From Pseudomonadota bacterium (GTDB lineage: Bacteria; Campylobacterota; Campylobacteria; Campylobacterales; Sulfurimonadaceae): DNA of 64,000 bases. The stretch is taken from assembly GCA_043797085.1 (NCBI GenBank), contig JAZDQA010000013.1, positions 160,001 to 224,000 of the forward strand. The letters are read 5' to 3'. The position numbers and the translations under genes are program-made. Below are positions 1 through 64,000 of this stretch, in pieces; the first letter of the stretch is position 1; each line of letters opens with the position of its first letter. The notes under the pieces are model-generated. The model saw only the letters and a list, made by a program, of their open reading frames with translations. It searched no databases and was not told the DNA's origin.

Positions 1-271
1 TACGTTTAGATGCATTGAAAGCGATATTACTCATATGCTGTTTATCTTTTGGAAGATATTTTTTGCTCGCATCGACATTGTGGAAAAGAGCATTCGCTTT
101 TTGAATTTCGCTTACTCCGCCTTGAATCAAATTAGGAGCATTATAAAGAAACCCTTTTTGTATATTGCTCAAACCATTTTCCATTTGACTCATATTCAAT
201 ATCATGGTTTCATCGGCTGCCAAACCAGCACTTAAAAGTGCTGATAAAGCCAAAATTTTTACTATTTTCAT
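1..271 (-). CDS. Secreted alpha-helical protein, possibly class II (c'-like) cytochrome c; partial, runs off the window
   Basis: Not in ORF track. Read by hand: TAAGGAG RBS overlapping the petC stop, ATG at 271, MKIVKILALSALLSAGLAADETMILNMSQMENGLSNIQKGFLYN..., open to position 1; Sec-type signal peptide. Confidence 0.7.
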   Translation of the reverse strand, partial: MKIVKILALSALLSAGLAADETMILNMSQMENGLSNIQKGFLYNAPNLIQGGVSEIQKANALFHNVDASKKYLPKDKQHMSNIAFNASKR

Positions 272-280
272 TTTTGCTCC

Positions 281-1156
281 TTAGTGAACTTCTGACCAGA
301 TTTTACGTTTCCACAAATACGCCAAGATTGCAAATACTAACGTATAGAGCATTACCCAAAGACCAACGCTTTCACGTTCAGCTTTTTTCGAATCCCCAAT
401 CTCTTCCATATAAGCGATGACTTCTTCTTGCGCTTTTTCATTCAAACCGACACGTGGCATTGACGTTCCTGCCAACAACAATTGAGGATCGTTGATAAAG
501 CCGTGCAAGTAGTGCTCTTTACGACTTTTGATGTACTGAGACAAATCAGGAGGTGTTGCACCCATATAAGTTTTGATAACATCTTTTGGCGTTGTTGCTT
601 CAGATTTCGCATAACTCATCGAGTGACAACGTCCACATGCAGCATCATACGTTACTTTATGTATATCTTTCTCAGCTACTTTTGGAGCAATCGACTGAAG
701 ATAGGCTACAACGTCCATGATCTCCTGAGGAGTCATCCAGTTGTAAGCAGGCATTGGGAACGCTTTTGCTCCACCTACTGGATATTTATGACCAAGTTTC
801 ATAGCACTGACCGGATCAAAGATGAAGTTAGCTAAATAGTTTTTGTCATACATACGTCCAGAATGACTCAAATCCGGCGGAACAACACCATACGATGCTG
901 CTGCGTCAGCATTTGGCATCATTGCAGGGTGACCTGCTGATTCGATTGCATGGCATGCAATACAGTTGGCTTCTACTAAAACTTTACCGTTTTCAGTATT
1001 TCCCGCCAATGATGTATCGACATTTTTTAAATCTTTAAATGTAAAATCTGCCGCTTTTACCTCAGGATGCATAACATGATGCGCATACGGTTCAATCCCG
1101 TAATACGTAATACCTACGAGAGCTGCAATAATTGCTAATATTTTAAACTCTTTCAT
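281..1156 (-). CDS. petC: Cytochrome bc complex cytochrome c subunit (diheme)
   Basis: Two CxxCH motifs (CIACH, CGRCH), PPDLS motifs, C-terminal TM anchor, follows petB. Confidence 0.95.
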   Translation of the reverse strand: MKEFKILAIIAALVGITYYGIEPYAHHVMHPEVKAADFTFKDLKNVDTSLAGNTENGKVLVEANCIACHAIESAGHPAMMPNADAAASYGVVPPDLSHSGRMYDKNYLANFIFDPVSAMKLGHKYPVGGAKAFPMPAYNWMTPQEIMDVVAYLQSIAPKVAEKDIHKVTYDAACGRCHSMSYAKSEATTPKDVIKTYMGATPPDLSQYIKSRKEHYLHGFINDPQLLLAGTSMPRVGLNEKAQEEVIAYMEEIGDSKKAERESVGLWVMLYTLVFAILAYLWKRKIWSEVH

Positions 1157-2406
1157 TATTTGCCCCCTACTTTTTTAGCTTCTGCTTTCGTAATAAACGG
1201 CAATGCAATAAACAATGCCAAGAATGTCGCTGACGAAGCAAATCCAACCCATGCGTTTGCGCCGGTCGGAGGTAATTTACCGTATACCGTAAGGACAATC
1301 AAATCTACTATCAAGAACCAGAACCAGTACTTAAAATATGGACGTTGATTTGCAGGTTTTACCATTGGTGAGCGATCCAGCCATGGCATAACAAAGAAAA
1401 TAGCATTCGCAATTGCAAACGCGATCAAACCTAACGATTTACCTGAAATACCGGCGATTTCAAAGAAAAATCCGCGTAACACTTCATAACTCCACAAGAA
1501 ATACCACTCAGGGTAGATATGTGCCGGTGTTTTAAGACCATCTGCTTTATCAAAGTTTACAGGGTCCATTGCAAAGTCGTAATGGAAGAAAACCAAGTAG
1601 AAAAAGAACAACAAGAAAAAGCCTAAAACAAAAAAGTCTTTAGACAAAAATACAGGCCAAAACGGAACTACTTTAGAGTTCTTTTTATCCCCTGCAAGAT
1701 ATTTTTCTGCCTCTTCATCAAAATCAAAAAATTCACCTGCCTCGTTATTAACGTGGGGGAAACGAAGTGCATAAAAGTGAACCACAATCGCACCGATGAT
1801 TGCAAGAGGAATCAACAATACGTGTAGCATAAAGAAACGGGTCAAAGTTGAATCGGAAACATAGAAGTTACCGCGAATCCATACAACCAAATCACCACCG
1901 ATAAGAGGGATACCACCAAAAATTTCAGTAATAACGTACGCTGCCCAGTATGACATTTGTCCCCATGGAAGCATGTACCCGCTGAATCCTTCTGCAGAGA
2001 AAAGAACAAACAACAACATACCGGAAATCCAAATCATCTCACGCCCTTTTTTATAAGAGCCATAATAGATACCGGTAAACATGTGAATGTAAATAACTAA
2101 AAAGACAACTGATGCGCCGACGGCATGAATGTGTCGAAATAACCATCCGTATCCGACTTCTTGCATGATAGTATAGTTGACACTATCAAATGCAGTAGCC
2201 ACATCCGGCTTATAATACATCAAAAGGAAAATTCCTGAAACAACCAATAATGTAAACATAACGGTCAGTAATACACCCATTGCCCACAAAAAGTTAATAT
2301 TTTTAGGAATCCAATACTCCGTCATCATCACTTTTACGAATTTATCAATTCCTAAACGCTGATCAAACCACTCGTACAACGAATCTGCTTGTTTAAACTC
2401 TGCCAT
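1156..2406 (-). CDS. petB: Cytochrome b of the bc complex
   Basis: RHIHAVGAS, GYMLPWGQMSYW and PEWY motifs. Confidence 0.98.
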   Translation of the reverse strand: MAEFKQADSLYEWFDQRLGIDKFVKVMMTEYWIPKNINFLWAMGVLLTVMFTLLVVSGIFLLMYYKPDVATAFDSVNYTIMQEVGYGWLFRHIHAVGASVVFLVIYIHMFTGIYYGSYKKGREMIWISGMLLFVLFSAEGFSGYMLPWGQMSYWAAYVITEIFGGIPLIGGDLVVWIRGNFYVSDSTLTRFFMLHVLLIPLAIIGAIVVHFYALRFPHVNNEAGEFFDFDEEAEKYLAGDKKNSKVVPFWPVFLSKDFFVLGFFLLFFFYLVFFHYDFAMDPVNFDKADGLKTPAHIYPEWYFLWSYEVLRGFFFEIAGISGKSLGLIAFAIANAIFFVMPWLDRSPMVKPANQRPYFKYWFWFLIVDLIVLTVYGKLPPTGANAWVGFASSATFLALFIALPFITKAEAKKVGGK

Positions 2407-2407
2407 C

Positions 2408-2920
2408 TTATGCTCCTCCTGCTTTTGCCATCATAGCTTTATACTCAGGACCTTCTTCACCAAGAACAAGGGTCGTTCCGTCAATTTTAAAGGGAGGAAG
2501 ATCAAGAGGACGAGGAGGAGGTCCAAATTTATTAACACCGTCAGCAGAAAACTCTCCGCCATGACAGGCACATTTAAAATCTTTTTGATCATTACGATAG
2601 GCAGGAATACAGCCCAAATGCGTACACAATCCAATCATAACTGAATAATGAAAATCTCCGACTTTGACAGTACGTCCATCGGTTGGTTTCATATCTTCCG
2701 TATATTTAAGAATAAAAATCGGCTTACCGCGCCATACTGCGATTTCTAGCTTATTGGCTTCAAGAGCGGATACGTCAACGGTTGTAAAACCGGCTGTCAT
2801 AACACTCGGAAGCGGATCCCATGTTTTCTTCATCGCGATAAGTGAGGCAACCCCACCCACAGCAGCGACGGCACCAAAGGCTTTACCTATAAAGCCTCTT
2901 CTGCTTTCATCTTTCATCAT
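2408..2920 (-). CDS. petA: Rieske 2Fe-2S subunit
   Basis: Tat motif SRRGF; CTHLGC and CACHGG. Confidence 0.98.
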   Translation of the reverse strand: MMKDESRRGFIGKAFGAVAAVGGVASLIAMKKTWDPLPSVMTAGFTTVDVSALEANKLEIAVWRGKPIFILKYTEDMKPTDGRTVKVGDFHYSVMIGLCTHLGCIPAYRNDQKDFKCACHGGEFSADGVNKFGPPPRPLDLPPFKIDGTTLVLGEEGPEYKAMMAKAGGA

Positions 2921-2976
2921 TTCTCACTTAATTTAGAAATTTAACCCTATATCATAAGTTAGAAAGGTTTAATTTT

Positions 2977-3846
2977 CTATAAAACGAGGGTATTTCTTAT
3001 AAATTCCATTACTTCTTTGTTACTTCTTTGATACTTTTGATAATTTTTTGATTTTTGTTTACTTATAACTTCCATAAGTCGTTCTTTATCATAACCATCA
3101 ACAACAGGAATACCCATTTCTTCAAATAATGATATAAAATCTCGTGCGTAATCAGGACGTTGTAAATAAATCGGACGTCCGCCTCCGGATAAATTTTGTA
3201 AAACCGCCATTGGAGAAGCACTTATAAGTATGTCGGTGTGGCGAATTACCGTGTCATACTCTTCACTCTCATGGATAGCAGTAAAACTTTCTTTAAGGCT
3301 GTTTTCATATCCAAGAAAATGATAAAAACCCATCAACAACTCCATTTTGTAGGGAGCGAATAAAGCTTGATTCAGCTCTAAATCTTTTTCATAATCATCA
3401 TCCCCAAAAAACAGTGCCATGGGAATAGTTTTAGGAAGCACTTCGTTGTACTTCGTATCGACAACCGTTCCTGTAGCAATTTTATCACCGTGTAAATACG
3501 GTGAAATTAAAAATTCTTTTTCATATTTCACTGCATCAGGATTATCACTAATACGGATAAAGGTTGGAAAAAAGAGAGTCATATCTTCCATCAACGTAGG
3601 ATTAATTTCATCAGAATCAAAGATGATTTTATCTCCATGCTGAGCAATTTGAGGGATATTGCGAACAACGTCAACCCCGACCGCACGCTTAATTCCATAT
3701 TTGCGTGCTTCTCCTGCGATACGAAAATCAGAACAAAGAAGTGTAATATCAATATCTTTTTGAAGTTCATTAACAATAGCAACTGCACGATGAAAACGAT
3801 CTAAGCCGATTCGGTGTCCTGTGTGGACGTAATAAAAATATCTCAC
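2977..3846 (-). CDS. PseG/SpsG-like GT-B fold protein, function unknown
   Basis: [20 protein letters not shown] and ILISAS align by eye with PseG motifs; ATGA overlap with mnmG. Confidence 0.5.
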
Positions 3847-5714
3847 TTCTTCCCCGCCATTTTGATGTAAATTTGTAAAATATCCAACGCTGCGGGTGTC
3901 ATACCCGATATTTGAGATGCCGCTTGCAGGGTCGGGGGATTAAAGGTATTGAGTTTGCTCACAATCTCATTGGAGAGTCCCGAAACAGATTTAAAATCAA
4001 AATTTTCAGGGATGGCAATGTGTAACATTCGGGACATTTTTTCAACATCTTCACTTTGTTTCTCAACGTAACGAGCGTATTTTGCTTCGATTAGAATCTG
4101 TTCTTGGATATACGAATCAAGCGTCGAAAAACTCGGAATTAGGGCTGTAAGTTTCTCTAAATCGAAACTTTTGCGTGAAACAAGCTGTGTTGCTGCCATT
4201 TTGTCATTGATACGCTCTTCGTCGATGCTCTCTAAAAACGCCAAAAACTCTTTGGTCGGTGTCAAAATCGTCTCATCTAAAAGGGTAAGTCCTTCATTGA
4301 TTTGCAGTCGTTTCATCTCAATTCGTGCCATCTCCTCATCACTGATGAGTCCCAAAGCGTGACCGTATTTTCCCAAACGCAAATCTGCCGTCTCTTCACG
4401 TAGTAACAATCGATATTCGGCGCGGGAAGTGAACATACGATACGGTTCTTTCGTCCCTTTGGTCACCAAATCATCGATCAAAACCCCGATATACGCTTCA
4501 TCCCGACGTAAAATAAGAGGTGCTTTTTCCTCAAGCGACAAGGCGGCATTAATCCCTGCCATCAACCCTTGCGCTGCGGCTTCTTCGTATCCGGTTGTTC
4601 CGTTGATCTGTCCTGCACAATAAAGATTTTTCACTTTTTTGGTTTCTAATGTATGTTTTAGCTCGGTTGGGTCAACGTAATCGTACTCGATTGCATAGCC
4701 ATAGCGAACGATTTTGGCATTCTCCATACCGATTACCGAATGGATCATTTGGCGTTGTACATCCGGCGGAAGTGACGTGCTCATCCCATTGATGTAACAC
4801 TCCGTATTCTCGGCGGTTTGCGGTTCGATAAAAAGGTGATGGCGCTCTTTGTCTCGGAAACGATTTACTTTATCTTCGATGCTTGGGCAATAACGCGGTC
4901 CCACCCCCTCTATCTGTCCCGTAAACAACGGCGCACGGTGAAAATTTCCCTCGATGAGACTATGGGTGTCTTCATTGGTATAAGCGATGTAACATGGAAG
5001 CTGCTTTTTATCACGCGCAAATTTTTCGCGGTCGGTACGAAAACTAAACGGATTGGGGAGAGTGTCACCGTCTTGAATCTCCATCACACTAAAATCGATA
5101 GAGGAGCTGTCAACGCGCGGACATGTCCCTGTTTTAAGCCGTCCGACATTCAGCCCGTGAGCACGAAGCGACTCAGTGAGTCCTTTTGCCGCAAACTCTC
5201 CGAAACGTCCCGCCTCTTGGCGGATTTCACCAATATGGATCATCCCGTTTAAAAATGTCCCTGTCGTTAATATAACACGCTTGGCACGGTATTCATTGAG
5301 CAAATGGGTTTGTACCCCAACCACAGTATTGTCTTCAATAACAAGAGCGGTAACTGTCTCTTGGATGAGGCTCATATTAGGAGTCGTGAGGATGGTATTA
5401 CGGGCAATAACTCGATAGCGATCCATGTCGATCTGCGCGCGGCTTCCCCGTACTGCCGGACCTTTAGTGATGTTGAGGATACGAAACTGGATTCCCGCTT
5501 CATCGGTAAGCAGTCCCATTTCTCCGCCAAGAGCATCAAGCTCACGTACCAAATGCCCTTTTGCCAAACCGCCAACGGCAGGATTACAGCTTGTCGCCCC
5601 CACTTGCTCAGCTAACATCGAGACCATTAGGGTATTGTGTCCCATACGGGCAGAGGCGAGTGCGGCTTCGATTCCTGCGTGTCCTCCGCCGACTACAATT
5701 ACGTCATAGTTCAT
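3843..5714 (-). CDS. mnmG: tRNA U34 carboxymethylaminomethyl modification enzyme MnmG (GidA)
   Basis: [46 protein letters not shown]. Confidence 0.98.
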
Positions 5715-5742
5715 TATTACTTCTTTTGAATAAATTATGGAC

Positions 5743-5891
5743 TGATGCTACGCACTTTGAATGATTTTCTTGAAAATTCAAAGATGCACGTGCTAAATTA
5801 CGTAAATCAAAGCACCACTACTTCTTAACGAATGAAGTTTAGAGTTGAATTATCAAGAAAATCATTCAATGTGCATAAGTGCGTAACATCA
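5743..5891. repeat. Long imperfect inverted repeat enclosing two small hairpins
   Basis: 5757-5781 is the reverse complement of 5845-5869 at 24/25; 5743-5756 pairs with 5878-5891 at 13/14; inner stems GTGCT/AGCAC and ACTTC/GAAGT. Confidence 0.85.
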
Positions 5892-5901
5892 ATTATTGAT
5901 G

Positions 5902-5922
5902 CAATTATAACGGTTATAATTG
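5902..5922. promoter_or_regulatory. Symmetric divergent sigma70 -10 pair
   Basis: Perfect palindrome CAATTATAAC-G-GTTATAATTG with TATAAT on each strand (minus 5904-5909, plus 5915-5920). Confidence 0.6.
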
Positions 5923-5987
5923 AAAGCACTAAAATCTAAAGCAAAAACAGTATAAAATTAAGCAAAATCTTTGATGCGAGACATACC

Positions 5988-6179
5988 ATGGACACACCAA
6001 AAACTCTCGAAGAGCTCTTAAAAAACTATGACCCGACTCCTCTCGAATTCGATCCTGCTGTCGATGGGGACGAAGAACACCTTATTCGTGATGATCTTTT
6101 AAAAGAAAAAGAGCGGATGAAAGATGTTATCACCAAACTTAAAGAAAAAAATCGCGGCGATCGAAAAGTAAGGCGTTAA
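5988..6179 (+). CDS. Small highly charged hypothetical protein
   Basis: 63-aa ORF with GAG RBS, downstream of TATAAT/TAAAAT. Confidence 0.65.
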   Translation: MDTPKTLEELLKNYDPTPLEFDPAVDGDEEHLIRDDLLKEKERMKDVITKLKEKNRGDRKVRR

Positions 6180-6198
6180 AGCTACCTAAGATATAATT

Positions 6199-6906
6199 TT
6201 GACAAAAATGGACCACTTTATGATGCTTCAAACCGCATTCGACGCTTTCAATACACAAGACTTTTCAAAAGCACGAGAACTTTTTGAAATACTTAGCGCT
6301 CAAAATAATCCTACCGCACTCTCATCCCTTGGCTATCTTTATCAGCAAGGGCTTGGTGTTGAAAAATCACAACAACAAGCCTATGAATATTATTCCCTCG
6401 CGGCTGATCTGGAAGAACCAACTGCCCTTTTCAACCTCGCATTGATGTATGCGGATGGCATTGTTGTCACACACGATCAGTTTAAAGCACATGAGCTACT
6501 GCTTCGTTCGGCTGTTTTGAATTTTCCGCAAGCACAATACGAAGCGGCTCTTAGTTTAGAGCGAGGCTTAGGCTGTGTTCAAAACTTTAGCGAAGCGGCA
6601 TTTTGGTACGAAGAAGCGGCGAAGCGGGGTCACGCAGGAGCGTTTAACAATCTTGGTGTTCTTTTCAAAGAGGGGCATGGAGTCGTTCAAGATTATCCCA
6701 AAGCATTTATCTGTTTTTCACGGGGAGCTAAGCTTGATCTTGCAGAGAGCCAATACAATTTGGGTCTTATGTACGACCAAGGATTTGGATGCGATGCCGA
6801 TCATGACGTTGCGCTAGAATGGTGCAGAAAAGCTGCTTATAATGGTCATGAAAAAGCGAAAAGTATTATCAGGTCTTTGCAAGAAGAGGGTAAAATTGTA
6901 TTTTAA
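6199..6906 (+). CDS. Sel1-like repeat protein
   Basis: Repeated LGxxYxxGxGV..A..WY..AA units. Confidence 0.9.
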   Translation: MTKMDHFMMLQTAFDAFNTQDFSKARELFEILSAQNNPTALSSLGYLYQQGLGVEKSQQQAYEYYSLAADLEEPTALFNLALMYADGIVVTHDQFKAHELLLRSAVLNFPQAQYEAALSLERGLGCVQNFSEAAFWYEEAAKRGHAGAFNNLGVLFKEGHGVVQDYPKAFICFSRGAKLDLAESQYNLGLMYDQGFGCDADHDVALEWCRKAAYNGHEKAKSIIRSLQEEGKIVF

Positions 6907-6918
6907 CAAAGGGGCACT

Positions 6919-7533
6919 ATGTTTACGGGATTAATTCGGGAAATGGGACAGGTAAAAAGCTTTGGAGCTAATCGCCTCTCTCTTAAGACATCTCATAAAG
7001 CAAAACTCGGAGACTCAATCGCCATCAACGGCACGTGTCTCTCCGTCGTAAGCATCGAGAGTGACGGATTTACCGTTGAGCTCTCCCCCGAAACACTCTC
7101 TCACGTTGCAACCGAAAAACTCACAGGAAACGTCCACATCGAACCTGCTATGATGATGGGCGATCGCTTCGAAGGGCACATCGTCCAAGGACATATCGAT
7201 ACCATCGGAACCATTGAGTCTATCACCAACAACGGCAACAGTTACGATGTCATCATCAAAATCGATCCTGAATTCATCCCTCTCATCCCCCCTAAAGGCT
7301 CTATTACCATCGATGGAGTGAGCCTAACGGTAAATGATGTACTAAAAGATACATTTCGTCTCACCATCATCCCTGTCACGATGAGAGAAACTCTTTTTGG
7401 AACGTATAAAAAAGGGACACGGGTCAATATCGAAACCGATGTTTTTGCCCGCTATATGCGACATATTCTCACGACATCCAGTAAAAAAGATCTGAGCTGG
7501 AATGATATTGACCATATCCATTCATTGTATTAA
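6919..7533 (+). CDS. ribE: Riboflavin synthase (alpha chain)
   Basis: N-terminal MFTG, GDSIAINGTCL, GHIVQGHID, IDGVSLTV. Confidence 0.95.
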   Translation: MFTGLIREMGQVKSFGANRLSLKTSHKAKLGDSIAINGTCLSVVSIESDGFTVELSPETLSHVATEKLTGNVHIEPAMMMGDRFEGHIVQGHIDTIGTIESITNNGNSYDVIIKIDPEFIPLIPPKGSITIDGVSLTVNDVLKDTFRLTIIPVTMRETLFGTYKKGTRVNIETDVFARYMRHILTTSSKKDLSWNDIDHIHSLY

Positions 7534-7544
7534 AAGGAAGAATT

Positions 7545-7850
7545 TTGAAAACAATTGAACTCATAATGATGCTCGCATTTGCCGGCGGACTTGTCCTGAC
7601 ACTCTATAAGGTATATCTCTTTCTCCCGCAAAAACCTCTTGAAGACGATGATACTACTTCCAGTTCCATTGAAGCGCTCGAAAAAATCATGGTTGAATCT
7701 AACCGTGATGGCATAACCGAAGAAGAGCTATTTGAAAAGATGCGTAACCATCCCGAGTTTGACACGAAACATTTTTGGAGATTTAACCCCAACCGCCTTC
7801 GCCACCTCATCGACAACTATCGCCTTAAAGAACCAAATTTTCGTCGCTAA
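7545..7850 (+). CDS. Membrane-anchored hypothetical protein
   Basis: AAAGGA RBS, TTG start, N-terminal TM helix. Confidence 0.7.
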   Translation: MKTIELIMMLAFAGGLVLTLYKVYLFLPQKPLEDDDTTSSSIEALEKIMVESNRDGITEEELFEKMRNHPEFDTKHFWRFNPNRLRHLIDNYRLKEPNFRR

Positions 7851-8568
7851 GAGATGTTGCATTTGGATTACACGTAATCTTATGCTCCATGTCTACTTTC
7901 TCATAATTCTCCAACTCTCTCACGGATGCAACGGTCGCCGTACGATATCCCTCACCCTGATTCAAATAAATATTAAACCCATTTTCATAAAGAGCCAACC
8001 GTGTTGCTAACGCCATTGAGTAGGTGGTCACAATCCCCTCATTCCCCATCAGTCGTGCGATATCAGCAAAATACTCACGAGTCCAAAGCGCTGGGTTACT
8101 AGAGGGGCTAAATGCATCTTGATAACAGACATCCCATACCCCATCTAACTCTCTCATCGCAACCCGTGCATCGGTAATCTCAACCGTAATACGAGTCCGT
8201 TCATCCTCATATTGTCCACCAACAGCAAGCTCTGTAATCACCTTTTTGTATGGTTCAAAGATTTCAGGATAAGGAAAATCTATCAAAGAAGCAACCAGCG
8301 CACCATCCAATTCGGGAGAATAAATTTTCAGCGTCATATTAGGAAAATATCTATCACGATAATATAGGCTAAGAAGAGTATTAAAACCAAGCCCGAAACA
8401 AATATCGATGATTTTGAGATTATTTTTTTCGCGATGGAGCACAAAAGCAGGCTCAATGTGTTTTTTGAGTGATTCGTTTAACGCTCCATCTTTGGTCGAG
8501 TGGTAGTGCTCATCGTATTCGCTGCTGTATGCCGTATAGCTCCCATCTTCGCTCTCAACCCAGTTCAT
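7825..8568 (-). CDS. mnmD: Stand-alone MnmC-type tRNA mnm5s2U34 methyltransferase domain (MnmD/DUF752)
   Basis: EDGSYTAYS..YDEHYHS..GALNES, DICFGLGFN, YQDAFSPSSNPALWT; start moved to ATG 8568 (TGATG overlap). Confidence 0.85.
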   Translation of the reverse strand: MNWVESEDGSYTAYSSEYDEHYHSTKDGALNESLKKHIEPAFVLHREKNNLKIIDICFGLGFNTLLSLYYRDRYFPNMTLKIYSPELDGALVASLIDFPYPEIFEPYKKVITELAVGGQYEDERTRITVEITDARVAMRELDGVWDVCYQDAFSPSSNPALWTREYFADIARLMGNEGIVTTYSMALATRLALYENGFNIYLNQGEGYRTATVASVRELENYEKVDMEHKITCNPNATSLSDENLVL

Positions 8569-9047
8569 CACAACCCTGCTCCCCACATGTGCAACTTCTT
8601 AGCCACAATAACCTCATACCCATCGATCAAATCGATAATCGCATTGATCGCTCGAAATTCGACCTGATCGAGGAGTGATTCGACCTCAGCAATACTCATC
8701 GAACCGTTTTTTTGGACGATAATAATCTCGGAAGCGTTGAGTAATGTGCGGTAAAGTAACTCTAAAAATTTGCGCGGTGATTCATGCAGATGCAACACAT
8801 CCTGCACGATAACAGCAGCGTAATCGCGTGGAACTCCCCCTGCGGGAGATTTATAATCTTTAATCATAAAGGTTTTATGAAAAGTGGTATGGGTTAGACT
8901 TTGATGATTCCCCGGAAAAAGTGAAAAATCGATCAACCCCTCATAAGAGATGAGAAAATCACCCAATTCCTCCGTCATAGCGTCCAAATGGCTTGTCGCT
9001 ACCATGATTTTCGTATGGGGTGTCGGATGGAGAAGTTGGGTAATCAT
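8568..9047 (-). CDS. Hypothetical protein, weakly class I methyltransferase-like
   Basis: YAAVIVQDVLH..PRKFLELLYRTL resembles the C-terminal half of SAM-MTases; no GxGxG motif; overlaps both neighbours. Confidence 0.55.
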   Translation of the reverse strand: MITQLLHPTPHTKIMVATSHLDAMTEELGDFLISYEGLIDFSLFPGNHQSLTHTTFHKTFMIKDYKSPAGGVPRDYAAVIVQDVLHLHESPRKFLELLYRTLLNASEIIIVQKNGSMSIAEVESLLDQVEFRAINAIIDLIDGYEVIVAKKLHMWGAGL

Positions 9048-9352
9048 AGTGCCAAATCGTGCAACTCGCGGAAAAGATACGCTTCAACAATATCATCAAT
9101 AGTACGTTGTGTATGAGCGACCAAAACCATCATCTGATGCTCGATAAACTCCATCACCGGCTCATAATTGCCCGTAATGATAACCGCATCAAGCCAACCG
9201 TCGATTTCACTGCGATCGGTATAAAATTTAATTTCGACCACTTGCCCTTCCTCAACCTCAACAGTCGCCCAGTAGGTTGCGGATAAAATTCCGACGAGTT
9301 CACTCTCTTGAGTATCATCGCCGTTCATCGGTAACAAAAGCAACATAATCAA
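9044..9352 (-). CDS. Small acidic protein, NifB/NifX-like fold (tentative)
   Basis: beta-strand-P start, [22 protein letters not shown]; start may be ATG 9346. Confidence 0.5.
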
Positions 9353-9852
9353 TCTACCTTTGAGAGATCAAGCTTCAGCGCTTCATTATCCATAATATCG
9401 ATGTCTTTTCGGAGCACTTCGGCAGCAATCGCTTTCGCATCTTCGAGGGAATGCATTGCACATGTTCCGCATTGGTAGAGGTTGAGTTCAGGAATATCAC
9501 TTTGTTTTTCAACGGCAATCACATCATGCATAGAGGCTTCCCACGCTTCAACCACTTCCTCTTCCGTAGGAGCACCGATAACGCTCATATAAAACCCAGT
9601 ACGGCAACCCATAGGAGAGAGATCGATAATCTCCGTTTTAGCTGAGTTAAGATGGTCACGCATAAAGCCTGCGAACAAATGCTCTAACGTATGAATCCCC
9701 TCTTGAGATAAGATTGCCTCATTCGGACGGCAAAAACGTAAATCAAAAACGGTAATATCATCCCCCTTTGGAGTTTTCATCCCCTTTGCGCGACGAACGG
9801 CAGGTGCGGGCATAATAGTGTGGTCTACGGTAAAGCTATCTAGTAATGGCAT
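9349..9852 (-). CDS. luxS: S-ribosylhomocysteine lyase (AI-2 synthase)
   Basis: [32 protein letters not shown]; start moved to ATG 9852 with AAGGA RBS. Confidence 0.98.
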
Positions 9853-9886
9853 GTGCATCCTTAAAAAATTTATTTTAGTTGAGGCA

Positions 9887-9920
9887 ATGGTAACATATTT
9901 CATCCTTGAGGCGCTATAAT
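9887..9920. promoter_or_regulatory. Divergent -10 boxes for luxS and the aldolase
   Basis: Minus strand TGtTACCAT (9887-9895); plus strand TATAAT (9915-9920) ahead of an AAGGA RBS. Confidence 0.5.
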
Positions 9921-9943
9921 TTGGCAATTAATTAAGGAATATT

Positions 9944-11122
9944 ATGAAAAGCCTCTTTGACGATTCCATCGCCACCCGATATCAAAACGATCCACTGGCA
10001 GTACGGGTCTACACCTCTCAATTACTGGGTCAAAACAAAGACTTAGTCTTGCATGGAGGGGGAAATACTTCCGTAAAAATCGATGGTGTACTGTACGTTA
10101 AAGGAAGCGGATGGAATCTCGACACCATTGAAAAAGAAGGATTTTCTCCCGTTGATTTAGCCACACTCATAGAGATGGCCTCTCGTGACACTCTAACTGA
10201 TACTCAAATGGTCAAAGAGCAACGCGCCGCAATGAGCGATCAAAGCTTTCCAAACCCTTCTATCGAAGCAATACTTCATGCCATCATCCCGTTCACCTTC
10301 GTCGATCACACTCATGCCGATGCCGTTGTCACTCTAAGCAATACCCCTAACGGAAAAGAAATACTCGAAGAGCTTTATGGTGAGAACATGGTTATTATTG
10401 ACTATGTGATGCCGGGATTTGAACTGGCACGTCATATTTATTTACAAACTTTAGATCTAAATTGGAAAAATATTGAGGGAATTATTTTACTCAATCACGG
10501 TGTCTTTACTTTTGATAATGATGCCAAAAAAGCATATGAAAAGATGATAACACTTGTCACAAAAGCTGAAGATTACTTACAACAAAATGTCACTTTTCTT
10601 TCTAATACGAGCAAGGGAAATATCGACGTGGAGATTATTCGGTCATTAGTTCACGAAGTCGGCGTACTGCGCGGGTGTGATATTTTTCCCATCTTTTTGG
10701 ATTCCGACCAAGCCAAAGCACTCAGCACTCGCCCCAATTTAGAGCGACTCATCAAACAAGGCGAACTCACCCCTGAACACGTCATTCGCATCAAGCCTTT
10801 TCCTGCTATTATTAATACCGATTGTGCAAAAGGGATAGAAATATTTAAAACCGAGTATCAGAATTATTTTGATAAAAACAGCAATGCTAACCATATCTGT
10901 CTCGATCTGGCTCCTCGCTATGCGATTGTTAAAGGATTGGGGGCAGTTGCGCTGGGTAAAGATGAGAAAGAGTCTCGAATCATCGCCGATATCGTAGAGC
11001 ATACCATTACTGCAATTTTAAGTGCCGAACAGCTTGGAGCATGGACGTCTCTTAGTCTTGCACAGATGTTTGAGATGGAGTATTGGGAATTAGAGCAAAT
11101 CAAATTAAAGAACGCCAAATGA
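9944..11122 (+). CDS. Class II aldolase/adducin family protein (aldolase part of RhaEW/YuxG-like proteins, no SDR domain)
   Basis: LVLHGGGNTSVK, VKGSG, PSIEAILH, DHTHADA, LLNHG, EYWELEQ. Confidence 0.9.
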   Translation: MKSLFDDSIATRYQNDPLAVRVYTSQLLGQNKDLVLHGGGNTSVKIDGVLYVKGSGWNLDTIEKEGFSPVDLATLIEMASRDTLTDTQMVKEQRAAMSDQSFPNPSIEAILHAIIPFTFVDHTHADAVVTLSNTPNGKEILEELYGENMVIIDYVMPGFELARHIYLQTLDLNWKNIEGIILLNHGVFTFDNDAKKAYEKMITLVTKAEDYLQQNVTFLSNTSKGNIDVEIIRSLVHEVGVLRGCDIFPIFLDSDQAKALSTRPNLERLIKQGELTPEHVIRIKPFPAIINTDCAKGIEIFKTEYQNYFDKNSNANHICLDLAPRYAIVKGLGAVALGKDEKESRIIADIVEHTITAILSAEQLGAWTSLSLAQMFEMEYWELEQIKLKNAK

Positions 11123-11208
11123 GCAAAGCCCATTCGGCTACGCTCGCCGCTATGGCACTAAAGCTTGCCTCTGTCGAGGCAGATTAAATTACTGTACAAA
11201 GGAAAAAA

Positions 11209-11514
11209 ATGAAAATAACCAAAAAAGTAACTTTTATCGCTAAAGAGGAGCATATTTCTACGGTCAAAAAACTTCTAGAAGACATGGTAGCCCCTTCACT
11301 CAAAGAGCCTGGCTGTCTCTTTTATTACATCTTCCAATCTCAAAACAACCCGAAGAAATTCTTTGCCGTTGAGTCATGGGAAAATAACGAAGCACTTGAG
11401 GGGCATAAGCACACGGAGCATTATGCATACTATAAATCGCACTATGAACCATTTGTTGAGAATAAGTATACAGAAGATTTGGAACTTTTAGATGAAGAGG
11501 TGTATGGGTTTTAA
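11209..11514 (+). CDS. ABM-family protein, LsrG-like (putative phospho-DPD isomerase) or quinol monooxygenase
   Basis: SLKEPGCLFY, F..VESW, ALEGHKHTEHY; AAAGGA RBS; context of lsrK and luxS. Confidence 0.75.
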   Translation: MKITKKVTFIAKEEHISTVKKLLEDMVAPSLKEPGCLFYYIFQSQNNPKKFFAVESWENNEALEGHKHTEHYAYYKSHYEPFVENKYTEDLELLDEEVYGF

Positions 11515-13043
11515 ACTCCCGGAGCCTTCCACATAGGTTCTAACGTACTGTCACGGACAAGCTCCATCTGTTTGGCATAAACTCGTACCCATTTCTCTTT
11601 AACTTCTTGATAGGCATGAAAATTGGATTGATTTGGTTCATAACAACGCTCTATTTTTACAATATTTTGACCTGCTTCGTCAAAGCTTTTATAAATCCCT
11701 GCACCTATCCCGCACGCCATCGCTACACCCAATGCGGTGGCTTCTTTTACCACAGGGACTTTTACTTCCAATCCCGTAACATCGGCTAAAATCTGTGACC
11801 ATAACGCTCCATTTGACGCACCGCTTGCGAAGGTAAGCTGCGTTGGGGAAACACCGCTAAAGGCTTTTATGTTGTCAAGATTGATGGCACTTACGATGCA
11901 CGCATTTTCTTCCAACGCTCGAAACATGGAACCGATATTGTATTTGCTGCTGTCTAATCCAAGCCCAATAAACGATGGTGATGCGTGTATCCACTCTCCA
12001 TACTTCATGCTGTCGCTAAAAACAGGGATAATTCCATACGAACCGACGGGAATCTGTGATGCTAACGCTTCGAGCTGCGCGTAGCTTTTACCGCCACCTA
12101 ACGCATCTCGAAACCATCGCATCACAAGACCTGTAAAAAAAGTAATTCCCTCTGCTTGACTCATATCACGTACAACATGAGGATTTACACGCAATAGCAT
12201 ATCTCCTGAAAGTACTGTGTCTGAGGGTATATTGACCACTTGCTGCCAAAAACTTCCCCCTAACACAACCGCATCACCCAACTTATTTGCCCGAAGTCCT
12301 GCCGTACCGATTTGAACGTCACCACCCCCCATAACTACCAGAGTTTCAGGGCTTAAACCTGTCTCGTTGGAGGCTTGAAGGCTTATTTTTCCTAGAATAT
12401 CACCGCTTTCCAAGATAGGCACAAACAAATCTTTTAATCCGCATTGGCTGAACTGTTGCTTATCCCAATCACGATTTTTGAGATTAAACGCCCCTGCCGT
12501 CCCTGCATTGGAAGGCTCACTTGCTAATTCCCCACTGAGTTTAAACAGTATCCAGTCACTTATCATCGTAAAATAAGTTGCTTTTTCATACAAAGACAGC
12601 TGATTGTTTTTTAACCATAAAAGTCTTGGAGCTGCAGAAAGAGCAAATGTTTGCCCGCTTGATTGATAGAATTCTCTTTCCATATCAGGGTACGTATTTT
12701 TTAGAGTGCCAACTTCTAATCCAGAGCGACTATCGACATTTGCTACACCCCAAAGCTCATTCTTATCCTTATCATAAACGATAACTCCCTCACGCATGCT
12801 CGAAGCGGATAGCGCAATTATCTCTTTAGCATTTATCCCTGCTTTTACAACAACTTCTTTTATGCATTGTTTTGCCAATTCCCATCCATGGATAAAATCA
12901 AAGCCCATCGACCCTGCAATATTCTCTGACGCAATATGATTCCATTCATGTTGTGCAATCTCGATTTGATTTCCCAGCGTATCAAAAATGACAGCACGGA
13001 CACTTCCGGTTCCTGCATCTATACTTAAAAGATATTGCTTCAT
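11511..13043 (-). CDS. lsrK: Autoinducer-2 kinase
   Basis: LsrK-specific motifs over the full length: DAGTGSVRAVIFD, SMREG, ANVD.R, GQT.ALSA.PRLLWL, PSNAGT, GGGDVQ, FWQQVVN, RVNPHV, FRALEENA, terminal WKAPG. Confidence 0.93.
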   Translation of the reverse strand: MKQYLLSIDAGTGSVRAVIFDTLGNQIEIAQHEWNHIASENIAGSMGFDFIHGWELAKQCIKEVVVKAGINAKEIIALSASSMREGVIVYDKDKNELWGVANVDSRSGLEVGTLKNTYPDMEREFYQSSGQTFALSAAPRLLWLKNNQLSLYEKATYFTMISDWILFKLSGELASEPSNAGTAGAFNLKNRDWDKQQFSQCGLKDLFVPILESGDILGKISLQASNETGLSPETLVVMGGGDVQIGTAGLRANKLGDAVVLGGSFWQQVVNIPSDTVLSGDMLLRVNPHVVRDMSQAEGITFFTGLVMRWFRDALGGGKSYAQLEALASQIPVGSYGIIPVFSDSMKYGEWIHASPSFIGLGLDSSKYNIGSMFRALEENACIVSAINLDNIKAFSGVSPTQLTFASGASNGALWSQILADVTGLEVKVPVVKEATALGVAMACGIGAGIYKSFDEAGQNIVKIERCYEPNQSNFHAYQEVKEKWVRVYAKQMELVRDSTLEPMWKAPGV

Positions 13044-13264
13044 TTCATCTCTTTCATATTCACATCAAATTTCAATGAACTATTTTTAGTATTTTTTTGA
13101 TCAATCGACTTGATTTCCACATTACAAATACTGTCTTTAAGATTTTCTGCAAGAATCAGTAATTCTTCATGAGTATCGCGTATTGCAATTCCACGTGCAG
13201 AACATCCGACGACTCCACGGTTATTATAGGTCATTCTGTACATATAGTTCATTATCCAATACAT
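13040..13264 (-). CDS. Small hypothetical protein coupled to lsrK
   Basis: 74-aa ORF with ATGA overlap on the lsrK start; TACCAT -10 about 9 nt upstream; no clear RBS. Confidence 0.45.
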   Translation of the reverse strand: MYWIMNYMYRMTYNNRGVVGCSARGIAIRDTHEELLILAENLKDSICNVEIKSIDQKNTKNSSLKFDVNMKEMK

Positions 13265-13304
13265 TTATTAGTAATGGTAAAGCAAAGAAGATTCCAAGGA
13301 TTGA

Positions 13305-13338
13305 ATAAAAAGAAAGTGCAAGCGTTAAAAGCGCTTGC
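13305..13338 (-). terminator. Intrinsic terminator
   Basis: GCAAGCG-N7-CGCTTGC (13318-13338) followed on the minus strand by ACTTTCTTTTT. Confidence 0.7.
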
Positions 13339-13398
13339 TGATTACGCTAAAAATGCATATGTTATTTATTTTAATTCGATTAATGTATTAGTGAAATG

Positions 13399-13425
13399 TT
13401 ATCGACAGTTCGTAAACTGATTTAA
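13399..13425 (-). promoter_or_regulatory. Sigma28 (FliA)-like promoter
   Basis: Minus strand TTAA-N15-GTCGATAA. Confidence 0.45.
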
Positions 13426-13452
13426 GAAATACTATTTGAGGAGGGAATAAGG

Positions 13453-13477
13453 ACAATCTCTCAAAAGAGAGAATTGT
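13453..13477 (-). terminator. Putative terminator of the por operon
   Basis: ACAAT-CTCTC-AAAA-GAGAG-A-ATTGT hairpin just after the porB stop; weak U tract. Confidence 0.55.
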
Positions 13478-13483
13478 GAAAAA

Positions 13484-14443
13484 TTATACGCGCGCTTCTT
13501 CACGACGTTGGAGCTGTTCCCATTTCAAATCGACACGTGTTTGCCACTCATCGATAAGATATTCGTATTGCTTAGTGAAAAGGTGTTTGAAACGCCCTTG
13601 AGCACCTAAATAATCACGAACCGGGATAATATTTTTCGGACGATACGTGATGTTTAACTCTGTACCGTTAATGATTTCATACAACGGGAATACCAAAGAA
13701 TCGGTAGCAAGATCGGTAATAGCGATCGTATCTTCCGGTGCAAATTTCCACTCAGTTGTACAGGCAGAGATAGCATTAATAAATACTGGACCCTCTGCTG
13801 CAAACCCTTTTTGAATTTTTGCGACCATGTCTTTCCATTTACTTGGAGAAACCTGAGCGACGTACGGAGCACCGTGTGCTGCCATGATCGCCATCATGTC
13901 TTTTTTATTGCGCTTTTCACCGTAGCTTACGCGTCCTGCAGGTGTTGTCGTAGCCGATGCACCGATTGGAGTTGAACTTGAGCGCTGTCCACCTGTGTTT
14001 GCATACACTTCATTGTCCAAACAAACGTACATCATGTTATGTCCGCGTTCAAAACAACCTGAAATCCATTGGAATCCGATGTCATAAGTCGCACCATCGC
14101 CACCAAACGCAACAAACTTAGGAGTGCGTTCTGGTTGCTTTAAGCGACCTTTGGTTTTAAGTGCTTTGTACATCGCTTCCGCACCGGCAACTGCAGAAGA
14201 ACCGTTTTCAAATCCGATGTGAATCCAAGATGCATCCCACGAAGTATACGGATAAACCGCCGTACATACTTCCAAACATCCCGTAGAAGCTGCAAGAATC
14301 AAGTCGTCATTTGTAGCATTAAGTACTTCGCGAACAATAATCGAGTGCGCACACCCTGGGCATAAAAGGTTAGCACCCTCAAAGCGATCCGCCGAAGTGG
14401 AAAACTCTTTAAGGTTTTTGATTTTTTTAATTTCTGACATCAT
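13484..14443 (-). CDS. porB: Pyruvate:ferredoxin oxidoreductase beta subunit
   Basis: LCPGC, TGCLEV, GGDGA, DNEVYANTGGQRS (TPP-binding). Confidence 0.95.
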   Translation of the reverse strand: MMSEIKKIKNLKEFSTSADRFEGANLLCPGCAHSIIVREVLNATNDDLILAASTGCLEVCTAVYPYTSWDASWIHIGFENGSSAVAGAEAMYKALKTKGRLKQPERTPKFVAFGGDGATYDIGFQWISGCFERGHNMMYVCLDNEVYANTGGQRSSSTPIGASATTTPAGRVSYGEKRNKKDMMAIMAAHGAPYVAQVSPSKWKDMVAKIQKGFAAEGPVFINAISACTTEWKFAPEDTIAITDLATDSLVFPLYEIINGTELNITYRPKNIIPVRDYLGAQGRFKHLFTKQYEYLIDEWQTRVDLKWEQLQRREEARV

Positions 14444-14450
14444 TCACCCC

Positions 14451-15671
14451 TTAGAAAAATGAAAGCTTCGGTCCACGAAGACCGATGTATTGTTGCAATG
14501 GTGTTGTAGGTTTTCCTGCATCCATATTTGCTTTAAGGTCATTGAAAATGCCCACTAAATGTGCTTTAGTCAAATCACGTCCACCCAATCCATAAATATA
14601 GTTGGTAAGAACTGCTTTGGTATCGGTATTGAAAAGTGAACCTGAAATTTCATTGAAAAGCATACCCATAGTTCCATGAGGACTAGAGCGATCCAGTGTT
14701 CCGATTGCTTTGACATCTTTTAGTACTGCAGCAAGTTGCTCCATTGGCCATGGACGGAAAACACGAATACCGACAACACCCGCTTTAATTCCGGTTGCAC
14801 GTAATTCATTGACAACTTCCATTGCAGTTTCAACCGATGTTCCCATACAAATAACTGCTATTTCAGCGTCATCCATCTGGTGAGTCTCGACTAAATTATA
14901 TCGGCGACCCGTTAATGCTTCAAAAGCATCAAAAGCTGCTTCTAATTTAGGAATAACCGCCGTCATAAGTGCATGCTGCTGACGTGCTTTGTGCTCAAAG
15001 TGCCAATCTTCTTCCGTTTGAACCCCATGAGTTACCGGATGGTCAAGGTCAAGCATATCATTCATAGGCTGGAATTCACCAACGAAGTTAAAACCTTGCT
15101 CATCGGTCATAGTGTGAACACCCTGAGCTGTATGAGAGGTCATAAACCCGTCTTGGTGAACCATTGCAGGAAGACGAACATCGTGATCTTCAGCAACTTT
15201 GAATGCAATAAAATTCAAATCGTACGCGTGCTGAGGGTTATACGCATCAAGCTGAATCCATCCGCTGTCGCGACCCATATACATATCGGAGTGATCGCCA
15301 TTAACGTTCAAGGGAGCACCGATAGCACGGTTAACAACATTAAGAATGATCGGAAGACGCATTCCAGATGCTGAGTACAATGTCTCAACCATCAAAGCAA
15401 AACCTTGTGATGACGTTGCTGTCGCAACACGACCGCCGGCAGCCGATGCACCAATACAACATGACATTGCACCATGTTCAGATTCAGTCATTACAAACTC
15501 ACCGTCAACATAAGCATTCGCGGCAAAACCAGCGTAATTTTCAACAATTGGAGTCGATGGAGTAATCGGGTATGCCGCTACAACATCCACTTGAACTTGG
15601 CGAAGCGCATGGCTCGCCGCCATATTACCATCCCAGACTTCGATGTCTCGTAGTTCCATAGTATCAGCCAT
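14451..15671 (-). CDS. porA: Pyruvate:ferredoxin oxidoreductase alpha subunit
   Basis: AYPITPST, ESEH, TATSSQG, YGLGGRD. Confidence 0.95.
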   Translation of the reverse strand: MADTMELRDIEVWDGNMAASHALRQVQVDVVAAYPITPSTPIVENYAGFAANAYVDGEFVMTESEHGAMSCCIGASAAGGRVATATSSQGFALMVETLYSASGMRLPIILNVVNRAIGAPLNVNGDHSDMYMGRDSGWIQLDAYNPQHAYDLNFIAFKVAEDHDVRLPAMVHQDGFMTSHTAQGVHTMTDEQGFNFVGEFQPMNDMLDLDHPVTHGVQTEEDWHFEHKARQQHALMTAVIPKLEAAFDAFEALTGRRYNLVETHQMDDAEIAVICMGTSVETAMEVVNELRATGIKAGVVGIRVFRPWPMEQLAAVLKDVKAIGTLDRSSPHGTMGMLFNEISGSLFNTDTKAVLTNYIYGLGGRDLTKAHLVGIFNDLKANMDAGKPTTPLQQYIGLRGPKLSFF

Positions 15672-16087
15672 TAGTCTTCCTCTACTTCTGTATCTTTTTC
15701 TTTTTTCTCTTTTTTAGGCCATTGGGCAAGTGCTTCATCTTCATCTTTTTGCTCAGGAAACATCAACAATGATTTCGGATTGGTTGGACATACTTCCACA
15801 CAAATTCCGCATCCTTTACAGTGATCAAAATCGATTCCGACCATCTTTTTATCGCGCGCAATAATCGACATGTCTGGACAATAAACCCAGCAAAACTGGC
15901 AATCAATACAATAGTCTTTGTTAAATAAAGGCTTTTCAATACGCCAATCCGCTACGCTTGCCGTAAACGAACTTGACTTCGAATATGCTCTGTCTTCTGG
16001 CAATGTTGTTGCAATGTTTTGTATCGCTCCATCAAATGTGCGAAGCATAGCGCCAATTTCAAATCCATCCCATCCTGCTTTTTCCAT
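15671..16087 (-). CDS. porD: Pyruvate:ferredoxin oxidoreductase delta subunit (2x4Fe-4S)
   Basis: CIDCQFCWVYCP and CKGCGICVEVCP. Confidence 0.95.
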   Translation of the reverse strand: MEKAGWDGFEIGAMLRTFDGAIQNIATTLPEDRAYSKSSSFTASVADWRIEKPLFNKDYCIDCQFCWVYCPDMSIIARDKKMVGIDFDHCKGCGICVEVCPTNPKSLLMFPEQKDEDEALAQWPKKEKKEKDTEVEED

Positions 16088-16097
16088 TCGGTGATCC

Positions 16098-16655
16098 TTA
16101 CTTTACTTCATCATAAGCGCGTTGAATCGCGATCATGTTGGCGTCAATTATTTTCTGAGGCAGTTTTTTCAATACACGAATCATGTTTTCTTTGAAAAAA
16201 TCCATTTCGTACATACCCGAAACCTTCATCAATGCGCCTAGCATTGGTGTATTGGGGATCGCTTTTCCGATTGTCTCTTGCGAAATTTTAATACAATCAA
16301 CGGTGTATACTTTTTTGCCTTCAAGCTTCGGCTGAGACGCAATAAGCTCTTGGGTACTCAAATGAGTCGTAATGATGTAAACCGTATCCGGCTTTTCAAA
16401 CGCCGTAAAATCAGCAACATAAACCAAAGCTGGATCAATTACCAAAACATAATCCGGAGCCATAAATTTTTCATGATTCATAATGACTTGATCATCTACA
16501 CGATTATACGCTGTCATCGCAGCACCACGTTTTGCAGAACCGTAGAACGCAAACGCCTGTACATGTTTTCCGGTGGTGGATACAACGTCCGCTAAACCTT
16601 TTGCACCCGTTACAGCACCTTGACCGGCGCGACTATGCCATCGAATTTCGAGCAT
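16098..16655 (-). CDS. porC: Pyruvate:ferredoxin oxidoreductase gamma subunit
   Basis: EIRWHSRAGQGAVT, FYGSAKRGA, PNTPMLGA. Confidence 0.93.
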   Translation of the reverse strand: MLEIRWHSRAGQGAVTGAKGLADVVSTTGKHVQAFAFYGSAKRGAAMTAYNRVDDQVIMNHEKFMAPDYVLVIDPALVYVADFTAFEKPDTVYIITTHLSTQELIASQPKLEGKKVYTVDCIKISQETIGKAIPNTPMLGALMKVSGMYEMDFFKENMIRVLKKLPQKIIDANMIAIQRAYDEVK

Positions 16656-16773
16656 GGCTTCTCCCTCTGACTTAAATTTTTAAGCTTGCATTTATCAGTA
16701 GGTGTATTTTATGTAACTTGCTCTTAAATGTAGCTTTTCGCTTTTACACAGCACGAAAACCATGCTAAAAATG

Positions 16774-17424
16774 TTACTTTATCCCTTTTTTTGCGATATG
16801 GCGCACCGCGTTAAGAACATTATCCTGTATAACAAAATCAAATGTTGATAATTGTTCAAAATTATCATACCCACTTAATACACCAATAGCGTCAACACCA
16901 GCACGCACCGAGCACTCTAAATCCAAACGTGTATCACCTATCATCCATACATTTTCTGTATCCGATTTCATCTGTTCTAAAGCCGTTAAAATAGGTTCTG
17001 GATGAGGCTTAGGATTAGCAACATTTTCAAATCCGATCAACACTTCAAAATAATCCATAACCGCGAAATGCTCCATCAACTCTCTCGAATAATGTCCTGT
17101 TTTTGTTGTTACTATCCCAAGTCGTGCAAACTTTGCCGCTTCTTTTATTGCCTCAATCGCATGTGGCAGCATAAATGTTTTTTGACAAGCAATTTCTCTA
17201 TAATAAAGCTTATACGTATTAACATGCACAGCAATTGTCTCATTGGAAATGCCTACACCTGCAAACATTGTCTCTAATGTATGACCTATTTGAGAGGTAA
17301 TCATCTCATCATTAAGTTCATCAATCTCGCCATGCGTACGAATAGAGTGGTAAAAACTCTCTAAAATCGCCTCCGTTGAATCAATCAACGTCCCGTCTAA
17401 ATCAAATAATATTATTTTTTTCAC
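16774..17424 (-). CDS. HAD-family phosphatase (Gph-like)
   Basis: FDLDGTLIDS, KPHPEP, IGDT..D; start moved to GTG 17424 (GTGA overlap). Confidence 0.9.
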   Translation of the reverse strand: MKKIILFDLDGTLIDSTEAILESFYHSIRTHGEIDELNDEMITSQIGHTLETMFAGVGISNETIAVHVNTYKLYYREIACQKTFMLPHAIEAIKEAAKFARLGIVTTKTGHYSRELMEHFAVMDYFEVLIGFENVANPKPHPEPILTALEQMKSDTENVWMIGDTRLDLECSVRAGVDAIGVLSGYDNFEQLSTFDFVIQDNVLNAVRHIAKKGIK

Positions 17425-18923
17425 TTTTTCTCCCACTTTATATAATCTTCCCAAATGCCGTTAATCGTCGGTTTCACTCCGTGGATACGACGATTATACA
17501 CATTAATCGTATTGGGAACCACCAAAAACAAATAGGGATTATCCTTCACTATCGAGGCAAAAATATCCCGTTGCAAAGAAGCTGTTCTTTCAGGTTCTGT
17601 CGAATTTTCCATCTTTTCAATTAATCGATTTGTCCGTGTACTGTGGTAGCCAATCATGTTAAATCCACCCGGAACATCCCCATCACTGTGCCAAATCATA
17701 TAGGGATCGGGAGCAAGTGACAGTCCCCAACCCAAAAGTACGGTTTCAAACTTTTTGGGCATCACAACCGTATTTAAAAAAGCCTGCCACTCCATCACCT
17801 TGAGCGTCACTTTTACCCCGACTTTTAAGAGTTGTCTCTGTAGTATCTCCGCCGCATAAGGACGAATGGGATTGGAGTTGGAGGTAGCAATCTCAAACTC
17901 AAATGGGTGAGCTGCATCATATCCCGCAGATTTTAAAAGTGCCAAAGCTCGAGCAATATCTTGCTTTGGAGCTTTGATACGTTCATTAAACCCTTTGCTT
18001 CCGGGTAAAAAAGGACCGGTGCAGACTGACCCGTGATTGAGAAATAAAATGTCCACAAACTCTTGGCGATTAATCGCGATTGATAATGCTTCACGAACTC
18101 TTGGGTCTTGAAATTTTTTCAATCTTAGATTAAAGCCCAAATACGTATAGCTGTGAGAGGGAAGTTCCAGGTGTTTGAATTTTTGATGAAAATTTTTATC
18201 CAACTGACGTTCATACTGCATCGGTTCAAGAGTATCCACATCAATTTCACCATTTTTAAGCATCAAAAATCGAGTCATCGAGTCTGCAATAACATGAAAA
18301 ACAATGGTATCTATATTTGGTTTATGTTCGAAATATGACGGATTAGCAGCAAGCTCTATTTGTTTGGAAAACTCTAACTTTTTGAGGATATACGGACCGG
18401 TACCGATGGGATGGGTGTTAAACGATGAGCCCATAATGTCTTTTTCATATTCCAAAATATGTTTCGGAACAATCCCCATCATCCAAATTTCCAGTGCTTT
18501 AAAATAAGGTTTAGTATAGATAACACGAACCGTATAAGGATCAATCGCAATTACCTCTTTGACCACTCGAAAATCGGTTGCATAAGGACTCATCACCTTA
18601 TCTGAAGTGATGAGCTTGTAGGTAAAAACAACATCACCGGCACTAAAAGGTTTTCCATCATGCCATTTAACCCCGCGTCGAAGTTTGAACTCGATAACGG
18701 TTGGAGAAATACGCGTATAAGATTGCGCTAAATCTCCGATAACGTTTTGCCCGCTTGCGTCGTATTTTACCAACGCATTAAAAATAAAATTGGCTATTTC
18801 TCCGCTTGCCGAATCGGTTGCAATAAGAGGATTAAGACGAGCTGGATTGGAAGATGTGCTTAGATGAAGGGTAGAGGCGATTAACGAGATAGTGAACACC
18901 CATACAAAGAATATCTGTTTCAA
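17421..18923 (-). CDS. Peptide/nickel ABC transporter substrate-binding protein (family 5)
   Basis: LNPL..D, FKLRRGVKWHDG.PF.A.DV.FT, PIGTGPY, D.RVREAL; signal peptide. Confidence 0.9.
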   Translation of the reverse strand: MKQIFFVWVFTISLIASTLHLSTSSNPARLNPLIATDSASGEIANFIFNALVKYDASGQNVIGDLAQSYTRISPTVIEFKLRRGVKWHDGKPFSAGDVVFTYKLITSDKVMSPYATDFRVVKEVIAIDPYTVRVIYTKPYFKALEIWMMGIVPKHILEYEKDIMGSSFNTHPIGTGPYILKKLEFSKQIELAANPSYFEHKPNIDTIVFHVIADSMTRFLMLKNGEIDVDTLEPMQYERQLDKNFHQKFKHLELPSHSYTYLGFNLRLKKFQDPRVREALSIAINRQEFVDILFLNHGSVCTGPFLPGSKGFNERIKAPKQDIARALALLKSAGYDAAHPFEFEIATSNSNPIRPYAAEILQRQLLKVGVKVTLKVMEWQAFLNTVVMPKKFETVLLGWGLSLAPDPYMIWHSDGDVPGGFNMIGYHSTRTNRLIEKMENSTEPERTASLQRDIFASIVKDNPYLFLVVPNTINVYNRRIHGVKPTINGIWEDYIKWEKK

Positions 18924-18955
18924 TCTCGCCCCGTTTTTTAGGGGAGATTATAGCA

Positions 18956-19702
18956 TTATTTACTTTCTACTACCCGACCGTTCAACGGCTGAACAGGACG
19001 ATAATTGTGATCGTAAAATTTACGCAGTGCAGCAATCTGCTCTTTTGAAACACTTTGAACTTCTTTCATAACGTACCATTTTACGTTTTCACTGCACGGA
19101 GGAGTCGTCAATGAGCCCATAAAATGGAAATAGTTGTTCGTATTTTTCGGAAGCAGCTCTGCCGGATTTATTTCTGTCAATTTTCCAACCGAATCGAGCA
19201 CTTTTTGAACGACCTTATTGGGTGTTTTACCCTCTTCAAACAATACTGCGACAACTAAGAGACTCCCGAAGGCACTTTTATGAACCATATGGGCAACCGA
19301 ATCGTACTGCTTGCCATCAATTTGTTCTTCACTTTTTCCATGAAAATGAAATTGTGCCAAGGTATAATCGACACCGTCTACGTTGATCATCCCTCCCTTG
19401 TTCACATTTACTTGAATCGCATGCCCATTATCTAAAACATTTACCTTGGATTTTACACTTTTGTTCAAATGCAAAGTATTGGCAGTGTTAAATGATGACG
19501 TTTGTTTCGAGAGAATATTAATCGGCGATTGTGCTTTTCCAAGTTGACATGATTCACCAAACTCACCCCACTGATCTGGTCCATGCTCATCGTAGTTCCA
19601 ATGGACTTCATGTTTTGCAGTTGAAGCATGATGTTCTTGCGCGTGTCCTAAAGTCCCAACTAAAAATACTGCAACATTTAATGTTAAAAGAATTTTATTC
19701 AT
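18956..19702 (-). CDS. Periplasmic alpha-carbonic anhydrase
   Basis: QSPINI, NGH, QFHFH, HMVH, GSLTTPPCSE, NYRPVQPLNGR; signal peptide. Confidence 0.95.
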   Translation of the reverse strand: MNKILLTLNVAVFLVGTLGHAQEHHASTAKHEVHWNYDEHGPDQWGEFGESCQLGKAQSPINILSKQTSSFNTANTLHLNKSVKSKVNVLDNGHAIQVNVNKGGMINVDGVDYTLAQFHFHGKSEEQIDGKQYDSVAHMVHKSAFGSLLVVAVLFEEGKTPNKVVQKVLDSVGKLTEINPAELLPKNTNNYFHFMGSLTTPPCSENVKWYVMKEVQSVSKEQIAALRKFYDHNYRPVQPLNGRVVESK

Positions 19703-19719
19703 CGATTGCCTTTTTTTGG

Positions 19720-20421
19720 TTATTGTACGTCAACTACCTTGATATTTTTCTTTATCACCTCATCCACACCTTTGGCAATCAAAAGTACAAGCAGCCATGC
19801 GACAATCATTGTAATCACCGTATGACTCAAAAAATGATCCCCAATGAGCATCTTATAGCTTCCCATGCTCCCGCCGATGACGATTGCAGCACCACCAGCT
19901 GCGATTTTATTTCTTCGGTCTTGAAATAGAAAAATCAACGATAAGAGGGCAAACCCTCCGCTTGCATGACCGGCTGGCCAACATTTTTGTTTTTCTAGAT
20001 GACAATCTTTAGTTGCGTATTTTTCCCAAACGCAAGTATGTGGATAGGTTCCGTTAAAAATATCCAAACTTTTTGGACATGGCATATTCGAAACTGCTTT
20101 TAAAGAACCGACAACGAGAGGAACTGCGATAGAAGAAAGCACCACAATGATTAATCCGCGTCGATATGCCTTCATCCATTGTTTTTTCCATCCCAGAATC
20201 AAAACAAATAGAAAAAGAACCGCGATGACGATTAATAGACGTTTGATTCCGTCGTAAAAAATAAACTTGAGAACAGTATTGTTGGTATCAAGTATCCATT
20301 GATGGGTAATAGGATCATAAAAATGACTTTGCACCCAAATATCCGTAGGGCTTAAACCAAAAAAGAGGACTGCCACGACTAAAACGGTGGCAGTAATGAA
20401 AATATTTTTAGTGGACTCCAT
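19720..20421 (-). CDS. PAP2-family membrane phosphatase
   Basis: K.....CP, CWPAGHASGG, GDHFLSH. Confidence 0.85.
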   Translation of the reverse strand: MESTKNIFITATVLVVAVLFFGLSPTDIWVQSHFYDPITHQWILDTNNTVLKFIFYDGIKRLLIVIAVLFLFVLILGWKKQWMKAYRRGLIIVVLSSIAVPLVVGSLKAVSNMPCPKSLDIFNGTYPHTCVWEKYATKDCHLEKQKCWPAGHASGGFALLSLIFLFQDRRNKIAAGGAAIVIGGSMGSYKMLIGDHFLSHTVITMIVAWLLVLLIAKGVDEVIKKNIKVVDVQ

Positions 20422-22006
20422 GCAAGATGTCCAGCTCGCTTTGATATACAGAAGTCTTCACTTCACTCATCCCCAACAAAGTATGAAAGATAAAATCGTG
20501 AGTATACGCTTGTGAAGCATTTTGTTTTAGTTTTTCTTTATTTACCTGAAATTTTTCTCCAAACCACATGACCGCAGGGACATGCTTTTGTGCTTCCGGT
20601 GCAATGGCATAAGGAAAACCATGCAAATAAAGCCCTTTTTCTCCCAATGATTCTCCATGGTCACTTACATAAAACATCGCTGTTGCAAAGGTAGAATCGT
20701 TCTTTTGGAGCACATCGATTACCTTGGTTAAAAAATAATCGGTATATAAAAGAACATTATCGTACGCATTGGTGATCTCAGCTTGCGTGCATTGCTCTAA
20801 TTGATTGCTTTTGCAAACGGGAGTAAATTTCTCATACGCTTTTGGATAACGTTTATAATACGCCGGACCGTGATTTCCCATTTGATGCAGTACGATAACA
20901 ATATCCCCTTTCGGATGTGCATCGATGTACTCTTGCAAGCCAATGAGCATCCCCTCATCACGACACTCTCCATCCTCGCACATCGTATTTTTATCGGGTG
21001 ATTTAAAATCTTCATACGCTACACGAAGCGCGACCCCTTTGGAATCGGAGTTGTTATCCCTCCACAAAATATTCGCGCCAGAACGCTTCAAAATATCCAA
21101 AACATTTTCGGTATGCTTGGCTTTTTCTCCCTCGTACGATTCCCTGCCAAAAGAGGAAAACATACACGGTACCGATATAGCTGTTTCAGTACCGCAGGAA
21201 GTAAACTGGGTAAAATTGACAATATCTTCTTTTTTAAGCAACGGATTGGTTTCACGTCCATAACCATTAAGAGCAAAATGATCCCAGCGCACTGCTTCAC
21301 CAACGACTAAAATCATCAATTTACGATTTTCACTCGTCGGAACCGCTTTTGCATCTGCTCCTATAATCTGCAATCCGGTGTAGGGATGAGACAATGACTT
21401 TTGGATATAAGAACCCACGGAATAAAGATAATATCCCGGATTGGCGTAATAACGCAACGGCTTATGCTCTCTAAAAAATGAGGTGTAATTTTTACTAAAC
21501 GAGAATAAAAGTATCACAACAATACCCAAAGATATTCCAATCACTTTTCCCTTTTCGATCATTGTCATCTTAAAACTCATAGGTACAATTTTAAGTCGAT
21601 ACACGATAAAAGAGGGAATTACCCCTATCAAAAGTACATACAAAACAAGGGTGAGACTAAACAAATCAGCCGATTCGTTTAAATTTGTCTCCAATGTATT
21701 TTGGATCATATGCGTATCAATCACCGCATTATACGTATCCATAAAGTACGCTACAAAAGACGAAAGAATTAGAATTAGAATAAGGAGAGGCTTAATCGTA
21801 TGACGAAAACTAAATAAGGATAAAAGAATGGTCGTAACACTCATCAAAACCAATGCCAACGAAGCAATAAAAGCAACGGTGTCCCAAGAAAGAGGATAAA
21901 CCTCAATAACATGTTTGAAAAATGCCCCGTTTGCTACAAGCGTTAAAAAAAGAGCCACTCCAATAATAAGAAAACGTGATTTCACGCCAAAGGATTTAGT
22001 AAACAA
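20408..22006 (-). CDS. eptA: Phosphoethanolamine transferase (EptA/EptC family)
   Basis: 5 TM N-terminus, LVVGE, SCGTETAISVPCMFS, HQMGNHGPAYYKRYP, SDHGESLGEKGLYLHG. Confidence 0.93.
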   Translation of the reverse strand: MFTKSFGVKSRFLIIGVALFLTLVANGAFFKHVIEVYPLSWDTVAFIASLALVLMSVTTILLSLFSFRHTIKPLLILILILSSFVAYFMDTYNAVIDTHMIQNTLETNLNESADLFSLTLVLYVLLIGVIPSFIVYRLKIVPMSFKMTMIEKGKVIGISLGIVVILLFSFSKNYTSFFREHKPLRYYANPGYYLYSVGSYIQKSLSHPYTGLQIIGADAKAVPTSENRKLMILVVGEAVRWDHFALNGYGRETNPLLKKEDIVNFTQFTSCGTETAISVPCMFSSFGRESYEGEKAKHTENVLDILKRSGANILWRDNNSDSKGVALRVAYEDFKSPDKNTMCEDGECRDEGMLIGLQEYIDAHPKGDIVIVLHQMGNHGPAYYKRYPKAYEKFTPVCKSNQLEQCTQAEITNAYDNVLLYTDYFLTKVIDVLQKNDSTFATAMFYVSDHGESLGEKGLYLHGFPYAIAPEAQKHVPAVMWFGEKFQVNKEKLKQNASQAYTHDFIFHTLLGMSEVKTSVYQSELDILHGVH

Positions 22007-22076
22007 AAAACAACCTTATCTAAAATAAAAAAGTGTCGAATAATAATCTATTTTCGATTAACATTGCGTAAACCTT

Positions 22077-22094
22077 GGTTATTAGCTAATAACC
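22077..22094. promoter_or_regulatory. Perfect 18-bp palindrome, candidate operator
   Basis: GGTTATTAGCTAATAACC, 3 nt upstream of TATAAT (22098-22103). Confidence 0.55.
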
Positions 22095-22128
22095 CCTTAT
22101 AATACTACATTCCATTCATGAGGGCTTT

Positions 22129-24039
22129 ATGCGCATATTCAAAGAACTTTTTAAAATCTATTTCCTTTTTATCACTCTTTTCGTTTTGGGACGACTTGGG
22201 CTTTATATTCTATACGCTGATCGCTTGCATGATATTACATTTGCTGAATCTCTTTTGTCTTTTTTATACGGGCTCAAACTCGATACGATGACCACTTCGA
22301 TCATTCTCATCATCCCTGCTCTCATCCTCTCACTGACTCCCCAGTATTTTTCTCGACTTGCTGCACGTTTTCTTAATGGCTATGTCTTAGTATTTTTACT
22401 CCTAGCGGTATACATCGAAAACGCGACCTTCCCTTTTGTCGCACAATACGATGTTCGCCCTAACTATCTCTTCGTCGAGTATTTAAAATATCCCCAAGAA
22501 GTCTTATCGATGATTCTCAAAGAGTATCCGATGCAGCTTGTAGTGGCTTTTATTATGCTGATGTTTACGGCATGGCTTTTCGTACGCTTTTCACCCCTAA
22601 AATTTGAAGAGACACTCTCAACACCTCTATGGAAACGTTTTTTACTTCTTTTACCTATTGCTGCCTTACTCTTTATCGGCATCCGCTCCTCTTTAGGTCA
22701 TCGTCCCGCCAACGTCTCCGACGCGCTGTACAGTACTAACCGTATGGCAAATGAGATTGCCAAAAACTCTCTTTACAGTATCGGTGATGCTTATTACAGT
22801 TATTCAAAAGAGTCCGACAAGCTTGTAAACAGCTATGGAAAGATTGATTTAGCCGAAGCCTACCAACGTGTTTCTGTGCGTCTCAATATACCACAAGAAA
22901 GTAATTTCCCCTTTAATCGTCCTGAGCCAACCCATTTTTCTTCATCAAAACCTAAAAATTTGGTAATCTTTATCCAAGAGTCCTTGGGTAGTCAATTTGT
23001 CGGATTTAGCGGAGGCGACGTGAGCATCACCCCCAATCTTGAAAAGCTCTCTCACGAAGGATTGGCATTTACCAATCTCTTCAGCAACGGAACCCGCTCG
23101 ATTCGAGGACTTTCTGCTATGAGCTCAGGATGGCTTCCATTAGCAGGAGAGGAAGTTGTAAAACGAAATAAATCTCAAAGTGATTTTTTCACTGTCGCCT
23201 CATTGTTAAAACCGCTTGGGTATAAATCAAGCTTTATTTATGGTGGCGAAGGGCGCTTTGACAACATGCGCAGTTGGTATATGGGAAATGGTTTTGATGA
23301 AGTGATCGAACAAAAAGATTACAAAAATCCGAGCTTTGTCAGTACATGGGGAGTCAGTGATGAAGATTTAGTAATCAAAGCCCATGAAAAGTTCAAAGCT
23401 CATGACCTTAAAGGAGAGAAATTTGTCAGTGTCATGTTCTCCTCCTCCAACCATTCACCCTTTGAGCTTCCCGATGGAAAAATCGAATTTATGAAGGACA
23501 AACCGCGTCAAGGGGTAGAAAATGCAGTGAAATATGCCGACTTTGCAATCGGACGCTTGTTTGAACTAGCCAAAAAAGAAGCCTATTATAAAAATACCGT
23601 CTTTGTAGTCGTTGCCGATCATAACGTCCGTGTCTACGGAGACGATCTCGTACCGGTCAATATGTTCCATATCCCCGCACTCATCATTGCCGATGGATTA
23701 AAGCCTCAAAAATTTGATCGCCTTAGCACGCAACCTGATGTTCTTGCTACTGCACTTGATCTCATTGGTGTAAACTTTAGCTATCCCGTCTTAGGACACT
23801 CTATTTACAGCGATAACAAGCAAGAGATGGCGCTGATGATGTTTAACGATACGTTTGCCCTTCGTGTCCATGACAAAGTAGCCATCATTCAGCCCAACAA
23901 AGAACCGCTTACATTTACCTATGAACATGAGCATTTAAAATCTGCTTCACACGATAAGGAACTTGAAAAAGATGCGCTGGCGTTTGTAAAAGTGATGGAT
24001 GATATGTATAATAAGAAATTGTATCAGATGAAGAAATAA
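22129..24039 (+). CDS. LTA synthase/OpgB-like sulfatase-fold membrane phosphotransferase
   Basis: 5 TM N-terminus, IFIQES, GTRSIRGL, WGVSDED, SSSNHSPF, VADH. Confidence 0.9.
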   Translation: MRIFKELFKIYFLFITLFVLGRLGLYILYADRLHDITFAESLLSFLYGLKLDTMTTSIILIIPALILSLTPQYFSRLAARFLNGYVLVFLLLAVYIENATFPFVAQYDVRPNYLFVEYLKYPQEVLSMILKEYPMQLVVAFIMLMFTAWLFVRFSPLKFEETLSTPLWKRFLLLLPIAALLFIGIRSSLGHRPANVSDALYSTNRMANEIAKNSLYSIGDAYYSYSKESDKLVNSYGKIDLAEAYQRVSVRLNIPQESNFPFNRPEPTHFSSSKPKNLVIFIQESLGSQFVGFSGGDVSITPNLEKLSHEGLAFTNLFSNGTRSIRGLSAMSSGWLPLAGEEVVKRNKSQSDFFTVASLLKPLGYKSSFIYGGEGRFDNMRSWYMGNGFDEVIEQKDYKNPSFVSTWGVSDEDLVIKAHEKFKAHDLKGEKFVSVMFSSSNHSPFELPDGKIEFMKDKPRQGVENAVKYADFAIGRLFELAKKEAYYKNTVFVVVADHNVRVYGDDLVPVNMFHIPALIIADGLKPQKFDRLSTQPDVLATALDLIGVNFSYPVLGHSIYSDNKQEMALMMFNDTFALRVHDKVAIIQPNKEPLTFTYEHEHLKSASHDKELEKDALAFVKVMDDMYNKKLYQMKK

Positions 24040-24042
24040 GAA

Positions 24043-24075
24043 GAAAGGAAAGTTTCTTCCCAAGAAAGGGAAGAA
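24043..24075 (-). terminator. Terminator of rplM-rpsI, possibly bidirectional
   Basis: TTCTTCCC-AAGAAA-GGGAAGAA (24054-24075) followed on the minus strand by a pyrimidine tract. Confidence 0.7.
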
Positions 24076-24082
24076 GTAACGA

Positions 24083-24472
24083 TTAACGTTTTGAGAATTG
24101 AGGTGAACGACGTGCTTTACGAAGACCTGGTTTCTTACGTTCAACGATACGTGAGTCACGAGTAAGCATACCGTAAGGTTTCAATACAACACGAAATGCT
24201 GGATCAAATGTACAAAGTGCTTTCGAGATACCGTGACGAAGTGCGTCTGATTGACCTGAAAATCCGCCGCCCATTGTGGTTGCGTTAATATCTACAGATG
24301 TGTCTTGTTTAGTAAGAGAAAGAGGTTGCGTTACACGCAATTTTTTCGCTTCAAGACCACCAAGCCATGCGTCAAGTGAAAGACCGTTAACGGTAATTTT
24401 ACCGCTACCTGGAGTCAACCATACTTTAGCGATCGATGTTTTTCTTTTGCCAGTTGCATATGTTTTTGCCAT
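24083..24472 (-). CDS. rpsI: 30S ribosomal protein S9
   Basis: [24 protein letters not shown]. Confidence 0.99.
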
Positions 24473-24481
24473 GGTTTATCC

Positions 24482-24904
24482 TTACTTAGCGATCTGTGCA
24501 GAGTGAGGGTGCTCAGCATCTGCATAGACTTTTAGTTTTTTCAACATCGCGCGACCCAATTTTGTTTTAGGAAGCATTCCGCGAGCTGCAAGTTTGAAGA
24601 GTTTTTCTGGGTTTGTTGCCAAAAGCTCTGTCATTTTTACACTTTTAACGCTACCGAAGTAACCGCTGTGCGTGTGGTATTCTTTATTAGCCAATTTACC
24701 GCCACCGTTAATTACGATTTTAGATGCGTTAACGATAACAACGAAGTCACCACAGTCAATGTTTGGAGTAAAATAAGGTTTATCTTTTCCACGAAGACGA
24801 GCAGCAACATCAGTCATTAAACGACCAAATGTTTTCCCCTCAGCGTCGATCAAAACCCATTTACGGTCGATTTGCTCAGGTGTTGCAATTTTAGTAAATT
24901 TCAT
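24482..24904 (-). CDS. rplM: 50S ribosomal protein L13
   Basis: WVLIDA, KPYFTPNIDCGDFV, GMLPKTKLG, HPHSAQ. Confidence 0.99.
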   Translation of the reverse strand: MKFTKIATPEQIDRKWVLIDAEGKTFGRLMTDVAARLRGKDKPYFTPNIDCGDFVVIVNASKIVINGGGKLANKEYHTHSGYFGSVKSVKMTELLATNPEKLFKLAARGMLPKTKLGRAMLKKLKVYADAEHPHSAQIAK

Positions 24905-24995
24905 CGTGAGCCTCCTTTTTAAGTCTTTTAGTGGCGAAATTGTACCCTTTTAAACTTATAATATACTTAAATTAAGTTTTCTATAAGCACTATTT

Positions 24996-27698
24996 TTATC
25001 CTACTTTTTGCCATTCACACGTTGTATTACGTACATAACAGACATACCCTCTCACGTCTCCTCCTAAAAACAAACCAACTGCATCCATGTAGTTCTTCAC
25101 TTGCGCTGTATATTCATCACTTTTTTCTTCACCGCTTTTATAGTCTATAACTACCCAATACCCCTCATCATGTTCTATGAGCAGATCAATGATTCGCTTT
25201 TGACCCTGAGAATAAAAAGCTTGCTCTTTGTAACTTTCCCCACGCGTTAAAAAACAAAACTGCTCATCAGAAATTAATGCTGTCAACGTTTGACGCAATT
25301 GTTCTATTTTAGCCTCACCGATACTCATCCCATACCGTTTTCGCGTCGATTCAAGGGCATTTTTGAGTGATTCAATCTGAAAAGTCCCCATCATCTCCAA
25401 CGCATAATGGAGTGCAAGACCATAGTTAATCGCATCATAATCCACAATAGCATTTTTTTCTGGCTTCGCTACATCACTTTGTTTTCCATATCCTATACTC
25501 TTGATCTCAACGTGTTTTAGCGGCTGTACTTGCAAAAGAGGAGTTGTTTCAAACAGATACTCTCCCCATTGTCCCTCAGTAAGTCCCAACGGTTCAAACC
25601 AAGAACTTTTGGGCTTTGCGATGATGGTGAGCGACTGTACCGCCCTTGTTAATGCGACATAGAGGGCGTTGAGCTGATCGCTTTTTTCAAGCTGTTTCTC
25701 TTTTTCTAAACCATTTTTATAAACGGCATCCAATTCCTCTCGACCCTTGCTTCGAATAAACATCCGCTCAAGATGGATTCCGTCATACTCATATAGGATA
25801 AAATCGCTCCGACTTTTTATCTGTCCCAATCTGTCCAAGACGATAACATGTTCAAATTCTAATCCCTTAGATTTATGGACTGTCATAATCCGTATCCCGT
25901 GCAAATCACTCTGCAGCGAAGATGCCTCAAGCCGATCTATCTCGAAAATAACCGCCTCAATATCTGGATACGAACTCAATTTTTCAACAAACAATATCGC
26001 GCTCTTATCTCCAATACCGTGTTTGAGAATAAATTCAACGCACTGTGTTTGTACATCAATAATTGACTGGCGTTGTATATTTTCGTCCCCAAGCAATGCG
26101 GCACAGTTTTGGCGATAAATCTCATTTCCAAAATAGCAATAGCGAAAATATTCAATGATTGCCCGCACGCTTCGTTGATGTATAAGCCGAGAAGTCGCTT
26201 CACTGACAACCGGTATTCCCTGTTCATCGAGAATCTCTTGTACTCGTGCAGCATCTGAATTTGTACCGCACAAAATGGCAATATCATCGTCATTTACACC
26301 AGAGTGTCGCAACGCTTCGATTTGTTTAATCAGCACTGTTAGTGGTTCTTCATCAACATACACCTCAACCAATCCACCGTTTTTCGTAGCAGGAGAAGAT
26401 TGGGAGATATACCGCTGCATTGTCTCACCAAATACACGATTGACAAACTCTACCACTTGCGAACGTGAGCGATAGTTCACCTCCAAGGCGCGCACCTGAA
26501 CGTCAAAATGTTCGGCAACCTGATAAAAAAGGGCACTTACCCCTCCTCTGAAACGGTATATCGATTGTTTGACATCACCGACAAAAAAGAAACTTCCCCC
26601 CTCATTGACCCCAACACCTGCGGCAATCTCTTCAATCAGCGGTCGTAAAATATCAAACTGAATCACGCTCGTATCTTGGAACTCATCTAAAAGTAGATGT
26701 TTCATCGCTGCATCAAGTCTGAAATAGAGAAATTCACTCTCCAGTTTTCCCCTCAACAAATCGTGCACCATCAGCGTAATATCATCAAACGTCAGCTCAT
26801 TATTTTGGATAATTAATGCATGACGGCTTTTAATATAAATCTTTAGTATACGATTTAAAGCACTCAAAAGCTGGGCTTCTTTGTGTCGCATTTGAGCCAA
26901 TACTGCTTCTTGAAGGGCATGTAATAATTCATCCATTTTAGGCTCATAGATTTTTTTAAAGTCCCAATACTCCAAACTCGGCTTAAAAACCCACGATTTT
27001 TTCAAAAGATCTTCATAATCTTCAATAAGCATCGTTTTGCGTGAGCGATCACTCAACGGTTTGCTAAGCATCAGCTGAGACAACTCTCTTGCATACATCA
27101 TTGCATGGGCTATAGGATCAAAAGTCAATGAAGGCTGAGAAATATCTAAGCTCTCAAGCTCTTTGTGTTTTGCGTAAAGGGTTGAAAGAAGAGTAAACAC
27201 GTCTTCAAGTCGTTTGGAACTTAATTGTGAGAGATTTGTAAGCGTTTCTAGCTCTCCTGCAATCTCAACCTCATGCAAAAAACGCTTTAAAAACTTCACC
27301 TCATGATGCGCATTGGACGCTGAAAACGTCGGCATAATCCCTGCATTAAGGGCAAATTTTCGTAAAATGCTCCCAAAAAAAGTATCAATCGTCGAGATTT
27401 TCATGTCCGAGCGAAGCAGTTTCCACAAAACTTTATCTCGCAGACTTAAAATTTCATCTTCGCTTAAACCGCTTACTTTGGCTATCTCAGCAAGTTCACC
27501 TCGTTTTTCCAATGCATGCAATGTCTCTACAACGCGGGTTCGCATCTCGTTGGCAGCTTTGTTTGTAAACGTCAATGCGGTAATGGTTTCAACCTCTTCA
27601 CCCATAAAAAGCAAACTCAAATATCGGACGACGAGATTAAACGTTTTTCCGCTTCCTGCACTCGCTTCATACGCCAAGAAAGGTTCAAAATGACTCAT
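24996..27698 (-). CDS. addA: AddA/RecB-like helicase-nuclease
   Basis: ASAGSGKT, TFTNKAANE, DEFQDT, VGDVKQSIYRFRG, HKSKGLE, YVALTRA, C-terminal IDLL..IDYKS. Confidence 0.93.
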   Translation of the reverse strand: MSHFEPFLAYEASAGSGKTFNLVVRYLSLLFMGEEVETITALTFTNKAANEMRTRVVETLHALEKRGELAEIAKVSGLSEDEILSLRDKVLWKLLRSDMKISTIDTFFGSILRKFALNAGIMPTFSASNAHHEVKFLKRFLHEVEIAGELETLTNLSQLSSKRLEDVFTLLSTLYAKHKELESLDISQPSLTFDPIAHAMMYARELSQLMLSKPLSDRSRKTMLIEDYEDLLKKSWVFKPSLEYWDFKKIYEPKMDELLHALQEAVLAQMRHKEAQLLSALNRILKIYIKSRHALIIQNNELTFDDITLMVHDLLRGKLESEFLYFRLDAAMKHLLLDEFQDTSVIQFDILRPLIEEIAAGVGVNEGGSFFFVGDVKQSIYRFRGGVSALFYQVAEHFDVQVRALEVNYRSRSQVVEFVNRVFGETMQRYISQSSPATKNGGLVEVYVDEEPLTVLIKQIEALRHSGVNDDDIAILCGTNSDAARVQEILDEQGIPVVSEATSRLIHQRSVRAIIEYFRYCYFGNEIYRQNCAALLGDENIQRQSIIDVQTQCVEFILKHGIGDKSAILFVEKLSSYPDIEAVIFEIDRLEASSLQSDLHGIRIMTVHKSKGLEFEHVIVLDRLGQIKSRSDFILYEYDGIHLERMFIRSKGREELDAVYKNGLEKEKQLEKSDQLNALYVALTRAVQSLTIIAKPKSSWFEPLGLTEGQWGEYLFETTPLLQVQPLKHVEIKSIGYGKQSDVAKPEKNAIVDYDAINYGLALHYALEMMGTFQIESLKNALESTRKRYGMSIGEAKIEQLRQTLTALISDEQFCFLTRGESYKEQAFYSQGQKRIIDLLIEHDEGYWVVIDYKSGEEKSDEYTAQVKNYMDAVGLFLGGDVRGYVCYVRNTTCEWQKVG

Positions 27699-30035
27699 CT
27701 ACAGCTCCCTATTACACAAGAGGGCATAAGGACAGTATCGGCACTGTTTCATATCCTCCGTCATTTCCCAAATCCACATTTTTTGACGTGCTAAACCTCG
27801 CAAAATATCCTGTAATTTTTCACTTTTTGCCTCTAAAAACTGCTCATAAACAATTTTTCCTGTTTTGAGATCATAGTATCCGCAACGACTGACGTTTCCA
27901 AACTCTTGGGCAAGTGCACCATAAATAGCGAGCTGATAATCCACATCGCTCTCTTTTGGTTCACTGGTTGTATCGGCGAAATTACCGGTTTTGTAATCCA
28001 ACACTTCCAATCCATCGAGTGTACGATCAATCCTATCTATTCTACCAACAAGTTCAATCCCCTCAATAACTCTTCGGGAATCTTTTTCATGATACGCGAC
28101 ACGATTACCTTGAGCAAATCGTTCTATCTCATTAAAGTAAAAAGGTGTTAGTTTCTCAATCCACAACGCCTCAACATAGCGCTCCATCCCATCACTTTCC
28201 TCGTGTTCGCCCAAAACCTTGATGATCGCTTTTTTAATCTCATCGGACGAAATATAATGATCGCAGGTCATGTATATTTTTTCCATAGCCGCATGAAGAC
28301 GATTACCGATGTCCCGCTCGCGACTTAAATCTTGGGGTTGTTCATGTTCTTTTATTTTTAAAATATATTTGGTAAAAAACTGTCGTTTGCACGTTAAAAA
28401 GCTCTTTAAACCACTCGCAGAAAGAGGATGGGCACAAAAATCATACTCGCTCTCATAATCCTCAACACGACGCTCTTTAAATTCTACAATCGGGAAAAGA
28501 AGTGATACATAATCAACTTCCGCTTCATCCATCGAAATTCCCAATTGCAATAAAAACCGTGATGGAATGGTTTCGGTATTTTGAACGCACGAAATAGCAA
28601 CTTGCTGTGCGCGTTGAAACAACATCCAATAATAATGCTTTTGGAGAGATTCGCGCTCCAACGTCGTAGGCAAATCAGCTATTCGTCTCGTTTTGGTATT
28701 TAAAAAAAGATCTTTTTGACTTCGATGTGGAACGTACCCTTCATTAAAATCAACCACTATCACTCCATCAAATGCTACTCCCCGCGTCTCCAACAATCCC
28801 ATGACCGTAATTTTACCGCCACGCACATCATCAATCGAACGGCTTTTCACACGTGATAGATATATCCGCAGTGCTGATTTGAACTCATATCCGGACAATG
28901 CCTCGACAATGGGTTTAAATTTTTCACACTCTTCATTTAAAATCTCTTTGACCTCGATACGGTGCGCACTTTCCACCATCATCGCACACAAACAAATCAA
29001 ATCATCGTAGCGAAACGGTTCGTAATAATGTCCCTTAATCCATTCATACAGCTGTGATGAAACCCTCTCAAGCCGCGCCTTGTTTTCCACACTTTGCTCA
29101 CCCATATAAAGCTCTATGGCTTCTATATCGAGCACAACTCGTTCATCACTAAGTTTTGTTCCCATGGCAAAGTTAAAATTTTGTTCGTCATCAAACATTC
29201 GCAAATAGCTCGCAAACGCCTCATCAGGCGTAACGACCACAATACACTCAGGGGCAATTCCACTTTCTACCATCAGTGCGATCTTGGCTTTTACAAATCC
29301 AACCTGTACCAAACGATTATGAAAAACCTCACACGTCACATCCTCCAACGGTGCAATCACCGAGAATTCTATCATGGACATATCACTCATATTTATTCGA
29401 TATATATACCCTGCTTCTATATCCAACGACAGTTCTCGAAATCGAGTTGACATTTTTTCATTAAACGTTGTTGCATGGTAAAGACACTCCACTCGCGTTA
29501 CAGCCGCACAAGAACGGAGAACTTCAAGCTCATAACGACTCAAATACCCCTCAACATGTACGGTAATAGTCTCAAATCCTCGCACATATCCTTCATTTAT
29601 CACGATAGCAGATTTAGAAAATATCGGATCACTCCAACCGCGTGATTGGACTATATCTCTGTAACTAAACCATAGCTGTTTTAATATCGCAATATGCTCT
29701 TCGTATTCCCCATAAACGTCAGCACCTTCCAATGCATCAATAGAGACCATCTCACCGCTGAGTTCTTCAAAAAAACGAAAAATATAAGTAGAATTTTGGA
29801 TAAATGTAAAAAAGTTGCGTTCAATTAAAAGTTTATCAAATGTAGTAAAATCAGAGGCTTCGTGAAGGGCAAGAAGACGTAAATCGTTATCCGGTGATAC
29901 AACGTTTTCACTCAAAATCACCCGATCCAAAAAATCACCCATCCCCATAAGGGTAGGTAAAAATCCATCACTGTAAGTTTCTACTGTATCACGTATCGCA
30001 CGCGAGGTGGGGAAAACAACGCAAGTGCGTTGCAT
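27699..30035 (-). CDS. addB: AddB-like PD-(D/E)XK nuclease
   Basis: LSASGLKSFLTC, GRIDRID, LDYKTG, C-terminal CRYCPY..LC; adjacent to addA. Confidence 0.88.
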   Translation of the reverse strand: MQRTCVVFPTSRAIRDTVETYSDGFLPTLMGMGDFLDRVILSENVVSPDNDLRLLALHEASDFTTFDKLLIERNFFTFIQNSTYIFRFFEELSGEMVSIDALEGADVYGEYEEHIAILKQLWFSYRDIVQSRGWSDPIFSKSAIVINEGYVRGFETITVHVEGYLSRYELEVLRSCAAVTRVECLYHATTFNEKMSTRFRELSLDIEAGYIYRINMSDMSMIEFSVIAPLEDVTCEVFHNRLVQVGFVKAKIALMVESGIAPECIVVVTPDEAFASYLRMFDDEQNFNFAMGTKLSDERVVLDIEAIELYMGEQSVENKARLERVSSQLYEWIKGHYYEPFRYDDLICLCAMMVESAHRIEVKEILNEECEKFKPIVEALSGYEFKSALRIYLSRVKSRSIDDVRGGKITVMGLLETRGVAFDGVIVVDFNEGYVPHRSQKDLFLNTKTRRIADLPTTLERESLQKHYYWMLFQRAQQVAISCVQNTETIPSRFLLQLGISMDEAEVDYVSLLFPIVEFKERRVEDYESEYDFCAHPLSASGLKSFLTCKRQFFTKYILKIKEHEQPQDLSRERDIGNRLHAAMEKIYMTCDHYISSDEIKKAIIKVLGEHEESDGMERYVEALWIEKLTPFYFNEIERFAQGNRVAYHEKDSRRVIEGIELVGRIDRIDRTLDGLEVLDYKTGNFADTTSEPKESDVDYQLAIYGALAQEFGNVSRCGYYDLKTGKIVYEQFLEAKSEKLQDILRGLARQKMWIWEMTEDMKQCRYCPYALLCNREL

Positions 30036-30550
30036 TAAAACTCGAAAGTATTGGGATTGCGGGTATCAGCTTTGAGGTTATAGTAACGCTGTTTATCTGC
30101 AATGGAAACTTTTGCTAAAATATCCCAACGACCTACTTTTGGAAGATCTACCGCATTAAAGGTGTATTTTCCTTCATTGACGGTTGGGTTAGAGAGATTT
30201 AGATCAAAATCAGTAGTATCGGGGCGAGTCAACACCACCTCTACTTTGGCATTGCTAATTGCATTATTTAATTTATCGCTGATTTTATACACGATAACAG
30301 TCCCTTTTTCAGTGACCTGTGGTGTTAAAAAAGCAATAGTATAGTTTTTATCAAAGCTAATTTGTGCGGTGATAATATCATTCACTTTATCATCGTACTC
30401 ATGATAGCTTTGCATGCCGTATTTCGACATTTCTACAGGATTATTGAGTGCTACTTTTACCGTAACAACACATGCTGCAACCACACCAATTATTGACAAA
30501 CCAATAATCCACGGCCATTTTTTACCTGCATTTGTATTTGTATTATTCAC
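30035..30550 (-). CDS. FixH/CcoH family cbb3 oxidase assembly protein
   Basis: KKWPW N-terminus plus TM helix, LTRP, G.W; cco operon context. Confidence 0.8.
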   Translation of the reverse strand: MNNTNTNAGKKWPWIIGLSIIGVVAACVVTVKVALNNPVEMSKYGMQSYHEYDDKVNDIITAQISFDKNYTIAFLTPQVTEKGTVIVYKISDKLNNAISNAKVEVVLTRPDTTDFDLNLSNPTVNEGKYTFNAVDLPKVGRWDILAKVSIADKQRYYNLKADTRNPNTFEF

Positions 30551-31253
30551 TTTTTGTCTCTCTTTTTCTAAAAAAGCGCCCTCTTATATAGATAAAAAGT
30601 GCATACAAAATGATACCGTAAAATACTAAACGCAAAATATCAATAAATGTTTGGCTTCCAGTACCTGCAGATGAACTAAGAGTTTGTCCTTTTGAAGCAG
30701 CAATTTGTTCTGCAACATCTGCATAACCGTTGTACATAGCTACAGAATATTTGGATACAATCTCTGCCCCTTTGGCACGTTCTGCCAAAATAGGGAGAAT
30801 CGTACCTCCACGATTAACAATCAACTCTTTTACTTCATCAAAATTACGAGCAAACATAATTGAACTCACCACTGCACCTATGAAAGTTGCATTGGGGCTC
30901 AAAACTTGCCCTTTGTTAAAATCATTATATAAAGATGTTGGACGCGCTAGTATATCGACCTCTTTTTTGAGCTCTACAAACGTCATAATAACAGCAGAGC
31001 CATTTACCTCTGTACTAATACGCTTTTCAAAATCAGTAATTGATTCATTTTCATCCAAATCGCGAACCATCACCAAATAAAGTGAAATACCGGTTTTAGC
31101 TTTGAGCTCAGACCCTATGGATTCAATTTGCAAAGTAAATTTTGGGTTTTTAACAACATCATCTTTATATAAAAATTCAGCATGAAGTGAAGTGAAGAAA
31201 CATGATAAAAGTGTGAGGGCCGCTAGCCCTCGTGAAAATCTCAACGTACTCAA
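30543..31253 (-). CDS. Conserved membrane protein of the cco locus (TPM-like)
   Basis: Signal peptide, KTGISLY, ILPIL, NGYADVAEQIA, C-terminal TM. Confidence 0.7.
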   Translation of the reverse strand: MSTLRFSRGLAALTLLSCFFTSLHAEFLYKDDVVKNPKFTLQIESIGSELKAKTGISLYLVMVRDLDENESITDFEKRISTEVNGSAVIMTFVELKKEVDILARPTSLYNDFNKGQVLSPNATFIGAVVSSIMFARNFDEVKELIVNRGGTILPILAERAKGAEIVSKYSVAMYNGYADVAEQIAASKGQTLSSSAGTGSQTFIDILRLVFYGIILYALFIYIRGRFFRKRETKSE

Positions 31254-31351
31254 CCGACGAAGAGGTGATTAGGTGTAACTACTGCCCACAATGTGATTGC
31301 AGCAGAAATCACTAATGTGATCGTGATGAGTTTATCCATGATACTTGCCAT
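31250..31351 (-). CDS. 33-aa single-TM peptide in the cco operon
   Basis: Not in ORF track. AAGGGG RBS, MASIMDKLITITLVISAAITLWAVVTPNHLFVG; its TGA overlaps the next gene's TTG. Confidence 0.85.
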   Translation of the reverse strand: MASIMDKLITITLVISAAITLWAVVTPNHLFVG

Positions 31352-31361
31352 CTTAAACCCC

Positions 31362-31568
31362 TTATTTAACATCAACAACATGTTTAGCATTTTCGGTGCT
31401 AATCATCTTGATGTCTTTTTCATTTTCGACTTGATAGAAGTTAGCCGCGCTTGCTTGTTGTACACCCAATCCCCAGACGGTTAAACCGACGAGGATAGAG
31501 AGAAGCAATACGGTAGCAACTAACATGCCGGTAATACCGTGTATTGAAAATATACTACGATTTTCCAT
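31362..31568 (-). CDS. DUF4006-family small membrane protein
   Basis: NRSIFSIHGITGMLVATVLLLSIL; directly after ccoP. Confidence 0.8.
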   Translation of the reverse strand: MENRSIFSIHGITGMLVATVLLLSILVGLTVWGLGVQQASAANFYQVENEKDIKMISTENAKHVVDVK

Positions 31569-31578
31569 AATTTGCTCC

Positions 31579-32511
31579 TTATTTCTTACTCAAGCTTGCG
31601 ACATACGCGTCAAGTGCTTTAAATTGAACTTCAGTTAGGTTGTTAAATGCCGGCATTGCACCGATTGCACCTTTTTTACCATGTTTAAGAACCATATCAA
31701 CCATAGCCGGAGTCATCTCAGCAATGTTTGGAGCAACCATCTCCATACCTTTGCCATCAGGTCCATGACATGCCGCACATGTACCTGCAAAAACATCAGC
31801 ACCTTCAGTACCTTTTAATCCGCCGGCAACATATTTAGAAACTGCATCAATCTCTGCATCAGTAATTAATGCATTGGTATTAGCATTCATCAATCCGTTA
31901 CGATCAGGCATTGGCATGCTTGTTCCCAAAAGATTGTTATTTGCACCGTTTACAACAGCATGTTTTACTGATTGCTCAGCAAGACGAACGTGTAAATCAG
32001 CCGCTTTTCCACCCATACCGTCTGCTTGTAGACCATGACATGGTGCACATTGAACGATAAATACAGATTCACCCATCGCGTTAAGCGTAGCATTATCCAT
32101 ATTTGCAAATTGCGCTTCGAATTTTACGTCGTGTGCTGCAACTTCTTCATTATATTCACCGATTTGTGAATACGCGTTGACTGGGTATCCTGCAAGAAAA
32201 TACCAAATCGCCCAAATAACAGAACCAAGAAAGATAACCGCCCATCCAAAAGGAAGTTCGTTTTTATACTCTCCAATTCCATCCCAATTCTCATCTGCAA
32301 GCTTACCAGTCGCAGTATCATTTTGCATTTGTCGCACATATTTAGTAACTACGAATGCTGTTATGATGACGAGAACAACCGCACCTAAAACAGCGAGTTT
32401 ATTAACCCAGTCACCCTCACCACCCATACCGCCGGCAGCGCCAACAGCTACGTATGTGAAACCAAGCATCGCAATTACAACTATGATAGCAGCTAAAACT
32501 GTCTTATTCAT
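31579..32511 (-). CDS. ccoP: cbb3-type cytochrome c oxidase subunit III
   Basis: WDGIGEYKN.LP, CAPCH and CAACH. Confidence 0.95.
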   Translation of the reverse strand: MNKTVLAAIIVVIAMLGFTYVAVGAAGGMGGEGDWVNKLAVLGAVVLVIITAFVVTKYVRQMQNDTATGKLADENWDGIGEYKNELPFGWAVIFLGSVIWAIWYFLAGYPVNAYSQIGEYNEEVAAHDVKFEAQFANMDNATLNAMGESVFIVQCAPCHGLQADGMGGKAADLHVRLAEQSVKHAVVNGANNNLLGTSMPMPDRNGLMNANTNALITDAEIDAVSKYVAGGLKGTEGADVFAGTCAACHGPDGKGMEMVAPNIAEMTPAMVDMVLKHGKKGAIGAMPAFNNLTEVQFKALDAYVASLSKK

Positions 32512-32520
32512 GTATGCCTC

Positions 32521-32727
32521 CTACTTTTTTATCTCATCGTTTTTTGAGATCTCCTCGATCGGTTGATCGGTGATATCATCATGGAGCGCGATATTGCCAT
32601 ATTTCTCATAATCGCGTGTCCCTTTTCTCTGTGAGCTGTACAAATGATAAATATACGCATACAACACTACCACCAAGAAGGCGGTAAAGAAAAAATATCC
32701 ATACGCTTGAAATGTAGCAATATCCAC
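32521..32727 (-). CDS. ccoQ: cbb3-type oxidase subunit CcoQ
   Basis: LY.YIYHLY..Q.KG.RDYEKY; lies between ccoO and ccoP. Confidence 0.92.
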   Translation of the reverse strand: MDIATFQAYGYFFFTAFLVVVLYAYIYHLYSSQRKGTRDYEKYGNIALHDDITDQPIEEISKNDEIKK

Positions 32728-32739
32728 GTCAATTTCCTT

Positions 32740-33432
32740 TTATTTCAAACTGTTAAGGTACGCAATAATTGCAACGATTTCAGGAATAGTACCTGCGGCA
32801 ACTGCATCTTTAACATCTTGATCTTTCATATCCGCTGCAATCACTTTTGCTTCTTCAAGAGCTGATGCACGAGCACCTTCAACTGTATCGGCTAATGCAA
32901 CCGTTGCTTTTGAACCGTCTGCCATTGGAATCTCTGCATTGTAAGGAACAGCAAACGCTTTCATTACTGTCAATTGCTCAGCATACGCTGTATCAACATC
33001 TGCAGTGTTTTTAAACATCCATCTATAAGCTGGCATGATAGAACCAGGAACAACTCCTGCAGGATCTTTCATGTGGTTTTCGTGCCAATCTGTTGTACGG
33101 TAGTTACCTACACGCATCAAGTCAGGACCAGTACGTTTTGAACCCCAAAGGAACGGACGATCGTATGCATATTCACCGCTCAAAGAGTAGTGACCATAAC
33201 GATCCGTTTCAGATTTAAATGGACGGATCAACTGTGAGTGACATGCATTACAACTGTTTTTGATGTAAACATGACGACCAGCAAGCTCAAGCGTCGTATA
33301 AGGCTTCGTACCGATAACCGGACGAGATGCCTGTGCAAAGTTTGGCAGGATCTCAATAAGACCTGCAAAGGCAATAACAACAAAGACAGCAACCGCAAAA
33401 AAGAACGGGTTTTTCTCTAACCAGTGAAACAT
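32740..33432 (-). CDS. ccoO: cbb3-type oxidase subunit II
   Basis: CNACHSQLIRP, LWGSKRTGPDL, SIMPAY. Confidence 0.97.
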   Translation of the reverse strand: MFHWLEKNPFFFAVAVFVVIAFAGLIEILPNFAQASRPVIGTKPYTTLELAGRHVYIKNSCNACHSQLIRPFKSETDRYGHYSLSGEYAYDRPFLWGSKRTGPDLMRVGNYRTTDWHENHMKDPAGVVPGSIMPAYRWMFKNTADVDTAYAEQLTVMKAFAVPYNAEIPMADGSKATVALADTVEGARASALEEAKVIAADMKDQDVKDAVAAGTIPEIVAIIAYLNSLK

Positions 33433-33446
33433 TTTCCCCTCCTTAA

Positions 33447-34928
33447 TTATGCGCCCATTGGCGATGCGTTTTGAAGTTCACTCTCTTCTACGCGACGAGA
33501 GCTTGTCATTGTTTTGTACATATTGTACGCGAACAAGAACATACCCACTAGATATAATGTACCACCAACCGCACGGATTGTAAAATATGGATGCAATACA
33601 GCAACTGTATCGATGAATGAGTAAGCAAGGTTACCGAATTCATCATGTGCACGCCACATCATACCTTGAGTAATACCAGCAATCCACATAGATGTGAAGT
33701 ACAAGATAACCCCAAGAGTCTGAATCCAGAATTGTGTATTCATCAACGATTTAGAATAAATCTCACGTTTAAATACACGTGGAGCCATATGGAAAAGTGC
33801 TGCCATAATCATGAATGCAACCCAACCAAGAACACCATCATGAACGTGACCAACGATCCAGTCTGTAAAGTGAGCCAAAGCATTAACTGATTTGATCGCT
33901 TGAATAGGACCTTCAAGAGTAGAGAACATATAGAATGTTGATGCAAGAATCATGAATTTAATCAATGGACTTGCAGCAACTTGTTGCCATTCACCCTTCA
34001 TTGTAAGAAGCATGTTGATCGCAGAACCCCATGATGGGAGGATCAAAACAACAGAGAATACAGAACCCATTGTTTGCATCCAGTCAGGAACAGTCGAGAA
34101 CAACAAGTGGTGTCCGCCAGCCCAAAGGTATACAAACATCAAGCCCCAAAATGCAAGAAGAGACAATTTATATGAATAAACCGCTTGACCTGATTCTTTT
34201 GGAAGGAAGTAGTAGATCATCGCTACGATAGGTACTGTGAAACCAAACGCAACCGCGTTATGTCCATACCACCATTGCACCAACGCATCATTAGTACCTG
34301 AGTACATTGAAACTGAGTGATACCATGCACCAACACCGCCTGAAGCGAAATACGTTGGGATAGCCATATTGTTAAAGAGATACAACATAGCGATACCAAG
34401 GAAGGTAGCAATGTAATACCAAATAGAGATATAGAGTGATTTTTCACGGCGAATACCGATCAAACCAAAAAGACCCATACCCCAAATAACCCATACAACA
34501 ACGACAGCGATGTCAATAGGCCATTCAAATTCAGCATATTCTTTAGACGTAGTGATTCCCAATAAAAGTGAACCAACAACCGCCACAACTACTAATAAAT
34601 AAAGTGCAAAGTGCAGTTTCCCAAGGAACATCAAAAATTTTGACTCCGCCATAGAAACTTTCAATACACGCTGACCTATATAGTACCACGTAGCAAAAAT
34701 ACCACTAAGGGTAAATCCAAAAATGACTGCATCGGTGTGCAACGGACGAAGACGGCTAAAGTTTGTGTACTCTGCCAATCCTTCACCTGCAATGGTATTA
34801 ACAGCAGGGAAAGCCATTTCCCACGCCAAAATTACGCCGACAAGCATCCCGACAATACCGAGAACAACAGTTGTAAGCATAAACCACTTTGCAACCGTGT
34901 AATCATACTCCAATGGACGATTCTCCAT
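33447..34928 (-). CDS. ccoN: cbb3-type oxidase subunit I
   Basis: RLRPLHT, QWWYGHNAVAF, WAGGHHL, GHVHDG. Confidence 0.98.
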   Translation of the reverse strand: MENRPLEYDYTVAKWFMLTTVVLGIVGMLVGVILAWEMAFPAVNTIAGEGLAEYTNFSRLRPLHTDAVIFGFTLSGIFATWYYIGQRVLKVSMAESKFLMFLGKLHFALYLLVVVAVVGSLLLGITTSKEYAEFEWPIDIAVVVVWVIWGMGLFGLIGIRREKSLYISIWYYIATFLGIAMLYLFNNMAIPTYFASGGVGAWYHSVSMYSGTNDALVQWWYGHNAVAFGFTVPIVAMIYYFLPKESGQAVYSYKLSLLAFWGLMFVYLWAGGHHLLFSTVPDWMQTMGSVFSVVLILPSWGSAINMLLTMKGEWQQVAASPLIKFMILASTFYMFSTLEGPIQAIKSVNALAHFTDWIVGHVHDGVLGWVAFMIMAALFHMAPRVFKREIYSKSLMNTQFWIQTLGVILYFTSMWIAGITQGMMWRAHDEFGNLAYSFIDTVAVLHPYFTIRAVGGTLYLVGMFLFAYNMYKTMTSSRRVEESELQNASPMGA

Positions 34929-34964
34929 TTACGACCTCCTTAAAGATTCAAAGCATAAGAGCCT

Positions 34965-34986
34965 ATTTGTGTTTCTTAACACAAAT
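34965..34986. promoter_or_regulatory. Palindrome in the ccoN leader (operator or RNA hairpin)
   Basis: ATTTGTGTT-TCTT-AACACAAAT, between a minus-strand TATCAT (35016-35021) and the GGAGG RBS. Confidence 0.55.
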
Positions 34987-35182
34987 GTAACATTTCTAGG
35001 CTATTAAACACTCTAATGATAGCCATGGGTTCTTTTAATAAATCTTAAATAATTAAATATTTTGCTTGTTTGTCGAACTTAGTGATAAATTTAAGATTTT
35101 CAAAAGAATTAAGGGAAGAAAGGTAACACTCGTAGAAGTCGCAAAGTGGAGATTCCTCTCCTCTTGCGTTTTATTCGTCGTA

Positions 35183-36313
35183 TTAACGTGCGATTAAATT
35201 TAAAAATTCGGAAAAAATATAACGACTCTCTTTTGGTCCCGGACTTGCTTCAGGGTGATGTTGAACCGAGAACACATGACCGCTGTTGTATCGTAGTCCT
35301 TCGATGGTATTGTCGAAAAGATTGATATGGGTGACGGCAGCAATCTCACGTACTGATTCAGGAACATTGTAATTATGGTTTTGAGCCGTAATCTCAACCA
35401 TTCCGGTTGTCACATTTTTGACCGGATGATTTCCGCCGTGGTGCCCGAATTTAAGCTTATGCGTATCGTATCCATGAGCGATACTCAACAGCTGATGTCC
35501 CAAACAAATACCAAACAAAGGGATACGTCGAGCAATCAGCTTTTTGATTTCGTCTTGTTCATGCGTAAGAACCAAAGGATCTCCCGGACCGTTCGAGAGG
35601 AAAACACCGTCAATTTCTTTGGCATCGTATCGTGCAATCAAATCATCTCCGCTAAAAGTATTTGGCAATACTTCAACTTCCAGTCCCGCCTGCGTCAATT
35701 CATTAAGGATATTTCGTTTAACTCCAAAATCGATTGCGGCGATACGTGCTTTTGGAGCAGGCGCATCGTTATAACGAAAACTAAACGGATCATATACTCC
35801 ATTGGTATGCTTGTAAGCTACTTTTGTGCTCACTTCTTCGATGTAATTCACCTCTTCTATGCGAGGAGCTGCTTCAAGAAGAGTTTTTAGCTCTTCTTTG
35901 TCGCTTACTTGCGTTGAAGCAATCATCATCATAGCACCCTGCGTGCGAAGCATTTTGGTTAAAAAACGAGTATCGATATCACAAATACCGATAACTCCAT
36001 GTTTTTCTAAAAAAGTATGTAATGCTTCTTGTGCACGGAATGAGGAGTATTGACTTTGATACTGACGGACAATTACCCCTTTACAATGTGCTGCACAACT
36101 TTCCATATCCTCTTCATTTACACCAACGTTTCCGATTTCCGGCATAGTGAACGTGATAAATTGCCCTGCATACGAAGGATCAGAAATAATCTCTTGATAT
36201 CCTGTCAATGAAGTGTTAAAAACGATTTCACCAACACTTGTAGTATCGGCACCAAAACTTTTTGCTTGCAAATAAGTACCATTTTCGAGATAAATCCATA
36301 CGTCACGCATCAC
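35183..36313 (-). CDS. carA: Carbamoyl-phosphate synthase small subunit
   Basis: GEIVFNTSLTGYQE, LSNGPGDP, GICLGHQ, HPEASPGP. Confidence 0.97.
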   Translation of the reverse strand: MMRDVWIYLENGTYLQAKSFGADTTSVGEIVFNTSLTGYQEIISDPSYAGQFITFTMPEIGNVGVNEEDMESCAAHCKGVIVRQYQSQYSSFRAQEALHTFLEKHGVIGICDIDTRFLTKMLRTQGAMMMIASTQVSDKEELKTLLEAAPRIEEVNYIEEVSTKVAYKHTNGVYDPFSFRYNDAPAPKARIAAIDFGVKRNILNELTQAGLEVEVLPNTFSGDDLIARYDAKEIDGVFLSNGPGDPLVLTHEQDEIKKLIARRIPLFGICLGHQLLSIAHGYDTHKLKFGHHGGNHPVKNVTTGMVEITAQNHNYNVPESVREIAAVTHINLFDNTIEGLRYNSGHVFSVQHHPEASPGPKESRYIFSEFLNLIAR

Positions 36314-36861
36314 GCCATCCCCCGTCTTGCTATTTCATCTTTGTAGAGTTTTTCGTACAGTATTTCATATTCGTCTGTTCCCGGAATCATACGGCGCTTA
36401 TATGTTTTGATTTTTTCATAGACAGCGTTTTCGATTTCACTGGTATCGGCAATAAACGTTGTTATTGCATCATAAATTATATTTTTGATGCGGTTTTCAC
36501 TGACATCGTAATGAATCAAATCTTCTTCGTACAATGCATCCAAAATTTTATGTGCAATATCTGAATAACGGTCTTCATACGACAAAATAACTCCAAACTC
36601 AGGTGCTAATTTTTTCTTAATCATAAAAAATAGTTGTCGCTCATCGGCTAAATAAAAATCAATCTGCTCCTCATTGGCATTGACGATTTCTTTAACTTTT
36701 TCTTCCAGCGCCATTTCACGCTTAACGCTCTCAATCAATATTTTTTCAGCTTCATGCGCCGTTGCTTCCAAGCCATGAGTCATCGTAACCAATCCGCTGC
36801 GGTTAAGTTCTACGGCAATGCGACTCGAAATATGAGGTAAATGTGAGAGTGAAACTTTCAT
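36310..36861 (-). CDS. DUF507-family protein
   Basis: Recognised pattern (LFFMIKKKLA, SENRIKN, PGTDEY); overlaps carA. Confidence 0.8.
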   Translation of the reverse strand: MKVSLSHLPHISSRIAVELNRSGLVTMTHGLEATAHEAEKILIESVKREMALEEKVKEIVNANEEQIDFYLADERQLFFMIKKKLAPEFGVILSYEDRYSDIAHKILDALYEEDLIHYDVSENRIKNIIYDAITTFIADTSEIENAVYEKIKTYKRRMIPGTDEYEILYEKLYKDEIARRGMA

Positions 36862-36916
36862 GAGTAGCCCTAGTGTACTTTTTTGTTATTGTACTTTAGA
36901 TGACCTCTAAAATGGC

Positions 36917-37597
36917 TTAGAAAGCTTTTTTGTAATGCCTTAATGTAAAAAATGCAACTGCGCCACCTAAAATCAAGCCTCCCAGTACATCCAAAAATAC
37001 ATGTTGTTTAATTGCCATTGTAGAGTACACTATTCCTAAACACCATAGAGCATTTAACCCGATAATAATTTTTGTTCCCCGCATCTGCTTTAAATGCAAA
37101 TGAAGCCAAAAAAAGGAAAAAAAAGCTGTTGCAACGTGCAAAGAAGGAAAGGCATTCCCCCCCATATCTACTGATTTTAATAATTCCATGTTAGATGATG
37201 CAGCCCAATCACTACAGTTTTGCGGAATAACGGTTGGAAAAAAAATGTAAAAAAGTATTCCTATTATCGAAACCGCTCCAACGTATACACCATATTGGAA
37301 TAGCTCTTTTTTACTCTTTATAAGTGCTGGAGGCAGTGATACATACACCCATAATGAGAGATAAAAATAGAGATAAAAATCATTAAAAGAAATCCATTTA
37401 TCAATAAATACTAATGGAATTTGTGTCACTGTATAAAAATGATGCGTTAAAAGATAAAAGTAGAGAGCAAAAAAAAGAGCAATAAAACTCATCGTTCCTA
37501 CGGCTTTTAAACACCAATGCGCCCATAATCTGCAAGCTAAATTTTTAATGAACGAAGGACCGTCTTTTTGATAATCAGCAGTACCGCAAATATTCAC
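36917..37597 (-). CDS. PAP2/inositol-phosphorylceramide-synthase-like membrane protein
   Basis: NAFPSLHVA and ST..KQH..LDV motifs; about 6 TM. Confidence 0.8.
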   Translation of the reverse strand: MNICGTADYQKDGPSFIKNLACRLWAHWCLKAVGTMSFIALFFALYFYLLTHHFYTVTQIPLVFIDKWISFNDFYLYFYLSLWVYVSLPPALIKSKKELFQYGVYVGAVSIIGILFYIFFPTVIPQNCSDWAASSNMELLKSVDMGGNAFPSLHVATAFFSFFWLHLHLKQMRGTKIIIGLNALWCLGIVYSTMAIKQHVFLDVLGGLILGGAVAFFTLRHYKKAF

Positions 37598-37610
37598 ACG
37601 AGTTCTTTGC

Positions 37611-38135
37611 TTATTTTGATGGAACAGGTGGCATACGACGTAATGCGGCAGTCACTTCTGACGCTTTTTTAGGATCCATTTTTCCTAAAATTTGCCCCAC
37701 TACTTTCGAATTCAACGTACTCATAATCTCTGCAACTTCATTTGCTCCCATTTGAGAAAGAATCCCCGATGCTGCTCCCGGCTTCATTTTTGCAAATGTT
37801 TGAGAAACTTTGTCACTTTTGAGCTGTTTCATCTCATCTAAAATCTTTTTATTCTCATCAACCATTTTTTTCATGGAAGCTTCTCGTGTTTTTATTTCAG
37901 CGAGCTTTTGATCTACCGCAGACCCTTTCCCCTGAACCATTGCCTCTTTTTTCTTTAATAAATCTTCCGTAGCACGCTTAAGTGCATCGAGCGATTGCTT
38001 TTGTTCATCAATCTTTCCAAGCTCGATTAATAATTCATTTTTTCGAGATTCAAATATTTTTGTACATTCATACGATTTATTTTGTGCTCCCAGAACGACA
38101 CCAAATGACAGAAATAATATAAGTAGTATTTTCAT
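37611..38135 (-). CDS. MotE/FlbB-like periplasmic coiled-coil protein
   Basis: Signal peptide, coiled coil, FAKMKP.AA.IL and KMDPKKAS repeats; follows fliJ. Confidence 0.75.
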   Translation of the reverse strand: MKILLILFLSFGVVLGAQNKSYECTKIFESRKNELLIELGKIDEQKQSLDALKRATEDLLKKKEAMVQGKGSAVDQKLAEIKTREASMKKMVDENKKILDEMKQLKSDKVSQTFAKMKPGAASGILSQMGANEVAEIMSTLNSKVVGQILGKMDPKKASEVTAALRRMPPVPSK

Positions 38136-38551
38136 AAAGGCTCTCTTTTGTGGGTCATAACCCCAATTTCATCAAGCATTTTAGCCTCTTCTTTTTTAAT
38201 TTTTGCAGTGTGCGCTTGCGTCTCTTGCAATTCGAGGTATTTAAACTTTTCATACTCCATCATTGCAGCTTTAAAATGCTGTTGCATCTGATACAAATAT
38301 TGTTGCGCTTTAACTAGATTATGAGCACACTGCTCTATCTCATAATGTTGGGCTTGAATGAGTATTTGTGATTGGGTAAATTCACTAACCGTACCGCTAG
38401 TGGGAAGACCCAGAGATTGAAGAAGAACGTATGCATTATCAAGAGCAATTGAAGCAAGTGATAACAGGCTGTTTGCCCTGACAAGATCACGCTCTGCACG
38501 ATCAAGCTCTTTTTTTTTGAGCTTGACCAGAGGAGTGTATTTTGATTTCAC
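38132..38551 (-). CDS. fliJ: Flagellar export protein FliJ-like
   Basis: MKSKY.PLVK.KK, EYEKFKYL, KEEAKMLDE; helical; position downstream of purA. Confidence 0.7.
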   Translation of the reverse strand: MKSKYTPLVKLKKKELDRAERDLVRANSLLSLASIALDNAYVLLQSLGLPTSGTVSEFTQSQILIQAQHYEIEQCAHNLVKAQQYLYQMQQHFKAAMMEYEKFKYLELQETQAHTAKIKKEEAKMLDEIGVMTHKREPL

Positions 38552-39585
38552 GTCTCTTGCCCCTCTTCAATTTCACTTTCATCCCCACTCAAAACATACA
38601 AGGAATAAAGCTCATTAAGCTTTTCTTGTAAGACTTTTTTCGGTATAAGTTTTGTTTCATACTCTGCAATAACAGTTGGGCTTAGTGCTCTATTTAGAGC
38701 AAATTTTACAATTTCATCATCTTTTTTTCGACAAAGTAAAACACCGATACTTGGATTTTCGTACTCTTTTTTAACTTGCTTATCGAGCACTTCAAGATAA
38801 AATTCAAGTTGTCCTAAATAGGATGGTTTGAAATTATCAATCTTTAATTCAAATACTACCATGCACTGTAAAGAACGATGGAAAAAAAGCAAATCAATAC
38901 TAAAATCTGTATCACCTACTTGCAATTTGTACTCTTGCCCCATAAAACAAAAATCTTTACCAATTTCGAGTATAAAATCTTTTAGTGAATTAATAAGTGC
39001 TTTTTGTAAATCACGCTCACTATGGTTTTGAGAAAGTCCCAAAAACTCTAGTGCATAACTATCTCTAAAAATATTTTGTGTATCTCTTGGAAATTCTCTC
39101 ACCATTGGTGAGAGTTTTTGATTGGCGAGCTGCGTTCTCTCGTATACTCCGCTACTTATCTGCCGCTCAAGTTCTCTTTTTGAATATCTTTCTTGGATAG
39201 AGAGATTGAGATAAAATTCTCTCTCATTATCTGATTTTGAAGCTGAAATAATCAGGAGATTATTAGTCCACGATATTTGTGTCACCAGTGGTGTCAGTTT
39301 TTCATTATCCTTATACGTTTCATAAAACTGTTTCATACGCCATAAATTTCGTTCGGTAAAACCTTGTAAATTTGGCTCTTTATTTTCAATAAATTGTGCC
39401 AATTCTTTTACAATACCTTTACCCCAATTTTCTTTGAGAGTTTTAGCGCAAATATACTCCCCGATATTCCAGTAAAGTTCTATCAGTACGCTATTGACTT
39501 GATTAAAAGCTTTTTGTTTTGATAGTGTGATGAGAGACAATATTTCAGTGAAATTTGTACTATTTTCATTTTTTTGTAAGCTCAT
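38548..39585 (-). CDS. YhcG (DUF1016) PD-(D/E)XK nuclease family protein
   Basis: LYWNIG, WG..I, GF..RNL..M.QFY, R.LERQI, D.Y.LEFL, IDLLFFHR..VVFELK, GQLEFY, NPSIG. Confidence 0.92.
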   Translation of the reverse strand: MSLQKNENSTNFTEILSLITLSKQKAFNQVNSVLIELYWNIGEYICAKTLKENWGKGIVKELAQFIENKEPNLQGFTERNLWRMKQFYETYKDNEKLTPLVTQISWTNNLLIISASKSDNEREFYLNLSIQERYSKRELERQISSGVYERTQLANQKLSPMVREFPRDTQNIFRDSYALEFLGLSQNHSERDLQKALINSLKDFILEIGKDFCFMGQEYKLQVGDTDFSIDLLFFHRSLQCMVVFELKIDNFKPSYLGQLEFYLEVLDKQVKKEYENPSIGVLLCRKKDDEIVKFALNRALSPTVIAEYETKLIPKKVLQEKLNELYSLYVLSGDESEIEEGQET

Positions 39586-39608
39586 TATTTTCCCTCCACA
39601 ATCCTTTT

Positions 39609-39664
39609 CTCACTCCAAAGCTCCAACTGGGGAGCATATACTGTCAATCTGCATTTCCAACGAG
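39609..39664. repeat. Degenerate REP-like palindromic element
   Basis: CTCACTCCAAAGCTCCAACTGGGGAGCATATAC...TGCATTTCCAACGAG; imperfect stem CTCCAAAG/CTGGGGAG; GC-rich within an AT-rich spacer. Confidence 0.35.
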
Positions 39665-39764
39665 GAAAAAGGGTGTAAATCTTGGTTTAAATATCTTGTT
39701 CATCATCATGGTTATTTCATTCACTCTATTGATTCTTTAATCTTAGAATTTAATTATATGGATT

Positions 39765-40265
39765 TTAATCCCTTTTAGTCCCTGATTTTCCAGGAAATTC
39801 TTTAAACATATCTTGAAGCATATCATCAAAAACCTCAAAAACACTATCCTTATCACCTTCTTCGCTGACTGTTTCTGATTGATAAATCATATCCTTATTT
39901 TTGTCATACATTTTAATATTTATAGTTTTTCTTGTTATAGCATAAGTGCTAGGTGTTCCAAGAAAAAATGAACGATTTATTCCAGTTGCATCACCAAGCA
40001 GTCCATATTGTAAATGAACAAACAAATCAGGATTATTTTTATCCTCAACAAATTGCTTTGTTTCGAGCTTTTTCTTTAATTTCTCCATGAAAAATGAATA
40101 CTCTAAATCTTTTTTAGGATCAGTGCTATTATCAAAAGCAAAAGTAATTTTTTGATTGATTGGTAATTTATGAAAAACAATTGTTTCATAATCAGACGAT
40201 ACACATTCAGACACTAAAACAAAAAACAATATAAAAACAAAGTAGAGTCTTTTTTTCTTCATCAA
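39765..40265 (-). CDS. DUF4136-like putative lipoprotein
   Basis: Signal peptide with Cys (LVSEC, non-canonical lipobox), PDL.V...Y, terminal F.EFPG.SG; AT-rich. Confidence 0.6.
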   Translation of the reverse strand: MMKKKRLYFVFILFFVLVSECVSSDYETIVFHKLPINQKITFAFDNSTDPKKDLEYSFFMEKLKKKLETKQFVEDKNNPDLFVHLQYGLLGDATGINRSFFLGTPSTYAITRKTINIKMYDKNKDMIYQSETVSEEGDKDSVFEVFDDMLQDMFKEFPGKSGTKRD

Positions 40266-40340
40266 ATCAACCTTTATTTATCTATGTTAAAAGATGATAA
40301 TAGTTTGTTGCTTCAAAGGGAATAAAAGAGGAATAGATGG

Positions 40341-40362
40341 ATTCCGTGTCGTAGCACGGAAT
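40341..40362. repeat. Short perfect palindrome (dRS3/RPE-like geometry) or purA terminator
   Basis: ATTCCGTG-TCGTAG-CACGGAAT, 18 nt after the purA stop. Confidence 0.6.
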
Positions 40363-40380
40363 GATAAAAAAATGGAGCAA

Positions 40381-42485
<2,105 letters not shown>

Positions 42486-42487
42486 CG

Positions 42488-43591
42488 TTACAGCCCAAAG
42501 TAAATGGTATTAAAGATACGATTTGCTGTCCCGTCAAAGGTTCTTCGACCCATTTTATCCAGTGCCAACTCCACCGCATTTGCTGCCCAACACGCTTCAT
42601 ACGGAGAAATAAGCCCCATGTGGTTGATACGGAAAATCGAATCTTTAATGTGATCTTGCCCACCTGCGACATTCACATCAAATGCTTTGAGGGTTGAGCG
42701 AATTTTCTTCGCTTCCGCATCCCCTACCGTCGTCATCGAGTCTGCCGGATTAGTCGGATAAATAGAAAGACCGATTGCCTTCATCGCTTCGCGAGTGGCT
42801 CGTGCACGCAATGCCGTATCCGCGTACAACTTATCGAATCCACCCTCAGCTTTGATACGATTCAAAACAGACTCTAGCCCGATCGTGATCGTCGTTGCCG
42901 CCGTCCATGCTGTCGTATTTTTGCGCTGATTTTTGATCTCGGTTGCAAGGTTAAAATAATACCCTTTGCCACTTCCGATTTTTTCAATCGCTGCATTGGA
43001 AAGACCCATAATAGCAAGCCCAGGAGGGAGCATCAATGCTTTTTGGCTTCCTGAAATCAAACAGTCGATATTCGTTACGTCGATTTTCTCAACGCCCACT
43101 GCCGTAATACCGTCAGCAATGACCATCATAGCAGAATTGTGCGCTTTTACTGCACGTGCAATGGCTTCAACGCTGTGACGAAGTCCGCCTGCGGATTCAC
43201 AAATTTGAATCGCGATTGCATCAATATCAGGATTTTCATTAAGTGCGGTCATTACCTCTTCTACGGTTGCAGGAGTGTCCCATTCGTGTTTAATCTCGAC
43301 ATTTGCAATACCATGAGCCTGTGCAATTTTACCAAAACGCTCACCGAATTTTCCCGAATTAATAGAGAGGAGTTTGGAATGAGCAAGATTAATAACCGCC
43401 CCCTCCATCGCACCTGTACCGGAAGAGGCAAGCATCAACACTTCGTCCATTCCAAGTAATTCAAACAACAATGTGCGCGTTCGCTCAAAAATCGCTTCAA
43501 ACTCCGGCGTACGGTGATGAATAGTTTCACCTGCCATCGCGACACGGACAGATTCGGGTACTGGGGTAGGTCCTGGAGTAAAGAGGAGCAT
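42488..43591 (-). CDS. Class V PLP aminotransferase (alanine-glyoxylate/serine-pyruvate family)
   Basis: LFTPGPTP, HHRTPEF, SGTGAME, GSQKALMLPPG, FRINHMG; start moved to ATG 43591 with AAGGA RBS. Confidence 0.92.
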   Translation of the reverse strand: MLLFTPGPTPVPESVRVAMAGETIHHRTPEFEAIFERTRTLLFELLGMDEVLMLASSGTGAMEGAVINLAHSKLLSINSGKFGERFGKIAQAHGIANVEIKHEWDTPATVEEVMTALNENPDIDAIAIQICESAGGLRHSVEAIARAVKAHNSAMMVIADGITAVGVEKIDVTNIDCLISGSQKALMLPPGLAIMGLSNAAIEKIGSGKGYYFNLATEIKNQRKNTTAWTAATTITIGLESVLNRIKAEGGFDKLYADTALRARATREAMKAIGLSIYPTNPADSMTTVGDAEAKKIRSTLKAFDVNVAGGQDHIKDSIFRINHMGLISPYEACWAANAVELALDKMGRRTFDGTANRIFNTIYFGL

Positions 43592-43706
43592 GTTTTTCCT
43601 TGAATGTTTATAGAGTATATTATTAATACCAAATGTGCGAATTATAGCCAAGAGGAAGTTAGGGGAGGTTTAAGCTATAATAACGTTAAAAAAAAAAGGG
43701 TCTTGT

Positions 43707-44486
43707 ATGACTTTATTTGATGCCTTGTTTTTAGGTGCCCTTGAGGGGGTAACCGAATTTCTTCCTGTCTCCTCCACGGGTCACCTAATTTTAGCTTCTC
43801 AGCTTTTAGGACTGGAACAAACCAATGCACACAAAGCATTTGAAGTAGCTATCCAACTGGGAAGCATCCTTGCGGTCTTATTTTTATACGCCAAAGATCT
43901 TATTAAAGATAAAACGCTTTGGATCAAACTTGCCGTTGCCTTTATACCCACAGGTGTACTTGGATTTCTTTTTTACAAGCAAATCAAATCGCTTTTTGGT
44001 GTTGAAACCGTCAGTATTATGCTTATCGCAGGGGGAATTATTTTCTTAATCGTTGAATATTTTCGTCGTGATAAAGCCATCGACTCAGGAAAAGATCTCA
44101 GCGAGCTCACCTACAAAGAAGCTTTCTTCATCGGTGTTTTTCAAAGTCTCTCTATGATTCCTGGGACAAGCCGCTCAGGAGCAACGATCATCGGCGGATT
44201 ATTCCTCGGTTTAAAACGTAAAAGTGCGGCAGAGTTTTCGTTTCTCTTGGCAATTCCTACCATGATGATTGCCACCGCTTACGATTTGATCAAACATCGT
44301 TATGAGATGATCGTCGATGATTACTCAATGCTCGCAGTTGCCTTTGTCACCGCATTTGTTTTTGCATTCTTTACCGTCAAACTCTTTGTAGGATTTGTGA
44401 GCCGTCACACGTTTGTTCCGTTTGCTATTTATCGGATTATCGTGGGGCTCATTTTCTTTTATTTTGTGGCAAGCATGCCAGTTTAA
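43707..44486 (+). CDS. uppP: Undecaprenyl-diphosphate phosphatase
   Basis: EGVTEFLPVSSTGHL, PGTSRSGAT, AEFSFLLAIP. Confidence 0.97.
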   Translation: MTLFDALFLGALEGVTEFLPVSSTGHLILASQLLGLEQTNAHKAFEVAIQLGSILAVLFLYAKDLIKDKTLWIKLAVAFIPTGVLGFLFYKQIKSLFGVETVSIMLIAGGIIFLIVEYFRRDKAIDSGKDLSELTYKEAFFIGVFQSLSMIPGTSRSGATIIGGLFLGLKRKSAAEFSFLLAIPTMMIATAYDLIKHRYEMIVDDYSMLAVAFVTAFVFAFFTVKLFVGFVSRHTFVPFAIYRIIVGLIFFYFVASMPV

Positions 44487-45085
44487 GAGCGCTGCCTTCT
44501 AATTTGATCAATCAAAATTCTCGCCAAATTCAATCCTTTGGAGCGGTGGGATAACCCTTTTTTCACATCATTCGGCAATTCACCCAATGTTTGTACAAAT
44601 CCATCGGGTACAAAAATCGGATCATATCCAAAACCGTTCTCACCTCGCAACTCCGTAATCACATCCCCGTGCATCCATCCATGAACACAGCTCTCCCCTT
44701 CACGAGATACGATAGCAATCGCCGCCGTATAGTGAGCAGGAGAAGTCTCAAGAGCTTTTTCTTTTAACGATTCCACGAGTTTAAGGAGATTATCCCGATC
44801 ACTCGCACCCTCTCCCCCATATCGGGCGCTGTAAATCCCCGGAGCACCCTCTAGTGCATCCACACTGATACCGCTGTCATCCGCGATAACAATAGCATCA
44901 ATGTCTCCTAGTGCATGATACACCGCGCGGGCTTTTATGAGAGCATTTTCTTTGAACGTCTCCCCATCTTCAATAATCTCAAATCCCTCGATCAAATCGG
45001 TATACGGGTACACCTCGCGATCATGAAGCAGTTCGATAATCTCACGTACTTTTCCTTTGTTCGATGTAGCTAAAACAATTCTCAT
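44483..45085 (-). CDS. rdgB: Non-canonical purine NTP pyrophosphatase
   Basis: ATSNKGK, ADDSG, GAPGIYSARY, GFGYDP, SHR. Confidence 0.96.
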   Translation of the reverse strand: MRIVLATSNKGKVREIIELLHDREVYPYTDLIEGFEIIEDGETFKENALIKARAVYHALGDIDAIVIADDSGISVDALEGAPGIYSARYGGEGASDRDNLLKLVESLKEKALETSPAHYTAAIAIVSREGESCVHGWMHGDVITELRGENGFGYDPIFVPDGFVQTLGELPNDVKKGLSHRSKGLNLARILIDQIRRQRS

Positions 45086-45188
45086 AGATTCATATCCTTA
45101 GACTAGACTTAGTAATTTTTTCTTCCAATAATCGTATGTTACGAATGTACTATAATAGCAAATATTTTATCTCATCTAAGGCGTCAGT

Positions 45189-46517
45189 GTGTTTAAAACA
45201 GTTCTCCCTCTTTCAGCGATTTTATCGCTTCGCTTTTTCGGTCTTTTTTTGGTTTTACCCGTTCTTTCCGTCTATGGACTTACCCTTCAAGGGGCAACAC
45301 CCCTTCTTATCGGGGTCATTGTCGGCGGATATGCACTTACACAAGCGATTTTTCAACTCCCTTTTGGAATTATGAGTGACAAAATAGGTCGTAAACCAAC
45401 GCTTCTTATCGGATTGATTATTTTTCTCGTAGGGTCTATTATTTGTGCGGTGAGCAATGATATTTATACCCTTATGTTCGGACGATTTCTACAAGGTGCC
45501 GGTGCGATTGGTGCGGTTATTCCTGCGATGATCAGCGATTTGGTCAACGAAGAGTCTCGCGGTAAAGCAATGGCGATTATGGGTGGAACGATTGCTATTA
45601 GCTTTGCAGCTGCTATGGGTCTTGGACCTGTGATTGCTGCACAGTATGGGCTCTCTTCATTGTTTTGGATTACTGCGGTATTGTCTGTCCTCTCTATGAT
45701 TATTCTCTTTACGAAAGTCCCAACTCCTCCGCGTATCCGTCACATTTATCACTCTTCCACTAATACTCGTGATATTCTAAGCGATCCTAATCTTCTTAAT
45801 ATGGTAATTATCAACGGAATGCAAAAAGGGCTTATGACGGTTGCGTTTGTCCTCATCCCTGTATTACTAATCGGTACGGACACAATACAAGGATTTGATT
45901 GGGTAGCCGCTGATTTGTGGAAAGTCTATGTTCCGGCACTATTAGCCGGACTTGTGGCTATGGGACCTGCTGCGGTATTTGGTGAAAAGTATAATAAGCC
46001 AAAACAAATATTTCTCATCTCTATCGTCTTGTTTATTATAGCCTTTACTCTCATGGGATTTGCGACGCAAAGTTGGCAGTTTGTTTTGGGTGTTGTGAGC
46101 TTTTTTATCGCCTTTAACATGATGGAGCCTTTGGTGCAATCGATGATTAGTAAATTTGCAAAAGTTCACCAAAAAGGGGCTGCACTGGGTATTGCTAACG
46201 GCTTTGCGTATCTCATGACGTTTATCGGAGGGATAGTTGCTGGTCTTGCATTGCAGTATTCGAACAAAGAGACGTTAGCCTTAGCACTGGTCGTCGTCAC
46301 AACGCTGTGGCTTTTATGGACAATGAAACTGACTAATCCACTGCGTTTTTCACATCTTTATATCTCTATAGATCATGTCGATATGGAAAAACTAAATGGC
46401 TTAGAGCATGAGCATATTGCAGAATGGTTTATCAATGAGACCGAAAATCTTGTTGTAGTTAAATATCGAAAAGATATGATCGAAGAAGAGACGATTAAAG
46501 CGAAGATTGTTAAATAA
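45189..46517 (+). CDS. MFS transporter (YajR-like)
   Basis: GIMSDKIGRK motif A, GRFLQGAGAIG, about 12 TM, short soluble C-terminal domain. Confidence 0.9.
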   Translation: MFKTVLPLSAILSLRFFGLFLVLPVLSVYGLTLQGATPLLIGVIVGGYALTQAIFQLPFGIMSDKIGRKPTLLIGLIIFLVGSIICAVSNDIYTLMFGRFLQGAGAIGAVIPAMISDLVNEESRGKAMAIMGGTIAISFAAAMGLGPVIAAQYGLSSLFWITAVLSVLSMIILFTKVPTPPRIRHIYHSSTNTRDILSDPNLLNMVIINGMQKGLMTVAFVLIPVLLIGTDTIQGFDWVAADLWKVYVPALLAGLVAMGPAAVFGEKYNKPKQIFLISIVLFIIAFTLMGFATQSWQFVLGVVSFFIAFNMMEPLVQSMISKFAKVHQKGAALGIANGFAYLMTFIGGIVAGLALQYSNKETLALALVVVTTLWLLWTMKLTNPLRFSHLYISIDHVDMEKLNGLEHEHIAEWFINETENLVVVKYRKDMIEEETIKAKIVK

Positions 46518-46535
46518 TTCCCGTTTTTACGGGAA
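46518..46535. terminator. Hairpin between the convergent MFS and moeA genes
   Basis: TTCCCGT-TTTT-ACGGGAA fills the whole spacer. Confidence 0.6.
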
Positions 46536-47735
46536 CTATAACTTAATTACTCTAACCAAAGTTCCTTCTTCCAAATCCCCATCATCTTCGCCACAGATCA
46601 TTAATGCACAACTTCCTAGAAGATTGGTCAAAATAGCCGAACTTCCTGTTTTTTTGCCTTCAAAATCAACCCAATAACGACCGTCTTCAAAATAGAGATT
46701 GCACGCGGTGAATTCACTTTTATTCGAGCGTTTGGCAAACGGCACTTTGAGTGTTGCTTCAATGGGCTCATAGGGATTTGCGGTTCCCAACATCCGAGAA
46801 ATAAGCGGTGCTACATAGAGGATAAACGTTACCGTTGAAGAGTATGCAAATCCGGGGAGGGAGACAATAAACTTCTCTCCTCGCTGCGCTACCATAACGT
46901 GCTGACCCGGTTTGATATTGACTCCTTTGAAAATCACCTCTGCCCCAAGTTTAGGGACGATGTGCTTGACAAAATCGTAATCGCCTACGCTGACACCACC
47001 CGTACTTACGACGATATCACTACAGCGGAGAGCTTCCTCAAATCGTGACATTATGGCATTTTTATCATCACCGACGATTCCCATTTGAATACTTTGACCA
47101 CCAAGTTCATCGACCAATGCTTGAAGGGTATAGCTGTTGGAACTACGAATCTGACCTGCATGACGTTGCGTTTCGCCAATATCTAAAATTTCGCTCCCTG
47201 TTGCCACAATACTCACACGAGGAGCTTGTACAACGTTTACCATCACATGATTAATTCCAGCCATGACGCCTATCTCTGCAAATTTGACCTTAGCCCCCTT
47301 TGGGATTAAAACCTCATCTTTTCGATAACTCTCTCCTATGGGACGGACGGCAAAACCGTATGGAACTGGTTTTTCGATAATAATTTGTCCCTCGTGCACC
47401 GAAACATTTTCGATGGGAATCAACGTATCAGAACCTTTTGGCATCAATGAACCCGTAAATGTTTTAATACAAATACCATTCTCTACGGTATCAATTTCAT
47501 CTGCACCGGCAGGGTTATCTCCTAAAATTGCCAATGCTTTATAGTCTGAAAAATCAGCATGAAGCATCGCATATCCATCCATAGCGGAAGTGGGATGAGT
47601 TGGATAATCTTCAGAAGCTGTGATATCTTCTGCCAAAATTCGTCCCAGTGCATTGCTCAAAAAAACACGCTCGCTTCGAAGTGCTGCAATGGGCAAAAGG
47701 CTCATCATGTTTTGAGAGGTTTCATACGAAATCAT
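46536..47735 (-). CDS. moeA: Molybdopterin molybdotransferase
   Basis: SAMDGYA, TGSE, STGGVSVGDYD, KPG. Confidence 0.96.
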   Translation of the reverse strand: MISYETSQNMMSLLPIAALRSERVFLSNALGRILAEDITASEDYPTHPTSAMDGYAMLHADFSDYKALAILGDNPAGADEIDTVENGICIKTFTGSLMPKGSDTLIPIENVSVHEGQIIIEKPVPYGFAVRPIGESYRKDEVLIPKGAKVKFAEIGVMAGINHVMVNVVQAPRVSIVATGSEILDIGETQRHAGQIRSSNSYTLQALVDELGGQSIQMGIVGDDKNAIMSRFEEALRCSDIVVSTGGVSVGDYDFVKHIVPKLGAEVIFKGVNIKPGQHVMVAQRGEKFIVSLPGFAYSSTVTFILYVAPLISRMLGTANPYEPIEATLKVPFAKRSNKSEFTACNLYFEDGRYWVDFEGKKTGSSAILTNLLGSCALMICGEDDGDLEEGTLVRVIKL

Positions 47736-48178
47736 TGACCGCTCCCTAATAATCCTGCCCCCGCAATAGCCGTTGAGCGTTCACGTGCATAGAGTCGTTC
47801 GCCGCCACGAAGATCGTATTTCCAAATGGGGGCTGAAGCTTTGAAGTCTTCAACAAATTGCTCAATCGTCTCTAATGCCACACGACGTTTTGGAGAAAAC
47901 ACCGCTGCAATATAAGAAGATTCATGCACCAAAACATCTCCGCGAGAGTGTGCCATTTTCAATGTTGCCCCCAATGGCGCTACTTTCGCACTCCACGCAT
48001 CAAACCATGAGGTAAGAATGGGCTCATACACATCAAAGCTCAGTCCCTCGATCCCATCTTCATCCCGTACAGTCCCGACAAAAGGGATATACGCACCATA
48101 ATTGCTAGCACTTTCACTCGCATACCAACGGGTCAAAATCTCAGGCACATTCAATGCCCCATCGTGCAGTTCCAACAT
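47732..48178 (-). CDS. moaE: Molybdopterin synthase large subunit
   Basis: FVGTVR, HSRGDV, FK..APIWK; start moved to ATG 48178. Confidence 0.93.
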   Translation of the reverse strand: MLELHDGALNVPEILTRWYASESASNYGAYIPFVGTVRDEDGIEGLSFDVYEPILTSWFDAWSAKVAPLGATLKMAHSRGDVLVHESSYIAAVFSPKRRVALETIEQFVEDFKASAPIWKYDLRGGERLYARERSTAIAGAGLLGSGQ

Positions 48179-48180
48179 CC

Positions 48181-48402
48181 TCAGCCTCCACACACAGGGG
48201 GAAGAAGGGAAATTTTATCGCCATCGCTTAAGAGCGTATCCAAAGAAGCGACCAAGGTATCATTGACTGCCACCGCACAACTGTCAATCCATTGCGCCAT
48301 CTCACTATCTTGTTTTAATACTTCAGCCACATCACGCAGCGTTGACGCTTCCATAGTCAGGCTAGGACGACCAATCGGCCCTAAAAATTCGATTGTCACC
48401 AT
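48181..48402 (-). CDS. moaD: Molybdopterin synthase sulfur carrier
   Basis: AVAVN, L.DGD.ISLLPPVCGG C-terminus; start ATG 48402. Confidence 0.93.
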   Translation of the reverse strand: MVTIEFLGPIGRPSLTMEASTLRDVAEVLKQDSEMAQWIDSCAVAVNDTLVASLDTLLSDGDKISLLPPVCGG

Positions 48403-48462
48403 TGACACACCCTTACGTTAGTGAAGTTTTTAGTATAATAGCACCTCTTATATGAAAAGGTC

Positions 48463-49155
48463 TTGATTGTGATATTCGGAAAAATAGATTTTATTAATCT
48501 CTTACCCTTTCACGTTTTTATGAAACGTTATGCTCGAACCTCGCAAGCACAGCAAAGTCTTCATTATCATAAAGGTGTCCCCTCAACACTTAACCGTGCA
48601 TTTGCTACACGACGCATTGATGCTGCTTTTATTTCGAGCATTACGGCTCGTAACTGCACTCATTTTAATGTCGGAATCGTGGCAAAAAAAGAGGTTCTAA
48701 GCGTTTTATCTCTTCCCTGCAATGAGAATAAAAAAGATACCGATTCCGCAACCTCAAACCTCCTCGCCCAACTGTTAAATATTCAAGGAGAGGTTCTCAT
48801 CGGCGATAAAGCCTTGTGCTATTATTACCGCGGTGGGGAACATACCGATTTGGGAAAAGTCTGGAATGAGCGTACTGGATTACCCTTTGTCTTTGCCCTT
48901 TTATGCACCCATAATCATACAAATGAACTCAAACGTCTTAGTCGTGCCTTTGTCCGAAAACCAATCAAAATTCCCTACTATATTCTGATGGAAAATGCCC
49001 GAAAATCTGATTTAACGGCCGCACAAATCACCCATTATTTGAAATATATCAGTTATAAAATCGGTGAAAAAGAGAAACAGGGATACAAACGGTTCTTAAA
49101 AGAGGCAAAAGAGAGAGGATTGACCCCCTCGATAAGAGAAATACGCTATCGCTGA
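48463..49155 (+). CDS. mqnA: Chorismate dehydratase (futalosine menaquinone pathway)
   Basis: I.FINLLPF, PS.LN, SATSN.L, LIGDKAL, DLG..W...TGLPFVFA. Confidence 0.85.
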   Translation: MIVIFGKIDFINLLPFHVFMKRYARTSQAQQSLHYHKGVPSTLNRAFATRRIDAAFISSITARNCTHFNVGIVAKKEVLSVLSLPCNENKKDTDSATSNLLAQLLNIQGEVLIGDKALCYYYRGGEHTDLGKVWNERTGLPFVFALLCTHNHTNELKRLSRAFVRKPIKIPYYILMENARKSDLTAAQITHYLKYISYKIGEKEKQGYKRFLKEAKERGLTPSIREIRYR

Positions 49156-50531
49156 ATCAGCGTGTTGATTCGAGCCAATGTCTCCTCAACTCCGATAATT
49201 GCCATAACACTGTCCAATCCTGGACCTGAAAGTTTCCCTAACAACGCAACGCGTAACGGCTGACCGATTTTACCAAATCCGATTTCAAGCTGCGCTACAA
49301 CGCTCTCCATAACATGGTGATAATCACTTGGCAAATGAAGTTCTGACGCATTTTTCAAGGCAAGCGCAAACGCTTCTAAAATAGCCTTGCTCTCCTCTTT
49401 ATACCCTTTTTTAAGCGCTACTTCATCAAAATCTAATGGTCGAACTAAAACCTCATTAATCAGGGTAGCCATCTCTACCAACGTTTTCGCACGCTCTTTG
49501 ACCGCATCCAAAAGAATCTCTTTCTTATCGTGACTCACGAGCATCACTCCATGAAATTCAAGGAGTTCGCACAGTTTTTCATTGGACATATTTTTAAGAT
49601 AATGGCTATTAAGCCAATCGAGCTTTTCGGTGTTATAAACAGAGGCTGAACGGTTAATATCTTTTGGATCGAACAGTTCTAGCATCTCTTCCATTGAAAA
49701 AATCTCTTGATCTCCGTGACTCCATCCTAGACGTACTAAAAAGTTGAGTAACGCTTCAGGGGTATACCCCATCGTTTTATACATCATCACATCGGTTGCA
49801 CCATCACGTTTTGAGAGTTTTTTACCCTCGCTGTTATGGATCATCGGAACATGGAAAAATTTAGGTAAAGGGAAGCCTAATGCTTCATAAACAACGATTT
49901 GTTTAGGAGTATTGGAGAGATGATCATCACCTCGAATGACATCCGTTACTCCCATCAAAGCATCATCGACCGCCACAACGAAATTGTACGTCGGAGTACC
50001 ATCCGCACGGGCGATGATGAAATCATCCAAAATATCGGCAACATTGAAAACAACATCCCCTTTAACCCCATCATGAACCGTAATCGACCCCTCAAGCGGT
50101 GCTTTAATACGGATAACCGCTTCACACCCCTCTGGAGGTGTACCAGTAAAATCGCGGTAACGGTTGTCATATTTAGCCCGTTCTTTGCGAGCCGTTTGCT
50201 CTTCACGTAATGTATCTAGTTCTACTTTTGACATATAACATTTGTATGCTTTACCCTCATCGAGCAGTTTTTGGGCATATTCTTGGTAAATAGCTAAACG
50301 GCTTGATTGGTACTCGATCACGCCGTCATGCTCCAAGCCAACCCATTTAAACGCTTCAACGATAGCAAGCGCTGCCGCTTCATCATTACGGCTAAAATCG
50401 GTATCTTCAATACGGAGTATAAATTTCCCGCCATTACGACGAGCCCACAGATAACTCAGTAGTGCGGTGCGCAGACCGCCAATGTGTAAATATCCTGTCG
50501 GGCTTGGGGCAAAGCGTGTTACTATCATCAA
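49146..50531 (-). CDS. gltX: Glutamate--tRNA ligase
   Basis: RFAPSPTGYLHIGG, LRIEDTD, IRGDDH, KLSKR. Confidence 0.97.
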   Translation of the reverse strand: MMIVTRFAPSPTGYLHIGGLRTALLSYLWARRNGGKFILRIEDTDFSRNDEAAALAIVEAFKWVGLEHDGVIEYQSSRLAIYQEYAQKLLDEGKAYKCYMSKVELDTLREEQTARKERAKYDNRYRDFTGTPPEGCEAVIRIKAPLEGSITVHDGVKGDVVFNVADILDDFIIARADGTPTYNFVVAVDDALMGVTDVIRGDDHLSNTPKQIVVYEALGFPLPKFFHVPMIHNSEGKKLSKRDGATDVMMYKTMGYTPEALLNFLVRLGWSHGDQEIFSMEEMLELFDPKDINRSASVYNTEKLDWLNSHYLKNMSNEKLCELLEFHGVMLVSHDKKEILLDAVKERAKTLVEMATLINEVLVRPLDFDEVALKKGYKEESKAILEAFALALKNASELHLPSDYHHVMESVVAQLEIGFGKIGQPLRVALLGKLSGPGLDSVMAIIGVEETLARINTLIQR

Positions 50532-50613
50532 TAATCCTTTTTTGGTTGCCTAATTTTAGTTAAGACTAGGTTAAAAGCGGGTAAAATAGAGAACTTTACC
50601 TCAGGAGCAACAA

Positions 50614-51447
50614 TTGCGTTCACTGCTACTCTCATCCCTACTCCTTGCATCACTTTGGAGTGCACCTATCGGCGGAGTTGCCATCATGGTCAAAAATAGC
50701 CCCATAACTCTCTACGAAGTACAACAAGAGATGAAACAAAGCAAGACATCAGCACAACAAAGTGCCGATACCCTTATTCGTAAAAAACTTGAACAACTCG
50801 AAGCCAGTGAAAAAAAGATTACCGTCACTGCTGCCGAAGTCCAAGAAGAACTAGAAAGAATGGCGAAACAAAATAACCTCTCACTGGAAAAATTTCTGGA
50901 TGCCATGCAAACCGCACGAGGAATTAGCCAAAGTGAGTTAAAAGAGAAAGTGGAAGAGAATATTAAAGGACAAAAGCTTTACAACACTATTGCATTCTCT
51001 AAAATGGCACAACCTACTGCAAGCGAGGAAGCGGAATATTATCAGCTTCATCTCGATGAATTTTCTCAACCTGAACAATACATTGTAACAACCTATTTTG
51101 CTGCCTCTGCCGAAGCACTGCAAACCAAAATCGATGACCCGATGCGCAATGTCGAAAGCGTAGCTTCCAAGGATGAAAGTATCCCCTCAAAAGCGATAAA
51201 TCCTCAACTCGTACAGATTCTCAATAAAATTGAAGTAGGCAAATTCGGTCCTATCCTTCCCAATGGCAAAAATAGCTTTATGAGCTTTTACATGAAAGAT
51301 AAACCCAATATTATTACTGAAAATCTTGACTCTGTACGCCCGCAAATTAGCAATGCTATTATGGGAGAAAAACGAAATCAAGTGTTAAACGATTATTTTA
51401 CGCGGTTGCGCTTGAGTGCAGATATTAAAGTGGTACGGCTGCCGTAA
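50614..51447 (+). CDS. SurA-like periplasmic chaperone/PPIase
   Basis: Signal peptide, VK..PITLYE, SurA N-domain pattern, LR.SADIKV.R terminus. Confidence 0.75.
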   Translation: MRSLLLSSLLLASLWSAPIGGVAIMVKNSPITLYEVQQEMKQSKTSAQQSADTLIRKKLEQLEASEKKITVTAAEVQEELERMAKQNNLSLEKFLDAMQTARGISQSELKEKVEENIKGQKLYNTIAFSKMAQPTASEEAEYYQLHLDEFSQPEQYIVTTYFAASAEALQTKIDDPMRNVESVASKDESIPSKAINPQLVQILNKIEVGKFGPILPNGKNSFMSFYMKDKPNIITENLDSVRPQISNAIMGEKRNQVLNDYFTRLRLSADIKVVRLP

Positions 51448-51456
51448 AGGCATTCC

Positions 51457-52797
51457 TTACCCTTTATAATTTTCTAGGTATTTAGTATCGAAGTTGTTGT
51501 TGATAAAATCAGGATTTTTCATCATCTTTTGATGAAATGGAATCGTTGTTTTGATTCCTGAAACAGTAAATTCACTCAATGCACGGTGCATACGGGCAAT
51601 TGCGTCGTTGCGATCTCTTCCGTATACGATGAGTTTTCCAATCATCGAGTCATACGTCGGAGGAACCATATATCCTGCATGTACATGCGTATCGATACGG
51701 ACATTGCGTCCACCTGGTGCTATCCACTCGGTAATTCTACCCGGACATGGTAAAAATCGGATAGGATCTTCCGCTGTGATACGACACTCAATTGAGTGAC
51801 CGCTAAGAACCACAGTATCTTGGGATGGCAAAGCTTCACCCTCGGCTACACGAATCATCATCTCGATAAGATCTAATCCGCTTACCATTTCAGACACCGT
51901 ATGTTCTACTTGAAGACGAGTATTCATTTCCATAAAATAGAAATTTTTATCCGCATCAAGAAGGTATTCAAACGTTCCTGCACCCTCATATTTAATAAAC
52001 TTCGTTGCACGAACAGCAGAAGCATGAAGCTCTGCACGAATTTCAGGAGTCAACGCAACCGCAGGAGACTCTTCGATGAGCTTTTGATGACGACGCTGCA
52101 TAGAACAATCACGCTCACCAATGTGCAATACATTACCATGACTATCCGCAATGATTTGAACTTCGATGTGGCGCGGATTTTTGATGAATTTTTCCATATA
52201 GATGGTTCCATCACCAAATGCTGTAATCGCTTCTGCTTCTGCTGCTAAAAAAGCGTTTTCAATACCGCCTTCTTCTTCAACAACACGCATTCCGCGTCCG
52301 CCGCCGCCTGCTGCCGCTTTAAGGATGATAGGAAAACCAACCTCTTTGGCACGAACACGAGCTTCGGCAATATCTTTGATTGCGCCATCAGAGCCCGGAA
52401 CAACGGGGACACCGGCTGCAATCATGACATCCTTAGCTTTAGATTTATCGGACATCATCACCATAACTTCAGGAGTGGGACCGATAAATTTAATCCCGTG
52501 ATGGGTACAAATCTCTACGAAATGTTGATTTTCACTCAAAAATCCATATCCTGGAAAAATGGCGTCACAATTGCTAATTTCAGCCGCAGCAATAATAGAA
52601 GGGATATTTAGGTAACTGCTTGAACTTGGTGCAGCACCGATACAAATAGCAGCATCCGCGAGCTTAAGATACGAAGCATCTTTATCCGCAGTCGAATAAA
52701 CGGCAACAGCCTCTTTACCCATCTCTTGGATCGTACGAATAGCACGAAGAGCAATTTCGCCGCGATTTGCGACTAAAATTCGTTTAATTTCCGCCAT
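51457..52797 (-). CDS. accC: Acetyl-CoA carboxylase biotin carboxylase
   Basis: ANRGEIA, PGYGFLSEN, GGGGRGMR, ERDCSMQRRHQK, EMNTRLQVEH. Confidence 0.97.
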   Translation of the reverse strand: MAEIKRILVANRGEIALRAIRTIQEMGKEAVAVYSTADKDASYLKLADAAICIGAAPSSSSYLNIPSIIAAAEISNCDAIFPGYGFLSENQHFVEICTHHGIKFIGPTPEVMVMMSDKSKAKDVMIAAGVPVVPGSDGAIKDIAEARVRAKEVGFPIILKAAAGGGGRGMRVVEEEGGIENAFLAAEAEAITAFGDGTIYMEKFIKNPRHIEVQIIADSHGNVLHIGERDCSMQRRHQKLIEESPAVALTPEIRAELHASAVRATKFIKYEGAGTFEYLLDADKNFYFMEMNTRLQVEHTVSEMVSGLDLIEMMIRVAEGEALPSQDTVVLSGHSIECRITAEDPIRFLPCPGRITEWIAPGGRNVRIDTHVHAGYMVPPTYDSMIGKLIVYGRDRNDAIARMHRALSEFTVSGIKTTIPFHQKMMKNPDFINNNFDTKYLENYKG

Positions 52798-52799
52798 GA

Positions 52800-53252
52800 T
52801 TAAAGCTTCTTAACAGCGTACAACGGCATATCGTATTCAACTGCTTGCCCATCCGACTTTAATACTTCAAGGATTTCACAGTCGAATTCAGCTTCAAGCT
52901 CATTCATAATTTTCATTGCTTCTAAAATTGCAACAACTTGACCTTTTTTAACACGATCACCGACTTTAACAAAAGCAGGAGAATCAGGAGACGGGGAAGA
53001 ATAAAACGTCCCAACCATCGGTGATAAAATTGCATCACCACTCATCGGGGCAGATACAGACTCTGCACTAACTGCTGCTGCGGCAACAGGTGCGCTTACT
53101 GCTGTTACAGGCGCGGTCATCATTACAGGCGCTTGAACTACGCCAACATTTTTTTCTAACTCAATCGAAAAAGCATCTAAAGTGATTTTTAATTTTGAAA
53201 GAGTGCTTGCGTCAAACTCTTGTACTAATGTCTTAATTTGTTTCATATCCAT
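52800..53252 (-). CDS. accB: Biotin carboxyl carrier protein
   Basis: SPMVGTFY, EAMK, Ala/Pro linker. Confidence 0.97.
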   Translation of the reverse strand: MDMKQIKTLVQEFDASTLSKLKITLDAFSIELEKNVGVVQAPVMMTAPVTAVSAPVAAAAVSAESVSAPMSGDAILSPMVGTFYSSPSPDSPAFVKVGDRVKKGQVVAILEAMKIMNELEAEFDCEILEVLKSDGQAVEYDMPLYAVKKL

Positions 53253-53325
53253 GGGTGAATCGCTCCTAAAAGTAGGGTAATAGATATGCTATACTACCAT
53301 AAATTAAATTAACATTGGATAGTAC

Positions 53326-53886
53326 ATGGGTCTCAAAAGTGATGGATGGATTCGAAAAATGGCACTCGAAGAGGGGATGATTTCCCCATTTTGCGAGGAT
53401 CAAGTGGGGGTTGGCGTGGTTAGTTACGGGCTTAGTTCGTATGGTTATGATATTCGTGTAACAAATGAATTTAAAATTTTTACCAACCTAAATTCGACGG
53501 TTGTTGACCCAAAACTCTTCGATGATGCCAATGTTGTAGATTTTGTGGGGGATGTATGTATCGTTCCTCCTAACTCATTTGCACTGGCAAGAACCGTAGA
53601 ATATTTCAAAATTCCACGCGATGTTTTAGCCATTTGTTTAGGAAAATCTACCTATGCCCGTTGTGGGATCATTGTTAATGTCACCCCGTTTGAACCTGAA
53701 TTTGAAGGGCACATTACCATCGAGATTTCCAATACAACTCCTCTTCCGGCTAAAATTTATGCCAACGAAGGGATCGCACAAGTTCTCTTTTTACAAGGTG
53801 ACGAAGTGTGTGAAAAGAGTTATAAAGACAAAAGCGGAAAGTATCAGGGACAAGAGGGAATCACGCTTCCACGTATTTTAAAATAA
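53326..53886 (+). CDS. dcd: dCTP deaminase
   Basis: [29 protein letters not shown]. Confidence 0.96.
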
Positions 53887-53933
53887 AAAGTGCTAAAATT
53901 CCAAAAGTTTATCAAATATTACAAGGAGCCCCC

Positions 53934-54170
53934 ATGTTACATGAATACCGTGACGTTATTACCCATATGAAAGAAAATAATGCGGCAAATGCCCATTTTT
54001 TGAAAATTTTCGACCGTCACAACAGTTTAGACGATCAAATTACTGAAGCTGAAAAAGGAAATCTTCCTTTAACTGATTTGGAGCTTGAAAAACTCAAAAA
54101 AGAGAAATTATTGCTTAAAGACGAAGCATACGCAATGATTATCGACTACAAAAAAGAGCACTCTCTCTAA
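53934..54170 (+). CDS. YdcH/DUF465 family protein
   Basis: MLHEYRD.I, HF.KIF.RHN.LD, LKKEKL.LKDE; AAGGAG RBS. Confidence 0.85.
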   Translation: MLHEYRDVITHMKENNAANAHFLKIFDRHNSLDDQITEAEKGNLPLTDLELEKLKKEKLLLKDEAYAMIIDYKKEHSL

Positions 54171-54175
54171 AAGTC

Positions 54176-54200
54176 GCCTCTAACGAGGCACCTTCTTTTC
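54176..54200 (+). terminator. Putative terminator
   Basis: GCCTC-TAAC-GAGGC followed by ACCTTCTTTT. Confidence 0.55.
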
Positions 54201-54308
54201 CCCCTCCTCTCTCTTAATATTGTTTTTTGATACATTTTTGAGTGTACTTTCAGCTTGACAGTGATAGCATTACTTTTTATTGTGCAAAATTATTAATGAG
54301 GAGAATTT

Positions 54309-54836
54309 ATGGATGCAAATCTTACATTTAGCAAATTAGCCGATTTCGGACGCGCTCTTTTAACAAAACCTACTTTAAATGAGGGGCTCCCCCTCATTTC
54401 TGAGTATGCCAAGGGTGTCAGTGGTGCTCAGCGATGCTCTATTTTTATTCGTAATTTTACGAACAAAACACTTTGGACAACACTTGCCGATGGTACCGAC
54501 ACCATTACCCTTCATGAAAATGACGGTATTGCAGGGCACACCATCAAAGAAGGCAAACCACTTCTCATTAACGACCCTTACAACGATGATCATTTTTTAT
54601 CCTCTATTGATGACAAAACTGGATTTGTAACCAAAAACATTGCTTCCATCCCCATTTTTGATTCCAATCGAAGGATTATTGGAGTCTTTCAACTGCTTAA
54701 TAAGCCCGATGGATTCAGTGCCAAAGATGCAAAATCAATGATTTTCTTTGCACATTACATTAGTACCTACTTAGAACTTGCCCTATCATTCGACAATCAA
54801 GGAACATTACTAAAAAAGGGAACCTATGGGAATTGA
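54309..54836 (+). CDS. Stand-alone GAF domain protein
   Basis: A.RCSIF, GIAG, D.Y.D..F..IDDKTGFVTKNI..IP, QLLNK..GF. Confidence 0.9.
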   Translation: MDANLTFSKLADFGRALLTKPTLNEGLPLISEYAKGVSGAQRCSIFIRNFTNKTLWTTLADGTDTITLHENDGIAGHTIKEGKPLLINDPYNDDHFLSSIDDKTGFVTKNIASIPIFDSNRRIIGVFQLLNKPDGFSAKDAKSMIFFAHYISTYLELALSFDNQGTLLKKGTYGN

Positions 54837-55326
54837 AATCTACCAACGAATTGCACAATTTGGAAAAAAACTGGCTCAATTGGATACTATTGATACGACG
54901 CTGCCCTCCATTGCCGAAGAGGCAAAAGCTATTATTAATGCACAGCGTTGCTCAATTTTTATCGTCGATCACTCTACTGATATGCTCTGGACAAAACTCA
55001 GTGATGGGATTGGGCGTATTGCCATTGCTCTTGATTCGGGAATCGTTGGACTTTGTGTTTCCACTGAGCAGTCCGTTATTGTTAATAATCCCTATGAAGA
55101 CAGCCGTTTTTTATCCAAGATTGATGAAAAAAGCGGTTTTGTTACCCAAAATATCCTTGCCATACCTATTTTCAATTCCAAACAAAATGTTGTGGGAGTT
55201 ATTCAGCTGTTAAACAAATACAACGGTGATTTCAATGAAAGTGACGAGGGGATTATGGGCTTTTTTGCGAACTATGTCAGCGGAACATTGGAACTGGCAT
55301 TGTTGATGGAAGAGAATAAGAAGTAA
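54826..55326 (+). CDS. Stand-alone GAF domain protein (paralog of the upstream gene)
   Basis: A.RCSIF, GIVG, PYED.RF..IDEKSGFVT.NILAIP, QLLNK..GDF..SDE. Confidence 0.9.
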   Translation: MGIEIYQRIAQFGKKLAQLDTIDTTLPSIAEEAKAIINAQRCSIFIVDHSTDMLWTKLSDGIGRIAIALDSGIVGLCVSTEQSVIVNNPYEDSRFLSKIDEKSGFVTQNILAIPIFNSKQNVVGVIQLLNKYNGDFNESDEGIMGFFANYVSGTLELALLMEENKK

Positions 55327-55329
55327 AAT

Positions 55330-57114
55330 TTACAACAACTCCCTCTTCATCCAATGACTTAAACAGTACAATCCCCATGTGTGCTGTTTAAATTTTCCTC
55401 GATGCGCCATTTCAATGTATTTTTCCAGCTCACTTGAATGAAATAATCCCGTCTGTACATTTACCTCGCGTATCAGATCAATACGCTTGGATGCAATAAG
55501 CCACTCCATATAAGGGTTTGCAAACCCTTTTTTCTTCCGATTTAAAATCTCATCACTCAAATATTTTTTTCCCATCTGTTTGAGAAGGTATTTTGTTCCT
55601 CCCTCTCCTATACGGGTTTGAGAATCAAGAGAAAAAACTGCCTTTGCAAAACTGTGATCCAAAAATGGAGCTCGCGCTTCAAGCGTATGTGCCATCGACA
55701 TCCGATCAAGTTTAGCCAAAAAATGTTCTCCCACAAAAAGCTTCAAATCAATAGCGCTATACCAATGTGAGGGATGAGTGTAATTACTGTTTTCAAATTG
55801 TTGTCGATAGGTTTCTAAAAATCGTAACGATTCGTTATCCCGCACATTTTGTCGTAACAATAAATTTTGCTGTAAATCGGTGAATTTTTCTCCCGAGGTA
55901 CGGAAGAGCAATGAGTCATCAAATATTCGCTTGTACCATTCCCACTCACGATTCATCGAAAAGTTACTGTGAAAATATTTCTTGAGCCAGTTTTTATGGT
56001 GAAGAGTAGCCGCTTTTTCAATGTCAAGGTACTCAAAATACTGTCGATACCCCAAAAAGAGTTCATCTGCACCCTCCCCGCTGAGGACGACTTTGTACCC
56101 TTCTCTTGCAATACGCTTCATCAACAAATACAATGGCAACGCAGCAGGATCATTAAGCGGTTCGTCCATCTGATCTAAAACTGTGTCCAAGTTTTCATCA
56201 AAATCATAGCGCGAAATCACCACCTCAGTATTTTCTAAACCCAACTCATTTGCAGTCACTTTTGCATTAGCACGTTCATCATATCCCGTATATTCATCAT
56301 AGCCGAGCGTAAAAGTGGGTAATTTTTTTCCTTGGGCTTTAGCGATGGCGCAAATCATTGCACTGTCAATTCCTCCAGAGAGCAAAGCACACATAGGGAC
56401 ATCGGAATCCAATCTTTTTTGGATACTGTGATGGAGCAGTTCTTCGATATTTTTCGTGGAATTTTGCGGAGTATCTAAAAGAGTGTAATAGCTCTGCTTA
56501 CTTATCTTCCCTTTCTCAAAACAGAGATACTCTCCAGATTCGAGCTTTTCAATCCCTTCATAAAACGTGTGCGGCGGTGCAGGGGCTAAAAACGAGAGAT
56601 ACGAGCGCATCGCATCTTCGTTCATTTTGACTGAGGATAAAAATGGTTTTATCGCTTTGATCTCCGAAGCAAAGACAAACGCATCCGCTCCTTGATAATA
56701 AAACATCGGCTTTTTACCAAATCGATCACGTACTAAATAAAGCTTCTCGCTATCGATCAGGGCAAACGCAAACATCCCATCAAAGTGCCTGATACACTCA
56801 ATTCCCCACCGTTGATACGCCGCTAAAACAACTTCGGCATCACTGTGTGTCTGCCATTGAAACTCTTCCAGCTCAAGACGCAATGCTTTATGATTATAAA
56901 TCTCTCCATTAAAACTCAAAAGAAGATTTTTATGGCGTAATGGCTGATGAGATCGGTGATGATTATCCGTAATAGAGAGCCGCTGATGCGCTAAAAAAAG
57001 CCCTTTTTGCTCAATGATTCCGCAATGATCCCGTCCGCGATGACGTAGAGTTGCCAAAGCTATGCGAGCCTTTGTGGGAGTATAATCCCCAATAATTCCA
57101 AATACTCCGCACAC
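55330..57114 (-). CDS. asnB: Asparagine synthase-like glutamine amidotransferase
   Basis: N-terminal MCG, RHRG, FNGEIYN, RD.FGKKP, LSGGIDS, SGEGADE, EARAPFLD. Confidence 0.92.
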   Translation of the reverse strand: MCGVFGIIGDYTPTKARIALATLRHRGRDHCGIIEQKGLFLAHQRLSITDNHHRSHQPLRHKNLLLSFNGEIYNHKALRLELEEFQWQTHSDAEVVLAAYQRWGIECIRHFDGMFAFALIDSEKLYLVRDRFGKKPMFYYQGADAFVFASEIKAIKPFLSSVKMNEDAMRSYLSFLAPAPPHTFYEGIEKLESGEYLCFEKGKISKQSYYTLLDTPQNSTKNIEELLHHSIQKRLDSDVPMCALLSGGIDSAMICAIAKAQGKKLPTFTLGYDEYTGYDERANAKVTANELGLENTEVVISRYDFDENLDTVLDQMDEPLNDPAALPLYLLMKRIAREGYKVVLSGEGADELFLGYRQYFEYLDIEKAATLHHKNWLKKYFHSNFSMNREWEWYKRIFDDSLLFRTSGEKFTDLQQNLLLRQNVRDNESLRFLETYRQQFENSNYTHPSHWYSAIDLKLFVGEHFLAKLDRMSMAHTLEARAPFLDHSFAKAVFSLDSQTRIGEGGTKYLLKQMGKKYLSDEILNRKKKGFANPYMEWLIASKRIDLIREVNVQTGLFHSSELEKYIEMAHRGKFKQHTWGLYCLSHWMKRELL

Positions 57115-57196
57115 CAGAGGACCCCTTAATATTAAAGTTTTCAGTATTATACGCTATCATAAGAAAATCATATTTTTATTCAAAGAACGCAATACA

Positions 57197-58060
57197 ATGA
57201 TACCTGTCTCTATCTCTCAAAAACAAATTGTCCTTGATTTCTTTGCCAATGATATTAAAGTAGTCAAAAAATATTTCAATGCCATCGGTTTTGATTTCGA
57301 TGAACGTTTTCGTTTTGATGTTTTTAAAGAGTTCATCTATTCCGCCGCTGGAATGTTTAAAGACATTGATCCGACCATTTACAATCAAGAACTTGTCAGC
57401 CAATTCAATACCATTCGTTATTTAAACGAGAGATATAGTGACTTTGAACAGCGTAGCCAGCACGTTCAAAAAGTATATACCAAAGATTTTCTCTGTGCCC
57501 AAGAATCGTATATGCATGAAAAAAAAGAGTTTGACTCCCTAAAAGGCGAGTTGCAAATGCTCATTGCCAAAGAACAAGTCGTAACTGCCAAACGAGATGT
57601 TATGGAAAAACAACTGGGAAATATTCCTCCGGAAGCTCATAATGAATTCGAACATGGACTCAAAAAAATCCGCCGAGAACAAGTAGACACCATCCATTTT
57701 ATCGGAACACACCGTAAAGAGCTCGAAGAACACCAAAGCAATCTAAAAGCGTTTGAAGATCTGCACCGCGAAGAGTTTCTCAAGTATTTCTATGAAATTA
57801 AAGAAAAACTAACCCATCAATACACCGAGTCACTCAACTATTTTGGATTTGCTTTCAACGAAGCTCTTTTTCGCGATTCTGAACGCTCGCGTGCCATTCA
57901 AAAATTTAAAACGGAAGCAGGAATACAAGGAGACATCAATCTATGCAAATACGTCGAATATTATTTGCGAAATGTTGTCCCTGAAGCGTTAGCAGATACG
58001 GGACATAAAGAACGGCTTCTTATCGCAAAAAATTATTGCAACAGTCTAGGGAAAAAATGA
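57197..58060 (+). CDS. Hypothetical coiled-coil protein
   Basis: 287-aa ORF with an E/K/Q-rich helical middle; ATGA overlap with the next gene. Confidence 0.7.
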   Translation: MIPVSISQKQIVLDFFANDIKVVKKYFNAIGFDFDERFRFDVFKEFIYSAAGMFKDIDPTIYNQELVSQFNTIRYLNERYSDFEQRSQHVQKVYTKDFLCAQESYMHEKKEFDSLKGELQMLIAKEQVVTAKRDVMEKQLGNIPPEAHNEFEHGLKKIRREQVDTIHFIGTHRKELEEHQSNLKAFEDLHREEFLKYFYEIKEKLTHQYTESLNYFGFAFNEALFRDSERSRAIQKFKTEAGIQGDINLCKYVEYYLRNVVPEALADTGHKERLLIAKNYCNSLGKK

Positions 58061-59754
58061 GGCTTTTTTTTACTAAGCTTTTCTCTATTTTAACCGAACA
58101 TGATAAAAAATTTCTTTTTATTTTGATTTTTATCTCCATCATTGTCTCGCTCATAGAGATGATTGGAGTAGGAGCCATTCTCCCGTTTATCAATATAGCC
58201 AGTAACTTTACCAACATTCATACTAATACTTATACGGAGGGAATTTATACTTTTTTTCATTTTAATAGCGATATTGATTTTGTCATAGCTATTGGAATTG
58301 TCCTTTTAATCTTTTATTTTTTACGCTCTATCCTCAATCTCGGATACTTTTATCTGTTAGCCAAATTTTCTAAAGGGCGCTATCACCTCATCGCCTACCG
58401 ACTTTTTGAAAATTATCTTGGGATGAGCTACCGATCCTTCATCGATAAAAATAGTTCAGATCTCAGCAAAGCTATTATTAATGAAGCGCAGAATATGACG
58501 AATCTAATTTCCGGTCTTTTACTGATGCTTAGTGAAGTCTTTGTGGTCATTTTTATCTATTCTATCATGCTTTACATCAACTGGAAAATTACGCTACTTA
58601 TTAGTACAATCTTGCTCGTCAACGCCTTGTTTCTTATCACGACCGTATCTCGCTCTATTAAAAAAGCAGGAGTCTCACGAGAAGAACATCAAAAGAAATT
58701 TTTTGAGATCATCCAAAGCTCTCTGGGTAACTTTAAAATGATGAAACTCACATCAAATACCGAACAAATTCTTAAAAAATTTGATCATGCCAGCAGCGGT
58801 TATGCTCAAGCCAATATACGAAACGAAACACTTATCCATTTGCCTAGACTTTTTTTGGAAGCACTGGGGTTTGGAATTATTATTTTTATGATAATTTACC
58901 TTATCTATAAATACCAAAGCGATATTTCCGGTGCATTAGCTCTTATCTCGATGTTTGTATTAGGGCTCTATCGACTCATGCCCTCAGCTAACCGTATCTT
59001 ATCGGGCTATAATCAAATCCTTTTTTATAAAAGCTCTCTCGATATTATTCATAATGATCTAATGTACGATGCAGAAAAACTACAAGACGACCCTATCAGA
59101 TTCGAGAAAACGCTTAAACTCGATCAGGTCTATTTTGAATATGATGAAAATAAACCTATTTTGAAAGACATCTCTCTCATAATTCATAAGGGAGACAAAG
59201 TAGCATTCATCGGAGAAAGCGGCAGTGGAAAATCGACACTGGTCGATATTATTATCGGACTTTATCGACCAAAAAGTGGCACAATTACAATAGATTCTAT
59301 ACCATTAGATGAAAGCAATATCAAAGCATGGCGAAGCAAAGTAGGCTATATCCCTCAAAGTATCTACCTCTTTGACGGCACCGTAGCTCAAAATGTCGCC
59401 TTCGGAAAACCTATTGATAACGATAACATCAAAGAATCTCTCGCTCAAGCTTCTCTTTTGGAGTTTTTGGAATCAACCCATGAGGGAATAAATACCATGG
59501 TAGGTGACGGAGGTATCAAACTCAGCGGCGGTCAGCGTCAGAGAATCGCCATCGCTCGAGCCCTCTATACAAATCCCGAAGTTTTAGTTCTTGATGAAGC
59601 TACCAGTGCTCTCGATAGTGATACCGAAACGAAAATTATGGAAGAAATCTTTAGAATATGTGAAGATAAGACATTAATTGTGATTGCCCATCGGTTGAGT
59701 ACGATTGAGGGGTGTGGGAAAACTTATAGGATTGAGAATACTAAAATAAAATGA
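58057..59754 (+). CDS. PglK/MsbA-like ABC exporter (glycan flippase candidate)
   Basis: TM domain with PRLFLE and YRLMPSANRI, Walker A GESGSGKS, LSGGQRQR, LVLDEATS; start moved to ATG 58057. Confidence 0.88.
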   Translation: MRLFFTKLFSILTEHDKKFLFILIFISIIVSLIEMIGVGAILPFINIASNFTNIHTNTYTEGIYTFFHFNSDIDFVIAIGIVLLIFYFLRSILNLGYFYLLAKFSKGRYHLIAYRLFENYLGMSYRSFIDKNSSDLSKAIINEAQNMTNLISGLLLMLSEVFVVIFIYSIMLYINWKITLLISTILLVNALFLITTVSRSIKKAGVSREEHQKKFFEIIQSSLGNFKMMKLTSNTEQILKKFDHASSGYAQANIRNETLIHLPRLFLEALGFGIIIFMIIYLIYKYQSDISGALALISMFVLGLYRLMPSANRILSGYNQILFYKSSLDIIHNDLMYDAEKLQDDPIRFEKTLKLDQVYFEYDENKPILKDISLIIHKGDKVAFIGESGSGKSTLVDIIIGLYRPKSGTITIDSIPLDESNIKAWRSKVGYIPQSIYLFDGTVAQNVAFGKPIDNDNIKESLAQASLLEFLESTHEGINTMVGDGGIKLSGGQRQRIAIARALYTNPEVLVLDEATSALDSDTETKIMEEIFRICEDKTLIVIAHRLSTIEGCGKTYRIENTKIK

Positions 59755-60758
59755 TTCCAAATACCCTCTTATCTATCACAATCCCTACCTATAATCGCGC
59801 TGATTTTTTAGACTATTCTCTTGAAATTCATATTCCTTTAGCAAGAGCTTATAATGTGCAGATTTATATTTCTGATAATGCCTCTACCGATTCTACTAAA
59901 GAAGTTGTTGAGAAATGGCAACAAGAATATTCATTAATTCATTATTTTTGTAATGAGCGTAATATTGGTGAAATAAATTTTGAAATTGCTCTAAAACTTC
60001 CGCAGACAGAGTACGTTTGGCTTTTGGGAGACACCTATCAAATCCCATCGAATGGAATTCAATACCTTTTAACTGTTATTTCGAAAGAAGATCAAAATTA
60101 TGACGCATTTATTTTTAATTTAGCTAATAGAATAACAGATATTATTCAACAAGACTATCAAGATCATAATGCATTGCTGCATGATATTGGTGCACTTATG
60201 ACCTGTTTGAGTTGCTTGGTTTATCATAAATCTCTCATTAATAATGGTAGCTTTAGACGATATTATGATACCTATTTTATTCAAACAGGGGTTATTTTAG
60301 AAGATATTGCATATCGTCCCTTTTGTATTCAATGGGTTCAGACTCTATCTGTGCAAAGTCTTATTCACCCATCTCTTCAAAAAATAAATTGGAGTCTTAC
60401 TTCCAAAGCATTTGAGATAGGTTGCGAAAAATGGACAAATTTTATATTTTCTCTGCCACCGACTTATAGTATTGAAAATAAGATGAAATGTATTATGGAT
60501 TTTGGAGAAGTTTCTACTTTATTTACGATAAAGAGTCTAATTCTTCTCCGATTACACGAAATATTAACCTATACAACATTTAAAAAGTACAGATACCTAT
60601 TTAAGTTAACCATAGATATTCCCATAGTGTTTATTTTTATACTCTCAATAACACCTAAACTCTTTTTACAAATTGCAGGAATTATGATAATTACTTTTTT
60701 TGGGAATAACAAGAGAAAAAAAATTAAATTGCTAATAGCAAAAGGGGCTAATTCATGA
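59751..60758 (+). CDS. Glycosyltransferase family 2
   Basis: LSITIPTYNR, ISDNASTD, EYVWLLGD. Confidence 0.85.
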   Translation: MIPNTLLSITIPTYNRADFLDYSLEIHIPLARAYNVQIYISDNASTDSTKEVVEKWQQEYSLIHYFCNERNIGEINFEIALKLPQTEYVWLLGDTYQIPSNGIQYLLTVISKEDQNYDAFIFNLANRITDIIQQDYQDHNALLHDIGALMTCLSCLVYHKSLINNGSFRRYYDTYFIQTGVILEDIAYRPFCIQWVQTLSVQSLIHPSLQKINWSLTSKAFEIGCEKWTNFIFSLPPTYSIENKMKCIMDFGEVSTLFTIKSLILLRLHEILTYTTFKKYRYLFKLTIDIPIVFIFILSITPKLFLQIAGIMIITFFGNNKRKKIKLLIAKGANS

Positions 60759-61387
60759 AAAAAAATATTCGATATATTTTAAATATATCAGTGCTTTTTC
60801 TTTCATGGCTCTATCCGTATCGAGTACTTCAATATGCTAAAACACTCTTCTTTTACAAAATATACACATTTGCCATACAGAGACAATTTAAAAGTGCAGG
60901 AATCAATTTATCTGTCAATCCTTATCTTATTCTCCATGGTGCAGAGCACATCGTCATTGGAAATAATGTATCTATTCAAAGCCGTTGCTGGATTGGAGCG
61001 CACGATGAATATTTTGGTTATCGATATTCCCCCATACTTATAATTGGAAATAATGTGACTATAAATTTCAATTGTCATATAGCATGCATAAATTCTATTA
61101 CAATTGGCAATGACACGCTTATATCAAGTAATGTTTTAATCAGCGATCATACTCATGGGGAAACAAACTGCAATGCTTTTCATGGAATTCGTCGCACGCA
61201 ACCGCTCGTGTCTAAGGGAGCAATTGTGATTGGAAATAATGTTTGGATTGGTGAAAAAGCCTCTATTCTACCTGGAGTCTGTATTGGCGATAATACTATC
61301 ATCGGAGCTAACGCTGTTGTCACAAAAAATATACCGGCAAACTGTATTGCAGCTGGGAATCCAGCTAAAATCATTAGAACATTATAA
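60755..61387 (+). CDS. Hexapeptide-repeat O-acetyltransferase
   Basis: IGNNV repeats, DHTHG, IGNNVWIG, IGANAVVTK, GNPAK. Confidence 0.92.
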   Translation: MKKNIRYILNISVLFLSWLYPYRVLQYAKTLFFYKIYTFAIQRQFKSAGINLSVNPYLILHGAEHIVIGNNVSIQSRCWIGAHDEYFGYRYSPILIIGNNVTINFNCHIACINSITIGNDTLISSNVLISDHTHGETNCNAFHGIRRTQPLVSKGAIVIGNNVWIGEKASILPGVCIGDNTIIGANAVVTKNIPANCIAAGNPAKIIRTL

Positions 61388-62232
61388 TGAAAATTGCTGG
61401 AATTATTGTTCTGTACAATCCCGACCAAACAGTGGGCAAGAATATCGAATCCTATATCGATGATCTTGATATACTGTATGCAATTGATAATTCAGACCAA
61501 AAACAATCCAATATTATTGATACTCTTTTTAATAACCCAAAAATACATTACATAAACAACAATGGGAATCAAGGAATCGCCCATGCCCTTAATATCGGTG
61601 CGAATAAAGCTATCGAAATGGGCTACGGATGGCTCTTAACAATGGATCAAGACAGTAGTTTTAATTCCGTTGTCTTTAAAAAATATTTAGAGTGTATTCA
61701 GAAAATTTCTCAATCTAACCAAATTGCTATTTTTTCTCCAAACTATCTACATTGCAATAATATTGAAACTTCTTGTTCATTTACTGAAAAACTCACTACT
61801 ATTACTTCTGGAAGCCTCCTAAATCTTCATTTATACCCTACAATTGGTAGATTCGATGAAACACTATTTATTGATGAAGTTGATCATGAATACTGTTTAA
61901 GGGCAAATCTTCATAATTATAAAGTTGTCCAATTTGACACAATTTTTTTAAACCATCAAATAGGTAGTCAAATAAAAATAAACTTGCTTGGAAAAGCTAA
62001 ATTTAAAAATATACATTCACCGCTTCGACATTACTACATAACAAGAAATAGTTTATATATACTGCTCAAATATCACAATAAATTCCCAGAATATACTCGT
62101 CATCATATTTGGAAAGTTTCTAAAACACTCATATTTGCCCTCATCTATGGAGAGAATAAACTGATAAGATTCAAATATATTTTAGAAGCAATTAAAGATT
62201 TTTTATCCGGTAAAATGGGTAAATATGAATAA
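61387..62232 (+). CDS. GT2 rhamnosyltransferase-like protein
   Basis: VLYNP, IDNS, N.GIAHALN, TMDQDS, ITSGS, FIDEVDHEYC, RHYYITRN. Confidence 0.85.
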   Translation: MKIAGIIVLYNPDQTVGKNIESYIDDLDILYAIDNSDQKQSNIIDTLFNNPKIHYINNNGNQGIAHALNIGANKAIEMGYGWLLTMDQDSSFNSVVFKKYLECIQKISQSNQIAIFSPNYLHCNNIETSCSFTEKLTTITSGSLLNLHLYPTIGRFDETLFIDEVDHEYCLRANLHNYKVVQFDTIFLNHQIGSQIKINLLGKAKFKNIHSPLRHYYITRNSLYILLKYHNKFPEYTRHHIWKVSKTLIFALIYGENKLIRFKYILEAIKDFLSGKMGKYE

Positions 62233-62950
62233 TAATCTTTTATCAATAGCAATGACCACATATAACGGTGAAAATTTTTTACGTCAGCAAATGGATTCAA
62301 TTATATTGCAAACCTATCCCCATTTTGAAGTAATCATCTGTGATGACCAATCAACCGACTCAACCTATAAAATTCTTCAAGAATATGCGGCACGGGATGC
62401 TAGAATCAAACCTTTTATAAATGATATAAACCTTGGAGTAATCAAAAATTTTGAAAAAGCTCTGTCATTATGTTCTGGTAAATATATTGCATTAGCTGAC
62501 CAAGATGACATTTGGATGCCCGATAAAATTGCAATAATACTATCGTATTTAGAAAATGCCGATATTGTCATTCACGATTGTCAGATTATTGATGAAAACA
62601 GTACACTTCTTTTTAATTCTTTTTTTGAGCAGAATAGGGCTAAGTCAGGTTTGATGAATAATTTATTAAAAAATAGCTATGTTGGTTGTTCTATGGCGTT
62701 CAATCGAAAAATTATTGATAAAGCATTACCTTTTCCCTCTGATATTCCAATGCACGATTGGTGGATAGGTCTCATAGGTGAAATCTATGGCAATACTGTT
62801 TTTTGTACAGAAAAATTAATCGCATATCGTCGGCATGAGAACAACGCCTCTGCTTCTACTGGTATCAGCCAATATAGCTTACTTAAAAAAATACACTTTC
62901 GTATTATTATGCTCAGAAATCTTTTAAAAAGATACTTTTTACATGTATAG
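62225..62950 (+). CDS. Glycosyltransferase family 2
   Basis: TYNGE.FL..Q..SI, DD.STD, ADQDDIW, GCSMAF, HDWW, YRRH. Confidence 0.9.
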   Translation: MNNNLLSIAMTTYNGENFLRQQMDSIILQTYPHFEVIICDDQSTDSTYKILQEYAARDARIKPFINDINLGVIKNFEKALSLCSGKYIALADQDDIWMPDKIAIILSYLENADIVIHDCQIIDENSTLLFNSFFEQNRAKSGLMNNLLKNSYVGCSMAFNRKIIDKALPFPSDIPMHDWWIGLIGEIYGNTVFCTEKLIAYRRHENNASASTGISQYSLLKKIHFRIIMLRNLLKRYFLHV

Positions 62951-63770
62951 TCTTTCCGCTTCAATCGTCCTCTACAACAATCCGCTGGCAATGCTCAAAA
63001 AAGTAATAAAAAGTGTTTTAGATACCTCTCTCAATATCACGCTCTATCTCATTGATAACTCACCAATTGATACCTTCAAAACCTTAGCTGCTTTAGACAC
63101 TCGAATCACCTATATCCATAATCCTTCTAATCTAGGATATGGTGCTGCACATAATATTGCTATAGCCAAATCCATAGAGTCCGGCATCAATTACCATCTT
63201 GTTCTCAATCCGGATGTCTATTTTGAGAATGGTGTATTAGAAAAGGTTATGACATATATGGATGCCAATTTGGATGTAGGATTATTAATGCCAAAAGTGC
63301 TCTATCCCAATGGCGATATACAATATATTGCAAAGCTTTTACCAACACCTTGGGATTTATTTGCAAGACGCTTTATTCCAATCAAAAGTTATCTCGAAAA
63401 AATAAATCGTCGATACAGTCTCATTTTTTTTGACTATTCATCTACGGTACAAATTCCTTTTGTATCCGGCTGTTTTATGTTTTTAAGAACCGATACACTT
63501 AAACAGGTTGGTATTTTTGATGAAAACTACTTTATGTATCTTGAAGATGCTGATCTCAGTAGACGAATCGGAACTGTTTCAAAAACCATTCTTTATCCTC
63601 ATGTTCATATCTATCATGAATACGAAAGAGGGGCACATAAGAACTTCCGTCTCTTGTGGATATTTATCTGTTCTACCTTTACCTATTTCAACAAGTATGG
63701 CTGGTTTTTTGACTCGTACAGAAAAAAAATAAATCGACAAGCCCTCGAACAATTAAGCTGGAACGAATAA
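62943..63770 (+). CDS. Glycosyltransferase family 2 (WbbL-like)
   Basis: SIVLYN, IDNS, NLGYGAAHN, LNPD, SGCFM, FDE.YFMYLEDADL. Confidence 0.88.
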   Translation: MYSLSASIVLYNNPLAMLKKVIKSVLDTSLNITLYLIDNSPIDTFKTLAALDTRITYIHNPSNLGYGAAHNIAIAKSIESGINYHLVLNPDVYFENGVLEKVMTYMDANLDVGLLMPKVLYPNGDIQYIAKLLPTPWDLFARRFIPIKSYLEKINRRYSLIFFDYSSTVQIPFVSGCFMFLRTDTLKQVGIFDENYFMYLEDADLSRRIGTVSKTILYPHVHIYHEYERGAHKNFRLLWIFICSTFTYFNKYGWFFDSYRKKINRQALEQLSWNE

Positions 63771-64000
63771 TGAAAATCCTCCTTACAGGTGCGACCGGAT
63801 TTATCGGAAGTTATTTTAGGAATAACAATCAATCCGATGAAATTTTCCCTTTTTCATTTCAGCATGACAACATAAGCATCTCGGATTTTTCGAAATTCGA
63901 TTTGATTCTTCATCTTGCAGCTCTTGTACATCAAATGAAAACAGCTGATCTCGCAGATTATGAAGCAATTAATGTAAAAAAAACCCTTGAGCTTGCGGTA
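63770..64000 (+). CDS. NAD-dependent epimerase/dehydratase; partial, runs off the window
   Basis: Not in ORF track. TAATG overlap, MKILLTGATGFIG...ILHLAALVH...INV. Confidence 0.9.
   Translation, partial: MKILLTGATGFIGSYFRNNNQSDEIFPFSFQHDNISISDFSKFDLILHLAALVHQMKTADLADYEAINVKKTLELAV

What the first reader, a model, noticed from the sequence alone, without database searches (positions are those of the whole stretch)
9349..13264. Compact AI-2 'make-and-recycle' module: luxS + class II aldolase + LsrG-like + lsrK, without transporter, lsrR or lsrF
Seen: luxS is divergent (91-bp spacer with -10 boxes on both strands) from an aldolase and ABM gene pair, which converge on a full-length lsrK. No lsrACDB, lsrR or lsrF lies in this window. 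Established: in enteric bacteria LuxS makes DPD, LsrK phosphorylates imported AI-2, LsrG isomerises P-DPD and the thiolase LsrF gives DHAP + acetyl-CoA; that operon is built around uptake and is not linked to luxS. Campylobacter jejuni and Helicobacter pylori have luxS but no Lsr system. Inference: synthase and catabolic enzymes clustered without an importer or sensor point to intracellular capture of DPD, i.e. salvage of the ribose carbon of SAH rather than quorum sensing. That would suit a carbon-limited autotroph; the pyruvate synthase operon is adjacent.
Basis: partly seen in the sequence, partly recalled or inferred. Interest (0 to 1): 0.85.

Follow-up and report, generated by a model that had tools for sequence, protein, structure and literature searches.

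The report
Importer-free AI-2 recycling pathway
This sulfur-oxidising bacterium carries the AI-2 kinase gene lsrK beside luxS, with no known AI-2 importer, repressor or LsrF, and two uncharacterised partner enzymes accompany the kinase across free-living Campylobacterota, so the set likely forms an undescribed route that turns the cell's own signal by-product DPD back into central metabolites.

Summary
The four genes are real and placed as described; the host is most likely Sulfuricurvum. LuxS and LsrK pass their curated cut-offs. The ABM protein does not pass the LsrG cut-off. The aldolase is a stand-alone, two-domain RhaD/FucA-type enzyme. The 96%-complete genome shows no LsrF, LsrR, LsrC/D-type permease, SahH or MtnK/MtnA.

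The conserved unit is kinase + aldolase + (ABM or cupin). In 201 Campylobacterota genomes the same 15 carry LsrK and the aldolase, and all 15 carry the ABM and/or a cupin. The luxS link is mostly a Sulfuricurvum feature (26 of 37 loci against 0 of 43 elsewhere, plus one independent operon). The pyruvate-synthase neighbourhood belongs to luxS anyway.

Likely route: DPD → phospho-DPD → isomer → DHAP + acetate, with the class II aldolase replacing LsrF. Its closest paralog sits beside mtnK-mtnA (DHAP shunt), whose substrate is a near analogue, and one motif residue separates the two groups. Nothing is assayed, and an internal versus external source of DPD is not settled. This scan reported the cupin version three times on other DNA; ten literature searches found no description.

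The parts
9349..9852 (-). luxS, S-ribosylhomocysteine lyase (167 aa); makes DPD and homocysteine
   Evidence: NF002602 299 bits, cut-off 197; PF02664; single copy
9853..9943 (.). 91-bp divergent promoter region
   Evidence: length; conservation
9887..9895 (-). extended -10 box (TGnTAnnAT) facing luxS, predicted promoter
   Evidence: 39 of 39 distinct divergent spacers; position
9915..9920 (+). TATAAT -10 box facing the aldolase, predicted promoter; decayed in three loci from strains that lack the module
   Evidence: 39 of 39 spacers; L161, L162, L167 keep the luxS box but not this one
9944..11122 (+). stand-alone class II (FucA/RhaD-type) aldolase-family enzyme, 392 aa, two tandem aldolase folds; proposed LsrF replacement
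   Evidence: PF00596; model pLDDT 93; domain 1 matches 3m4r Z 31, FucA/DrdA Z 17-19; domain 2 matches the same clan Z up to 10.7; E108, H122, H124, H185 invariant in 82 stand-alone rows
11123..11190 (.). REP-like palindromic repeat, not specific to the module
   Evidence: 25 blastn hits in the genome, this copy included
11209..11514 (+). ABM-fold protein (101 aa) of an LsrK-linked subfamily; proposed phospho-DPD isomerase in the place of LsrG
   Evidence: PF03992; below LsrG cut-off; E55, H66, H71 invariant in 28; strong homologs only in LsrK genomes
11511..13043 (-). lsrK, AI-2 (DPD) kinase, 510 aa
   Evidence: NF008187 728 bits, cut-off 528; E. coli LsrK 5ya0 E 2e-163; all 10 putative DPD-site residues of PMC8016206 present and invariant in 24 diverse homologs
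13040..13243 (-). conserved 67-aa gene of unknown function whose stop overlaps the lsrK start; host-locus gene, not part of the module
   Evidence: about 40 Sulfuricurvum homologs with the same start; present in seven loci from strains lacking lsrK; no Pfam hit

Best explanation
LuxS makes DPD inside the cell, LsrK likely phosphorylates it, the ABM protein (a cupin in other lineages) likely isomerises phospho-DPD as LsrG does, and the class II aldolase-family enzyme would then cleave the isomer to DHAP and acetate in place of the thiolase LsrF, so that the ribose carbon of S-adenosylhomocysteine is likely recovered without uptake or sensing. Shown: gene identities, absence of the other lsr families, co-occurrence, intact catalytic residues. 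Inferred: every reaction after LuxS, the products, and that the DPD is self-made. Chemical basis (inference): the hydrated LsrG product is 5-deoxy-pentulose-1-phosphate with a gem-diol at C4. That sugar is what the DHAP-shunt class II aldolases split into DHAP and acetaldehyde, so the same metal-enediolate cleavage would release acetate, with no CoA needed.
For: Kinase above the LsrK cut-off with 10 of 10 putative DPD-site residues. Own genome has Pfs-family nucleosidase and LuxS but no SahH, so DPD is an obligate product. No PF01791, PF04198 or PF02653 hit. Phylum sample of 201: LsrK over cut-off in 15, aldolase at E<1e-110 in the same 15 (one further weak hit), strong ABM in 13 of them, strong cupin in 4 including the two without ABM. 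Relatives draw of 61: 33 of 35 LsrK genomes have the aldolase. Outside Sulfuricurvum 35 of 43 kinase loci have aldolase, ABM or cupin within 3 kb. Thiomicrospira-family draw: kinase and aldolase in the same 3 of 5 genomes, all 3 with luxS. Of 80 LsrK genomes 77 have no LsrF-clan gene, 68 no PF02653 permease and 65 no MtnA. Own genome lacks mtnK/mtnA, so the aldolase has no DHAP-shunt substrate. Five of seven fused paralogs sit beside mtnK-mtnA. The TP-E-H motif is in 240 of 240 stand-alone hits against TP-D-H in 119 of 120 fused hits. A second luxS link exists as an aldolase-kinase-cupin-luxS operon in another family (the kinase tree needs at least 2 changes). TIM and acetyl-CoA synthetase are present.
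Against: No enzyme has been assayed. luxS is within 3 kb of the kinase in 0 of 43 loci outside Sulfuricurvum. luxS is in 59 of 61 relatives, so 'module implies luxS' has almost no power. The ABM fails the LsrG cut-off, and generic ABMs outrank LsrG in the PDB search. Both halves of the aldolase match epimerases, decarboxylases, dehydratases and dioxygenases about as well as aldolases. In G024 and G215 the only aldolase hit is the fused form with the D motif beside mtnK-mtnA, so the E motif is not required in every LsrK genome. A 2026 preprint reports AI-2-utilising isolates without LuxS or LsrACDB, so uptake without Lsr exists. The genome has an AI-2E-family transporter and an RbsB-like binding protein coupled to a GGDEF/EAL sensor. 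Recalled, not read: vent Epsilonproteobacteria release AI-2 activity into the medium. Twelve of 36 congeners show no lsrK, so the route is dispensable.
Confidence: 0.5

Rival explanations
1. The same three enzymes mainly consume AI-2 from the surroundings (scavenging or signal quenching in mats and biofilms), taken up by diffusion or a non-Lsr transporter.
For: Module usually unlinked to luxS; AI-2E-family gene and an RbsB-like binding protein in the genome; Lsr-independent AI-2 use reported.
Against: No transporter cluster recurs beside the kinase loci; 68 of 80 LsrK genomes lack PF02653 and the four top hits classified are LivH/Urt types; the binding protein lies beside a c-di-GMP sensor, not a permease; two independent luxS links.
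Confidence: 0.2
2. LsrK does trap self-made DPD, but the downstream chemistry or purpose differs: the class II enzyme isomerises, oxidises or cleaves at another bond (for example giving phosphoglycolate or glyceraldehyde phosphate), and the benefit is removal of a reactive diketone rather than carbon gain.
For: The fold family is catalytically diverse; ABM and cupin folds include oxygenases; methyl-cycle flux is probably small next to CO2 fixation (inference); in E. coli the DHAP shunt does little for endogenous by-products (PMC10986504).
Against: Phosphate loop, catalytic glutamate and three metal histidines of DHAP-dependent aldolases are intact; the nearest paralogs sit with mtnK-mtnA.
Confidence: 0.2
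3. The kinase acts on another small sugar, and the trio is a kinase-isomerase-aldolase salvage set for it; luxS is a bystander at an insertion site.
For: Kinase-isomerase-aldolase is the generic layout of deoxy-sugar pathways; luxS-porB adjacency predates the module; databases label the aldolase 'rhamnose utilization protein RhaD'.
Against: Kinase passes the LsrK equivalog cut-off, next family at 161 bits; DPD-site residues invariant; no sugar permease or recurrent sugar gene nearby; no other FGGY kinase in the genome.
Confidence: 0.1

Closest known systems
Lsr AI-2 uptake and processing system of E. coli and Salmonella (lsrRK, lsrACDBFG)
   Same: LsrK-family kinase with conserved substrate-site residues; a small ABM-fold partner like LsrG; DHAP as the likely end product.
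   Different: No LsrACDB, LsrR or LsrF; the ABM is outside the LsrG family and swaps with a cupin; a metal-dependent class II aldolase-family enzyme accompanies the kinase instead of the class I-fold thiolase; linked to luxS in Sulfuricurvum and one other family.
DHAP shunt / 5-deoxyribose salvage (MtnK/DrdK, MtnA/DrdI, Ald2/DrdA; PMC6079011, PMC10986504)
   Same: Kinase-isomerase-class II aldolase logic for a SAM by-product; same aldolase fold and catalytic residues; the fused paralog of this aldolase lies beside mtnK-mtnA.
   Different: The kinase is FGGY/LsrK, not MtnK; no MtnA in this genome or in 65 of 80 LsrK genomes; the proposed substrate comes from SAH, not MTA or 5'-deoxyadenosine; the proposed co-product is acetate, not an aldehyde.
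Bifunctional RhaD-aldolase/short-chain dehydrogenase (TIGR02632, PRK08324)
   Same: N-terminal ~390 aa homologous (45-51% identical to fused Campylobacterota forms).
   Different: No SDR domain in the gene or an orthologous one in the genome; below all family cut-offs; TP-E-H instead of TP-D-H; no rhamnose genes nearby.

Membership tests
Lsr system | LsrK-family AI-2 kinase | tested here: met
   NF008187 728 bits vs 528; 10 of 10 putative DPD-site residues
Lsr system | LsrACDB importer with LsrB receptor | tested here: not met
   No PF02653; the single PF13407 protein is RbsB-like, shows no LsrB model hit and lies beside a GGDEF/EAL gene; genome 95.9% complete
Lsr system | LsrR repressor | tested here: not met
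   No PF04198 hit in the genome; not searched in relatives
Lsr system | LsrF thiolase (class I aldolase fold) | tested here: not met
   No PF01791 hit; 3 of 80 LsrK genomes have one, all PRK06852 aldolases
Lsr system | LsrG-family isomerase | tested here: not met
   33 bits vs cut-off 135; LsrG ranks 7th among PDB ABMs
Lsr system | ATP-dependent phosphorylation of DPD and conversion to DHAP | not testable with these tools
   needs enzyme assay
DHAP shunt | MtnK (or MtnP) plus MtnA supplying pentulose-1-phosphate | tested here: not met
   No tblastn hit for MtnK or MtnA in the genome; no TIGR00512 hit
DHAP shunt | Class II aldolase fold with catalytic glutamate and three metal histidines | tested here: met
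   DrdA 6btg Z 17.9, rmsd 3.2, 175 aligned
RhaD-aldolase/SDR fusion | C-terminal short-chain dehydrogenase domain | tested here: not met
   Gene ends at residue 392; only 22-34% SDR hits elsewhere in the genome

The most novel reading that the evidence does not exclude
Free-living, largely chemolithoautotrophic Campylobacterota and some Thiomicrospira run a CoA-independent 'DPD shunt', the missing SAH arm of SAM by-product salvage. It was built by recruiting a DHAP-shunt class II aldolase, with one Asp-to-Glu change in its second domain, to act as a C-C hydrolase on a hydrated diketone. LsrK then works as a housekeeping carbon trap, and Lsr quorum sensing would be a later elaboration of such a route.
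Probability: 0.35. Interest if true: 0.8.

Novelty: new variant of a known kind. Interest (0 to 1): 0.62.

Why it matters
Whether AI-2 is a signal or a metabolic by-product in most luxS bacteria is a long-standing question (PMC2561040), and a 2026 preprint names Lsr-independent AI-2 degradation as an unknown route. This module gives three small soluble enzymes, in cultured strains such as Sulfuricurvum kujiense DSM 16994 (aldolase) and Sulfurimonas indica (full operon), that can be assayed on DPD at once. A positive result would add a new reaction for class II aldolases, two unrelated isomerases for one step, a function for a large misannotated 'RhaD' family, and a CoA-free AI-2-quenching cassette.

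Tried and rejected
Generic promoter scan: 11 sites against 10.3 expected, none in the spacer; only conservation supported the two boxes. The 74-aa ORF as a fifth module gene: rejected, present without the module. Pyruvate synthase adjacency as evidence: rejected; luxS directly follows porB in G037, G050, G056 and G057, where the kinase lies elsewhere. RbsB-like protein as LsrB/LuxP: no LsrB model hit and no LsrB or LuxP entry among 49 PDB hits; its ligand and co-occurrence were not tested. Sequence-profile test for the internal duplication of the aldolase was inconclusive (probability 9%); the fold search then supported it. Residue-level comparison with LsrG: not obtained, because the primary paper was not held and the search returned unrelated papers; recalled LsrG residues fit E55/H66/H71 by spacing, but generic ABMs share them. 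RNA runs: one groundwater metatranscriptome has near-identical contigs over parts of all four genes and the flanking porB/porA, but contigs cannot show transcription. The aldolase tree is the quick IQ-TREE run with a long-branch outgroup, so the direction of recruitment between fused and stand-alone forms is not established. dCACHE-type AI-2 receptors were not searched. No complex prediction was run.
Full report
Observation. The window holds luxS (9349-9852, minus), a 91-bp spacer, a 392-aa Aldolase_II gene (9944-11122, plus), a 101-aa ABM gene (11209-11514, plus) and lsrK (11511-13043, minus). LuxS and LsrK pass their NCBIfam cut-offs (299 vs 197; 728 vs 528 bits). The ABM scores 33 against 135 for LsrG. 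The aldolase matches positions 1-401 of the 657-position aldolase/SDR model and stays below every cut-off. The closest named kinase relatives (76-96% identical) are mostly Sulfuricurvum, so the host is taken to be that genus. A consensus promoter scan was at chance level, but an extended -10 box toward luxS and TATAAT toward the aldolase are in 39 of 39 distinct spacers.

What the genome lacks and has. In the 95.9%-complete assembly there is no hit for PF01791 (LsrF clan), PF04198 (LsrR), PF02653 (LsrC/D-type permease) or PF05221 (SahH); the controls rang for each. A Pfs-family nucleosidase is present, so SAH should pass through Pfs and LuxS and yield DPD (pathway as in PMC8016206, passages). 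The one PF13407 protein is RbsB-like and lies beside a GGDEF/EAL sensor. MtnK, MtnA and the cupin gave no tblastn hit. An AI-2E-family gene, acetyl-CoA synthetase and triosephosphate isomerase are present.

The conserved unit. In a draw of 61 relatives, 35 have the kinase. The aldolase has 35 strong hits and 2 weak ones that I dropped; 33 genomes have both. The two aldolase-only genomes have the gene within 200 bases of a contig end; the two kinase-only genomes are 83% and 90% complete. Strong ABM hits occur in 31 of the 35 and in no kinase-free genome (2 weak hits dropped). In 201 genomes of the phylum, 15 pass the LsrK cut-off and the same 15 have the aldolase at E<1e-110, with one further weak hit. 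Thirteen of the 15 have the ABM at E<1e-26 (43 other genomes have only weak generic ABM hits). Four have a specific cupin, including both that lack the ABM (6 weak hits dropped). The two largest families sampled (83 and 64 genomes, unnamed) have no kinase over the cut-off. Kin are not independent, but the 15 span six family codes, and the genes co-occur even when unlinked. Outside Sulfuricurvum the usual layout is one strand, ABM-aldolase-kinase or aldolase-kinase-cupin: of 43 loci, 31 have the aldolase, 20 the ABM, 6 the cupin and 35 at least one within 3 kb (many loci end at contig edges). The kinase is within 3 kb in 15 of 21 cupin loci from metagenomes. In 5 Thiomicrospira-family genomes the kinase and aldolase share the same 3, all with luxS.

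What kinase genomes lack. I searched 80 of 88 kinase-bearing genomes chosen (eight short-contig loci dropped for the size limit). PF01791 hit 3, all PRK06852 aldolases. PF02653 hit 12; the four top hits I classified are LivH or urea permeases, the rest were not classified. MtnA hit 15.

The luxS link. luxS lies within 3 kb of the kinase in 26 of 37 Sulfuricurvum-type loci and 0 of 43 others. luxS directly follows porB in four other families whose kinase is elsewhere, and kinase-free Sulfuricurvum loci show porB, the 67-aa gene, then luxS. So the module sits in an older porB-luxS junction, and the pyruvate-synthase argument falls. Signs of secondary loss exist: a decayed aldolase beside luxS in G032, and a decayed aldolase-facing box in L161, L162 and L167. 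One independent link was found: a tight aldolase-kinase-cupin-luxS operon in G180, another family; the FastTree kinase tree needs at least two changes. luxS is in 59 of 61 relatives, so co-occurrence with luxS cannot discriminate.

The enzymes. All ten residues named as the putative DPD site of E. coli LsrK (PMC8016206, passage) have identical counterparts (T12, S82, M83, R84, D242, V243, F265, Q267, E298, I300) that are invariant in 24 diverse homologs. The aldolase model (pLDDT 93) matches an uncharacterised Thermoplasma domain best (Z 31) and then FucA, YgbL and DrdA (Z 17-19). Residues 226-392 folded alone match the same clan in the top 15 rows (Z 10.7 to 5.5), so the protein is a tandem of one active and one probably metal-free domain. 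The GGGNTS loop, E108, H122, H124 and H185 are invariant or nearly so, matching the glutamate-plus-metal mechanism described for DrdA (PMC6079011, passages). Seven fused aldolase-SDR paralogs form one group in a quick tree, and five lie beside mtnK-mtnA, the DHAP-shunt layout (PMC10986504, passages). Two positions separate stand-alone from fused rows, E278/D and S369/A. The motif is TP-E-H in 240 of 240 stand-alone hits and TP-D-H in 119 of 120 fused hits (the hit sets are the top 120 of three searches and are not independent lineages). That this motif of domain 2 completes the pocket for the leaving fragment is an inference from recalled FucA structure, not tested.

Mechanism. In E. coli LsrG turns phospho-DPD into a hydrated trihydroxy-pentanone phosphate and LsrF transfers its acetyl group to CoA, releasing DHAP. 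That intermediate is DHAP carrying a hydrated acetyl group, a close analogue of 5-deoxyribulose-1-phosphate, which DrdA/Ald2 cleave to DHAP and acetaldehyde. A class II enzyme related to the shunt aldolase would therefore plausibly release acetate, which AcsA could activate. This explains why the aldolase tracks the kinase, why LsrF is absent, why no dehydrogenase domain is kept, and why mtnA is usually missing. It also fits G024 and G215, whose only aldolase is the fused form, if that form can serve both routes. All of this is inference.

Against. No assay exists. The fold supports many reactions. The preprint 10.64898/2026.06.09.730415 (passages and sections 9-10) reports AI-2-utilising isolates without LuxS or LsrACDB, so missing Lsr transport does not prove internal use. 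I recall, without access to the paper, that vent Epsilonproteobacteria release AI-2 activity. The carbon gain is probably small, and removal of a reactive diketone is an equally possible benefit.

Prior knowledge. Ten full-text searches found no description of LsrK with a class II aldolase or in these genera. In one search only 30 of 578 listings were shown, none mentioning lsrK, and most subscription journals are not held. PMC3420918 (passages) does not mention these taxa or a cupin. PMC2561040 (passages) finds no lsrB in Helicobacter or Campylobacter. PMC6302742 (passages) does not mention LsrK. Three earlier AI reports of this scan describe the cupin version on other genomes. I saw them after forming my reading; they are not independent evidence. 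This report adds the ABM variant, the ABM/cupin exchange, the status of the luxS link and the DHAP-shunt paralog.

Verdict. Real, conserved, and not a member of the canonical Lsr system, though it likely works like its catabolic arm. New variant of a known kind; best explanation 0.5; interest 0.62.

Noticed in passing
window 11123-11190: REP-like palindromic repeat between the aldolase and ABM genes, with 25 blastn hits across the genome and many unrelated contigs sharing it in sequencing runs.
   Followed up: partly
window 13040-13243: Conserved 67-aa Sulfuricurvum gene with two cysteines and no Pfam match, between porB and lsrK or luxS; missed by ORF callers with a long cut-off.
   Followed up: partly
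window 9044-9352 and 8568-9047: Two hypothetical genes follow luxS; the first also follows luxS in L195 and L196 from other genera. The Atlas gives only unnamed Campylobacterota clusters and a weak PF02579 lead.
   Followed up: partly
L140:548-4299 (G000:C11:132047-135798): RbsB-like periplasmic binding protein directly upstream of a 943-aa GGDEF/EAL sensor, the only PF13407 protein in the genome; ligand unknown, a candidate sugar or AI-2 sensor.
   Followed up: partly
L054:7480-9042 (G035): One Sulfuricurvum genome has a divergent lsrK (52% identical, against 74-89% in congeners) at the same locus, suggesting replacement in place.
   Followed up: partly
L146, L147, L149, L115, L184: Fused class II aldolase-SDR genes beside mtnK-mtnA: an apparently undescribed DHAP-shunt variant with a built-in dehydrogenase.
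   Followed up: partly
L145:1715-2425 (G032): Decayed aldolase remnant beside luxS in a strain with no kinase or ABM hit.
   Followed up: no
window 18956-24039: Carbonic anhydrase-like gene followed by PAP2-like, phosphoethanolamine transferase-like and sulfatase/LTA synthase-like genes (judged by eye, not scanned).
   Followed up: no

Follow-up and report, generated by a model that had tools for sequence, protein, structure and literature searches.

The stand-alone class II aldolase described here is probably the enzyme of a hitherto undescribed final step in the breakdown of AI-2 in the LsrF-less sulfur-oxidising Campylobacterales. Its gene lies close to luxS and lsrK in the stretch of 64,000 nucleotides that was analysed, hereafter referred to as the window. 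The protein would be a metal-dependent enzyme of the class II aldolase fold, dedicated to a reduced phospho-AI-2 pathway and cleaving the LsrG-type product to DHAP and acetate; to this precise assignment we give about an even chance. AI-2 (DPD) is produced by all LuxS-bearing bacteria, and to our knowledge the enterobacterial LsrK-LsrG-LsrF route is its sole known intracellular fate. In view of the strict co-occurrence of the aldolase with LsrK, the operon structure and the separate arrival of short aldolases in the lsr clusters of three lineages, the locus offers a definite candidate, amenable to cloning, for a second way of completing AI-2 breakdown. No published description of a short aldolase in this process was found in the literature searched.

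The Stand-Alone Aldolase and Its Predicted Structure

The aldolase gene is conserved far beyond a chance open reading frame, since it has more than 100 close homologues of equal length, and its PF00596 match was recovered again in a six-frame search of the genome. The match to Pfam Aldolase_II (PF00596) spans residues 24-211, with 79.2 bits against a cut-off of 22.2. The phosphate- and metal-binding motifs pointed out in an earlier note on this DNA were all found: GGGNTS at residues 38-43, KGSG at 53-56, E108 and H112, H122-T123-H124, and N184-H185-G186. In an alignment of 15 sequences, comprising the window's aldolase, 10 other short forms and four fused forms, G38-S43, K53-G56, E108, H112, H122-H124 and H185-G186 are invariant, and N184 is variable, with H in two rows. 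E108, H122, H124, H185 and G38-S43 are invariant also among 43 aligned homologues. The His and Glu residues are presumed to be metal ligands and the Gly/Ser loop to bind phosphate, these roles being transferred from FucA; metal binding is thereby predicted.

Judged by its sequence, the protein corresponds to the N-terminal half of the RhaEW/YuxG-type 'bifunctional aldolase/SDR' proteins. Its best NCBIfam matches are the N-terminal parts of 'bifunctional aldolase/short-chain dehydrogenase' models, and every family cut-off is missed: for NF006196 the score is 425.9 bits where 831 are required, with profile positions 1-401 of 657 covered, and TIGR02632 (RhaD_aldol-ADH) scores 198.7 bits against 567.75, a distant similarity. 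Homologues carry the automatic JGI name 'rhamnose utilization protein RhaD'. The C-terminal end of the translated gene reads EYWELEQIKLKNAK. All 11 short proteins of the 15-sequence alignment terminate five to eight residues past EYWELEQ, the window's aldolase seven residues past it, and all four fused forms run on at this point into a Rossmann-type SDR domain, which bears out the early end after EYWELEQ.KL recorded in the earlier note. The C-terminal SDR domain is absent from the window's aldolase, and no SDR gene follows it. The NCBIfam listing for the window's aldolase, of 15 families, does not include the LsrF model NF006081; the protein is at most an LsrF analogue and not a member of the LsrF family.

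The N-domain is predicted to have the class II aldolase fold. The AF2 model of the protein has a mean pLDDT of 95.1, and its best fold match is 3m4r (VIA Z 31.0, rmsd 1.5 over 203 residues), which is also the sole solved relative by sequence (E 1.9e-41, residues 11-215). FucA, RhaD (1gt7), AraD and YgbL match with Z of 16-19 over residues about 11-220. DrdA (6btd, 6btg) is among the structural matches as a remote relative of 17-18% identity, and these matches also include an epimerase, a dehydratase-type protein, the YgbL decarboxylase family and dioxygenases. 3m4r covers the N-domain alone, and residues 220-392, with the TP[D/E]HVIR and EYWELEQ motifs, are without a solved counterpart. Their best fold match, sought with the model of the full protein, reaches Z 4.7, from which no new fold is claimed.

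Neighbouring Genes and Genomic Context

Table 1. Genes of the luxS-lsrK locus (positions are those of the window).
Feature	Position	Strand	Remarks
luxS, S-ribosylhomocysteine lyase (makes DPD)	9349-9927	-	divergent from the aldolase gene
Short class II aldolase gene	9944-11122	+	392 aa; reading frame without internal stop
ABM-fold (ferredoxin-like) protein gene	11209-11514	+	101 aa; 86 bases downstream of the aldolase gene
lsrK, autoinducer-2 (DPD) kinase	11511-13043	-	510 aa; convergent with the ABM gene, 4-base end overlap

LsrK matches NF008187 over its full length, with 728.3 bits against a cut-off of 528, and is the only FGGY_N match, and the only FGGY-family kinase, found in the genome. 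LuxS scores 191.6 bits with PF02664 and 298.5 bits with NF002602 (cut-off 197). The latter match covers residues 26-191 of the listed reading frame, and since it begins only at residue 26, the real luxS start is probably near 9852, with about 90 bases of upstream region common to luxS and the aldolase gene. The two genes adjoin also in loci L016, L017, L023 and L031. An MnmC2-like methyltransferase gene completes the set of neighbours (LuxS, the ABM protein and LsrK being the others); no rhamnose or fucose genes are nearby, as had been remarked before. A scan of positions 7500-13600 gave 14 promoter-like sites against 15.4 expected and six terminator-like sites against 4.6, and is uninformative on operon structure.

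The ABM protein scores 57.8 bits with PF03992, and its sole NCBIfam match is LsrG (NF007791), with 33.3 bits where the cut-off is 135. When PDB sequences were searched with ABM alignment A2, LsrG came out on top; this result was rejected as circular, A2 including E. coli LsrG, and the search was repeated with the window's ABM protein alone. The best match was then the uncharacterised PA3566 (49 bits), and LsrG (2gff) was matched with E 0.006. The positions aligned with E54, H65 and H70 of E. coli LsrG are invariant in 13 sequences, and an ABM gene stands beside the aldolase gene in 13 of the remaining Campylobacterales loci that were read. The sequence of the window's ABM protein is not LsrG-like in particular; by its context, the protein is a candidate P-DPD isomerase in the role of LsrG.

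The window's genome, of 95.9% completeness, encodes Pfs. It contains no PF01791/DeoC-family gene, no LsrF and no second class II aldolase, the count of PF00596 genes being one. LsrR gave no match in this genome, and the best LsrB match has 20.2 bits against a cut-off of 384. Neither MtnA (TIGR00512) nor MtnK (TIGR01767) is matched in it, and it has no rhamnulokinase or fuculokinase. With MtnA, MtnK and any FGGY kinase other than LsrK missing, the genome holds no other source of ketose-1-phosphate.

Co-Occurrence and Linkage with LsrK in Campylobacterota

In support of the earlier note, the aldolase is closely and specifically coupled with LsrK and with a small protein of the ABM or cupin type in genomes without LsrF. 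In a sample of 301 genomes of the phylum, in which the aldolase family was counted at E<=1e-30, LsrK is over the cut-off in 34 and the aldolase family is present in the identical 34, with no discordant genome and with 0/267 among those without LsrK; such counts overstate the statistical weight, since related genomes are not independent. LuxS is encoded in all 34 LsrK genomes, and LsrF is over the cut-off in none of them. In the window's family, 121 genomes in all, both genes were found in 79, the aldolase alone in four, LsrK alone in two and neither in 36. The six discordant genomes are all in at least 210 contigs, five of them at 74-91% completeness. LsrF is over the cut-off neither in these 121 genomes nor in 17 further Campylobacterales genomes with LsrK; as a positive control, the identical search scored three of three actinobacterial LsrF genes over the cut-off. 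The positive controls were E. coli K-12 proteins and actinobacterial genomes, the standard control genomes being below the cut-off for LsrK, LsrF, LsrB and LsrR.

Of the 79 family genomes with both genes, 58 have the aldolase gene and lsrK on one contig, at most 7 kb apart. Where the short form is full-length and LsrK is present in the family sample, 53 of 64 genomes show linkage within 7 kb, and in the remaining 11 the two genes are split over contigs. Same-strand operons of the order ABM, aldolase and lsrK occur in loci L014, L015, L021 and L025, the surroundings of which are otherwise different, and adjacency of the aldolase gene to lsrK was seen also in six further families of the order. 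Many loci encode two small proteins, either two ABM proteins or an ABM protein and a cupin.

The short form is not indispensable for the LsrK pathway, since eight Campylobacterales LsrK genomes carry the fused form alone, unlinked to lsrK in seven of the eight. One genome of the window's genus (G091) has both, a short form at luxS/lsrK and a separate fused form of 656 aa at mtnK-mtnA; the two paralogues show a division of labour between the lsrK side and the mtnK-mtnA side. Fused forms adjoin mtnK-mtnA also in genomes G038 and G087.

Short Forms in Other Lineages

Short aldolases are present inside complete lsrACDB-lsrR-lsrK operons in other lineages. Among 251 Actinomycetales genomes LsrK is over the cut-off in three, and all three have lsrK, a cupin gene, lsrF and a short aldolase gene in one cluster. 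In the metagenome locus L122, lsrF is directly upstream of the short form. Two further metagenome loci, L124 and L125, have the short form beside a near-canonical lsrG gene, and their contigs carry no lsrF; in L124 the short-form gene comes directly after lsrG, in the position of lsrF's neighbour in E. coli.

These loci bear on the idea, put forward in the earlier note, that the aldolase replaces LsrF. The idea is supported in part: none of the 34 Campylobacterota LsrK genomes has LsrF over the cut-off, and the contigs of L124 and L125 carry no lsrF. Co-occurrence with lsrF in the same loci, which the note had named as counting against the idea, is seen in the clusters of all three Actinomycetales genomes with LsrK, and again in L122. 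The short aldolase therefore turns up repeatedly in AI-2 processing clusters outside the enterobacteria and is not a simple either/or alternative to LsrF.

In a tree built without six partial loci (L058, L074, L094, L098, L107 and L111), two separate clades of short forms, one from Campylobacterales (support 96) and one actinobacterial (support 97), are nested among fused forms, and two Thioclava-like short sequences form a third. Joining the Campylobacterales and actinobacterial clades costs 100 lnL units (p-AU 0.0246). All three clades are located in lsr clusters; the short forms arose separately and were recruited independently into these clusters. The invariant motif TP[D/E]HVIR includes position 278, at which 16/16 Campylobacterales and 7/7 actinobacterial short forms have E and 78 of 80 fused forms have D. 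E278 was considered as a mark of all lsr-linked short forms and dropped, the Thioclava-like clade retaining D; it is present also in seven other rows of the tree set outside both lsr-linked short clades. When contigs were searched with the distant short forms, 77 of the 80 matches listed were fused and two were short (L049 and L043); the third non-fused one, L064, has a 140-residue tail without a match to the SDR query. The matches listed in this search did not include the named records of Thioclava, Timonella and Ruania.

Proposed Pathway and Alternative Explanations

For the pathway, we infer the role of the ABM protein and the substrate and products of the aldolase as follows. DPD would be released by Pfs and LuxS in the recycling of S-adenosylhomocysteine and phosphorylated to P-DPD by LsrK. 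The small ABM protein, or a cupin in other lineages, would convert P-DPD into 3-hydroxy-2,4-pentanedione-5-phosphate (P-HPD), and the aldolase would cut P-HPD, or the hydrate of P-HPD, between C3 and C4, yielding a metal-stabilised DHAP enediolate and acetate. Neither the Lsr importer nor LsrR would take part. P-HPD corresponds to 5-deoxyribulose-1-phosphate with an oxo group at C4, and the fused relatives beside mtnK-mtnA presumably act on the latter phosphate. As C4 of P-HPD is already oxidised, its cleavage should give an acid and not an aldehyde, which would explain why the dehydrogenase half was dispensable and lost. Most likely, the module serves to salvage or detoxify DPD of the cell's own making and not to take up a signal, in a lineage which, from the names of the nearest matches and knowledge of the genus, we take to be a sulfur-oxidising autotroph (a chemolithoautotroph).

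We know of no citable example of hydrolytic retro-Claisen cleavage in any enzyme of the class II aldolase fold. A wider proposal, which we hold to be unlikely, is that the 'aldolase' half of the whole RhaEW/aldolase-SDR family is a metal-dependent C-C hydrolase (retro-Claisen) for 3-hydroxy-2,4-diketo-1-phosphates and not a retro-aldolase. The fused SDR would first oxidise C4 of the ketose-1-phosphate (rhamnulose-1-P, 5-deoxyribulose-1-P or MTRu-1-P), and the N-terminal half would then split the diketone into DHAP and a carboxylic acid. The stand-alone form would be the same hydrolase without the dehydrogenase, the ready diketone P-HPD being supplied by LsrK and the ABM or cupin isomerase. The proposal would fit the published finding on RhaEW, a characterised relative which releases DHAP and which without NAD+ formed neither DHAP nor lactate (PMC3870299).

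It is also conceivable that the protein acts within the phospho-AI-2 pathway at a step other than the last, where it would isomerise, epimerise or (de)hydrate P-DPD or P-HPD, with cleavage left to LsrF where it is present and, in Campylobacterales, to another enzyme or a spontaneous reaction. The class II aldolase fold is used for non-cleaving reactions in AraD and MtnB, and the epimerase, dehydratase-type protein, decarboxylase family and dioxygenases among the fold matches point the same way, as do the two small proteins of many loci, which suggest more steps than in the enterobacterial scheme. Moreover, since a true LsrF is encoded in the same actinobacterial operons and in L122, the short aldolase need not be a C-C cleaving enzyme. 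Nevertheless, we judge a non-terminal role to be rather improbable: it would leave the Campylobacterales with a kinase, one to three isomerase-like proteins and no C-C cleaving enzyme, the 34 LsrK genomes sampled having no LsrF over the cut-off and the window's genome no DeoC-family gene. The place of the short form in L124, directly after lsrG, and the release of DHAP by the characterised RhaEW relatives (PMC3870299) also argue against it. Low probability is assigned to a reduced substrate, in which an unlinked reductase would first turn P-DPD or P-HPD into a deoxypentulose phosphate (e.g., 5-deoxyribulose-1-P) to be split by the aldolase into DHAP and acetaldehyde in an ordinary retro-aldol reaction. 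No new chemistry would be needed, as class II aldolases cut ketose-1-phosphates, and the nearest relatives, about 50% identical, are the mtnK-mtnA-linked fused forms expected to act on 5-deoxyribulose-1-P or MTRu-1-P. However, no conserved reductase gene was seen among the Campylobacterales loci read, the locus lends no support to the variant of the earlier note in which an SDR acts in trans, and the SDR half was lost on lsr linkage in three independent lineages, the reverse of what would be expected if a reductase or aldehyde dehydrogenase were needed.

Two other explanations take the protein out of AI-2 breakdown altogether. It could be the aldolase of the DHAP shunt (DrdA/Ald2) for 5'-deoxyadenosine and methylthioadenosine by-products, its proximity to luxS and lsrK reflecting a clustering of genes for SAM by-products. 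The fused relatives at mtnK-mtnA in G038, G087 and G091, the presence of MtnA within the flanks of 31/80 fused-form loci from other phyla among the matches listed, and the structural match to DrdA are consistent with such a function. Its probability is nonetheless very low, for the window's genome has neither MtnA nor MtnK, G091 keeps its own fused copy for mtnK-mtnA and its short copy at luxS/lsrK, and the family does not occur without LsrK in the phylum sample. An ordinary rhamnulose-1-P or fuculose-1-P aldolase, which would agree with the JGI name of the homologues and with the score of TIGR02632 (itself well below the cut-off), has next to no chance of being correct: LsrK is the sole FGGY kinase, with no rhamnulokinase or fuculokinase, sugar catabolic genes are absent from the neighbourhood, and the host lineage is presumably autotrophic.

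Comparison with Known Systems

The presence of luxS, lsrK and the aldolase gene together, without importer or repressor, looks like the recycling of a reactive by-product to DHAP, and makes testable the long-standing question of whether luxS is metabolic rather than communicative in many bacteria. If P-HPD is cleaved hydrolytically, this would be a new type of reaction for the class II aldolase fold, and the mechanism of thousands of annotated 'bifunctional aldolase/SDR' proteins would need a second look. The hydrolase proposal, if true, would mean that LuxS feeds a third branch in the salvage of SAM by-products, in which S-ribosylhomocysteine is converted via DPD to DHAP and acetate, without a quorum-sensing role in the autotrophic Campylobacterales.

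The Lsr system of E. coli and Salmonella consists of the kinase LsrK, the isomerase LsrG and the CoA-dependent thiolase LsrF; according to the review PMC8016206, LsrG forms P-HPD/P-TPO, which LsrF then cleaves to DHAP and acetyl-CoA. The window's locus resembles this system in its true LsrK, the ABM protein at the position of LsrG and the expected formation of DHAP. It differs in that LsrF, LsrB and LsrR are missing from the genome and luxS is inside the locus. The candidate terminal enzyme is predicted to be metal-dependent and of class II, whereas LsrF has a class I (DhnA-type) fold, and the expected C2 product is acetate instead of acetyl-CoA.

RhaEW/YuxG, described in PMC3870299 as a bifunctional rhamnulose-1-P aldolase and lactaldehyde dehydrogenase, aligns through its N-terminal half with all 392 aa of the window's protein. 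The extra C-terminal subdomain ending in EYWELEQxKL is shared with the fused forms, those of Campylobacterales being about 50% identical. Unlike them, the window's aldolase is without the SDR half, falls below every family cut-off, has E and not D at position 278, and is found in the context of lsrK and luxS instead of rha or mtnK-mtnA genes.

The DHAP shunt, or 5-deoxyribose salvage (MtnK/DrdK, MtnA/DrdI and Ald2/DrdA), differs from the proposed pathway in that the kinase of the latter is the FGGY-type LsrK and its isomerase would be a protein of the ABM or cupin type; neither MtnA nor MtnK was found in the window's genome. In both, a SAM by-product would be phosphorylated and isomerised, and an enzyme of the class II aldolase fold would then split it into DHAP and a C2 compound, the substrates of the two differing only in the oxidation state of C4.

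The stand-alone aldolase and its locus

The class II aldolase-like protein encoded in the window contains the phosphate-binding motifs GGGNTS (residues 38-43) and KGSG (53-56), and also E108 and H112, H122-T123-H124 and N184-H185-G186, all as claimed in the earlier note; its C-terminal end is EYWELEQIKLKNAK. An alignment with 10 other stand-alone (short) forms and 4 forms fused to a short-chain dehydrogenase (SDR), all from related genomes, confirmed the claimed end point: the short proteins end 5-8 residues past EYWELEQ, where the fused forms enter a Rossmann SDR domain. The Pfam class II aldolase domain covers residues 24-211 (79.2 bits, cut-off 22.2), and the top NCBIfam matches are 'bifunctional aldolase/short-chain dehydrogenase' models, matched only in their N-terminal part and all far under cut-off, NF006196, for example, aligning over positions 1-401 of its 657 with 425.9 bits (cut-off 831). 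In an AlphaFold model obtained with an input alignment of 43 sequences (mean pLDDT 95.1), residues ~1-219 are predicted to adopt the class II aldolase fold, with Z 31.0 to 3m4r (a functionally unassigned N-domain), the sole solved structure related to the protein by sequence, and Z 16-19 to FucA, RhaD, AraD, and YgbL. A fold search with residues 220-392 of the model gave no match above Z 4.7. The nearest homologues carry the name Sulfuricurvum in their source records.

The neighbouring ABM protein scores 33 bits against the LsrG model (cut-off 135), has PA3566 as its best solved relative and, judged by its sequence, is a generic ABM protein. The genome to which the window belongs, 95.9% complete, encodes only one class II aldolase and only one FGGY kinase (LsrK), as well as a Pfs/MtnN nucleosidase. 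With Pfs, LuxS, and LsrK present, the cell can therefore make DPD (AI-2) and phosphorylate it to P-DPD, and LsrK is the only evident source of phosphorylated substrate for the aldolase. The same 95.9% complete genome contains no DeoC/LsrF-family gene, MtnA, MtnK, or LsrR, nothing beyond a 20-bit match to LsrB, and no known importer, repressor, or terminal enzyme.

The two small ORFs next to luxS have no match in Pfam or NCBIfam. A pair in the same order (~100 aa, ~160-195 aa) also follows luxS in L016, L017, and L031, and a MnmC2-like SAM methyltransferase comes after the pair in L017, L023, and the window; luxS and these ORFs may form a conserved operon with uncharacterised members. The pyruvate:ferredoxin oxidoreductase operon is found beside lsrK in several other genera as well (L016, L023, L024, L031), a conserved synteny of the AI-2 module with an enzyme of acetyl-CoA/pyruvate metabolism.

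Features of the window and gene arrangements in other loci
Locus	Feature	Positions	Strand	Remarks
Window	two small ORFs (102 aa, 159 aa)	8568-9352, with 7825-8586	-	directly downstream of luxS
Window	luxS	9349-9927	-	NF002602, 298.5 bits (cut-off 197); divergent from aldolase
Window	class II aldolase, short form	9944-11122	+	uninterrupted ORF, 392 codons
Window	ABM-fold gene	11209-11514	+	downstream of aldolase
Window	lsrK, full length	11511-13043	-	NF008187, 728.3 bits (cut-off 528); converges on ABM gene
Window	four-subunit pyruvate:ferredoxin oxidoreductase operon	13484-16655	-	adjoins lsrK
L014, L015, L021, L121	ABM, aldolase, lsrK, in that order		same strand	
L025 (genome G098)	ABM-aldolase-lsrK order with inserted defence gene	8497-9933		ApeA-like HEPN gene (ApeA_NTD1 + HEPN_Apea) and 166-aa ORF between aldolase and lsrK
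L016, L017, L023	luxS / aldolase-ABM / ABM-lsrK			
L016	paired ABM paralogues	7856-8494		
L017	paired ABM paralogues	7191-8145		
L023	paired ABM paralogues	4729-5025 and 10878-11168		
L118, L120	cupin adjoining lsrK			
L122	LsrF-type thiolase adjoining aldolase	5592-9227		order: xylulokinase-like FGGY kinase, lsrF (495 bits), aldolase
L123	LsrK-like kinase, then aldolase			kinase 483 bits, under cut-off
L124	lsrG-like gene, then aldolase directly			lsrG-like 121 bits
L125	aldolase / lsrK-lsrR-like / lsrG-like			lsrK 788 bits; lsrG-like 108 bits, 46% identical to E. coli LsrG

Distribution in Campylobacterota

Across genera of Campylobacterales the loci share a recurring core in differing surroundings. 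Some genera have two paralogous ABM proteins, one of ~95 aa beside lsrK and one of ~98 aa beside the aldolase, of which the window's genus has retained only the aldolase-side type; in other lineages a cupin is located on the lsrK side (L019, L049, L118, L120). The ABM pairs and the lsrK-side cupins suggest two small-protein steps, not one.

The window's family was sampled with 121 genomes, of which 83 contain the aldolase family and 81 LsrK, 79 both and 36 neither. All six with just one of the two are fragmented, with at least 210 contigs, and five of them are only 74-91% complete. Of the 79 genomes with both, 58 have the two genes at most 7 kb apart on one contig, the aldolase being a short form in 53, a fragment in 4, and a fused form in 1; in draft assemblies, 11 more short forms and lsrK fall on separate contigs. 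Of 301 genomes sampled across the phylum, 34 from eight families have LsrK over cut-off; the identical 34, and no others, have the aldolase family, and all 34 have LuxS. These counts, like those for the family, cover related, non-independent genomes and express consistency rather than statistical weight.

The earlier note had proposed the aldolase as a non-orthologous replacement for LsrF. For Campylobacterota the data agree with this, LsrF over cut-off being found in none of the 121 family genomes and in none of the 17 LsrK genomes of the phylum sample outside the family. As a positive control, the LsrF genes of three out of three actinobacterial LsrK genomes exceeded the cut-off in the same search; the built-in control panel provides none for the lsr families, since its 'Escherichia coli' genome was under cut-off for LsrK, LsrF, LsrB, and LsrR (MtnK and MtnA were detected) and evidently lacks the lsr operon.

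In the family sample, eight genomes with LsrK have the fused form (650-660 aa) as their only version of the aldolase, and in G038 the ABM-lsrK context lacks the aldolase and is otherwise identical (L018 compared with L015). Fused forms of Campylobacterales attain the NF006196 cut-off and adjoin mtnK-mtnA, encoding the kinase and isomerase of SAM by-product salvage, in G038, G087, and G091. The last genome, from the window's genus, has two copies, the short form at luxS/lsrK and the fused form at mtnK-mtnA; no other observation indicates as clearly that the copies have different inputs. In G099 a fused form is the gene immediately upstream of lsrK.

Relatives and phylogeny

Outside the phylum, relatives of the aldolase are mostly fused (150 representatives at 50% identity); true short forms, ending just past EYWELEQ, occur in sequences named Thioclava, Timonella, and Ruania. 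Among the 80 loci listed in a scan of species genomes, 77 are fused and 31 have MtnA in their flanks, and a metagenome scan with the Thioclava-type short form as query yielded four true short forms (L122-L125). In Actinomycetales (251 genomes) LsrK exceeds the cut-off in three genomes, and all three carry a cupin-lsrF-short aldolase block; in Georgenia sp. (L049) this belongs to a complete one-strand operon, lsrA-lsrC-lsrD-lsrB-lsrR-lsrK-cupin-lsrF-short aldolase, whose LsrK (703 bits), LsrB (489), and LsrF (462) are all over cut-off. True or near LsrF-type thiolases also adjoin short or fused aldolases where LsrK is absent from the genome or contig (L064, L075, L097, L113, L122), and some of these pairs come with a xylulokinase-like FGGY kinase; LsrF thus has a role beyond AI-2 processing too, in company with this aldolase family.

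In a tree calculated from 124 aldolase halves (quick IQ-TREE, LG+G4, SH-aLRT support; six partial rows excluded), all 15 Campylobacterales short forms belong to one group (support 96), which is nested within fused forms, the Campylobacterales fused copies among them. The seven actinobacterial short forms constitute a separate group (support 97) nested among actinobacterial fused forms, and a Thioclava-like short pair stands apart (support 99). Constraining the Campylobacterales and actinobacterial groups to be one lowers the log-likelihood by 100 units (p-AU 0.0246, a test weakened by the post hoc definition of the group). Loss of the SDR half thus seems to have occurred on at least two and probably three occasions, every time in a lineage with members in lsr clusters. 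Within the invariant motif TP[D/E]HVIR in the C-terminal domain, residue 278 is E in 16/16 Campylobacterales and 7/7 actinobacterial short forms and D in 78 of 80 fused forms. The Thioclava-like short forms retain D, and E also occurs in seven rows outside both lsr-linked short clades. A third architecture, an aldolase half with a 135-190-residue tail without a Pfam domain (representatives P0122, P0124, P0125, P0127, P0131, P0132, P0145; locus L064), resembles NCBIfam NF006197 (583 model positions) and is dispersed among the fused forms on the tree.

Proposed function and comparison with known systems

According to the review PMC8016206, P-DPD is the product of LsrK, LsrG converts it to the isomer 3-hydroxy-2,4-pentanedione-5-phosphate (P-HPD; hydrate, P-TPO), and LsrF moves the acetyl group onto CoA, so that DHAP remains. 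Numbered from the phosphorylated carbon, P-HPD corresponds to 5-deoxyribulose-1-phosphate in which C4 has been oxidised to a ketone. The aldolase metal would stabilise the DHAP enediolate, DHAP would be released from P-HPD or its C4 hydrate, and the second fragment would leave as acetate; the ABM protein, placed by context alone, would be the candidate isomerase of P-DPD. We give even chances to the short aldolase being the terminal cleaving enzyme of P-HPD. Such cleavage would explain three features of the aldolase: its association with LsrK and a small isomerase-like protein, its standing as sole C-C cleavage candidate in LsrF-less genomes, and the dispensability of the dehydrogenase half, which in fused enzymes handles an aldehyde or hydroxyl. 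Full-text searches, with subscription journals largely outside their scope, returned no published link of a class II aldolase or cupin to LsrK and no description of LsrK in these bacteria.

Actinomycetales speak against the proposed replacement: LsrF and the short aldolase adjoin each other in all lsr operons found there, a co-occurrence that the earlier note itself had named as refuting. The two could be parallel outlets (acetyl-CoA versus acetate); alternatively, the aldolase-like protein would have an auxiliary role (isomerisation, epimerisation, or similar), something else cleaving P-HPD in Campylobacterales, which we consider unlikely. Cleavage of a reduced intermediate with acetaldehyde as product is more doubtful still, a DHAP-shunt role slightly more so, and an ordinary rhamnulose or fuculose aldolase is very improbable.

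A bolder, speculative reading concerns the whole RhaEW/YuxG-type family. In the RhaEW experiment of PMC3870299, neither DHAP nor lactate appears without NAD+, which its authors read as a requirement of the dehydrogenase domain for aldolase activity. This outcome would also follow if C4 were oxidised by the SDR before cleavage of the 2,4-diketone to DHAP and an acid by the 'aldolase' half. P-HPD is exactly the type of 2,4-diketone that such an oxidation would give; were this true of the RhaEW family, the stand-alone forms would be its catalytic core, recruited for AI-2.

The locus includes luxS, and neither an importer nor a repressor is known in the genome, which suggests that the module serves to dispose of or salvage DPD made by the cell itself, and not to take up a signal. 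Set beside the known Lsr system, it would be a processing pathway that uses a non-homologous enzyme and lacks the uptake and regulatory parts.
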